Assembly (NCBI GenBank): GCA_900617105.1
Contig: UYFQ01000256.1
Span: 1 to 48,911 of the forward strand
Origin: Hydrurus foetidus
Lineage: Eukaryota
DNA: 48,911 nucleotides
Direction of reading: 5' to 3'
The position numbers were made by a program, and so were the translations under genes. Shown here in pieces: positions 1 to 48,911 of this stretch. Within the stretch, counting starts at the first letter, position 1. Every line of letters begins with the position of its first letter. The notes below the pieces were generated by a model that did no database searches, was not told the origin of the DNA, and was given only the letters and a program-made list of their open reading frames with translations.

Positions 1-262
1 TTAACTGAGTTAACTCTGCACAAAAATTTGGGATTGCTGAGATAAACTCAAGCAACCACAAGACAGTCAAGTATCGGGAGAGAAATCAACCCGAGTGACT
101 GATGAGAACGGTGGCGTGTTGCACAAAGCTATCCACGGACGTCAATCAAGCAAAGCTTGAAGTGAAATATGGGCAGAAGTTAACTGAGTTAACTCTGCAC
201 AATAGTACGGGATTGCTGAGATGAAACTCAAGCAAACCCAAAAATAGCCTGCTATCGGGAGA
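1..262. repeat. Diverged direct repeat, period about 179 bp (the first ~80 bp recur at ~180-260); may continue left of the window
   Basis: TTAACTGAGTTAACTCTGCACAA...GGGATTGCTGAGAT.AACTCAAGCAA...TATCGGGAGA occurs at 1 and again at 180. Confidence 0.7.
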
Positions 263-1070
263 TTCCGATGACTAAAAGCCATTTATGACCTGACTTCGGA
301 GACTTGCTCGCCATAGCAAGAATTATGCCTGCAAACGAGAATTTCGAATAAAATTCGATATTCTCCACGCAGGTAATCGGGAGAGTTAGGGCAGCAGGTA
401 GCGTAGAGGATGGTAGCTAGAGTAGGAGGATAGGGTCTAAAGAAGAGAAACTAAAGGAAGTATATCTACTGTGACCTCGGAAGGCAAAAGAGAAGGGAGG
501 TCTAAAGGCTAAAAGGAGCTTGTTAGTTAGGGTTGAAAGCAGAAGGTACGCTAGTAACTTCTGCAAAGCAGCACAAACTAGCTAGTGACTGATAGTCGTG
601 GCTGTGAACACGAAGGTACTAAGGTGGAAACAGCATCTAATCGGCTGAATGGGGTAGCAGACCCTGAGGGAGCCACAGTTTTTACTCATCTGAAAAAGCA
701 GTCCGTCTTTTCCCGTCTTTCTTACTTTTTGTCCTGAAGAAAAAGTTATTCTAAAGAAGTAAATGTGCCATCCTCCGGCTCTGCTCATTTCCTATCCAAA
801 ACCGTCTTAAAAAGTGTTCATAACTTCCGTTGTACCGTTCATACCAATACGTGGGATGTTTCGAACCTGGGGTGAGGAGCCTAAAAATTATTTTTTGTCG
901 AATTTTTTCTTTCGCGTTTTGGATGAATTAGAGCTTTATTTGAGTAGGACCTAAGTAGAGGAACAAGAATCTGCATTAAAAAGTTGAAAATTCGTCATGG
1001 TCGTGGAGATATAGCTGGGGCGGTTTTAGGGGCGGAAAAAAAGCCGGATTGAGGATTTCTAGGGGCGGTT

Positions 1071-1709
1071 GTGTCAGACCCTAGCGCGTGCTCAACCCTA
1101 CTCAAGAGGACGAGCGGAAAGTGGACAGAATCTTATCCTACTTGCTCTATACAAGGCACCAAGCTATGGTTCTCTGTATCGGCGACAAGCTATGGTTCTC
1201 TTGAAGTCCGCGCCTATGTCGATGCCTCCTTCGGAATGTATGAAGATGGCAAATCAATCACAGGAGTTGCGATTATGTTGGGCAGTGCTACCATTCATGT
1301 CAAGTCAGGCAAGCGAAAGATTGTTACCCGGTCGTCGACGGAATCGGAGCTTGTCGGAATCTCAAACGCCTTGTCGCAGATTTTATGGACAAGGTAATTC
1401 CTCCTAGCCGCTGGGTTGAAATTGGGACCAGCAATCGACTTCCAGGACAACCAGTCCACAATATTCCTGGGAAATAAAGGAAGATCTGCAAGTGAGAGGA
1501 GCCGCCACATTAAAATCAGATACTTCTTCGTCCATCATTACATCACGTCAAAGGAAGTGGAATTAAAATACTTGCCTACCTCTGAAATGGTCGCCGATAT
1601 ACTTACGAAACCGTTGCATGAGGCGCTCTTCCAGAAATTCCGCGGGCAGCTGACAGGGTCACCAATAACTCCCCACACCGATAACTCGTGTTGCAGTTAC
1701 CTCTTTTAA
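1071..1709 (+). pseudogene. Copia RNase H domain, disrupted
   Basis: YVDASFG..DGKSITG, VTRSSTESELV, FQDNQSTI, RSRHIKIRYFF, MVADILTKPL; in-frame TAA at 1395-1397 between two same-frame ORFs. Confidence 0.9.
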
Positions 1710-2046
1710 GCGTCATCACTAACCCGGAGCTCCACGATTCCTCGTTTTGCGCACACGCATGGATTGTCCCGGAAGAGTATGCTGCTTTCTTGCCAAATGC
1801 CAGAGCAAGGGCGCAACCGACGGTAAGTGAGCGATAAGTGTACGAGTTGTCGGTGAAGTTTGCCAAGATTTGCCGTCATGTGCTGCCATTTTAGTCTAGT
1901 ATGTAGTACGGCGGGCTAGCTGTCATCTCCTGCATTCTACGAGATCGTGCTTTGAAAATTCGATTTCCGTCCGGGCCATCAATTTTTTCCGCCATCAATT
2001 ATTTTACGTCAAAAAATCCTCGGGGGCCACGTCGTATCAAGGGGTA

Positions 2047-2584
2047 TGTTCGGCATACTGCTGTTCTATTAGGATGTTATCACATATGTTCGGCAACTGT
2101 TATCCTCCGTTGTATAGTGGTGCACACCGTGGGTTCGTAGCCCTGAGGGCCCCCGGGTTGATCCCCGTTTTGTCTCACACACGCTTTTGGACACGCAATG
2201 TATGCTCTTTTGTTTTGATGCGCACGATCCTCCTTCAACTTGAAGATCTGGAGATTCAAGTCCGCGTATCATTTTCATCAACTGACAACACAAGAACCAC
2301 ATGGACGTAGTCAATAATTAGACTACCATCGCATACTTCTTTATCAAGTAATTAAGTAAGACATCGTCGTCAGAGCCGCCAGCCTTCCTTCATCCAACTG
2401 ATCCTCTGATCACCAGGAAAGCGCGCCTGGTTGACTCAAGAGATCTGAAGATAAGGAGATTCACTTATATTACAACTATAAAGATTTCCCCGAGACTCTT
2501 GGACTCAGCAGTTAAGGTTTACTGAATCGGTAAACAGTAAGCTCACAAGAATCGAAGTTCACGGATTCACGGAGAACCCGATCA
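2047..2584 (+). repeat. Putative 3' LTR (538 bp) of the Copia remnant
   Basis: TG...CA ends with 6/7 inverted match (TGTTCGG / CCGATCA), directly after the PPT; no second copy in the window to confirm it. Confidence 0.6.
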
Positions 2585-2590
2585 AGAAGC

Positions 2591-3898
2591 TAGGACGAAC
2601 GAACATTCGTTCGTTCGAAGATGAACGAACATTGAACATGAACGAAGAAAAGCGGGGGTTTTCGTTCGTTCGCGAAAGGATGAAGGATTGAAATGGAGTA
2701 AGTAAAAATCGTTCATGAACGAATCAAACATGAACGACACATGAACGAATTCGTTCGTGAACGATGAACGATAGGAGCAGTGTTCCAAAATGATGTTCGC
2801 GAATGGACAGTGAAAAAATTCGTTCATCATTCGTTTATGTTTCGTTCATGTTTCGTTCATGTTTCGTTCATGTTTCGTTCATGATTCGTTCAACTTCCAT
2901 TTAGCTTTCCTTCGTCTTTATCCTGAGTAGTGTCATAGGTATATGCGCATATATTTAGAGACCGTATCGATGCATATGTACCTATATTCTCTCATATATT
3001 TACATATGCAGAACAGAAAATTCCATATGCAATCCATTTTTAAGTACCTCTCTGCGACAACAATCCCCAATGACATCAATTATCCTAAACGTGAACAAAT
3101 GCTCATGGTTTTTGCCCCAAAAAATACTTGTCGAAAAAAAATCAAAAATCAAAAAAAATAATTATCGCTGCAATCGCATTTTCGACAGGAACTCAGATCG
3201 CTACAGTTTTTTCGATTTTTCTCCTCAAATAAAGGTCTGATCGGGACTGTCCAGCTGGACTCATTGAGTACTGGTTGACACTGGGGGCCAAGAAGTATCC
3301 TGTCATGGCTGTAGTCTCTTTAGCCCAAGTGGGGACTCCACCGGGATCTGGTGTCCTTGAGAATTACTTCGGCTCCTTTGCGAACCTGGTTACGCGCCAC
3401 CGATCAACTCTTGATCCAGCTATGGTCGAGATGATTTTGTTTTGTAAACTGAATTTCTCTCTTATTTCAAGCATCATACCTGCCACCGCAACAGCGGCAA
3501 TTAATGAGATACGATTCCTATCCGACAGAAGAAGACTATATACAAGACAATCTGCAACACGCTAATGACATACCTGCAGATATTGATAGTGACCTTGAGG
3601 AAAAAAACAATTTTGAGGATGACATTTAGAATAAGTTCAACTGGCCTAATTTTCTTTCCATAGAGTAGCTCATTAAATAACTTATATCTTTCTTAAAATA
3701 TTTTTTTCACCGAAAAATGTTCATAAAACGAACGAACATTGAGCGAAGTATTTGAACATGAACGAACGATAGGTGAACAACAATGTTCAAACGATAGCAG
3801 GAGAATTTAGAGTTTTCCTTCATGAACGGATTTTTCGTTCGTGAACGAAATGTTTTTTTTTCGTTCGTGCATGTTTCGTTCATCGTTCGTTCGTCCTA
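2591..3898 (+). mobile_element. Non-autonomous (internally deleted) hAT transposon, 1308 bp
   Basis: TIR TAGGACGAACGAAC / GTTCGTTCGTCCTA; dense subterminal GAACGAAC/GTTCGTTC motifs at both ends; hAT C-terminal dimerisation remnant inside; no matching 8-bp TSD seen. Confidence 0.8.
3275..3565 (+). pseudogene. hAT transposase C-terminal dimerisation domain fragment
   Basis: W..LGAKKYPVMAVVSLAQVGTPPGSGVLENYFGSFANLVTRHRSTLDPAMVEMILFCKLN fits the hATC pattern (YP.L..LA...L..P.SS...ER.FS......T..R..L....VE.L.F...N). Confidence 0.8.
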
Positions 3899-3981
3899 GC
3901 TGTGAAGATCTCAGATTAAAGTGGCCGTAGTGGCCGTGTGGTAGCCGGCTAGTCCCACAGACGGCTAGTCCCACACGCCGA

Positions 3982-4254
3982 TGTTGTATATTGCATACGT
4001 AGCACTGGTGTTAGTACGAGGTGTACGTACGCACGCTACACTTCATGTGTGAGTTGATGCGTGCGCGACACTTTGGATGCATGACCGAATATATATATAT
4101 TAGGTTGAGTTGCTAACTGTAAACTTGATGAACATGATCGTGTGTCATGCTTCACAAGTTCTAATAACAAGTGATTGAGCGAAACCAGCATTTCACGAGC
4201 CTTGAGAAGATATCCGTGTAAGCGAACCTCACCAGATATCCAGATTTCTCAACA
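3982..4254 (+). repeat. 5' LTR of Copia-A
   Basis: Direct repeat of 7645-7917; TA-repeat TATA-like run near 4090-4101. Confidence 0.97.
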
Positions 4255-4281
4255 TATTAAAACTTACCAGGAGCCATTGTG

Positions 4282-7200
4282 ATGCCTCCAAAACGTGCTG
4301 GTGAACCCAAGGAAGTCCCGGAATGCATTCTCAAGATTGGAAAGTACAACAACGTTGTAGCTTGGAACCTAGAAATGCGCTCCGTAGTAGGAACCATAAA
4401 TGGGGCCACAGCCAACTTCCTCACGGGTAATATGAGATACGTTCCACACTATCCGACAGAAGAAGACTATATACCTGTAAACCCGGCACTTGCGGAAGGG
4501 GTGGCGCAGCCAGTCATCCCCGCGGCGTTGATAACAAAGCTAAGGGAGGACTGTTTCACTGGCAGACGCAAAGAGATGGCCCAACAACGCAAGGATGAAC
4601 AGAAAATCTGGTCCATTATGTGGACTAGAATGTCGCCCGCATCGCAAAGTAAAGTCCAGGAGGAGCCCGAATATGAGGCGGCGCTGCTGGCACGGGACTG
4701 CGTACTACTGTGGGAGTTCATTCGGCGCACCCACCTTACGCACATCTATGGGGACGGAGACCCTATGCTCGCCCTGAACATTCAGGAGCAGGAACAAAGA
4801 TACAATGCTCTTAAACAAGGGGACAGAGAGTACGTGTCCAATTTCAAGATCCGTTTCGACGCACAGGTGCACGCGTGTAGGGGTGCAGGAGTGGCAGAAA
4901 TCACGGAACCAAAACGCGCATTGGATTTCATCTACAAATTGGACCCTAAGAGATTCACTAAGATGATCGCGTTCATGAGGAACAATGCTCTGCTCATGGA
5001 GGGAGATGCATTCCCACAGACCCTTGCAGCCGCTTGCCGTATAGCATCCGGTTGGGTTAATGAAGATACCGGTGGACCCCAAGTCCCAGGAATCGAAACC
5101 CACTCTGCCTTTGCAACCGAAGAAAGCAACCTAGTAGCGAAGTCTAAGGATACGGAGAAAGGAAAACGGAGTACGACGAAGGGCGAATCCGCTACGAAAA
5201 AGAAACCATCTACCGAAGTTGAATGCTTCGTGTGCGGTCTCACCGGCCACTATGCTCGGGACTGTCCGACTAAGAAAGGAGCAGCACGTGCCCTCATCGC
5301 TGCTACAAATGCGGCCAACAATAACGATTCATTTGACGATGATGACGGTGAGGAGACCGCCTACATCACTACTGGGGAGACTCTTTTGTTCTCAAGAGAC
5401 GATGTACTGTTGGACAGTCAGGCGTCAGTTAATATGGCATACGGTACACAAAGCGGGTTACGGAAAGCGGATGATCCAACGTACATGCGATCAAGCGGAG
5501 TTACGGTAGACCCGGCGATTACTGCTAACGAAGACATCGTACAGGAAATTCCCACGATTCCCCAGTACTCACCACCACACCAACAAACTCTAGCGGATGA
5601 TATTGGAGTAGAACCGAATGCACAAGCGGAAGTGCAGAACGAAACATATTTTGACATGCCAGATCTGGATGTCGGACCGTTGATAGAGTTCGAACAATAC
5701 GAAGAACCGGAAGTCAATCGTGGCGCATCGATTCCAGCATCACCTCCACGATCAGTCAGAACCACACCAGTGTACGCGAGGTATAACACTGTTGCACAAC
5801 CGAGTACACCTCTGAGACGAGATCTGATGAACTATTATAACGCCAATGATGTCGCACTCACCACCGTGTTAGCGGCATGTATACCAACTGTAGACAGCGG
5901 AGGAAATAACGAGCACGTTATGAACATCTCGGTGAAAGAAGCGCTGCGAACTAGGGGTGCAGATGCAGAACGAGTCATACTAAAGGAACTGTCACAAATG
6001 ATCGACAAAAAAGTATGGACTCCGATACAAATAAGAGCGCTCACAGGTACGGAAAAAAGGGGAATTATTCGCTCTCAGATGTTCCTGAAGGAGAAATACT
6101 TGCCGACGGGTGCGTTTGAGAAGTTGAAGGCACGCCTAGTTGCTGGTGGAAATCAGCAGAACAAAGATCTGTACGACGATCTCTCTTCTCCAACAGTGTC
6201 TACAAGTGCTGTAATGACAGTATTTGCTATCGCAGCATATGAGAAGAGAAATGTTGCTGTAGTTGATATTGGGGGTGCGTATCTAAACGCCGACATGGAC
6301 ACAGGAATTACGGTGCATATGCGTTTGGACAAAATGATGTCGTCAATGGTGCGTAAAATCGACGAGACATATGGAGATTATATGGACGACAAGGGATGTG
6401 TCGTAGTCCGTCTCGATAAGGCGTTGTACGGATGTGTGGAATCCGCAGCATTGTGGTACGAGAACCTGTCAGGGGTACTAAAAGATTTCGGTTATAAGAA
6501 GAACAGATATGAAATATGCGTATACAACAAGACGAATAACAAAGGGGTACAGTGCACTGTTGCAGTGCATGTAGACGATCTCATTATATCGAGCACCGAC
6601 AAAGAAATGATCAGAACACTGTGCGATAACTTGAGAGAAAAGTATGGAGTGATCACACGTGCGGACGGTCCTGTTGTTAATTACCTTGGTATGGTTTTCG
6701 ATCTTACTATACCAGGTGAGGTCAGGATGACTATGAGAGGATATATTGAGGATACGATAGCGTATGGTGGTGTAACGGGTACTGCCAAGAGTCCGGCCAC
6801 CGAAGGCCTATTCGAAACGCGCGAAGGTGCGACTGGGGCTAGTGAGAGCGACAGGGTCTGGTTTCACAGTGTGGTTGCTAAACTCAGCTACCTAGCGAAA
6901 AGTGCCAAACCGGAGTGTCTTACTGCCGTAGCTTTCTTGGCGACAAGAGTAACCAGATGCACGGAAGGTGACATAGAGAAACTGAAGCGAGTATTGAGAT
7001 ACATCGCTGGTACCCGAGAGAATGGGGTAGTGTTCAGACCAGGGGTGCTTGGAATATGTGTGAGAGTGTTTGTGGATGCTGCATACGGAGTGCACGCGGA
7101 TGGCAAGTCGCACACAGGAAGCTGCATCGTGATAGGAGATGTCGGAGCGGTACACTGTAAGTCGAGTAAGCAGAGTATTGTTACAAAGTCTAGTACAGAG

Positions 7201-7485
7201 GCTGAACTGGTCGCGTTGTCGGATTCAGCGAACCAAGGACTGTATCTATGCAATTTCTTGAAGGATCAAGGACACTCGATTGGTCCGGTGACCGTATACC
7301 AAGACAACACGTCTTGTATGTCTCTTGTGGGTAAGGGACGATCTGGAGCAGAACGTACTCGACACATTAACATCAGATATTTTTGGTTGAAAGAGAGGAT
7401 GGACACTGGAGAGGCCACCGTGGTACACAAAAGGACTAAAGACATGTATGCCAATGTACTCACTAAGCCACTACAAGGTGGATAA
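4282..7485 (+). CDS. Copia Gag-Pol with an in-frame deletion of most of the protease and the integrase; RT and RNase H retained
   Basis: Zn knuckle CFVCGLTGHYARDC; protease start LLDSQAS; no HHCC/DDE integrase; RT motifs KARLVAGG, VDIGGAYLNA, KALYG, VHVDD; RNase H FVDAA, STEAE, YQDN; TAA at 7483-7485 is followed by 12 more homologous codons (FRFERECLTGWV). Confidence 0.93.
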   Translation: MPPKRAGEPKEVPECILKIGKYNNVVAWNLEMRSVVGTINGATANFLTGNMRYVPHYPTEEDYIPVNPALAEGVAQPVIPAALITKLREDCFTGRRKEMAQQRKDEQKIWSIMWTRMSPASQSKVQEEPEYEAALLARDCVLLWEFIRRTHLTHIYGDGDPMLALNIQEQEQRYNALKQGDREYVSNFKIRFDAQVHACRGAGVAEITEPKRALDFIYKLDPKRFTKMIAFMRNNALLMEGDAFPQTLAAACRIASGWVNEDTGGPQVPGIETHSAFATEESNLVAKSKDTEKGKRSTTKGESATKKKPSTEVECFVCGLTGHYARDCPTKKGAARALIAATNAANNNDSFDDDDGEETAYITTGETLLFSRDDVLLDSQASVNMAYGTQSGLRKADDPTYMRSSGVTVDPAITANEDIVQEIPTIPQYSPPHQQTLADDIGVEPNAQAEVQNETYFDMPDLDVGPLIEFEQYEEPEVNRGASIPASPPRSVRTTPVYARYNTVAQPSTPLRRDLMNYYNANDVALTTVLAACIPTVDSGGNNEHVMNISVKEALRTRGADAERVILKELSQMIDKKVWTPIQIRALTGTEKRGIIRSQMFLKEKYLPTGAFEKLKARLVAGGNQQNKDLYDDLSSPTVSTSAVMTVFAIAAYEKRNVAVVDIGGAYLNADMDTGITVHMRLDKMMSSMVRKIDETYGDYMDDKGCVVVRLDKALYGCVESAALWYENLSGVLKDFGYKKNRYEICVYNKTNNKGVQCTVAVHVDDLIISSTDKEMIRTLCDNLREKYGVITRADGPVVNYLGMVFDLTIPGEVRMTMRGYIEDTIAYGGVTGTAKSPATEGLFETREGATGASESDRVWFHSVVAKLSYLAKSAKPECLTAVAFLATRVTRCTEGDIEKLKRVLRYIAGTRENGVVFRPGVLGICVRVFVDAAYGVHADGKSHTGSCIVIGDVGAVHCKSSKQSIVTKSSTEAELVALSDSANQGLYLCNFLKDQGHSIGPVTVYQDNTSCMSLVGKGRSGAERTRHINIRYFWLKERMDTGEATVVHKRTKDMYANVLTKPLQGG

Positions 7486-7644
7486 TTCAGATTCGAAAGA
7501 GAGTGTCTAACGGGATGGGTATAATGAGGACTGCTTTACCTGTCGAGTGGGCTATAATGTAAATGATAATATGCATTCTATAACTAAATGCGTGAAAGTA
7601 ATATGCTATGCAGACTGTTTGAATACTAGCCAGTACTGAGGGTG

Positions 7645-7917
7645 TGTTATATATTGCATACGTAGCACTGGTGTTAGTACGAGGTGTACGTACGCACGCT
7701 ACACTTCATGTGTGAGTTGATGCGTGCGCGACACTTTGGATGCATGACCGAATATATATATATTAGGTTGAGTTGCTAACTGTAAACTTGATGAACATGA
7801 TCGTGTGTCATGCTTCACAAGTTCTAATAACAAGTGATTGAGCGAAACCAGCATTTCACGAGCCTTGAGAAGATATCCGTGTAAGCGAACCTCACCAGAT
7901 ATCCAGATTTCTCAACA
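7645..7917 (+). repeat. 3' LTR of Copia-A
   Basis: Direct repeat of 3982-4254. Confidence 0.97.
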
Positions 7918-8173
7918 GCCGATGGTGGGTGCTTTCGGTAAACCGAAAAAATGACGGAAAGCTTCATTTTGGACAAAAAACTTTTTTTTATCGAGGCTTC
8001 AGTTTTTTTACTGAAAAAGCTGTTCGGTAAAATTGTTGAAGCTTCGTAACTCAAAGAAAGTAGTGGTTGGTGACGATTCATGTTTTTGATGAACTTCAGA
8101 AAATGAAGGTTTCAACGCTGCAACTTTTTACCGTTACAGCGCTCCATCACTTTCATCTGAACATATTGCTGAG

Positions 8174-9204
8174 ATGACTACGCCCGTTGCAGGCAAAACT
8201 GAAGTTTCTGTCAAATGGTTGGACGTGAACCGCAAAGTTCTCATCGACTGCATCGCCGAGCACTCAGACGGCAGATATTCCAATATGAAAAATAGTAAGA
8301 CTGCGTGGAAATCAGTCGTCGTAGATTTTAAGACAAAAACAGGTCTACCATACGATAAGAAAATTCTTACGACTCAAGTTCAAACGTTGAAAAGGAACTG
8401 GTCAACCTACGACCAGTTTGCAAATAACAGCGGGTTCGGGGTGGATGCGAAAGGTCTTGTAACAGCGGCGCCGGAGGCTTTGAATACCTACTTCGCCACG
8501 CACCCAAAGGCCGCTCATTTCGCCAACACACCACTGCCATTTTATTCAGAGCTGACCAAGCTCTTCTCGCGTAAGTAAAATAAGATGATTGAGTTTATGC
8601 TGAAGAATTATTCTTAATTTATGAAACTCATGTTACGATAAAATTTCATACAGTGGATACTGCTACAGGGATGTATGCTAAGGCTCCTAATGCTCTCAAG
8701 GCCGCCGCAATTCCCGCCGTAGTCGCCGCTTCAGGCTTGTCGCAGCCGCTGGATCTCTTCTCCTCCTCTGATGATGTGGAGGTCCTTGACGGCGCGGCCG
8801 CTGCCACGCCAGTTCGAAACTCGTCCAGCGAGCAACTATTGCCTGGCTCCAGTAGGTCCGAAGACTCGAGGACACCTGCGTCGAAAAATGTTAGCAACGG
8901 TAGAGTGGTTAGACCTTTTGTGAGGACACCTAAAGCACCGAGGGAGAAACCAGCAGATGCGTTTGCTTCCCTGCTCCAAGAGGTCATCAGTCACCAAAAG
9001 ATTGCTTCCTCCCGAGTTTCTCCGTTCGAGTCCGCGGTTGCGGCTTTCAAAGCAGGACATGCCGAAGGGCTGACATCAGCTGAAGTCAGGGGGATCATTT
9101 GCCTCTTCTCAGAGAATGCCCCCTTTGTCAATCAGTTCTTATCATTTGACGAGGAGTCGAGAGACTTCATCATAACCGAGAAGCTAACCCAGTTGGATAA
9201 TTGA
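8174..9204 (+). CDS. Harbinger Myb/SANT-like DNA-binding accessory protein; exons 8174-8570 and 8654-9204, 315 aa
   Basis: Trp-spaced N-terminus (KW...AWK...LKRNW..Y...NNSGFG.D); an 83-nt intron GTAAGT...CATACAG joins the two ORFs in frame to give ...ELTKLFSLDTATGMYA. Confidence 0.88.
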
Positions 9205-9425
9205 TGCTTACCTATATGAATCTCTTGTACCGTACCCCCCTCATTTTTTTCAAATTAATAAACGAATCTTCTATTTTTTAATTTATGAGAATTTTCTTGG
9301 GGGGACCGTAGTATACGGAAACGTATCCATCATTTTAAGGGAATTAGCAGCTAATTCTCTACAGTACAACAGTAAAACTCACTTCGTTAATACAATAAGT
9401 GATCTAATTAATATTACAAAAGAAA

Positions 9426-10583
9426 TCATGCAGCATTATGCTGAGCCATTACAACTAGATAATTTGCCCACATAGCGTCAGCTATACCATTTCGCCATGC
9501 TTTTAAAGCATTGTAGTTCGCTAATTGGTGATCCTCATCTTCATTATCAGCATGATTACCGTTTACAGCCTCTTCTTCTTGATAGAACTCATCCTCATAC
9601 AGCTGATTCATACGAATAAAATTGTGTACTAGAAAACAACAGTGAACAATATCACACTGAAACTCAAATTCATAAGGGCTCATTTCAATCAACACAGGGA
9701 ACCTACGTTTCAGAACACCATACATTCTTTCAATAACATTTCTTAATGATGAATGCCTAAGATTGAATAGTTCTTTTGCATTTTGAGGCCCATTTACATC
9801 ATACTCTCGTAGGTGATATCTAACACCACGATATGGAGTTAAAACATTTTCACTGAGGCCATATCCAGCATCACCTAAATAATACTTACCAGGAATAATA
9901 GGGAAACCTTTGTCTTTTGAGTCATCAAAAACACGACTATCGTGAGCCGATCCTTCCCAACCGCACAAAGCATATGCGAAAGTTAAGTCAAAGTTAGCCA
10001 CACCGAGTACATTTTGAGATATAAACTTTTTCCGATTTCGGAAAGCCTCTTGGTCTGCAATAGGAACGCGGGCATGTATATGAGTCCCATCCAAAGCTCC
10101 AACGCAGTTGTCAAAAAAAGGAGAGAATTTTGCAACATTGCTTATTTCTGGTGGTGTTGGGCCACCAACCATTGCGGGCTGAAATATGATAGCACTACAC
10201 CGTTTTAAGGCGTCACTAGTTTCGTGAACAACTTTGGAAATAGTTGCTGAACTGTGCTGCCATCTTTCTCTAATTTGACGGACGGTGTAACCCCGAAAAA
10301 CTTGGAATAAAATCATGAGTTTCTGGCCATTACAAATATACAACGAATTCAAAAGTCCCCCAGTCTCAGATAGAAATAATTGAAACTTCAAGAAAGTCGC
10401 ACGGTCCATTCTTGCAACCTCATGGAATCGATGGACATTGTACGTCTGCATGATCTCGTCGAAATACATCTGTCCAGTCAATGCAGAAGTATGCTGTAGC
10501 ACAGGAATGGGAACTGCATTGTGCAAAACTCCAAGCACAGCTGCAACAACAAGAACGACATCAATGCTACCAGCGTTTTCCAT
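9426..10583 (-). CDS. PIF/Harbinger DDE transposase (HARBI1/DDE_Tnp_4 type), 385 aa, uninterrupted
   Basis: CVGALDGTHI, GWEGSAHDSRV, YYLGDAGY, FNLRHSSLRNVIERMYGVLKRRF, LVHNFIR. Confidence 0.96.
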   Translation of the reverse strand: MENAGSIDVVLVVAAVLGVLHNAVPIPVLQHTSALTGQMYFDEIMQTYNVHRFHEVARMDRATFLKFQLFLSETGGLLNSLYICNGQKLMILFQVFRGYTVRQIRERWQHSSATISKVVHETSDALKRCSAIIFQPAMVGGPTPPEISNVAKFSPFFDNCVGALDGTHIHARVPIADQEAFRNRKKFISQNVLGVANFDLTFAYALCGWEGSAHDSRVFDDSKDKGFPIIPGKYYLGDAGYGLSENVLTPYRGVRYHLREYDVNGPQNAKELFNLRHSSLRNVIERMYGVLKRRFPVLIEMSPYEFEFQCDIVHCCFLVHNFIRMNQLYEDEFYQEEEAVNGNHADNEDEDHQLANYNALKAWRNGIADAMWANYLVVMAQHNAA

Positions 10584-10851
10584 GATGTTGGGATATAGTG
10601 ATAGTTGTGCAATACAGAGATGTCTATGATAAATTGGAAATTGGTCGTTTCGTGTTATGTACGTCGTCCGACATCAAGATCCATCCCCCCAAATTTTGGA
10701 CCCCCCAAAAAAAGAAAACCGTTCGGTAAAAAGATTTTGGGGAAAAAACACGATTTTTGAAAGTTGAATCTGGGGTCCGATTCAACTTTCAAAAAAGTGT
10801 AACTTTTTGACGGAAATTTACCGAACGCACCCGGTATCATCACATCATCAC

Positions 10852-11296
10852 TGTTGAGTTTTCACGTAGAACCGGGTACGCACAACCACAGGAGAAAGGT
10901 CTCTGGCAGTTGACTGATTCCTCTCAAGACTCGTGAAATACTGTCTGTTGCAATAATCACTTGTTAATTAGATTTGTGCGCTAACATCAATCTTGCAGCG
11001 CTACAAATCATCATGAACAGTTCACAAACTGAAAGCATCTCAAAAGGAATCAACCGCCAGGAGACCCTGACGGTTGGACAGAGGCAAAACTCCGCACGAA
11101 TCAGGTCTGGTTCCCTGACTGGAACCTAGACCGGATCTTGGACCGGGCTTCGGACCGGACCTTGGACTGGACCCCTGTCCGGACCTCGGACCGGACCCTG
11201 AGTCGGACTCTAGACTGAGTCCTGACTCAGACCATGGACCGTACATACTAAGCTACGCAAGTGCGGCATAACATGGGAATACCAGATATTCCAACA
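10852..11296 (-). repeat. 3' LTR of Copia-B
   Basis: Near-identical to 13452-13851 + 19399-19428 + 19884-19898; contains GGACC-rich short repeats. Confidence 0.92.
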
Positions 11297-11482
11297 ATCA
11301 CGTCCATAGTCCATGATCCATGATCACAATCAACAATCACAGTCTTCGAGTTATCACATCATATTTCCAGCAATCAACAACTTCCCATGACAACTGGGTA
11401 CTCTTCTCTGTGGCTCATTCAAGTGGAAATTACGGAGAGCGAAATGACTCGCATTTTCGGTGCTTTTTAGCTGTCGTCAAAA
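11297..11482 (+). repeat. 186-bp copy of the host flank (19899-20084) inside Copia-B, between the 3' LTR and the PPT
   Basis: Near-identical to 19899-20084 (one difference seen); starts with the TSD ATCAC; followed by CA and CACCCCTT (PPT on the minus strand). Confidence 0.9.
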
Positions 11483-11772
11483 CACACCCCTTATTTCGCA
11501 CGCAATACAGTTCAATCATCACACATGCAGTATATCTTCGCCCGGTTCCTTGACTGGACCCTGGACCAGATCTTGGCCTCGACCTTGGACCGGATGACTG
11601 TCCGGACCTCTCACTCGACCGTGGGCCAGACCCTTGACTGAGTCTTGACCCACTCCCCGCATGGCACATATAGTATACGCTACTCCTACTGTTGTTCTCT
11701 GTCTCTGTCTTGGGTCTTGTGCTGATGTGCTGTAAATCGGATGACATTGCCCACCCCTAATCTCACTCGGAC

Positions 11773-12546
11773 TCACTCCGTGTCTGCTCTCCACCCCGTT
11801 AGCGCCAGTCTCTCTGCCAGGAACTGCGCTCCTTGCAGTGGCTTCGTGAGCAGGTTCGCGAACATCGCTGCTGTCCCCATGTGCACGATGGCCGCCTCTC
11901 CCTTATCCACCCGCTCCTTCACCCAGAAATATCGTATGTTAATGTGCCTGGTCCTCTCCGCTGCTGACCTCCCACGCTGAACCAGTGCCATGCATGAAAG
12001 GTTGTCTTGGTATAGTATGAGAGAGTCCATCTTGTACCCCTGCGCTATGAGGATGTTCCTCACATGGATCCCCTGATGTGTTGAGTCGGACAGTGCCACC
12101 AGCTCCGCTTCCGTACTTGACTTTGTCACGATCTGCTGCTTGCACGATTTGCAGTGCACCGCGCCCATTTCCCCGATCACAATGCAGCTCCCGGTGTGGG
12201 ACTTCCCGTCGGCGTGCACCCCGTATGCCGCATCCACTAGCACCTTCACTACGATTCCTCCTTCTCCGATTCTCAATCTTATCCCATGTCCTCGTGTCGC
12301 TCTGATGTACTTGATCAGGCGCGCCAGCTTGTCCAAGTCATCCCTATCGCACCGTGATACCCTAGTCGCGAGGAATGCGACTGCAGTGAGGCAGTCTGGT
12401 CTTGCGCGCTTCGCAAGGTACAGTAGCTTGGCTACCATCGTGTGGAAGTGTCCCTGCCCTGCATCGGTCGCCTTCACTGTCTCGGGTCGCACCGAGAATA
12501 GGTTCTCGGTCCCTGGTGTCCTCGCACCCCCTGGAGACTCACTACC
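11773..12546 (-). pseudogene. Copia-B RT C-terminus and RNase H
   Basis: VAKLLYLAKRARPD, LVDAAYGVHADGKSHTG, SSTEAELVALSD, YQDN, FANLLTKPLQG. Confidence 0.93.
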
Positions 12547-13418
12547 GGGTCCCGGGCCTTCGTAACGTATGCTGCATCTGTAACATATGCATTACTAGTC
12601 TCTTCGTTCCTCTGGTATGCACCGTGCTGTCCCACACTATACTCCGATGCAAACTTATATGCTGCATTCAGAGTAGCAGGGTATGCATCTGCATGACCCT
12701 TAAGGGCATCGTACCGCATCCTCTCTCTCATGCTCTCATAGCGTCTGGAGTCTAGCTTGTATAGGAACTCCATGGCTCGTAGCGAATTCGTAAGTGGTAG
12801 TATACCGACACCTTCATTTACTAAAATTTGGTTGTCGTATCTAAGTTTGAAGACATTTATATTTTCTCGCTCACCTTGTCTGAGGACCTCGAACCGTGTA
12901 ATCTGTTCCATCCTGTTAACATCTGCCATATGCACCCATTCACCGTGTATGTGGGTGAGATGTGTGCTTCTTATGAACTCCCACAGTCGCACTGAGTCCA
13001 GGTTCACATGTGCGACCCTGAATCCGGCCTGTTCGGTTACCTTGTTTTGGGATGCGATTGACATTTTCGCCCACATGAGTGAGTATATGTTCTTCTCATT
13101 TTCGAGCTGTTTGTCGATCTTCCTCCTTTTCCCTTCTAGGGCGTTGTCTCTCAACTTGAGAATCGATGCAGCTGTCACGGGTGGGTACGGTGCCTCACCC
13201 TCTTCGACCGGTGGAATGACCGGCACGTAATCCAGCTCTCTGGGCATCGGCGGCACATATCTCTCATTCGTGATGAGGAATTGCCCGCTCAGCCCGTACA
13301 GCCCGCATACAATCACTTCCAATGCGTCTCTCCATTGGATAATGTTGTTGTATTTTCCGAACCGCAGAATGCACTCCGCTGCTTCCTTCGGTCCCTCGAC
13401 AGCTTTCTTCGGCGGCAT
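12547..13418 (-). pseudogene. Copia-B Gag, truncated before the Zn knuckle by a deletion that also removes the protease, integrase and most of RT (out-of-frame junction near 12547)
   Basis: MPPKK..ECILRFGKYNN..LWEFIRSTHLTHIHG..LRQGERE..FLYKLD aligns with Copia-A Gag. Confidence 0.9.
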
Positions 13419-14082
13419 CACGATGCGCAGAGCTGTTGCTTAATCTAATTATGTTGAGTTTTCACGTAGAACCGGGTACGCACAACCACAGGAGAAAGGT
13501 CTCTGGCAGTTGACTGATTCCTCTCAAGACTCGTGAAATACTGTCTGTTGCAATAATCACTTGTTAATTAGATTTGTGCGCTAACATCAATCTTGCAGCG
13601 CTACAAATCATCATGAACAGTTCACAAACTGAAAGCATCTCAAAAGGAATCAACCGCCAGGAGACCCTGACGGTTGGACAGAGGCAAAACTCCGCACGAA
13701 TCAGGTCTGGTTCCCTGACTGGAACCTAGACCGGATCTTGGACCGGGCTTCGGACCGGACCTTGGACTGGACCCCTGTCCGGACCTCGGACCGGACCCTG
13801 AGTCGGACTCTAGACTGAGTCCTGACTCAGACCATGGACCGTACATACTAAGGCCACAATTCACCGTCACGTGATAACGCGATACGTGATAGTATCACGT
13901 GCAGATTATCACGTAAAACTTTGATTCGCCGGACACGCGATGACATTTCCAACGTGATAGTATCGCGGATCCTCCAATATTCAACGCGAAAAACAGATTT
14001 ATCGCGTCCTCGATTTTATCAAAACGCGATACATTATAGGACTACGTTGCCACCTTGGAAACCATACAATTTATTCAGACAG

Positions 14083-15308
14083 ATGGCAGACGAGGCATCA
14101 ATTCGAATGAATAGGGCAACTCGAGGACTGGGTGAAGCCTACATACTACTACTGTTGCTGGCATGGAACGATGTAGTTACGAACGGTTCGAAGCAGAGCA
14201 CCGCCCAGATTGAGCAATCTATTAAAGTGAGAGCAGCAGATTGGGTCAAGGAGCTGTTTGATAGTTACAAATACATTCCAATCAAAGATGCCACGGCTGA
14301 GTCTATCATGGCCCAAGTTGAGAAGGATTCTGGCGTCCAAATGTTGAGAAAGCCAAGGACGCTGTGGCTTTCATCATAAACGTCCTAAATCCTGCATGGA
14401 AAGATCCTGTCGCGTATGCTTCGGGAACTCAACTTGGTGACGCACTATCCGTATGTAAGGAGGCAGCTTGGCAGCGAAATGAGGAAGAGAAAAAGAAACA
14501 AGCAGCAAAGAGGAAAGTAGACTATCAACCGCGTCCATTTGATCCTAGCTGGCAAATCAAAGAGTGGCTATCCTTTCGCTACGTAGGCGTCCCATCCGGA
14601 AGGTCATGCGTTGATATTTGTGAGAAACGCACGTATCTATATATGCGAGAAACTAACTCCTTTGCCAATGTTCATTTAAACAGGACGAAATGCCTTCAAG
14701 TGCTGAAAACTCCACCCCCTGGTAGTGGCCCATCAAAAACAAAAGAGGTTCTGCCAACGGTATCATCTGAATCCTTGAGATCAGCTATGGCTGCGACAGG
14801 CGGCCGCAACCAGCGTCGTCTTGCGAATCTCAAAACTGAGACTACGAATACTCCAGAGACCGATCTGGAGCTGCAGATGATATCGAGCAGCATACTTGAG
14901 CAGCGGAAGATAGCATCGAACGTCAAATGGACGACTGAGAGAGAGAGATTGACGGCCATAGTTGACCTATCGAAGCAAATGCCAGATGTTACGGAATCTG
15001 AAAGATCCGCAAATATGCGTGAGTTGTATAATTTTTTGAAGCGCCCGGTAGAAGAGGTCGAACAGGTTTCGTTAGGAACCGCCAGCAAATCTTTGAAAAC
15101 TTCAAGAAACACTAATGTTGACTCTTTCTCAACTCCTGCTTCAGCTTTAGCTGCATCTTCTTCCTCTTCATCTAAACAGGTTGAGCAGGATGCGCGGGAT
15201 GATGACTACACAATTGTGCCTCCACTAAGATACCACCCTGATCAAACCGAGAGTGATGACAATTTTGAATACGAAGAAGACTACGGGATGCCATATGAAG
15301 CCATCTAA
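14083..15308 (+). pseudogene. Accessory (ORF1) gene of the Harbinger-like element; frameshift near 14355; possible 81-nt intron 14603-14683
   Basis: Homologous to 18789-19150(-) across the frameshift (..GVQMLRK/AK.AV..IINVLNPAWKDPVA.ASGTQLG); convergent with the transposase. Confidence 0.8.
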
Positions 15309-15311
15309 ACT

Positions 15312-15797
15312 CGTATACCACCTTCCCCAGTCCAGCCCAGTTCAGTCGTATACCACCTTCCCCAGTCCAGCCCAGTTCAGTCGTATACCACCTTCCCCAG
15401 TCCAGTCCAGTCCAGTTCAGTCGTATACCACCTTCCCCAGTCCAGTCCAGTTCAGCCGTACACCGCCTTCCCCAGTTCAGTCCAGTTCAGCCGTATACCG
15501 CCTTCCCCAGTCCAGTCCAGTTCAGTCGTATACCACCTTCCCCAGTCCAGCCCAGTTCAGTCGTATACCACCTTCCCCAGTCCAGTCCAGTTCAGTCGTA
15601 TACCACCTTCCCCAGTCCAGTCCAGTTCAGCCGTACACCGCCTTCCCCAGTTCAGTCCAGTTCAGTCGTATACCACCTTCCCCAGTTCAGTCCAGTTCAG
15701 CCGTACACCACCTTCCCCAGTTCAGTCCAGTTCAGTCGCACACCGCCTTCCCCAGTTCAGTCCAGTTCAGCCGTACACCGCCTTTCCAAGTCCAGTC
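15312..15797. repeat. Minisatellite, 35-40 bp unit CGTATACCACCTTCCCCAGT(CCAGY)nTCAGT, about 13 copies
   Basis: Directly visible tandem units whose length varies by CCAGT/TCAGT pentamers. Confidence 0.92.
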
Positions 15798-16049
15798 CCT
15801 AGCGGGTTTTTTTTGTGAACACAACTCACTTTTTTTTTAAATCTTTTTTTTATAACCTCTTTAAATCAATTGTATTCTCACACAATATCCTATACCTTAA
15901 TTCCTACTGCCTTTATTAAATCTGACTTTATTCTCAAAACTCCTCTCATCTTTCTTGTTATAAATTAAAAAAACATTATCCAACAAATTTTTTTTTTGAA
16001 AACGAGAAAATGAAATTTAAAATGAAAATAAAATGAAACTATTTAAAAC

Positions 16050-17513
16050 TGGTAAGTTTTAATTTCCTTTATTGTACACTAGTTTTTTTTCTTCAGTAAA
16101 CTTAGTGGGCCACTTTACAATCCCGAATTATATGCATGTACAAAATGATCAACAAGTATGCGACGTTTCATATTAAAGTCAGTATCCCATTCTTCTATGA
16201 ATTCATTCCCTATCATCCTTTCCTCCTCTTCTGTATTATCGATTGATGAAATCCACTCAGATACACGTCTATTAATTAATATTTGCTGACTTCCCATCAC
16301 ACCCTCTTCTACCTCATCAAACCCTTCATCTGAATTAGTCGGTTGCGGGTGGATAGCTTCCCAATCCACATCCTTTTCCCATCTACAATCCAAGCCATCA
16401 TCCTCTAAAATCATATTGTGTAAAATGCAGCACGTAAAGAATACATTATCTATTGAATTTTGATCTTGCAATACAATACCGTTTCTGAGAAATCTCCATC
16501 TACCTTTTAAACTACCAAACGTGCATTCAACATCTTTTCTAGTAGATTCAATCCACTCAGACCATATTCGATCACTTCTAACAGATGTTTGTTTCATAGG
16601 ATTTATCATGCATGTCCACTTATGATTACCACCATCACAAATATAATAAACACCTTTCATTGGTTTTAAAACTCCATCAATAAAAACATTGAACTCAATA
16701 TTTTCATTTACTTTTTTTCTCTGACATCAGTAATATAAGTATCACCACGGACAATGGTTTTATCATTTTTGCCCCCCAATAACTGCTTGTAGATGCAAGT
16801 ATTCTGTGATGATGATCTACAGTACATGAGTAAGCAAGAGTTGGATATCCTTCCTTCCCACTACACTGTTGCGCCAAGCCTACGGGGCATCGATCCCATT
16901 TGAGGTGAACGCAGTCGGTTGATCCAATACAACCGGGGAGACCCATTTGTTCAAAAACTTTCATAACTTTGAAAAGCTTTTCACCCACTGGACGATAAAC
17001 ATATATTGAATAATATTCTCTGACAAAATTTTCACAAAAAGTGTGAAAAGCCCTTCTCGCTGTGGATTCACCCATGAAAGTTGCCTCCGCAATGTCGTCG
17101 AAGTTCCAATTTCTTCCCAAAATTCGAAGCACGGACAAAAGCTTGATTTCCACTGGGCATAAAGTTCGACCAGTGATATCCCTATCCCTACTTGCATTTT
17201 CTCCGAAAAGATTTTTGTCCAAGCACTTTTGTACCAGATTGCAAAAAACACCGTAAGGAACTCGAAATCGACGTCGGAATAGTTTTCCGTCTCTTGAGTC
17301 AATCGATGGTCCACCATCAATTTGTGCCAGGCGCACTAATAGCTGACCCCACGGAGAGCATTGGTAGTTGATGTCGTTCAAACGTTGAACGTTTGGTGGA
17401 GTACGCTGAGGTCTGCGATTTAGCTTGGCGATAGAACGCCTCTTCGCCATCCTTTTCATGATCGCCATCATCACCGAAAACTGACCGAGAATGAACTTGG
17501 TTGAGTAGATCAT
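16050..17513 (-). pseudogene. Harbinger-like DDE transposase, frameshifted
   Basis: FRRRFRVP, GLPGCIGSTDCVHLKWDRCP, YYICDGG, ESTRKDVECTFGSLKGRWRFL, CCILHNMILEDD; frameshift at the C-run near 16770 and probably another near 16117. Confidence 0.92.
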
Positions 17514-17951
17514 CTTTCAAAGATTCTTGGTTCAAAAAGCTATGTGCTATCATCTGGTAGATAGCTTGAAACGGTCATCTTGGGTAAAAAATTCTTAAAA
17601 ATTTGAATTTTTGAATTATCACGTGCAGATTATCACGAAAAACGGTGAAACGTGGAAAAGTTCGTATACGTGATAATCTGCACGTGATACTAACGCGTAT
17701 CGCGTTATCAGGCTACAATTCACCGCAACGTCTAAACGGAGTCGGTGTAGTATAACGTAGATTCTGACCGTGTGCTACAATTTGACTTAATTCACCGTTC
17801 TCCGGAATACATCTTACGTTATAATTCAAAATTCGAAAATTTGAATAATTTCTCGACTTTTACCGACCGTTACATCATTTCTAAGCAACATATGCTATAG
17901 CTTCTAGTGACTTCTGATGCACAAATTTTTGAAGTCGGTTCGCTCCTCAGG

Positions 17952-18788
17952 ATGATTTATTCTCTTAGTCAGTTTTCTGCCATGATGATGATCATGCTAA
18001 GGGTCATCAAGAGGCGCAAAGTTGCAAAGTCAAGTGCAAAGCCACGGCGTAGTCCTACGTCTGTTCCCCGATTGAAGGCAATCGATTATTGGTACTCTCC
18101 ATGGGGTCAGCTTCTGAGGCGTTTTGCTGCAATTGATGGTGGACCATCAATTGCATCAAGAGACGGCAAATTGTTCAGGCGCCGATTTCGAGTCCCATAC
18201 AGCGTATATCGCAATTTGGTGCAGAAATGCCACGAGAAGAACCTCTTCGGTGAGAATTCTTCTAAGGAAAAGGATATTACTGGGAGAAGTATTTGTCCTG
18301 TTGAAATCAAATTATTGTCGGTACTTCGAGTACTGGGCCGGAATTGGAATTTTGATGACATCGCTGAGGCAACATTCATGGGGGAGTCGACTGCAAGGAG
18401 AATGTTCCACACATTTTGTTCTAATTTTGTGGAACACTTTTATTCGGTGTTTGTTTACAGACCAACTGGTGACAAACTATCAAGAGTCATGAAAGTTTTT
18501 GAGCCAATGGGATTACCGGGCTGTATTGGCTCCACAGACTGTGTTCATTTAAAATGGGATCGGTGTCCTGTTGGACTTGCTCAACTATGCTCTGGTAAGG
18601 AGGGATTTCCTACTCTTGCATATTCTTGCACAGTAGATCATCACCATAGGATTTTAGCATCTACTACTAGTTATTGGGGTGCAAAAAATGATAAAACGAT
18701 AGTGCGTGGAGATACTTATATTACAGATGTGAGAGAAAAAAAAGTACACGATGATGTAGAGTTTAATGTTTATGTAAATGGTGTATTG
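17952..18788 (+). pseudogene. N-terminal ~280 aa of the Harbinger-like transposase, truncated by deletion
   Basis: Highly similar to 16704-17513(-); ends before the second catalytic Asp motif (YYICDGG). Confidence 0.92.
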
Positions 18789-19150
18789 TACTCACCTAGT
18801 TGAGTTCCTGAGGCAAACGCAACTGGATCCTTCCAAGCAGGATTCAGGACGTTAATGATGAGAGTCACCGCCTCCTTGGCCTTTCGCAACATTTGCACGC
18901 CAGTATCCTTGTCAACCAATGTTGAAAGGACTTCGGGCGTCGCGTCCTTTATTGGTATGTATCTATAATTGTCGTAGATCTCCTTTACCCAGTCCGCGGC
19001 TCTCACTTTCAGAGACTGTTCAATTTGAGGAACACTCTGCTTCCCTCCGTTGGTGACAACGCCATTCCATGCGAGGAGGAGAAGAAGTGTGTATGCTTCA
19101 ACCAATCCTCTTGTCGATCTAACCATACGAGCAGTAACTTCCTCCGACAT
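18789..19150 (-). pseudogene. N-terminal fragment of the accessory ORF1 gene
   Basis: MSEEVTARMVRSTRGLVEAYTLLLLLAWNGVVTNGGKQS... aligns with 14083 onward; fused tail-to-tail to the transposase fragment. Confidence 0.85.
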
Positions 19151-19428
19151 TCTGTGGCTTTGCAATGTGGCTACGTCGCCCCATTTGATGATAGCGTTTT
19201 ATAAAAATAGAGAACGCTATATATCTATTTTTGACGTTGAAGATTTGAAAATCCGATCCAAGATAACGTCGAAAAAAATGCCGGGAGTCCGGCGAACCAG
19301 CTATTTCCGTTAAAAAACAACACGTTATACTACACCGACTCCGTTTAGACGTTGCGGTGAATTGTAGCCTCACGTGACGGTGAATTATTGTGGCCTAAGG
19401 TACGCAAGTGCGGCATAACATGGGAATA

Positions 19429-19881
19429 CCGTCGAGTGCCTATTCTTTTGCCATTTTCGATTTCCGGTTTTCAGAATTTCGGGGATTTTCGGCTGTTTTC
19501 CAACAATTTCGCGACAACTAGAGAAGTGGGGACCCCGATGAGATGTGTCAGGTGTTGCCTGAAGTTGTCCGCATCTTTTGATATATGACGGTCATGCACC
19601 TACGATGAGCAGATCGGCTGCAAATCGCGATCCAAAATGAACTTTTGGTCCCTTGCAATCGAAATTTCTCGATTTTGGGGAGCGCAGATTGAAAACTGAA
19701 TAGACAGTATACCCAAAATAACTATGCTCTTTCCGAATCCACTATCACATTTGCGTGAAATTCTATGTCCAAGGAGTTAGCAGTTCCCGTTGGCAATTAC
19801 CGTGTCAAAATTTCCGTGATTCTGACCGTTGTCAAAATCCTATTCTCACTTCAAAATGGCAAAAGAATAGGCACTCGACGG
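19429..19881. mobile_element. Tc1/mariner-type MITE, 453 bp
   Basis: Perfect 29-bp TIR CCGTCGAGTGCCTATTCTTTTGCCATTTT; TA duplicated at 19427-19428 and 19882-19883; the empty site GGGAATACCAG is present in the other LTR (11275-11285). Confidence 0.93.
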
Positions 19882-20089
19882 TACCAGATATTCCAACAAT
19901 CACGTCCATGGTCCATGATCCATGATCACAATCAACAATCACAGTCTTCGAGTTATCACATCATATTTCCAGCAATCAACAACTTCCCATGACAACTGGG
20001 TACTCTTCTCTGTGGCTCATTCAAGTGGAAATTACGGAGAGCGAAATGACTCGCATTTTCGGTGCTTTTTAGCTGTCGTCAAAATTATC

Positions 20090-21041
20090 ATGAACTTTGT
20101 TCGACAACCTCCAACACAACCTCCACCGCCACCAACAAGATGTAGGTTGTATGTGAATGCGAACACTTAGGGATTAAACTTTGCGCATAAGTTTATGCTC
20201 CGTATTCATTGCTGATGCGAGAACTTCGTTTAATAGTTCCAGGCATTGCTGTTGATAGCTTTGTGGGAAACTACATTCCCCTGCCTCCTCAACAATATAC
20301 ACAACGACAAGAAGGTCGGTAACAGAGCTGTTGAAACTGAGTTATTTTTAAGGATGCAGCGTATCTAAGACTTAATTCCCGTCATTGACACTTCCTTGAT
20401 GTAGGTGTTTATGGACCTGGCGGCGATAGCAGTTCAAGCTATGACAAGAAAAGGACAAGGTAATGGGGGTTTAGAGCCCTGGCCGTTTCCTCCTCCTTAG
20501 AATTCACTGCAATTTCCACAGATTGCGCAAATTCTTTGCATTTCCGATCATGCGCATCACTGTACTCCTCACCGTAGTCAATCTTCACATATTAATCGCC
20601 ACCATTACATTGATGGTCGGTAGATCACATGTTCAGGGGGGTGGCCGTGGTGGAGGCCGCATGAGCAATAGCAGTCAAGGAGGCAGGGGTCACTATGGTA
20701 GAAACAGCAATAGCAGCTACAATAATAACAGTGGAAATGATGATCATCACAACCGCAGAACATATGCTGATGGTAACCAAGGTCGAGGCAAATCACTATT
20801 TAAACACGACATGATCCTCGATCCATGGGAGCAGTTAGCGAAGAGGATGGTGCCTCAAGGCCTGCTCGATGCGACTGAATTGGATAATCATTTCTGTCCC
20901 CAAGTATCTGTTGTGCAAACTAGTGTGAGAGTTTCGAACCCCTTATCCGATGGTCGCCTACCAGCCAGATTTGAAAATGAAGGAACTGACATTGAGGACG
21001 ACATTGAGGATCTCAAAGCGCAACTGCTTGATCAAATATGA
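20090..21041 (+). CDS. Host gene, 4 predicted exons (20090-20141, 20237-20314, 20405-20459, 20624-21041), 200 aa Pro/Gly/Arg/Asn-rich protein with an MPLKIP/TTDN1-like motif
   Basis: Three GT-AG introns give one open frame (603 nt): MNFVRQPPTQPPPPPTR-FPGIAVDSF..RQE-GVYGPGGDSSSSYDKKRT-RSHVQGGGRGGG...LFKHDMILDPWEQL. The family call rests on the short motif only. Confidence 0.72.
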
Positions 21042-22109
21042 TGGATCTTAAGGTCATTTGCCGAATAGAGATGAGCATTTTTAATTCTATCCTCCTTAAT
21101 TGGCAAGCTCTCATCGTGTTTCCTGTATCAATTGTATGAAGTGTTCGTAACGGAACAGATTTCTTTTGATAAGTGGCATCTGGAGTGTTTGAAGCAGCTC
21201 TTGAAAAATTGTGGAATCATCTCTTAAACAATTTATTTAAAAATGGCCCCCTCTCATTCAGTACGCATTGTTATCCCAAATGATCCTGTGATGTAACTGG
21301 AAGCAAATTCACCACCTTACTTTATCGGCATTTTAGACGAAATACTGCTTTTCATCTCCAACAATTTTACTGTCATACCATGAATCAAGCAAGCAGATGA
21401 CCACCGACATGTATTACATGATTTTTTTAATTTATGTTGTCCTATGGTCTCTAACAGAACTTGCTCTGGATGATCGAGAACATAAAATGAATTCGACGTT
21501 TGTGAATTGCTCTTCCTCTCCCCTGATTCAATCTGTCAGAGAGCTTTTAAGTTGCAGCCTTTTTACTTTCTGAAGTCGAGTTTGATGATTGAAACCAGAT
21601 TCCTTTCCGAGTTGAGAGTGCTGCTGTTATGGCGCGCCATGTCGAACCCCTGAAATTTTACAGAAAAATTTAAAATTCGAACACGAAATTTTTGTTCACA
21701 CAAATTTTCACGTGCAACATTTCTTTCCAACCGTTGCTGCCAGGAATCGGGACCAAAACCGGAAATGAATCGGTAGAAACAGAATTGCTTAATGTTTTAC
21801 TGGTTGAAAGATTGTGTGAGATGTGAATGAGTGAATGATTGTAATTATGTGAATTGTGAATCATATGACGTCGAATGCTATGCACTTCAATGTTGAGATG
21901 TTGGAACTTCAATGTCGAGATGGTGAAACTTCAACGTGTTGAATGGTTGTACAGTGTATGTGTATACAAAACGATGACATGCGCCGGTAAGCCATATGCT
22001 AAAGATTGTGTAGCGTAAATGAAATATGAATACAAGTGAGGATTAGGGGGAAGAGTTAGTGGTATTATGTTTTACGAGTTGACGAAATATTGAACAGTTG
22101 GCTCCGAAA

Positions 22110-22592
22110 TTATAGGAATTCAGAGGGAGATAGAGTTTTAGTGAGCCCATCCGCTATCATATCGTGTGTGCTTATGTGGCGGGGCGCAATTTGGTTAGTC
22201 TTGGACAGCCAGCGGACGTAATGCGATTTGAGGGCTATGTGGCGCGATTTGCGTGTAATTTGGTTGGCTGTGGTCAGGTTAATGGCGGGTTGATTGTCTT
22301 CAAGTATGGTAGTGGGTTGTTGTTGTAGGAATCCTATGTCAGCAGCGAATTGTCTGAAGAACATGACGTCTTTGGCGCAGCGACCAAGAGCAAGGTATTC
22401 TGCTTCGCAGGGGCTGAGGGCGATACCTGACGTCTCCGCGGAGGAGTGGACAACAAAGGGTGCATTAACTGTGCCTATTTGGATAGTATACGCAGAGTGT
22501 GAGTGGCCATCTGGATGGCATGCGTGTGAGGAGTCTGCAGCCGCGAAGATGGTGACGCCGGATGTGAAGGCAAGTGGATCAGTGGAGTAGGC
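22110..22592 (-). pseudogene. Divergent Copia RNase H remnant abutting the satellite
   Basis: AADSSHA, ALSPCEAEYLAL, ILEDNQPAI, RKSRHIALKSHYVR, MIADGLTKTL, then a stop. Confidence 0.88.
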
Positions 22593-22669
22593 AACCTTTT
22601 AGGTAGCGAAGGAGATGAATTTGTTTTGAGAGGTATGATTGAGTTGGTGCAGAGTTATGAGTGCAGAGA

Positions 22670-25600
22670 TGAAATAATTCGAGCGGAATCGGAAAGAGAG
22701 GATCTCCATTGAGCGTGCAAAAGCGGATTTCGAACGAAAAGCTGATCAGTTAGTCGCTAACACTCAACTTAAGCTACTTGAATTTCTATTATACAAAATT
22801 AGATTTTTATGTAAACCATACAAAAATATTTTTGGAATTTATTGAATAAGATATAGATTAAATTATAGGACCCTGACTAACCCATACTTCAAATGTCGGA
22901 GGTACTAAACTAAAATATTCCTGAAGGCTCTGAAGGAGGATCCTCGGCTGATTGAAATGGAATTAGCCGAGCGAAAACAAATACTTGAAGACCCAGTTGC
23001 AGACAAAGCTCAAGCCAGAGACATTGAAATAATGCGAGCGAAGGCGGAAGAGAGGATCTCCATTGAGCGTGCAAAAGCGGACTTCGAACGATCAAAAGCT
23101 GATCAGTTAGTCGCTAACACTCAACTTAAGCTACTTGAATTTCTCACCAAGTATACACAAAATTAGAGTTTTATGTAAACCATACAAAATTAGATAAGTT
23201 TATTGAATAAGATGTAGATTAAATTATAGGATGACTAAATACTTCAAATGTCGGAGGTACTAAACTAAAATATTCCTGAAGGCTCTGAAGGAGGATCCTC
23301 GGCTGATTGAAATGGAATTAGCCGAGCGAAAACAAATACTTGAAGACCCAGTTGCAGACAAAGCTCAAGCCAGAGACATTGAAATAATGCGAGCGAAGGC
23401 GGAAGAGAGGATCTCCATTGAGCGTGCAGAAAGCGGATTCGAACGATCAAAAGCTGATCAGTTAGTCGCTAACACTCAACTTAAGCTACTTGAATTTCTC
23501 ACCAAGTATACACAAAATTAGAGTTTTATGTAAACCATACAAAAAGAGATAAGTATTGAAGATTAGAAATTATGGACCCTGACTAACCCATAAATGTCGG
23601 AGGTACTAAACTAAAATATTCCTGAAGGCTCTGAAGGAGGATCCTCGGCTGATTGAAATGGAATTAGCCGAGCGAAAACAAATACTTGAAGACCCAGTTG
23701 CAGACAAAGCTCAAGCCAGAGACATTGAAATAATGCGAGCGAAGGCGGAAGAGAGGATCTCCATTGAGCGTGCAGAAGCGGACTTCGAACGATCAAAAGC
23801 TGATCAGTTAGTCGCTAACACTCAACTTAAGCTACTTGAATTTCTCACCAAGTATACACAAAATTAGAGTTTTATGTAAACCATACAAAATTAGATAAGT
23901 TTATTGAATAAGATGTAGATTAAATTATAGGACCCTGACTAACCCATACTTCAAATGTCGGAGGTACTAAACTAAAATATTCCTGAAGGCTCTGAAGGAG
24001 GATCCTCGGCTGATTGAAATGGAATTAGCCGAGCGAAAACAAATACTTGAAGACCCAGTTGCAGACAAAGCTCAAGCCAGAGACATTGAAATAATGCGAG
24101 CGAAGGCGGAAGAGAGGATCTCCATTGAGCGTGCAAAAGCGGACTTCGAACGATCAAAAGCTGATCAGTTAGTCGCTAACACTCAACTTAAGCTACTTGA
24201 ATTTCTCACCAAGTATACACAAAATTAGAGTTTTATGTAAACCATACAAAATTAGATAAGTTTATTGAATAAGATGTAGATTAAATTATAGGACCCTGAC
24301 TAACCCATACTTCAAATGTCGGAGGTACTAAACTAAAATATTCCTGAAGGCTCTGAAGGAGGATCCTCGGCTGATTGAAATGGAATTAGCCGAGCGAAAA
24401 CAAATACTTGAAGACCCAGTTGCAGACAAAGCTCAAGCCAGAGACATTGAAATAATGCGAGCGAAGGCGGAAGAGAGGATCTCCATTGAGCGTGCAAAAG
24501 CGGACTTCGAACGATCAAAAGCTGATCAGTTAGTCGCTAACACTCAACTTAAGCTACTTGAATTTCTCACCAAGTATACACAAAATTAGAGTTTTATGTA
24601 AACCATACAAAATTAGATAAGTTTATTGAATAAGATGTAGATTAAATTATAGGACCCTGACTAACCCATACTTCAAATGTCGGAGGTACTAAACTAAAAT
24701 ATTCCTGAAGGCTCTGAAGGAGGATCCTCGGCTGATTGAAATGGAATTAGCCGAGCGAAAACAAATACTTGAAGACCCAGTTGCAGACAAAGCTCAAGCC
24801 AGAGACATTGAAATAATGCGAGCGAAGGCGGAAGAGAGGATCTCCATTGAGCGTGCAGAAGCGGACTTCGAACGATCAAAAGCTGATCAGTTAGTCGCTA
24901 ACACTCAACTTAAGCTACTTGAATTTCTCACCAAGTATACACAAAATTAGAGTTTTATGTAAACCATACAAAATTAGATAAGTTTATTGAATAAGATGTA
25001 GATTAAATTATAGGACCCTGACTAACCCATACTTCAAATGTCGGAGGTACTAAACTAAAATATTCCTGAAGGCTCTGAAGGAGGATCCTCGGCTGATTGA
25101 AATGGAATTAGCCGAGCGAAAACAAATACTTGAAGACCCAGTTGCAGACAAAGCTCAAGCCAGAGACATTGAAATAATGCGAGCGAAGGCGGAAGAGAGG
25201 ATCTCCATTGAGCGTGCAAAAGCGGACTTCGAACGATCAAAAGCTGATCAGTTAGTCGCTAACACTCAACTTAAGCTACTTGAATTTCTCACCAAGTATA
25301 CACAAAATTAGAGTTTTATGTAAACCATACAAAATTAGATAAGTTTATTGAATAAGATGTAGATTAAATTATAGGACCCTGACTAACCCATACTTCAAAT
25401 GTCGGAGGTACTAAACTAAAATATTCCTGAAGGCTCTGAAGGAGGATCCTCGGCTGATTGAAATGGAATTAGCCGAGCGAAAACAAATACTTGAAGACCC
25501 AGTTGCAGACAAAGCTCAAGCCAGAGACATTGAAATAATGCGAGCGAAGGCGGAAGAGAGGATCTCCATTGAGCGTGCAAAAGCGGACTTCGAACGATCA

Positions 25601-28600
25601 AAAGCTGATCAGTTAGTCGCTAACACTCAACTTAAGCTACTTGAATTTCTCACCAAGTATACACAAAATTAGAGTTTTATGTAAACCATACAAAATTAGA
25701 TAAGTTTATTGAATAAGATGTAGATTAAATTATAGGACCCTGACTAACCCATACTTCAAATGTCGGAGGTACTAAACTAAAATATTCCTGAAGGCTCTGA
25801 AGGAGGATCCTCGGCTGATTGAAATGGAATTAGCCGAGCGAAAACAAATACTTGAAGACCCAGTTGCAGACAAAGCTCAAGCCAGAGACATTGAAATAAT
25901 GCGAGCGAAGGCGGAAGAGAGGATCTCCATTGAGCGTGCAAAAGCGGACTTCGAACGATCAAAAGCTGATCAGTTAGTCGCTAACACTCAACTTAAGCTA
26001 CTTGAATTTCTCACCAAGTATACACAAAATTAGAGTTTTATGTAAACCATACAAAATTAGATAAGTTTATTGAATAAGATGTAGATTAAATTATAGGACC
26101 CTGACTAACCCATACTTCAAATGTCGGAGGTACTAAACTAAAATATTCCTGAAGGCTCTGAAGGAGGATCCTCGGCTGATTGAAATGGAATTAGCCGAGC
26201 GAAAACAAATACTTGAAGACCCAGTTGCAGACAAAGCTCAAGCCAGAGACATTGAAATAATGCGAGCGAAGGCGGAAGAGAGGATCTCCATTGAGCGTGC
26301 AAAAGCGGATTTCGAACGATCAAAAGCTGATCAGTTAGTCGCTAACACTCAACTTAAGCTACTTGAATTTCTCACCAAGTATACACAAAATTAGAGTTTT
26401 ATGTAAACCATACAAAATTAGATAAGTTTATTGAATAAGATGTAGATTAAATTATAGGACCCTGACTAACCCATACTTCAAATGTCGGAGGTACTAAACT
26501 AAAATATTCCTGAAGGCTCTGAAGGAGGATCCTCGGCTGATTGAAATGGAATTAGCCGAGCGAAAACAAATACTTGAAGACCCAGTTGCAGACAAAGCTC
26601 AAGCCAGAGACATTGAAATAATGCGAGCGAAGGCGGAAGAGAGGATCTCCATTGAGCGTGCAAAAGCGGACTTCGAACGATCAAAAGCTGATCAGTTAGT
26701 CGCTAACACTCAACTTAAGCTACTTGAATTTCTCACCAAGTATACACAAAATTAGAGTTTTATGTAAACCATACAAAATTAGATAAGTTTATTGAATAAG
26801 ATGTAGATTAAATTATAGGACCCTGACTAACCCATACTTCAAATGTCGGAGGTACTAAACTAAAATATTCCTGAAGGCTCTGAAGGAGGATCCTCGGCTG
26901 ATTGAAATGGAATTAGCCGAGCGAAAACAAATACTTGAAGACCCAGTTGCAGACAAAGCTCAAGCCAGAGACATTGAAATAATGCGAGCGAAGGCGGAAG
27001 AGAGGATCTCCATTGAGCGTGCAGAAGCGGACTTCGAACGATCAAAAGCTGATCAGTTAGTCGCTAACACTCAACTTAAGCTACTTGAATTTCTCACCAA
27101 GTATACACAAAATTAGAGTTTTATGTAAACCATACAAAATTAGATAAGTTTATTGAATAAGATGTAGATTAAATTATAGGACCCTGACTAACCCATACTT
27201 CAAATGTCGGAGGTACTAAACTAAAATATTCCTGAAGGCTCTGAAGGAGGATCCTCGGCTGATTGAAATGGAATTAGCCGAGCGAAAACAAATACTTGAA
27301 GACCCAGTTGCAGACAAAGCTCAAGCCAGAGACATTGAAATAATGCGAGCGAAGGCGGAAGAGAGGATCTCCATTGAGCGTGCAAAAGCGGACTTCGAAC
27401 GATCAAAAGCTGATCAGTTAGTCGCTAACACTCAACTTAAGCTACTTGAATTTCTCACCAAGTATACACAAAATTAGAGTTTTATGTAAACCATACAAAA
27501 TTAGATAAGTTTATTGAATAAGATGTAGATTAAATTATAGGACCCTGACTAACCCATACTTCAAATGTCGGAGGTACTAAACTAAAATATTCCTGAAGGC
27601 TCTGAAGGAGGATCCTCGGCTGATTGAAATGGAATTAGCCGAGCGAAAACAAATACTTGAAGACCCAGTTGCAGACAAAGCTCAAGCCAGAGACATTGAA
27701 ATAATGCGAGCGAAGGCGGAAGAGAGGATCTCCATTGAGCGTGCAAAAGCGGACTTCGAACGATCAAAAGCTGATCAGTTAGTCGCTAACACTCAACTTA
27801 AGCTACTTGAATTTCTCACCAAGTATACACAAAATTAGAGTTTTATGTAAACCATACAAAATTAGATAAGTTTATTGAATAAGATGTAGATTAAATTATA
27901 GGACCCTGACTAACCCATACTTCAAATGTCGGAGGTACTAAACTAAAATATTCCTGAAGGCTCTGAAGGAGGATCCTCGGCTGATTGAAATGGAATTAGC
28001 CGAGCGAAAACAAATACTTGAAGACCCAGTTGCAGACAAAGCTCAAGCCAGAGACATTGAAATAATGCGAGCGAAGGCGGAAGAGAGGATCTCCATTGAG
28101 CGTGCAAAAGCGGACTTCGAACGATCAAAAGCTGATCAGTTAGTCGCTAACACTCAACTTAAGCTACTTGAATTTCTCACCAAGTATACACAAAATTAGA
28201 GTTTTATGTAAACCATACAAAATTAGATAAGTTTATTGAATAAGATGTAGATTAAATTATAGGACCCTGACTAACCCATACTTCAAATGTCGGAGGTACT
28301 AAACTAAAATATTCCTGAAGGCTCTGAAGGAGGATCCTCGGCTGATTGAAATGGAATTAGCCGAGCGAAAACAAATACTTGAAGACCCAGTTGCAGACAA
28401 AGCTCAAGCCAGAGACATTGAAATAATGCGAGCGAAGGCGGAAGAGAGGATCTCCATTGAGCGTGCAAAAGCGGACTTCGAACGATCAAAAGCTGATCAG
28501 TTAGTCGCTAACACTCAACTTAAGCTACTTGAATTTCTCACCAAGTATACACAAAATTAGAGTTTTATGTAAACCATACAAAATTAGATAAGTTTATTGA

Positions 28601-31600
28601 ATAAGATGTAGATTAAATTATAGGACCCTGACTAACCCATACTTCAAATGTCGGAGGTACTAAACTAAAATATTCCTGAAGGCTCTGAAGGAGGATCCTC
28701 GGCTGATTGAAATGGAATTAGCCGAGCGAAAACAAATACTTGAAGACCCAGTTGCAGACAAAGCTCAAGCCAGAGACATTGAAATAATGCGAGCGAAGGC
28801 GGAAGAGAGGATCTCCATTGAGCGTGCAGAAGCGGACTTCGAACGATCAAAAGCTGATCAGTTAGTCGCTAACACTCAACTTAAGCTACTTGAATTTCTC
28901 ACCAAGTATACACAAAATTAGAGTTTTATGTAAACCATACAAAATTAGATAAGTTTATTGAATAAGATGTAGATTAAATTATAGGACCCTGACTAACCCA
29001 TACTTCAAATGTCGGAGGTACTAAACTAAAATATTCCTGAAGGCTCTGAAGGAGGATCCTCGGCTGATTGAAATGGAATTAGCCGAGCGAAAACAAATAC
29101 TTGAAGACCCAGTTGCAGACAAAGCTCAAGCCAGAGACATTGAAATAATGCGAGCGAAGGCGGAAGAGAGGATCTCCATTGAGCGTGCAAAAGCGGACTT
29201 CGAACGATCAAAAGCTGATCAGTTAGTCGCTAACACTCAACTTAAGCTACTTGAATTTCTCACCAAGTATACACAAAATTAGAGTTTTATGTAAACCATA
29301 CAAAATTAGATAAGTTTATTGAATAAGATGTAGATTAAATTATAGGACCCTGACTAACCCATACTTCAAATGTCGGAGGTACTAAACTAAAATATTCCTG
29401 AAGGCTCTGAAGGAGGATCCTCGGCTGATTGAAATGGAATTAGCCGAGCGAAAACAAATACTTGAAGACCCAGTTGCAGACAAAGCTCAAGCCAGAGACA
29501 TTGAAATAATGCGAGCGAAGGCGGAAGAGAGGATCTCCATTGAGCGTGCAAAAGCGGACTTCGAACGATCAAAAGCTGATCAGTTAGTCGCTAACACTCA
29601 ACTTAAGCTACTTGAATTTCTCACCAAGTATACACAAAATTAGAGTTTTATGTAAACCATACAAAATTAGATAAGTTTATTGAATAAGATGTAGATTAAA
29701 TTATAGGACCCTGACTATCCCATACTTCAAATGTCGGAGGTACTAAACTAAAATATTCCTGAAGGCTCTGAAGGAGGATCCTCGGCTGATTGAAATGGAA
29801 TTAGCCGAGCGAAAACAAATACTTGAAGACCCAGTTGCAGACAAAGCTCAAGCCAGAGACATTGAAATAATGCGAGCGAAGGCGGAAGAGAGGATCTCCA
29901 TTGAGCGTGCAAAAGCGGACTTCGAACGATCAAAAGCTGATCAGTTAGTCGCTAACACTCAACTTAAGCTACTTGAATTTCTCACCAAGTATACACAAAA
30001 TTAGAGTTTTATGTAAACCATACAAAATTAGATAAGTTTATTGAATAAGATGTAGATTAAATTATAGGACCCTGACTAACCCATACTTCAAATGTCGGAG
30101 GTACTAAACTAAAATATTCCTGAAGGCTCTGAAGGAGGATCCTCGGCTGATTGAAATGGAATTAGCCGAGCGAAAACAAATACTTGAAGACCCAGTTGCA
30201 GACAAAGCTCAAGCCAGAGACATTGAAATAATGCGAGCGAAGGCGGAAGAGAGGATCTCCATTGAGCGTGCAGAAGCGGATTTCGAACGATCAAAAGCTG
30301 ATCAGTTAGTCGCTAACACTCAACTTAAGCTACTTGAATTTCTCACCAAGTATACACAAAATTAGAGTTTTATGTAAACCATACAAAATTAGATAAGTTT
30401 ATTGAATAAGATGTAGATTAAATTATAGGACCCTGACTATCCCATACTTCAAATGTCGGAGGTACTAGACTAAAATATTCCTGAAGGCTCTGAAGGAGGA
30501 TCCTCGGCTGATTGAAATGGAATTAGCCGAGCGAAAACAAATACTTGAAGACCCAGTTGCAGACAAAGCTCAAGCCAGAGACATTGAAATAATGCGAGCG
30601 AAGGCGGAAGAGAGGATCTCCATTGAGCGTGCAAAAGCGGACTTCGAACGATCAAAAGCTGATCAGTTAGTCGCTAACACTCAACTTAAGCTACTTGAAT
30701 TTCTCACCAAGTATACACAAAATTAGAGTTTTATGTAAACCATACAAAATTAGATAAGTTTATTGAATAAGATGTAGATTAAATTATAGGACCCTGACTA
30801 TCCCATACTTCAAATGTCGGAGGTACTAAACTAAAATATTCCTGAAGGCTCTGAAGGAGGATCCTCGGCTGATTGAAATGGAATTAGCCGAGCGAAAACA
30901 AATACTTGAAGACCCAGTTGCAGACAAAGCTCAAGCCAGAGACATTGAAATAATGCGAGCGAAGGCGGAAGAGAGGATCTCCATTGAGCGTGCAAAAGCG
31001 GATTTCGAACGATCAAAAGCTGATCAGTTAGTCGCTAACACTCAACTTAAGCTACTTGAATTTCTCACCAAGTATACACAAAATTAGAGTTTTATGTAAA
31101 CCATACAAAATTAGATAAGTTTATTGAATAAGATGTAGATTAAATTATAGGACCCTGACTATCCCATACTTCAAATGTCGGAGGTACTAAACTAAAATAT
31201 TCCTGAAGGCTCTGAAGGAGGATCCTCGGCTGATTGAAATGGAATTAGCCGAGCGAAAACAAATACTTGAAGACCCAGTTGCAGACAAAGCTCAAGCCAG
31301 AGACATTGAAATAATGCGAGCGAAGGCGGAAGAGAGGAGCGTGCAAAAGCGGATTTCGAACGATCAAAAGCTGATCAGTTAGTCGCTAACACTCAACTTA
31401 AGCTACTTGAATTTCTCACCAAGTATACACAAAATTAGAGTTTTATGTAAACCATACAAAATTAGATAAGTTTATTGAATAAGATGTAGATTAAATTATA
31501 GGACCCTGACTAACCCATACTTCAAATGTCGGAGGTACTAAACTAAAATATTCCTGAAGGCTCTGAAGGAGGATCCTCGGCTGATTGAAATGGAATTAGC

Positions 31601-34600
31601 TGAGCGAAAACAAATACTTGAAGACCCAGTTGCAGACAAAGCTCAAGCCAGAGACATTGAAATAATGCGAGCGAAGGCGGAAGAGAGGATCTCCATTGAG
31701 CGTGCAGAAGCGGATTTCGAACGATCAAAAGCTGATCAGTTAGTCGCTAACACTCAACTTAAGCTACTTGAATTTCTCACCAAGTATACACAAAATTAGA
31801 GTTTTATGTAAACCATACAAAATTAGATAAGTTTATTGAATAAGATGTAGATTAAATTATAGGACCCTGACTAACCCATACTTCAAATGTCGGAGGTACT
31901 AAACTAAAATATTCCTGAAGGCTCTGAAGGAGGATCCTCGGCTGATTGAAATGGAATTAGCCGAGCGAAAACAAATACTTGAAGACCCAGTTGCAGACAA
32001 AGCTCAAGCCAGAGACATTGAAATAATGCGAGCGAAGGCGGAAGAGAGGATCTCCATTGAGCGTGCAGAAGCGGATTTCGAACGATCAAAAGCTGATCAG
32101 TTAGTCGCTAACACTCAACTTAAGCTACTTGAATTTCTCACCAAGTATACACAAAATTAGAGTTTTATGTAAACCATACAAAATTAGATAAGTTTATTGA
32201 ATAAGATGTAGATTAAATTATAGGACCCTGACTAACCCATACTTCAAATGTCGGAGGTACTAAACTAAAATATTCCTGAAGGCTCTGAAGGAGGATCCTC
32301 GGCTGATTGAAATGGAATTAGCCGAGCGAAAACAAATACTTGAAGACCCAGTTGCAGACAAAGCTCAAGCCAGAGACATTGAAATAATGCGAGCGAAGGC
32401 GGAAGAGAGGATCTCCATTGAGCGTGCAGAAGCGGATTTCGAACGATCAAAAGCTGATCAGTTAGTCGCTAACACTCAACTTAAGCTACTTGAATTTCTC
32501 ACCAAGTATACACAAAATTAGAGTTTTATGTAAACCATACAAAATTAGATAAGTTTATTGAATAAGATGTAGATTAAATTATAGGACCCTGACTAACCCA
32601 TACTTCAAATGTCGGAGGTACTAAACTAAAATATTCCTGAAGGCTCTGAAGGAGGATCCTCGGCTGATTGAAATGGAATTAGCCGAGCGAAAACAAATAC
32701 TTGAAGACCCAGTTGCAGACAAAGCTCAAGCCAGAGACATTGAAATAATGCGAGCGAAGGCGGAAGAGAGGATCTCCATTGAGCGTGCAGAAGCGGATTT
32801 CGAACGATCAAAAGCTGATCAGTTAGTCGCTAACACTCAACTTAAGCTACTTGAATTTCTCACCAAGTATACACAAAATTAGAGTTTTATGTAAACCATA
32901 CAAAATTAGATAAGTTTATTGAATAAGATGTAGATTAAATTATAGGACCCTGACTAACCCATACTTCAAATGTCGGAGGTACTAAACTAAAATATTCCTG
33001 AAGGCTCTGAAGGAGGATCCTCGGCTGATTGAAATGGAATTAGCCGAGCGAAAACAAATACTTGAAGACCCAGTTGCAGACAAAGCTCAAGCCAGAGACA
33101 TTGAAATAATGCGAGCGAAGGCGGAAGAGAGGATCTCCATTGAGCGTGCAAAAGCGGACTTCGAACGATCAAAAGCTGATCAGTTAGTCGCTAACACTCA
33201 ACTTAAGCTACTTGAATTTCTCACCAAGTATACACAAAATTAGAGTTTTATGTAAACCATACAAAATTAGATAAGTTTATTGAATAAGATGTAGATTAAA
33301 TTATAGGACCCTGACTAACCCATACTTCAAATGTCGGAGGTACTAAACTAAAATATTCCTGAAGGCTCTGAAGGAGGATCCTCGGCTGATTGAAATGGAA
33401 TTAGCCGAGCGAAAACAAATACTTGAAGACCCAGTTGCAGACAAAGCTCAAGCCAGAGACATTGAAATAATGCGAGCGAAGGCGGAAGAGAGGATCTCCA
33501 TTGAGCGTGCAAAAGCGGACTTCGAACGATCAAAAGCTGATCAGTTAGTCGCTAACACTCAACTTAAGCTACTTGAATTTCTCACCAAGTATACACAAAA
33601 TTAGAGTTTTATGTAAACCATACAAAATTAGATAAGTTTATTGAATAAGATGTAGATTAAATTATAGGACCCTGACTAACCCATACTTCAAATGTCGGAG
33701 GTACTAAACTAAAATATTCCTGAAGGCTCTGAAGGAGGATCCTCGGCTGATTGAAATGGAATTAGCCGAGCGAAAACAAATACTTGAAGACCCAGTTGCA
33801 GACAAAGCTCAAGCCAGAGACATTGAAATAATGCGAGCGAAGGCGGAAGAGAGGATCTCCATTGAGCGTGCAGAAGCGGACTTCGAACGATCAAAAGCTG
33901 ATCAGTTAGTCGCTAACACTCAACTTAAGCTACTTGAATTTCTCACCAAGTATACACAAAATTAGAGTTTTATGTAAACCATACAAAATTAGATAAGTTT
34001 ATTGAATAAGATGTAGATTAAATTATAGGACCCTGACTAACCCATACTTCAAATGTCGGAGGTACTAAACTAAAATATTCCTGAAGGCTCTGAAGGAGGA
34101 TCCTCGGCTGATTGAAATGGAATTAGCCGAGCGAAAACAAATACTTGAAGACCCAGTTGCAGACAAAGCTCAAGCCAGAGACATTGAAATAATGCGAGCG
34201 AAGGCGGAAGAGAGGATCTCCATTGAGCGTGCAAAAGCGGACTTCGAACGATCAAAAGCTGATCAGTTAGTCGCTAACACTCAACTTAAGCTACTTGAAT
34301 TTCTCACCAAGTATACACAAAATTAGAGTTTTATGTAAACCATACAAAATTAGATAAGTTTATTGAATAAGATGTAGATTAAATTATAGGACCCTGACTA
34401 ACCCATACTTCAAATGTCGGAGGTACTAAACTAAAATATTCCTGAAGGCTCTGAAGGAGGATCCTCGGCTGATTGAAATGGAATTAGCCGAGCGAAAACA
34501 AATACTTGAAGACCCAGTTGCAGACAAAGCTCAAGCCAGAGACATTGAAATAATGCGAGCGAAGGCGGAAGAGAGGATCTCCATTGAGCGTGCAAAAGCG

Positions 34601-37600
34601 GACTTCGAACGATCAAAAGCTGATCAGTTAGTCGCTAACACTCAACTTAAGCTACTTGAATTTCTCACCAAGTATACACAAAATTAGAGTTTTATGTAAA
34701 CCATACAAAATTAGATAAGTTTATTGAATAAGATGTAGATTAAATTATAGGACCCTGACTAACCCATACTTCAAATGTCGGAGGTACTAAACTAAAATAT
34801 TCCTGAAGGCTCTGAAGGAGGATCCTCGGCTGATTGAAATGGAATTAGCCGAGCGAAAACAAATACTTGAAGACCCAGTTGCAGACAAAGCTCAAGCCAG
34901 AGACATTGAAATAATGCGAGCGAAGGCGGAAGAGAGGATCTCCATTGAGCGTGCAAAAGCGGACTTCGAACGATCAAAAGCTGATCAGTTAGTCGCTAAC
35001 ACTCAACTTAAGCTACTTGAATTTCTCACCAAGTATACACAAAATTAGAGTTTTATGTAAACCATACAAAATTAGATAAGTTTATTGAATAAGATGTAGA
35101 TTAAATTATAGGACCCTGACTAACCCATACTTCAAATGTCGGAGGTACTAAACTAAAATATTCCTGAAGGCTCTGAAGGAGGATCCTCGGCTGATTGAAA
35201 TGGAATTAGCCGAGCGAAAACAAATACTTGAAGACCCAGTTGCAGACAAAGCTCAAGCCAGAGACATTGAAATAATGCGAGCGAAGGCGGAAGAGAGGAT
35301 CTCCATTGAGCGTGCAAAAGCGGACTTCGAACGATCAAAAGCTGATCAGTTAGTCGCTAACACTCAACTTAAGCTACTTGAATTTCTCACCAAGTATACA
35401 CAAAATTAGAGTTTTATGTAAACCATACAAAATTAGATAAGTTTATTGAATAAGATGTAGATTAAATTATAGGACCCTGACTAACCCATACTTCAAATGT
35501 CGGAGGTACTAAACTAAAATATTCCTGAAGGCTCTGAAGGAGGATCCTCGGCTGATTGAAATGGAATTAGCCGAGCGAAAACAAATACTTGAAGACCCAG
35601 TTGCAGACAAAGCTCAAGCCAGAGACATTGAAATAATGCGAGCGAAGGCGGAAGAGAGGATCTCCATTGAGCGTGCAAAAGCGGACTTCGAACGATCAAA
35701 AGCTGATCAGTTAGTCGCTAACACTCAACTTAAGCTACTTGAATTTCTCACCAAGTATACACAAAATTAGAGTTTTATGTAAACCATACAAAATTAGATA
35801 AGTTTATTGAATAAGATGTAGATTAAATTATAGGACCCTGACTAACCCATACTTCAAATGTCGGAGGTACTAAACTAAAATATTCCTGAAGGCTCTGAAG
35901 GAGGATCCTCGGCTGATTGAAATGGAATTAGCCGAGCGAAAACAAATACTTGAAGACCCAGTTGCAGACAAAGCTCAAGCCAGAGACATTGAAATAATGC
36001 GAGCGAAGGCGGAAGAGAGGATCTCCATTGAGCGTGCAAAAGCGGACTTCGAACGATCAAAAGCTGATCAGTTAGTCGCTAACACTCAACTTAAGCTACT
36101 TGAATTTCTCACCAAGTATACACAAAATTAGAGTTTTATGTAAACCATACAAAATTAGATAAGTTTATTGAATAAGATGTAGATTAAATTATAGGACCCT
36201 GACTAACCCATACTTCAAATGTCGGAGGTACTAAACTAAAATATTCCTGAAGGCTCTGAAGGAGGATCCTCGGCTGATTGAAATGGAATTAGCCGAGCGA
36301 AAACAAATACTTGAAGACCCAGTTGCAGACAAAGCTCAAGCCAGAGACATTGAAATAATGCGAGCGAAGGCGGAAGAGAGGATCTCCATTGAGCGTGCAA
36401 AAGCGGACTTCGAACGATCAAAAGCTGATCAGTTAGTCGCTAACACTCAACTTAAGCTACTTGAATTTCTCACCAAGTATACACAAAATTAGAGTTTTAT
36501 GTAAACCATACAAAATTAGATAAGTTTATTGAATAAGATGTAGATTAAATTATAGGACCCTGACTAACCCATACTTCAAATGTCGGAGGTACTAAACTAA
36601 AATATTCCTGAAGGCTCTGAAGGAGGATCCTCGGCTGATTGAAATGGAATTAGCCGAGCGAAAACAAATACTTGAAGACCCAGTTGCAGACAAAGCTCAA
36701 GCCAGAGACATTGAAATAATGCGAGCGAAGGCGGAAGAGAGGATCTCCATTGAGCGTGCAAAAGCGGACTTCGAACGATCAAAAGCTGATCAGTTAGTCG
36801 CTAACACTCAACTTAAGCTACTTGAATTTCTCACCAAGTATACACAAAATTAGAGTTTTATGTAAACCATACAAAATTAGATAAGTTTATTGAATAAGAT
36901 GTAGATTAAATTATAGGACCCTGACTAACCCATACTTCAAATGTCGGAGGTACTAAACTAAAATATTCCTGAAGGCTCTGAAGGAGGATCCTCGGCTGAT
37001 TGAAATGGAATTAGCCGAGCGAAAACAAATACTTGAAGACCCAGTTGCAGACAAAGCTCAAGCCAGAGACATTGAAATAATGCGAGCGAAGGCGGAAGAG
37101 AGGATCTCCATTGAGCGTGCAAAAGCGGACTTCGAACGATCAAAAGCTGATCAGTTAGTCGCTAACACTCAACTTAAGCTACTTGAATTTCTCACCAAGT
37201 ATACACAAAATTAGAGTTTTATGTAAACCATACAAAATTAGATAAGTTTATTGAATAAGATGTAGATTAAATTATAGGACCCTGACTAACCCATACTTCA
37301 AATGTCGGAGGTACTAAACTAAAATATTCCTGAAGGCTCTGAAGGAGGATCCTCGGCTGATTGAAATGGAATTAGCCGAGCGAAAACAAATACTTGAAGA
37401 CCCAGTTGCAGACAAAGCTCAAGCCAGAGACATTGAAATAATGCGAGCGAAGGCGGAAGAGAGGATCTCCATTGAGCGTGCAAAAGCGGATTTCGAACGA
37501 TCAAAAGCTGATCAGTTAGTCGCTAACACTCAACTTAAGCTACTTGAATTTCTCACCAAGTATACACAAAATTAGAGTTTTATGTAAACCATACAAAATT

Positions 37601-40600
37601 AGATAAGTTTATTGAATAAGATGTAGATTAAATTATAGGACCCTGACTAACCCATACTTCAAATGTCGGAGGTACTAAACTAAAATATTCCTGAAGGCTC
37701 TGAAGGAGGATCCTCGGCTGATTGAAATGGAATTAGCCGAGCGAAAACAAATACTTGAAGACCCAGTTGCAGACAAAGCTCAAGCCAGAGACATTGAAAT
37801 AATGCGAGCGAAGGCGGAAGAGAGGATCTCCATTGAGCGTGCAAAAGCGGACTTCGAACGATCAAAAGCTGATCAGTTAGTCGCTAACACTCAACTTAAG
37901 CTACTTGAATTTCTCACCAAGTATACACAAAATTAGAGTTTTATGTAAACCATACAAAATTAGATAAGTTTATTGAATAAGATGTAGATTAAATTATAGG
38001 ACCCTGACTAACCCATACTTCAAATGTCGGAGGTACTAAACTAAAATATTCCTGAAGGCTCTGAAGGAGGATCCTCGGCTGATTGAAATGGAATTAGCCG
38101 AGCGAAAACAAATACTTGAAGACCCAGTTGCAGACAAAGCTCAAGCCAGAGACATTGAAATAATGCGAGCGAAGGCGGAAGAGAGGATCTCCATTGAGCG
38201 TGCAAAAGCGGACTTCGAACGATCAAAAGCTGATCAGTTAGTCGCTAACACTCAACTTAAGCTACTTGAATTTCTCACCAAGTATACACAAAATTAGAGT
38301 TTTATGTAAACCATACAAAATTAGATAAGTTTATTGAATAAGATGTAGATTAAATTATAGGACCCTGACTAACCCATACTTCAAATGTCGGAGGTACTAA
38401 ACTAAAATATTCCTGAAGGCTCTGAAGGAGGATCCTCGGCTGATTGAAATGGAATTAGCCGAGCGAAAACAAATACTTGAAGACCCAGTTGCAGACAAAG
38501 CTCAAGCCAGAGACATTGAAATAATGCGAGCGAAGGCGGAAGAGAGGATCTCCATTGAGCGTGCAAAAGCGGACTTCGAACGATCAAAAGCTGATCAGTT
38601 AGTCGCTAACACTCAACTTAAGCTACTTGAATTTCTCACCAAGTATACACAAAATTAGAGTTTTATGTAAACCATACAAAATTAGATAAGTTTATTGAAT
38701 AAGATGTAGATTAAATTATAGGACCCTGACTAACCCATACTTCAAATGTCGGAGGTACTAAACTAAAATATTCCTGAAGGCTCTGAAGGAGGATCCTCGG
38801 CTGATTGAAATGGAATTAGCCGAGCGAAAACAAATACTTGAAGACCCAGTTGCAGACAAAGCTCAAGCCAGAGACATTGAAATAATGCGAGCGAAGGCGG
38901 AAGAGAGGATCTCCATTGAGCGTGCAAAAGCGGATTTCGAACGATCAAAAGCTGATCAGTTAGTCGCTAACACTCAACTTAAGCTACTTGAATTTCTCAC
39001 CAAGTATACACAAAATTAGAGTTTTATGTAAACCATACAAAATTAGATAAGTTTATTGAATAAGATGTAGATTAAATTATAGGACCCTGACTAACCCATA
39101 CTTCAAATGTCGGAGGTACTAAACTAAAATATTCCTGAAGGCTCTGATGGAGGATCCTCGGCTGATTGAAATGGAATTAGCCGAGCGAAAACAAATACTT
39201 GAAGACCCAGTTGCAGACAAAGCTCAAGCCAGAGACATTGAAATAATGCGAGCGAAGGCGGAAGAGAGGATCTCCATTGAGCGTGCAAAAGCGGACTTCG
39301 AACGATCAAAAGCTGATCAGTTAGTCGCTAACACTCAACTTAAGCTACTTGAATTTCTCACCAAGTATACACAAAATTAGAGTTTTATGTAAACCATACA
39401 AAATTAGATAAGTTTATTGAATAAGATGTAGATTAAATTATAGGACCCTGACTAACCCATACTTCAAATGTCGGAGGTACTAAACTAAAATATTCCTGAA
39501 GGCTCTGATGGAGGATCCTCGGCTGATTGAAATGGAATTAGCCGAGCGAAAACAAATACTTGAAGACCCAGTTGCAGACAAAGCTCAAGCCAGAGACATT
39601 GAAATAATGCGAGCGAAGGCGGAAGAGAGGATCTCCATTGAGCGTGCAGAAGCGGACTTCGAACGATCAAAAGCTGATCAGTTAGTCGCTAACACTCAAC
39701 TTAAGCTACTTGAATTTCTCACCAAGTATACACAAAATTAGAGTTTTATGTAAACCATACAAAATTAGATAAGTTTATTGAATAAGATGTAGATTAAATT
39801 ATAGGACCCTGACTAACCCATACTTCAAATGTCGGAGGTACTAAACTAAAATATTCCTGAAGGCTCTGAAGGAGGATCCTCGGCTGATTGAAATGGAATT
39901 AGCCGAGCGAAAACAAATACTTGAAGACCCAGTTGCAGACAAAGCTCAAGCCAGAGACATTGAAATAATGCGAGCGAAGGCGGAAGAGAGGATCTCCATT
40001 GAGCGTGCAAAAGCGGACTTCGAACGATCAAAAGCTGATCAGTTAGTCGCTAACACTCAACTTAAGCTACTTGAATTTCTCACCAAGTATACACAAAATT
40101 AGAGTTTTATGTAAACCATACAAAATTAGATAAGTTTATTGAATAAGATGTAGATTAAATTATAGGACCCTGACTAACCCATACTTCAAATGTCGGAGGT
40201 ACTAAACTAAAATATTCCTGAAGGCTCTGAAGGAGGATCCTCGGCTGATTGAAATGGAATTAGCCGAGCGAAAACAAATACTTGAAGACCCAGTTGCAGA
40301 CAAAGCTCAAGCCAGAGACATTGAAATAATGCGAGCGAAGGCGGAAGAGAGGATCTCCATTGAGCGTGCAAAAGCGGATTTCGAACGATCAAAAGCTGAT
40401 CAGTTAGTCGCTAACACTCAACTTAAGCTACTTGAATTTCTCACCAAGTATACACAAAATTAGAGTTTTATGTAAACCATACAAAATTAGATAAGTTTAT
40501 TGAATAAGATGTAGATTAAATTATAGGACCCTGACTAACCCATACTTCAAATGTCGGAGGTACTAAACTAAAATATTCCTGAAGGCTCTGAAGGAGGATC

Positions 40601-43600
40601 CTCGGCTGATTGAAATGGAATTAGCCGAGCGAAAACAAATACTTGAAGACCCAGTTGCAGACAAAGCTCAAGCCAGAGACATTGAAATAATGCGAGCGAA
40701 GGCGGAAGAGAGGATCTCCATTGAGCGTGCAGAAGCGGATTTCGAACGATCAAAAGCTGATCAGTTAGTCGCTAACACTCAACTTAAGCTACTTGAATTT
40801 CTCACCAAGTATACACAAAATTAGAGTTTTATGTAAACCATACAAAATTAGATAAGTTTATTGAATAAGATGTAGATTAAATTATAGGACCCTGACTATC
40901 CCATACTTCAAATGTCGGAGGTACTAAACTAAAATATTCCTGAAGGCTCTGAAGGAGGATCCTCGGCTGATTGAAATGGAATTAGCCGAGCGAAAACAAA
41001 TACTTGAAGACCCAGTTGCAGACAAAGCTCAAGCCAGAGACATTGAAATAATGCGAGCGAAGGCGGAAGAGAGGATCTCCATTGAGCGTGCAAAAGCGGA
41101 CTTCGAACGATCAAAAGCTGATCAGTTAGTCGCTAACACTCAACTTAAGCTACTTGAATTTCTCACCAAGTATACACAAAATTAGAGTTTTATGTAAACC
41201 ATACAAAATTAGATAAGTTTATTGAATAAGATGTAGATTAAATTATAGGACCCTGACTAACCCATACTTCAAATGTCGGAGGTACTAAACTAAAATATTC
41301 CTGAAGGCTCTGAAGGAGGATCCTCGGCTGATTGAAATGGAATTAGCCGAGCGAAAACAAATACTTGAAGACCCAGTTGCAGACAAAGCTCAAGCCAGAG
41401 ACATTGAAATAATGCGAGCGAAGGCGGAAGAGAGGATCTCCATTGAGCGTGCAGAAGCGGACTTCGAACGATCAAAAGCTGATCAGTTAGTCGCTAACAC
41501 TCAACTTAAGCTACTTGAATTTCTCACCAAGTATACACAAAATTAGAGTTTTATGTAAACCATACAAAATTAGATAAGTTTATTGAATAAGATGTAGATT
41601 AAATTATAGGACCCTGACTAACCCATACTTCAAATGTCGGAGGTACTAAACTAAAATATTCCTGAAGGCTCTGAAGGAGGATCCTCGGCTGATTGAAATG
41701 GAATTAGCCGAGCGAAAACAAATACTTGAAGACCCAGTTGCAGACAAAGCTCAAGCCAGAGACATTGAAATAATGCGAGCGAAGGCGGAAGAGAGGATCT
41801 CCATTGAGCGTGCAAAAGCGGATTTCGAACGATCAAAAGCTGATCAGTTAGTCGCTAACACTCAACTTAAGCTACTTGAATTTCTCACCAAGTATACACA
41901 AAATTAGAGTTTTATGTAAACCATACAAAATTAGATAAGTTTATTGAATAAGACGTAGATTAAATTATAGGACCCTGACTAACCCATACTTCAAATGTCG
42001 GAGGTACTAAACTAAAATATTCCTGAAGGCTCTGAAGGAGGATCCTCGGCTGATTGAAATGGAATTAGCCGAGCGAAAACAAATACTTGAAGACCCAGTT
42101 GCAGACAAAGCTCAAGCCAGAGACATTGAAATAATGCGAGCGAAGGCGGAAGAGAGGATCTCCATTGAGCGTGCAGAAGCGGATTTCGAACGATCAAAAG
42201 CTGATCAGTTAGTCGCTAACATTCAACTTAAGCTACTTGAATTTCTCACCAAGTATACACAAAATTAGAGTTTTATGTAAACCATACAAAATTAGATAAG
42301 TTTATTGAATAAGACGTAGATTAAATTATAGGACCCTGACTAACCCATACTTCAAATGTCGGAGGTACTAAACTAAAATATTCCTGAAGGCTCTGAAGGA
42401 GGATCCTCGGCTGATTGAAATGGAATTAGCCGAGCGAAAACAAATACTTGAAGACCCAGTTGCAGACAAAGCTCAAGCCAGAGACATTGAAATAATGCGA
42501 GCGAAGGCGGAAGAGAGGATCTCCATTGAGCGTGCAGAAGCGGATTTCGAACGATCAAAAGCTGATCAGTTAGTTGCTAACACTCAACTTAAGCTACTTG
42601 AATTTCTCACCAAGTATACACAAAATTAGAGTTTTATGTAAACCATACAAAATTAGATAAGTTTATTGAATAAGATGTAGATTAAATTATAGGACCCTGA
42701 CTAACACATACTTCAAATGTCGGAGGTACTAAACTAAAATATTCCTGAAGGCTCTGAAGGAGGATCCTCGGCTGATTGAAATGGAATTAGCCGAGCGAAA
42801 ACAAATACTTGAAGACCCAGTTGCAGACAAAGCTCAAGCCAGAGACATTGAAATAATGCGAGCGAAGGCGGAAGAGAGGATCTCCATTGAGCGTGCAAAA
42901 GCGGACTTCGAACGATCAAAAGCTGATCAGTTAGTCGCTAACACTCAACTTAAGCTACTTGAATTTCTCACCAAGTATACACAAAATTAGAGTTTTATGT
43001 AAACCATACAAAATTAGATAAGTTTATTGAATAAGACGTAGATTAAATTATAGGACCCTGACTAACCCATACTTCAAATGTCGGAGGTACTAAACTAAAA
43101 TATTCCTGAAGGCTCTGAAGGAGGATCCTCGGCTGATTGAAATGGAATTAGCCGAGCGAAAACAAATACTTGAAGACCCAGTTGCAGACAAAGCTCAAGC
43201 CAGTGACATTGAAATAATGCGAGCGAAGGCGGAAGAGAGGATCTCCATTGAGCGTGCAGAAGCGGATTTCGAACGATCAAAAGCTGATCAGTTAGTTGCT
43301 AACACTCAACTTAAGCTACTTGAATTTCTCACCAAGTATACACAAAATTAGAGTTTTATGTAAACCATACAAAATTAGATAAGTTTATTGAATAAGATGT
43401 AGATTAAATTATAGGACCCTGACTATCCCATACTTCAAATGTCGGAGGTACTAAACTAAAATATTCCTGAAGGCTCTGAAGGAGGATCCTCGGCTGATTG
43501 AAATGGAATTAGCCGAGCGAAAACAAATACTTGAAGACCCAGTTGCAGACAAAGCTCAAGCCAGAGACATTGAAATAATGCGAGCGAAGGCGGAAGAGAG

Positions 43601-46600
43601 GATCTCCATTGAGCGTGCAAAAGCGGACTTCGAACGATCAAAAGCTGATCAGTTAGTCGCTAACACTCAACTTAAGCTACTTGAATTTCTCACCAAGTAT
43701 ACACAAAATTAGAGTTTTATGTAAACCATACAAAATTAGATAAGTTTATTGAATAAGACGTAGATTAAATTATAGGACCCTGACTAACCCATACTTCAAA
43801 TGTCGGAGGTACTAAACTAAAATATTCCTGAAGGCTCTGAAGGAGGATCCTCGGCTGATTGAAATGGAATTAGCCGAGCGAAAACAAATACTTGAAGACC
43901 CAGTTGCAGACAAAGCTCAAGCCAGAGACATTGAAATAATGCGAGCGAAGGCGGAAGAGAGGATCTCCATTGAGCGTGCAGAAGCGGACTTCGAACGATC
44001 AAAAGCTGATCAGTTAGTCGCTAACACTCAACTTAAGCTACTTGAATTTCTCACCAAGTATACACAAAATTAGAGTTTTATGTAAACCATACAAAATTAG
44101 ATAAGTTTATTGAATAAGATGTAGATTAAATTATAGGACCCTGACTAACCCATACTTCAAATGTCGGAGGTACTAAACTAAAATATTCCTGAAGGCTCTG
44201 AAGGAGGATCCTCGGCTGATTGAAATGGAATTAGCCGAGCGAAAACAAATACTTGAAGACCCAGTTGCAGACAAAGCTCAAGCCAGAGACATTGAAATAA
44301 TGCGAGCGAAGGCGGAAGAGAGGATCTCCATTGAGCGTGCAAAAGCGGACTTCGAACGATCAAAAGCTGATCAGTTAGTCGCTAACACTCAAGTTAAGCT
44401 ACTTGAATTTCTCACCAAGTATACACAAAATTAGAGTTTTATGTAAACCATACAAAATTAGATAAGTTTATTGAATAAGATGTAGATTAAATTATAGGAC
44501 CCTGACTAACCCATACTTCAAATGTCGGAGGTACTAAACTAAAATATTCCTGAAGTCCTCGGCTGATTGAAATGGAATTAGCCGAGCGAAAACAAATACT
44601 TGAAGACCCAGTTGCAGACAAAGCTCAAGCCAGTGACATTGAAATAATGCGAGCGAAGGCGGAAGAGAGGATCTCCATTGAGCGTGCAGAAGCGGATTTC
44701 GAACGATCAAAAGCTGATCAGTTAGTTGCTAACACTCAACTTAAGCTACTTGAATTTCTCACCAAGTATACACAAAATTAGAGTTTTATGTAAACCATAC
44801 AAAATTAGATAAGTTTATTGAATAAGATGTAGATTAAATTATAGGACCCTGACTATCCCATACTTCAAATGTCGGAGGTACTAAACTAAAATATTCCTGA
44901 AGGCTCTGAAGGAGGATCCTCGGCTGATTGAAATGGAATTAGCCGAGCGAAAACAAATACTTGAAGACCCAGTTGCAGACAAAGCTCAAGCCAGAGACAT
45001 TGAAATAATGCGAGCGAAGGCGGAAGAGAGGATCTCCATTGAGCGTGCAAAAGCGGACTTCGAACGATCAAAAGCTGATCAGTTAGTCGCTAACACTCAA
45101 CTTAAGCTACTTGAATTTCTCACCAAGTATACACAAAATTAGAGTTTTATGTAAACCATACAAAATTAGATAAGTTTATTGAATAAGACGTAGATTAAAT
45201 TATAGGACCCTGACTAACCCATACTTCAAATGTCGGAGGTACTAAACTAAAATATTCCTGAAGGCTCTGAAGGAGGATCCTCGGCTGATTGAAATGGAAT
45301 TAGCCGAGCGAAAACAAATACTTGAAGACCCAGTTGCAGACAAAGCTCAAGCCAGAGACATTGAAATAATGCGAGCGAAGGCGGAAGAGAGGATCTCCAT
45401 TGAGCGTGCAGAAGCGGACTTCGAACGATCAAAAGCTGATCAGTTAGTCGCTAACACTCAACTTAAGCTACTTGAATTTCTCACCAAGTATACACAAAAT
45501 TAGAGTTTTATGTAAACCATACAAAATTAGATAAGTTTATTGAATAAGATGTAGATTAAATTATAGGACCCTGACTAACCCATACTTCAAATGTCGGAGG
45601 TACTAAACTAAAATATTCCTGAAGGCTCTGAAGGAGGATCCTCGGCTGATTGAAATGGAATTAGCCGAGCGAAAACAAATACTTGAAGACCCAGTTGCAG
45701 ACAAAGCTCAAGCCAGAGACATTGAAATAATGCGAGCGAAGGCGGAAGAGAGGATCTCCATTGAGCGTGCAAAAGCGGACTTCGAACGATCAAAAGCTGA
45801 TCAGTTAGTCGCTAACACTCAACTTAAGCTACTTGAATTTCTCACCAAGTATACACAAAATTAGAGTTTTATGTAAACCATACAAAATTAGATAAGTTTA
45901 TTGAATAAGACGTAGATTAAATTATAGGACCCTGACTAACCCATACTTCAAATGTCGGAGGTACTAAACTAAAATATTCCTGAAGTCCTCGGCTGATTGA
46001 AATGGAATTAGCCGAGCGAAAACAAATACTTGAAGACCCAGTTGCAGACAAAGCTCAAGCCAGAGACATTGAAATAATGCGAGCGAAGGCGGAAAAGAGG
46101 ATCTCCATTGAGCGTGCAGAAGCGGATTTCGAACGATCAAAAGCTGATCAGTTAGTCGCTAACACTCAACTTAAGCTACTTGAATTTCTCACCAAGTATA
46201 CACAAAATTAGAGTTTTATGTAAACCATACAAAATTAGATAAGTTTATTGAATAAGATGTAGATTAAATTATAGGACCCTGACTAACCCATACTTCAAAT
46301 GTCGGAGGTACTAAACTAAAATATTCCTGAAGGCTCTGAAGGAGGATCCTCGGCTGATTGAAATGGAATTAGCCGAGCGAAAACAAATACTTGAAGACCC
46401 AGTTGCAGACAAAGCTCAAGCCAGAGACATTGAAATAATGCGAACGAAGGCGGAAGAGAGGATCTCCATTGAGCGTGCAGAAGCGGATTTCGAACGATCA
46501 AAAGCTGGTCAGTTAGTCGCTAACACTCAACTTAAGCTACTTGAATTTCTCACCAAGTATACACAAAATTAGAGTTTTATGTAAACCATACAAAATTAGA

Positions 46601-48911
46601 TAAGTTTATTGAATAAGACGTAGATTAAATTATAGGACCCTGACTATCCCATACTTCAAATGTCGGAGGTACTAAACTAAAATATTCCTGAAGGCTCTGA
46701 AGGAGGATCCTCGGCTGATTGAAATGGAATTAGCCGAGCGAAAACAAATACTTGAAGACCCAGTTGCAGACAAAGCTCAAGCCAGAGACATTGAAATAAT
46801 GCGAGCGAAGGCGGAAGAGAGGATCTCCATTGAGCGTGCAAAAGCGGATTTCGAACGATCAAAAGCTGATCAGTTAGTCGCTAACATTCAACTTAAGCTA
46901 CTTGAATTTCTCACCAAGTATACACAAAATTAGAGTTTTATGTAAACCATACAAAATTAGATAAGTTTATTGAATAAGATGTAGATTAAATTATAGGACC
47001 CTGACTAACCCATACTTCAAATGTCGGAGGTACTAAACTAAAATATTCCTGAAGGCTCTGAAGGAGGATCCTCGGCTGATTGAAATGGAATTAGCCGAGC
47101 GAAAACAAATACTTGAAGACCCAGTTGCAGACAAAGCTCAAGCCAGAGACATTGAAATAATGCGAGCGAAGACGGAAGAGAGGATCTCCATTGAGCGTGC
47201 AGAAGCGGACTTCGAACGATCAAAAGCTGATCAGTTAGTCGCTAACACTCAACTTAAGCTACTTGAATTTCTCACCAAGTATACACAAAATTAGAGTTTT
47301 ATGTAAACCATACAAAATTAGATAAGTTTATTGAATAAGATGTAGATTAAATTATAGGACCCTGACTAACACATACTTCAAATGTCGGAGGTACTAAACT
47401 AAAATATTCCTGAAGGCTCTGAAGGAGGATCCTCGGCTGATTGAAATGGAATTAGCCGAGCGAAAACAAATACTTGAAGACCCAGTTGCAGACAAAGCTC
47501 AAGCCAGTGACATTGAAATAATGCGAGCGAAGGCGGAAAAGAGAATCTCCATTGAGCGTGCAAAAGCGGACTTCGAACGATCAAAAGCTGATCAGTTAGT
47601 CGCTAACACTCAACTTAAGCTACTTGAATTTCTCACCAAGTATACACAAAATTAGAGTTTTATGTAAACCATACAAAATTAGATAAGTTTATTGAATAAG
47701 ATGTAGATTAAATTATAGGACCCTGACTAACCCATACTTCAAATGTCGGAGGTACTAAACTAAAATATTCCTGAAGGCTCTGAAGGAGGATCCTCGGCTG
47801 ATTGAAATGGAATTAGCCGAGCGAAAACAAATACTTGAAGACCCAGTTGCAGACAAAGCTCAAGCCAGAGACATTGAAATAATGCGAGCGAAGGCGGAAG
47901 AGAGGATCTCCATTGAGCGTGCAAAAGCGGACTTCGAACGATCAAAAGCTGGTCAGTTAGTCGCTAACACTCAACTTAAGCTACTTGAATTTCTCACCAA
48001 GTATACACAAAATTAGAGTTTTATGTAAACCATACAAAATTAGATAAGTTTATTGAATAAGATGTAGATTAAATTATAGGACCCTGACTATCCCATACTT
48101 CAAATGTCGGAGGTACTAAACTAAAATATTCCTGAAGGCTCTGAAGGAGGATCCTCGGCTGATTGAAATGGAATTAGCCGAGCGAAAACAAATACTTGAA
48201 GACCCAGTTGCAGACAAAGCTCAAGCCAGAGACATTGAAATAATGCGAGCGAAGGCGGAAGAGAGGATCTCCATTGAGCGTGCAGAAGCGAACTTCGAAC
48301 GATCAAAAGCTGATCAGTTAGTCGCTAACACTCAACTTAAGCTACTTGAATTTCTCACCAAGTATACACAAAATTAGAGTTTTATGTAAACCATACAAAA
48401 TTAGATAAGTTTATTGAATAAGATGTAGATTAAATTATAGGACCCTGACTAACCCATACTTCAAATGTCGGAGGTACTAAACTAAAACATTCCTGAAGGC
48501 TCTGAAGGAGGATCCTCGGCTGATTGAAATGGAATTAGCCGAGCGAAAACAAATACTTGAAGACCCAGTTGCAGACAAAGCTCAAGCCAGAGACATTGAA
48601 ATAATGCGAGCGAAGGCGGAAAAGAGAATCTCCATTGAGCGTGCAAAAGCGGACTTCGAACGATCAAAAGCTGATCAGTTAGTCGCTAACACTCAACTTA
48701 AGCTACTTGAATTTCTCACCAAGTATACACAAAATTAGAGTTTTATGTAAACCATACAAAATTAGATAAGTTTATTGAATAAGATGTAGATTAAATTATA
48801 GGACCCTGACTATCCCATACTTCAAATGTCGGAGGTACTAAACTAAAATATTCCATGGAATTAGCCGAGCGAAAACAAATACTTAAAGACCCAGTTGCAG
48901 ACAAAGCTCAA
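22670..48911 (+). repeat. 361-bp tandem satellite: 72 near-full units plus partial units at each end; runs off the window
   Basis: The 69-aa ORF recurs every 361 bp; shorter units are at the left edge (355 and 346 bp), ~31338 (10-bp deletion), and ~44555 and ~45985 (14-bp deletion). Confidence 0.99.

Follow-up and report, generated by a model that had tools for sequence, protein, structure and literature searches.

In the window, i.e. the whole 48,911-nt stretch of Hydrurus foetidus DNA analysed here, an LTR retrotransposon (Copia-A) was found that very probably belongs to a clade of Copia elements with Tf1-like self-priming, in which the first 9–25 bases of an element's own transcript would serve as the primer. 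A self-priming Copia lineage had been proposed from an earlier inspection of the DNA letters (the sequence-only reading), and the proposal is now well supported by covariation: the family letters pair at 11/11 positions, a second family in the window (Copia-B) pairs with other letters, and relatives retain the pairing in register. The features of the two families are listed in Table 1.

Table 1. Features of Copia-A and Copia-B in the window
Feature	Position	Strand	Remarks
Target-site duplication (TSD) GCCGA, left copy	3977–3981	+	Right copy 7918–7922
Copia-A 5′ LTR	3982–4254	+	273 bp, TGTT...AACA
Initiator-like TCACA	4152–4156	+	Predicted transcription start A4154 or A4156
Predicted self-primer segment	4156–4166	+	Second copy in 3′ LTR, 7819–7829
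Predicted U5 stem-loop	4202–4252	+	Fold; ends 2 nt short of primer site
Primer-binding site (predicted)	4255–4265	+	Abuts LTR, no spacer; complementary to 4156–4166; no TGG
Gag (zinc knuckle), protease start, RT and RNase H, one ORF	4282–7485	+	
Polypurine-tract end GAGGGTG	7638–7644	+	R-GG(G/A)GTG before LTR common to relatives
Copia-A 3′ LTR	7645–7917	+	273 bp
Copia-B overall	10852–20084	−	Same clade; Gag 43% identical to Copia-A
Copia-B 3′ LTR	10852–11484	−	
Copia-B Gag and RNase H pieces	11791–13420	−	Only coding pieces kept
Copia-B primer-binding site (predicted)	13442–13451	−	
Copia-B 5′ LTR	13452–13852, 19395–19430, 19882–20084	−	Split by insertions
Copia-B LTR segment pairing 10/10 with own site	13565–13574	−	Second copy 10965–10974

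Copia-A is a young copy, the LTRs of which differ by a single mismatch (LTR position 5). It has the TG...CA LTRs and, at 5 bp, the TSD within 4–6 bp by which Ty1/copia elements are recognized, and its RT is of the Copia type (RVT_2, PF07727; 93.5 bits vs a cut-off of 31.6). The LTR end was set independently, by the divergence between both LTR copies, and is supported in addition by contigs from other insertions, which exit the LTR at 4254. By comparison with the nearest full-length relative (P0003), about 460 residues, comprising the remaining protease and the integrase, are absent in frame near 5431–5436, and the ORF stops at 7483, some 12 codons before the end of the aligned relative. Copia-A is a presumed non-autonomous copy that has lost its integrase, a loss that would limit its movement to cases in which helper proteins are supplied. 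P0003 contains, between protease and RT, a D,D,E-like stretch, judged by eye, which we take to be the integrase motif; no integrase match was obtained for P0003 in Pfam or PDB sequence searches, the latter returning zinc knuckles only. Atlas look-alike clusters bear rve, Pol_BBD and SH3_retrovirus. The Copia-A sequence is present in three freshwater and biofilm metagenomes and in runs of one organism; none of the indexed runs listed as containing it is an RNA run. Outside the element, a 43-base piece at 3504–3543 is 88% alike to the Copia-A Gag sequence at 4432–4474.

The bases following the 5′ LTR of Copia-A, TATTAAAACTT (the site), form ten Watson–Crick pairs in 11 with the LTR segment AAGTTCTAATA. 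Both this figure and the register, in which the 3′ base of the segment faces the first base after the LTR, are as given in the sequence-only reading, which was also correct in finding no TGG: none lies within 0–5 nt of the LTR end, and a Copia element primed by a full tRNA was rejected for that reason. When the LTR was shuffled 5000 times with dinucleotides preserved, a 10/11 match arose in 16 shuffles (p about 0.003), or in 28 with offsets of 0–3 allowed; for the real LTR, 4 of the 3375 internal 11-mers match it equally well.

The one mispaired position had been ascribed to a private mutation, A4260, and this was rejected: the base at 4260 is the family letter, and the private change is instead T-to-C at 4161. 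All 17 related contigs (4, 6, 5 and 2 contigs, from four runs in four studies) carry T at 4161 throughout their depth, the variants listed for the related-copy contigs include none at 4260, and C4161 is found in both LTRs of Copia-A. Read with T4161, the pairing in the family is thus complete, at 11/11. The perfect pairing suggested for the family consensus thus exists, but by way of T4161 and not of a changed 4260. Minor subfamilies alter the site (C at 4255, G at 4259, T at 4262, or one T lost at 4264–4265); these variants come from short contigs, to which LTR partners are not linkable.

Copia-B provides a comparison within one window. Each of the two sites pairs at 10/11 positions with its own LTR and at 7/11 with that of the other family, in both directions. 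Of the first ten site bases, those at positions 3, 5, 7 and 9 are not the same in the two families, and each of these four changes has its counterpart in the LTR. Between Copia-A and L103, the single Gag-close locus with a 5′ end, six of ten site positions differ; five are answered, and the sixth is the position of C4161. The sequence ACAAGT, 3′ of the segment, is kept in 4/4 near kin compared.

The Copia-B 5′ LTR is without its outer TG and is broken by a 5.5-kb insertion (13853–19394), containing Plant_tran/DDE_Tnp_4 transposase pieces, and by a 451-bp element (19431–19881) with 31-bp inverted ends. Two diverged, inverted transposon halves with common ends of 44–49 bp occupy 13851–19370 and are probably nested or paired elements; 16668–18787 matches itself at 69%, and 13851–14440 matches 18792–19370 at 70%. 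A short-period tandem repeat (units of about 35 and 5 bp) follows an ORF inside the transposon insertion, at 15311–15798. Elsewhere in the window, a PIF/Harbinger-like pair, in which a Myb/SANT gene (+) faces a DDE_Tnp_4 transposase (−), lies at 8093–10673, and RNase H fragments of two further Copia families lie at 1206–1658 (+) and 22095–22559 (−), the first of them followed at about 2041–2048 by a tract-like GGGGTA and then TG. Over 22891–48911 a 361-bp unit is repeated 72 times in tandem, most copies being 98–100% alike.

Relatives were collected with an RT pattern from metagenomes (78 loci, from the best 80 of 571 confirmed) and from genome bins (23 loci). The bins are labelled bacterial, and their Copia contigs are likely to be eukaryotic contaminants; among those of L080–L098, several hold one or more eukaryote-type Copia contigs, with up to eight loci in one bin. 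Scans of viral contigs gave one unrelated locus, and a Gag-pattern scan of metagenomes gave no loci. Loci of at least 3 kb yielded 55 regions upstream of Gag, many of them from collapsed circular contigs, and 47 regions were left after removal of five duplicates and three regions shorter than 200 nt.

In the first of two tests, the LTR end was set blind to stems, from the polypurine tract and the terminal inverted repeat; 17 of 56 regions were without a tract, and 36 relatives were scored. Because close kin are included among the relatives, the counts that follow do not represent independent events. A perfect stem of at least 9 bases, beginning at the first base after the LTR, was present in 20/36 relatives, and one of at least 12 bases in 12/36. 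The corresponding figures were 3/1260 and 1/1260 when sites were paired with LTRs of other families, and 1/36 in a register control started 2–4 nt inside the LTR. In the second test any CA end was admitted, and stems of at least 9, 10 and 12 bases were observed in 36, 27 and 19 of 47 regions, as against 72, 17 and 4 of 2162 cross-family pairs. Other anchors (TA, AA, GA, TG, TT and CT) gave 0–2/47, and AC, which denotes the same site one base earlier, gave 19/47. The scored region was widened after some failures had been traced to a mis-called Gag start, and the counts then became 40, 31 and 22 of 47 (cross-family control: 106, 25 and 5 of 2162). Overall, the cross-family rates were 0.2–5%. The stems in relatives are 9–25 bases long (median 12), with loops of 46–205. 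The sequence-only reading had allowed that complementarity might be lost across the family; by these counts it is kept in register, in 20/36 and 36/47 relatives.

A stem of at least 9 bases was missing in 16/36 relatives under the blind rule and in 7/47 in the widest test (L017, L040, L005, L052, L027, L029 and L070). In L052 a longer stem is interrupted by one mismatch, and in L005 and L070 the stem follows an end other than CA; some of the failing relatives are thus wrong-CA picks or single mismatches, and L017, L040 and L027 are unexplained. Among the positives, at least L020 looks like a chance match. Two loci, L004 and L058, consist of tandem elements with one common LTR and may be assembly loops; tandems sharing one LTR are described as made by Tf1 through an integrase-free route (PMC11042837). 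L074, a distant Copia element with an RT 25% identical, was left unscored, its LTR being unclear; in this element (8630–8725 and 1486–1836) a stem of 9 bases lies two bases past a CA end, and upstream there is a very long inverted repeat.

The 5′ edge of the stem was examined for signs of a transcription start. YCA was found there in 29/40 relatives vs a background of 12%, and YCAY in 21/36 vs 7%, the YCA p-values being post hoc, since the motif was picked after the data had been viewed. The A of YCA is the first paired base in 17/40 and lies one base earlier in 9/40. YCA is presumably an initiator. In Copia-A it would place the start at A4154 or A4156; one subfamily changes 4151–4152 and keeps 4153–4156 (CAC-A), and Copia-B has the same layout, with its YCA at 13575–13577, for which reasons 4156 appears favoured. 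The TATA-like run noted in the sequence-only reading does lie at 4090–4100, 56 nt upstream of the segment, but as a clue to the start it did not hold up: TATAWA occurs 18–45 nt upstream of the segment in 0/40 relatives, the length of the run also varies, and it was rejected as a promoter sign. Initiator-like YCA seems the better sign of the start. Two RNA runs labelled with the same species, about 6 in 100 of each sampled, gave 4 and 7 reads, all less than 90% alike, which map where the polypurine tract meets U3 in a relative and do not extend across 4156–4265. The YCA data bear also on an alternative in which the primer is the 3′ end of the transcript, the segment copy in the 3′ LTR (7819–7829) pairing back onto the site either because it ends the RNA or because it becomes exposed once the tail is removed. 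Since the segment is present in both LTRs, the same covariation would be expected; a primer of this kind would, however, have no need of the YCA at the stem's 5′ edge, and the alternative is judged very unlikely.

The letters of the sites bear on a further alternative, in which a host tRNA, or half of one, serves as primer (the situation in FunCo1, Bianca and Osser) and the LTR match would be a hairpin with a regulatory role, masking the site. Half-tRNA priming is described as common in Copia (PMC6317226), the FunCo1 site, ATTAAGAGTCT (PMC5445492), resembles the start of the Copia-A site, and the first five site bases are biased across the clade, to about YAATT, a bias that might be left over from a site for a tRNA half. 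Against this, the site 11-mers are different in 40 of 40 elements, each tracked by its own LTR (mean pairwise identity of sites, 0.40 in the 36-element set), no TGG is present in the first 8 site bases of any of the 40, and the sites of Copia-A and Copia-B differ within a single host window. A hairpin covering the entire site would, moreover, compete with the tRNA. No tRNA-like Rfam match was obtained in 3900–4400, where a search at E values up to 10 gave two chance snoRNA matches only, and ARAGORN found no tRNA in the window. Priming by a tRNA or its half is considered very unlikely.

Folding predictions were made for the Copia-A RNA. The duplex is weak as modelled, with an energy of −3.7 kcal/mol vs −7.4 for the perfect 11-mer, so that the private mismatch halves the predicted value. 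Its pair probability is 0.54–0.73 when the RNA begins at 4150–4156, 0.23–0.29 for a start at 4130 and 0 at 4100; the duplex fades with upstream starts, and the structure would therefore need a 5′ end near the segment. The predicted duplex adjoins the U5 stem, and among relatives the U5 end is predicted to be paired in 34/42, vs 19.5 expected from shuffles. A primer acting in trans, i.e. short capped RNAs from any family LTR (solo, 3′ or helper) that anneal without a cis fold-back, would account for a copy with C4161 in both LTRs, the family primer pairing at 11/11. This is nevertheless highly improbable, given that the predicted cis fold sets the duplex beside the U5 stem in both Copia-A and Copia-B and that the Tf1 precedent acts in cis. 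As for a chance match, the 11-mer is AT-rich and many elements may have been inspected, but the cross-family and register controls refute it and its probability is negligible.

From the observed pairing, register and covariation, we infer the following course of start, cleavage and copying for self-priming. Transcription would begin at the initiator-like YCA in the LTR, and the first bases of the transcript are predicted to fold onto the site abutting U5, beside the U5 stem. RT/RNase H would then, as in Tf1, cleave past the paired stretch, after 4166, and free a 3′ OH opposite 4255, where minus-strand synthesis would start. The plus strand would later copy the primer back into the site; as a result, site and LTR would stay matched while their letters drift, and stems would end exactly at the start site. 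The Copia-A copy itself might take its primer from co-packaged family RNA.

Stems are spread over all branches of a quick RT tree; since the trees were made by a quick method, with midpoint rooting and no true outgroup, neither monophyly nor a direction of change is claimed. RTs within the clade are as little as 37–39% identical, and the RVT_2 scores of its elements are weak (61–94 bits). L097, with a 14-base stem, lies in a branch that contains Fragilaria crotonensis proteins. The chances are about even that self-priming is the rule in a deep, diverse clade of Copia elements of aquatic microbial eukaryotes, including diatoms and the window host, and that it either arose apart from Tf1 and plant TAR or was kept from an early tRNA-free ancestor. 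The freedom of the primer letters and length (9–25) would then follow from the rewriting of the site, in each round, from the 5′ end of the transcript. If this reading is true, the genomic site records the transcription start to the base, and predicts it for each family. The free-letter pairing in the clade amounts to natural compensatory-change evidence, and the clade suggests that Copia RT/RNase H can probably carry out Tf1-type priming. It bears on the proposal that self-priming is older than, and preceded, tRNA priming (PMC3601003). LTR finders that require a tRNA site would miss or downgrade such elements.

Among known systems, the only demonstrated case of self-priming is a Gypsy element, and within Copia it has been predicted for a single plant lineage. 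In Tf1/Tf2 the site is paired by a self-primer situated in R, which RT releases by cleavage (PMC4600332, PMC5341516), and in about half of Tf1 cDNAs a copy of the site is reported at the 3′ end (PMC11042837). The window clade resembles Tf1/Tf2/Tj1, Tf1/sushi and Tcn1 (Ty3/gypsy), as described, in that an AT-rich site by the 5′ LTR is complementary to an LTR segment and no tRNA site is evident; this segment is taken to be the mRNA 5′ end in Tf1 and is predicted to be so here. Unlike Tf1, the mechanism of which has been shown, the window clade is Ty1/copia, with an RVT_2 RT and a probable integrase before the RT in full-length kin, its primer length varies across families, and its mechanism is deduced. 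Membership of Tf1/sushi, a group with a Gypsy-type RT and the order RT-RH-IN, was rejected, because the RT is RVT_2 and the ORF of full-length kin closes with RNase H.

The fungal GalEa elements (Conserved Hairpin Site) are likewise Copia with no evident tRNA site (PMC5445492). Both arms of their hairpin are described as lying downstream of the LTR, conserved in sequence and without an LTR partner, whereas in the window clade the partner lies inside the LTR and its letters are free. A likeness to the diatom CoDi Copia elements is seen in that one branch of the RT group holds diatom proteins together with L097; identity between the window RT and the Fragilaria proteins, with which the comparison was made, is only 39%, and the window RT falls on a separate, supported branch of the same RT group. 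The main text of the CoDi paper (PMC2806351) makes no mention of primer sites.

A parallel in kind is provided by the plant TAR Ty1/copia elements (Houba, Osr-1), for which self-priming is predicted in 89% of 203 elements (PMC6317226). Given that prediction, a self-priming Copia element is not new in kind; no report of one outside plants was found in the open full-text literature searched. TAR and the window clade have in common, from the published description, a site complementary to the element's own LTR, a 5-bp TSD and a prediction made from sequence. The weak RVT_2 scores and the motifs suggest that the clade may be distant from TAR. TAR elements are from plants, whereas the relatives of Copia-A were recovered from samples of freshwater, biofilm and marine origin, and a sister branch contains proteins of Fragilaria crotonensis.

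Follow-up and report, generated by a model that had tools for sequence, protein, structure and literature searches.

The window examined here, a stretch of 48,911 nucleotides from Hydrurus foetidus, carries two internally deleted copia retrotransposons, Copia-A and Copia-B, of a large lineage in which the primer site abuts the end of the long terminal repeat (LTR), lacks TGG and complements a segment of the element's own LTR, while the letters of both partners change from element to element. The best explanation, to which a probability of roughly 85% can be given on the basis of sequence comparison, is that this large lineage of protist copias uses a Tf1-like self-primed reverse transcription, in which the front end of the element's own RNA would replace the tRNA.

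In Copia-B, the ten nucleotides directly 3′ of the 5′ LTR end (...CTCAACA) read TAATTAGATT (13451–13442, minus strand). Their exact 10/10 reverse complement is the segment AATCTAATTA within the LTR (13574–13565), so that a perfect own-LTR complement, as described in a first-pass annotation of this DNA, was recovered upon re-reading both stretches. Since it lacks TGG, the site is not of the tRNA 3′-end type. The primer segment is repeated in the 3′ LTR at 10974–10965, and among 40 of 70 variant rows from contigs of the sequencing runs no variant falls within 13442–13451 or 13565–13574. The same annotation had placed the segment of both elements in a shared context, that is, CACA, ten nucleotides, ACAAGTGATT and, further downstream, ATTTCACGAG(C/T)CTTGAGA, which is indeed present in both LTRs of both Copia-A and Copia-B. 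The full ATTTCACGAG-CTTGAGA motif has no further occurrence in 1–22900 outside the LTRs of the two elements, and the ACAAGTGATT part alone gives two chance 9/10 matches in this range.

The primer sites of Copia-A and Copia-B differ at positions 3, 5, 7 and 9 of 10, with a corresponding change in the LTR slot in every case; cross pairing between the two elements reaches 4–6 nt at most. The earlier statement that the two pairs differ and nevertheless stay complementary thus holds for the four co-changing positions, yet not fully for the Copia-A copy in the window, which pairs at 10/11 with a C·A mismatch at 4161. Contigs of the A family from runs X1 and X3 carry T instead of C at 4161 (depth 859.3 of 859.3 and 10.5 of 10.5, respectively), which makes the pairing 11/11 in these other copies. 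In further families seen in the contigs, the primer slot reads differently; since their primer sites are not linked to these slots, they stayed out of the counts.

When the 633-bp Copia-B LTR was shuffled 20,000 times with dinucleotides preserved, a 10-nt match arose with a frequency of 0.00025 at offset 0 and of 0.00095 at offsets 0–5, while the 11-nt match of Copia-A with at most one mismatch had a shuffle frequency of 0.003. For Copia-B, the P value of such a chance match is about 0.001. The duplexes have calculated energies of −6.9 kcal/mol in Copia-B and −3.7 kcal/mol in the window copy of Copia-A; in Copia-B every pair except one is A-U, which is weak by itself.

Both elements are copias. 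A copia-type reverse transcriptase (RT, PF07727) was found in Copia-A (E 2e-26) and in 15 out of 15 relatives scanned, and the RNase H region of Copia-B, the sole part of pol left in this element, is 64% identical to Copia-A on the amino acid level, compared to 45% for gag. A quick tree of 55 rows with unnamed relatives groups the two as sisters (support 94). The first-pass annotation had regarded their LTRs as otherwise dissimilar; this could not be upheld, as their R-U5 parts share homology and the two elements represent sister families. By itself, the comparison of Copia-A with Copia-B hence amounts to one pair of sister families with four changes and not to independent elements.

An integrase is absent from the copies in the window. 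In full-length relatives it precedes the RT: relative P0003 shows conserved D, D and E motifs near residues 612, 676 and 708, N-terminal to the RT, and an rve match that falls short of the curated cut-off was obtained in one of 12 relatives scanned (P0340, residues 610–703, E 3e-4). No HHCC zinc-binding motif was seen by eye at residues ∼540–585 of P0003, i. e. in the N-terminal region of the integrase. RNase H is directly followed by the polypurine tract and the LTR, and no chromodomain match was obtained. The frame of Copia-A lacks residues 401–858 of P0003. Without integrase, and in the case of Copia-B also without RT, the window copies would depend on intact family members.

As to the LTR lengths, the 273 bp noted previously for Copia-A are correct, while the 445 bp given for Copia-B have to be replaced by 633 bp (10852–11484, with AAATAAGGGGTG before TG). 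The 5′ LTR of Copia-B is interrupted by two insertions and lacks its first two nucleotides; overall, it differs from the 3′ LTR by two mismatches. The hallmarks of LTR retrotransposons, including LTR ends of the TG...CA type, are present as two LTRs with a target duplication in Copia-A and as LTR and polypurine tract in Copia-B, whose 5′ tip and duplication are lost (Table 1). In relatives, the usual junction of tract and LTR is GGGGTG followed by TGTT.

Table 1. Positions of the features of Copia-A and Copia-B in the window.
Feature	Position	Strand	Remarks
Copia-A target duplication GCCGA	3977–3981 and 7918–7922		
Copia-A 5′ LTR, 273 bp	3982..4254	+	
Copia-A primer slot AAGTTCTAATA	4156–4166	+	within 5′ LTR
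Copia-A primer-binding site TATTAAAACTT	4255..4265	+	10/11 with slot in window copy, 11/11 in other copies
Copia-A gag-RT-RNase H frame	4282..7485	+	protease and integrase region deleted
Copia-A 3′ LTR	7645..7917	+	one mismatch to 5′ LTR
Copia-B 3′ LTR, 633 bp	10852..11484	−	
Copia-B polypurine tract AAATAAGGGGTG	11485..11496	−	
Copia-B C-terminal pol remnant (RNase H region)	11794..12534	−	protease, integrase and most of RT deleted
Copia-B gag, truncated after ∼292 aa	12543..13418	−	
Copia-B primer-binding site TAATTAGATT	13442..13451	−	directly 3′ of 5′ LTR
Copia-B 5′ LTR, proximal 400 bp (R-U5 and part of U3)	13452..13851	−	identical to 3′ LTR
Predicted U5 stem, TTGAG (13527–13523):CTCAA (13458–13454)	13454..13527	−	ends just before terminal CA
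Predicted hairpin 3′ of primer, GTGA (13560–13557):TCAC (13536–13533)	13533..13560	−	RNAalifold, unguided
Copia-B candidate self-primer	13565..13575	−	10 paired nt (13574–13565) and A at 13575
Nested PIF/Harbinger-type DNA transposons in U3 of Copia-B 5′ LTR	13852..19395	.	TAA duplication, GGCCACAAT ends
Copia-B 5′ LTR remainder	19396..20084 (19396–19428 and 19882–20084)	−	first 2 nt lost
Small inverted-repeat element in U3 of Copia-B 5′ LTR	19429..19881	.	TA duplication

Several further repeats share the window with the two elements. The nested block at 13852–19395 harbors related transposase frames on opposite strands (16115–17516, minus; 17901–18803, plus; ∼75% alike) as well as a 35-bp tandem array at ∼15311–15798. 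Another Harbinger-type element, which carries a DDE transposase frame as well as one of the Myb/SANT type, lies between Copia-A and Copia-B (8093–10673). Additional copia RNase H remnants were found at 1206–1658 (plus) and 22113–22625 (minus), which are 47% and 28% identical to P0003, respectively; downstream of the former lie a purine tract and, near 2048, what is probably an LTR. Half of the window (22891–48911) is made up of ∼72 near-identical copies of a 361-bp tandem unit, each with an open frame of 85 codons in which E, K and A abound and which is perhaps an amplified gene end. No tRNA gene was found in the window, an Rfam search of 1–24000 gave no hits, and a PDB search returned 11 weak zinc-knuckle hits and nothing else.

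Relatives of the two elements form 2133 protein clusters at E≤1e-20. The runs that contain Copia-A comprise freshwater, biofilm and sediment metagenomes as well as one coded organism. In the ∼6% covered of each of two RNA runs under the same species label, no matching reads were obtained. Scans of metagenome, viral and prokaryote collections based on gag yielded no loci, and scans of viral contigs with the LTR motif and with the RT gave no matches.

The complementarity was then assessed throughout the lineage. An RT-RNase H scan of metagenome contigs confirmed at least 420 of the 598 pattern matches listed, and 78 loci were kept, 53 of which were testable; the other 25 were left out because they have no gag start with upstream DNA. 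The LTR end was set by a rule blind to pairing, i. e. CAACA with at most one mismatch, 8–230 nt upstream of the gag ATG. As the statistic served the longest exact complement that starts from the first base after the LTR end and lies within the element's own LTR region, and the controls take the same maximum. A complement of at least 10 nt was found in 34 of the 53 loci and one of at least 9 nt in 38, compared to 0.9% and 2.5% with the LTRs of other elements and 0.5% and 2.5% with shuffles. When loci are grouped into families at 80% amino acid identity, the 10-nt length is attained in 28 and the 9-nt length in 32 of 40. Paired stretches measure 9–33 nt and begin, on the LTR side, 59–223 nt upstream of the LTR end. 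The longest perfect complements between LTR and primer site, at L013:288–530 (33 nt) and L024:132–343 (27 nt), compare with 11 nt in Tf1.

Seventeen loci were re-read by hand. Six that the rule had missed, as their gag start had been set wrongly or their LTR end deviates, could be rescued, with complements of 10 (L003), 15 (L016), 16 (L027), 11 (L035), 10 (L046) and 9 nt (L056); these rescues are post hoc and stand outside the above counts. Of the others, L055 pairs over 10 nt with one G-U, L036 still reaches 9 nt, and L044 is without the needed part of the LTR. After inspection by hand, eight of the 53 loci remained at 7–8 Watson-Crick pairs (L030, L031, L033, L034, L037, L038, L032 and L045). 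The first six of these belong to one well-supported clade and have just seven Watson-Crick pairs; four of them have long leaders (∼90–113 nt), and a compensatory change is still visible in L030 and L031. At L003:2791–3590, gag is broken after ∼70 codons by a non-coding stretch of ∼700 nt, either an insertion or an intron.

These numbers leave next to no room for chance complementarity, which is refuted by the lineage test (34 of 53 loci as opposed to less than 1% expected) after having reached a P of only ∼0.001 in Copia-B alone. The sequences are AT-rich and short, and matches of at least 9 nt occur in 2.5% of comparisons across elements, which lends such an origin, or an assembly artefact, some initial appeal; however, the two LTR copies both show the pairing, as do contigs from independent runs, and we consider this explanation negligible.

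After L055 had been dropped by hand as not significant, 31 family representatives remained, all of whose primer sites differ within the first 9 nt, and TGG was found within the first six nucleotides of the primer site in none of the 31. One host RNA cannot match 31 different sites. Moreover, each of these matches its own LTR and rarely that of another element, and close pairs change in register, such as TAATTAGATT in Copia-B and TAATTAGACT in L003, each matched in its own LTR. It is hence very improbable that priming is done by a half-tRNA or another small RNA of the host, comparable to the situation in the Osser, Bryco and Bianca copias, whose primer sites are complementary to an internal part of tRNA-Met or tRNA-Ile, with the LTR match being secondary, even though half-tRNA primer sites likewise lack TGG according to the account in PMC6317226 and TAAT or CAAT opens many of the primer sites seen here.

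The covariation for which the first-pass annotation had proposed to look in a larger alignment is found in the lineage test as well as in two alignments of 7 and 11 rows, A4 and A5. These MAFFT alignments, which were not fitted to structure, put slot and primer site in register, except that L004 is misaligned at the slot in A5. In A4, 98.2% of cells are paired and both partners change in 5 of 9 pairs; in A5, 93.3% are paired and both partners change in 7 of 11 pairs (21 cells), percentages that are inflated for the primer helix because near-relative rows were picked after the pairing was known. The A5 score was reached in none of 500 shuffles, a test inflated by the relatedness of the rows, and controls with a slid partner pair at 20–39%. 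Unguided RNAalifold recovered the primer helix from both alignments and, from the 11 rows, predicted two more helices, i. e. a GTGA:TCAC hairpin and a TTGAG:CTCAA stem in U5, which account for the motifs shared by Copia-A and Copia-B in the first-pass annotation. In the 11 near relatives, which were not selected on this feature, 94.5% of cells of the U5 stem are paired and 4 of 5 pairs are doubly changed, with none of 500 shuffles of these related rows scoring as high. The stem ends two bases before the primer site, and a variant at 13459 that accounts for most contig depth in three of four runs would give it a sixth pair.

Examined element by element, the U5 stem was significant in one of 28 cases, and a Tf1-like leader duplex beat shuffles at P≤0.05 in none of the 28, so that the full Tf1 structure is not shown. 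The candidate leader duplex over the gag AUG was thus rejected.

A pyrimidine-A step is the usual initiator of RNA polymerase II. In 15 of the 31 family representatives, the 5′ edge of the pairing falls exactly between C and A (background 5.1%), and in 24 a CA lies within one nucleotide of this edge (background 14.8%), a test that is likewise inflated by related rows. The step is located exactly at the edge in Copia-A and within one base in Copia-B; no TATA box at a fixed distance was evident by eye. The CA at the edge suggests that transcription would start at the paired segment, namely at 4156 in Copia-A and at 13575 in Copia-B, where the A preceded by C is likely +1 of the RNA.

This arrangement also bears on the possibility that the pairing reflects a real, conserved RNA structure for packaging, dimer formation or translation control, while priming proceeds otherwise. 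What is shown here is structure alone, the paired lengths of 9–33 nt are more variable than the 11 nt of Tf1, and fungal GalEa copias carry a conserved non-tRNA hairpin at this place for which the portions of PMC5445492 at hand give no known mechanism. Yet the 3′ arm opens with the very base that follows the LTR end, the point from which minus-strand synthesis has to proceed, and the 5′ arm opens at the initiator-like CA. No alternative primer site was seen, and such a role without priming is unlikely.

The conserved self-priming RNA structure postulated in the first-pass annotation is therefore supported, as far as structure is concerned, by the covariation, the CA at the edge and the covarying U5 stem. 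In the proposed self-priming mechanism, the RNA 5′ end would fold onto the primer site, with the GTGA:TCAC hairpin and the TTGAG:CTCAA stem closing the junction. In analogy to Tf1, the element's RNase H may then cut in front of ACAAG, immediately 3′ of the paired segment, and the RT could extend the freed 3′ end into U5.

During plus-strand synthesis, LTR elements copy their primer. A self-primer could thus template its own site, and paired changes could spread and be fixed quickly without two mutations. Hence, part of the covariation may have arisen when the primer was copied into its site, and not by selection acting on two separate mutations; as this copying still requires self-priming, the covariation points to self-priming either way.

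The closest functional parallel is Tf1 of Schizosaccharomyces pombe, in which, as described in PMC7175516, the RNA's initial 11 bases anneal to the primer site and RNase H cleaves between bases 11 and 12; priming is set in a three-duplex "pretzel" structure (PMC10085805). With Tf1/Tf2 and the Tf1/sushi group, as portrayed in these two sources, the present elements share a primer site that immediately follows the 5′ LTR and an own-LTR complement of ∼11 nt at the RNA 5′ end, the position of which is deduced here. Also in common with Tf1 as depicted there is a duplex in which the sequence just 5′ of the primer site pairs with a part of the LTR that lies downstream of the primer (PMC7175516, PMC10085805). 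Differences concern the leader duplex, which is unsupported here, with a local hairpin following the primer instead, and the paired lengths of up to 33 nt; moreover, the mechanism is shown for Tf1 and inferred for the present elements. The Tf1/sushi group consists of Ty3/gypsy chromoviruses, including plant Tcn1, whereas here a copia RT is preceded by the integrase and no chromodomain is detected. Owing to this RT and the copia domain order, the lineage falls outside the Tf1/sushi group, although it likely works like Tf1.

Among plant elements, self-priming has been predicted for the gypsy element Tcn1 and the copia lineage TAR (Houba, Osr-1) by a 10-bp rule (PMC6317226). The TAR criterion given there, an own-LTR complement of at least 10 nt that lies 0–5 nt after the 5′ LTR, also describes Copia-B. 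In the available text of this source, complementarity is reported for TAR, not covariation. Fungal GalEa copias resemble the present elements in having no tRNA primer site, yet theirs is described as a palindromic hairpin downstream of the LTR without an LTR complement (PMC5445492), while the partner lies inside the LTR here. TAR is a plant lineage, and the present elements stem from freshwater, biofilm and sediment samples. Diatom CoDi elements are likewise copias of aquatic protists. The RT, RNase H and integrase motifs of the present elements presumably resemble those of CoDi-I. In the main text of the CoDi paper, neither tRNA nor priming nor primer binding came up in a term search (PMC2806351). 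More generally, no self-priming protist copia was found in the consulted text of PMC2806351, PMC6875170 and PMC3601003 or by literature searches, with subscription journals, Repbase and GyDB outside their scope.

A more far-reaching reading has, in our view, about an even chance of being correct. It holds that the lineage is an undescribed one of aquatic protists, in which tRNA-free priming arose independently of Tf1 and plant TAR, with a fold of its own (primer helix, hairpin and U5 stem, but no leader duplex), with primers of 9 to more than 30 nt, and with a site that is rewritten from the RNA 5′ end in each cycle. If true, the copia RNase H must find the position of its cut by structure and not by length.

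Self-primed reverse transcription has been demonstrated experimentally for the gypsy element Tf1, while for copias it has just been proposed, for plant TAR, according to PMC6317226 as far as consulted. With thousands of relatives, covariation at the level of single bases, a putative start site marked by CA and another conserved stem, the lineage constitutes a direct test bed for self-priming by copia RT and RNase H. An annotation that expects a tRNA primer site will miss or misjudge such elements. The lineage could also inform on how often tRNA priming was abandoned, and such elements would escape control by tRNA fragments.
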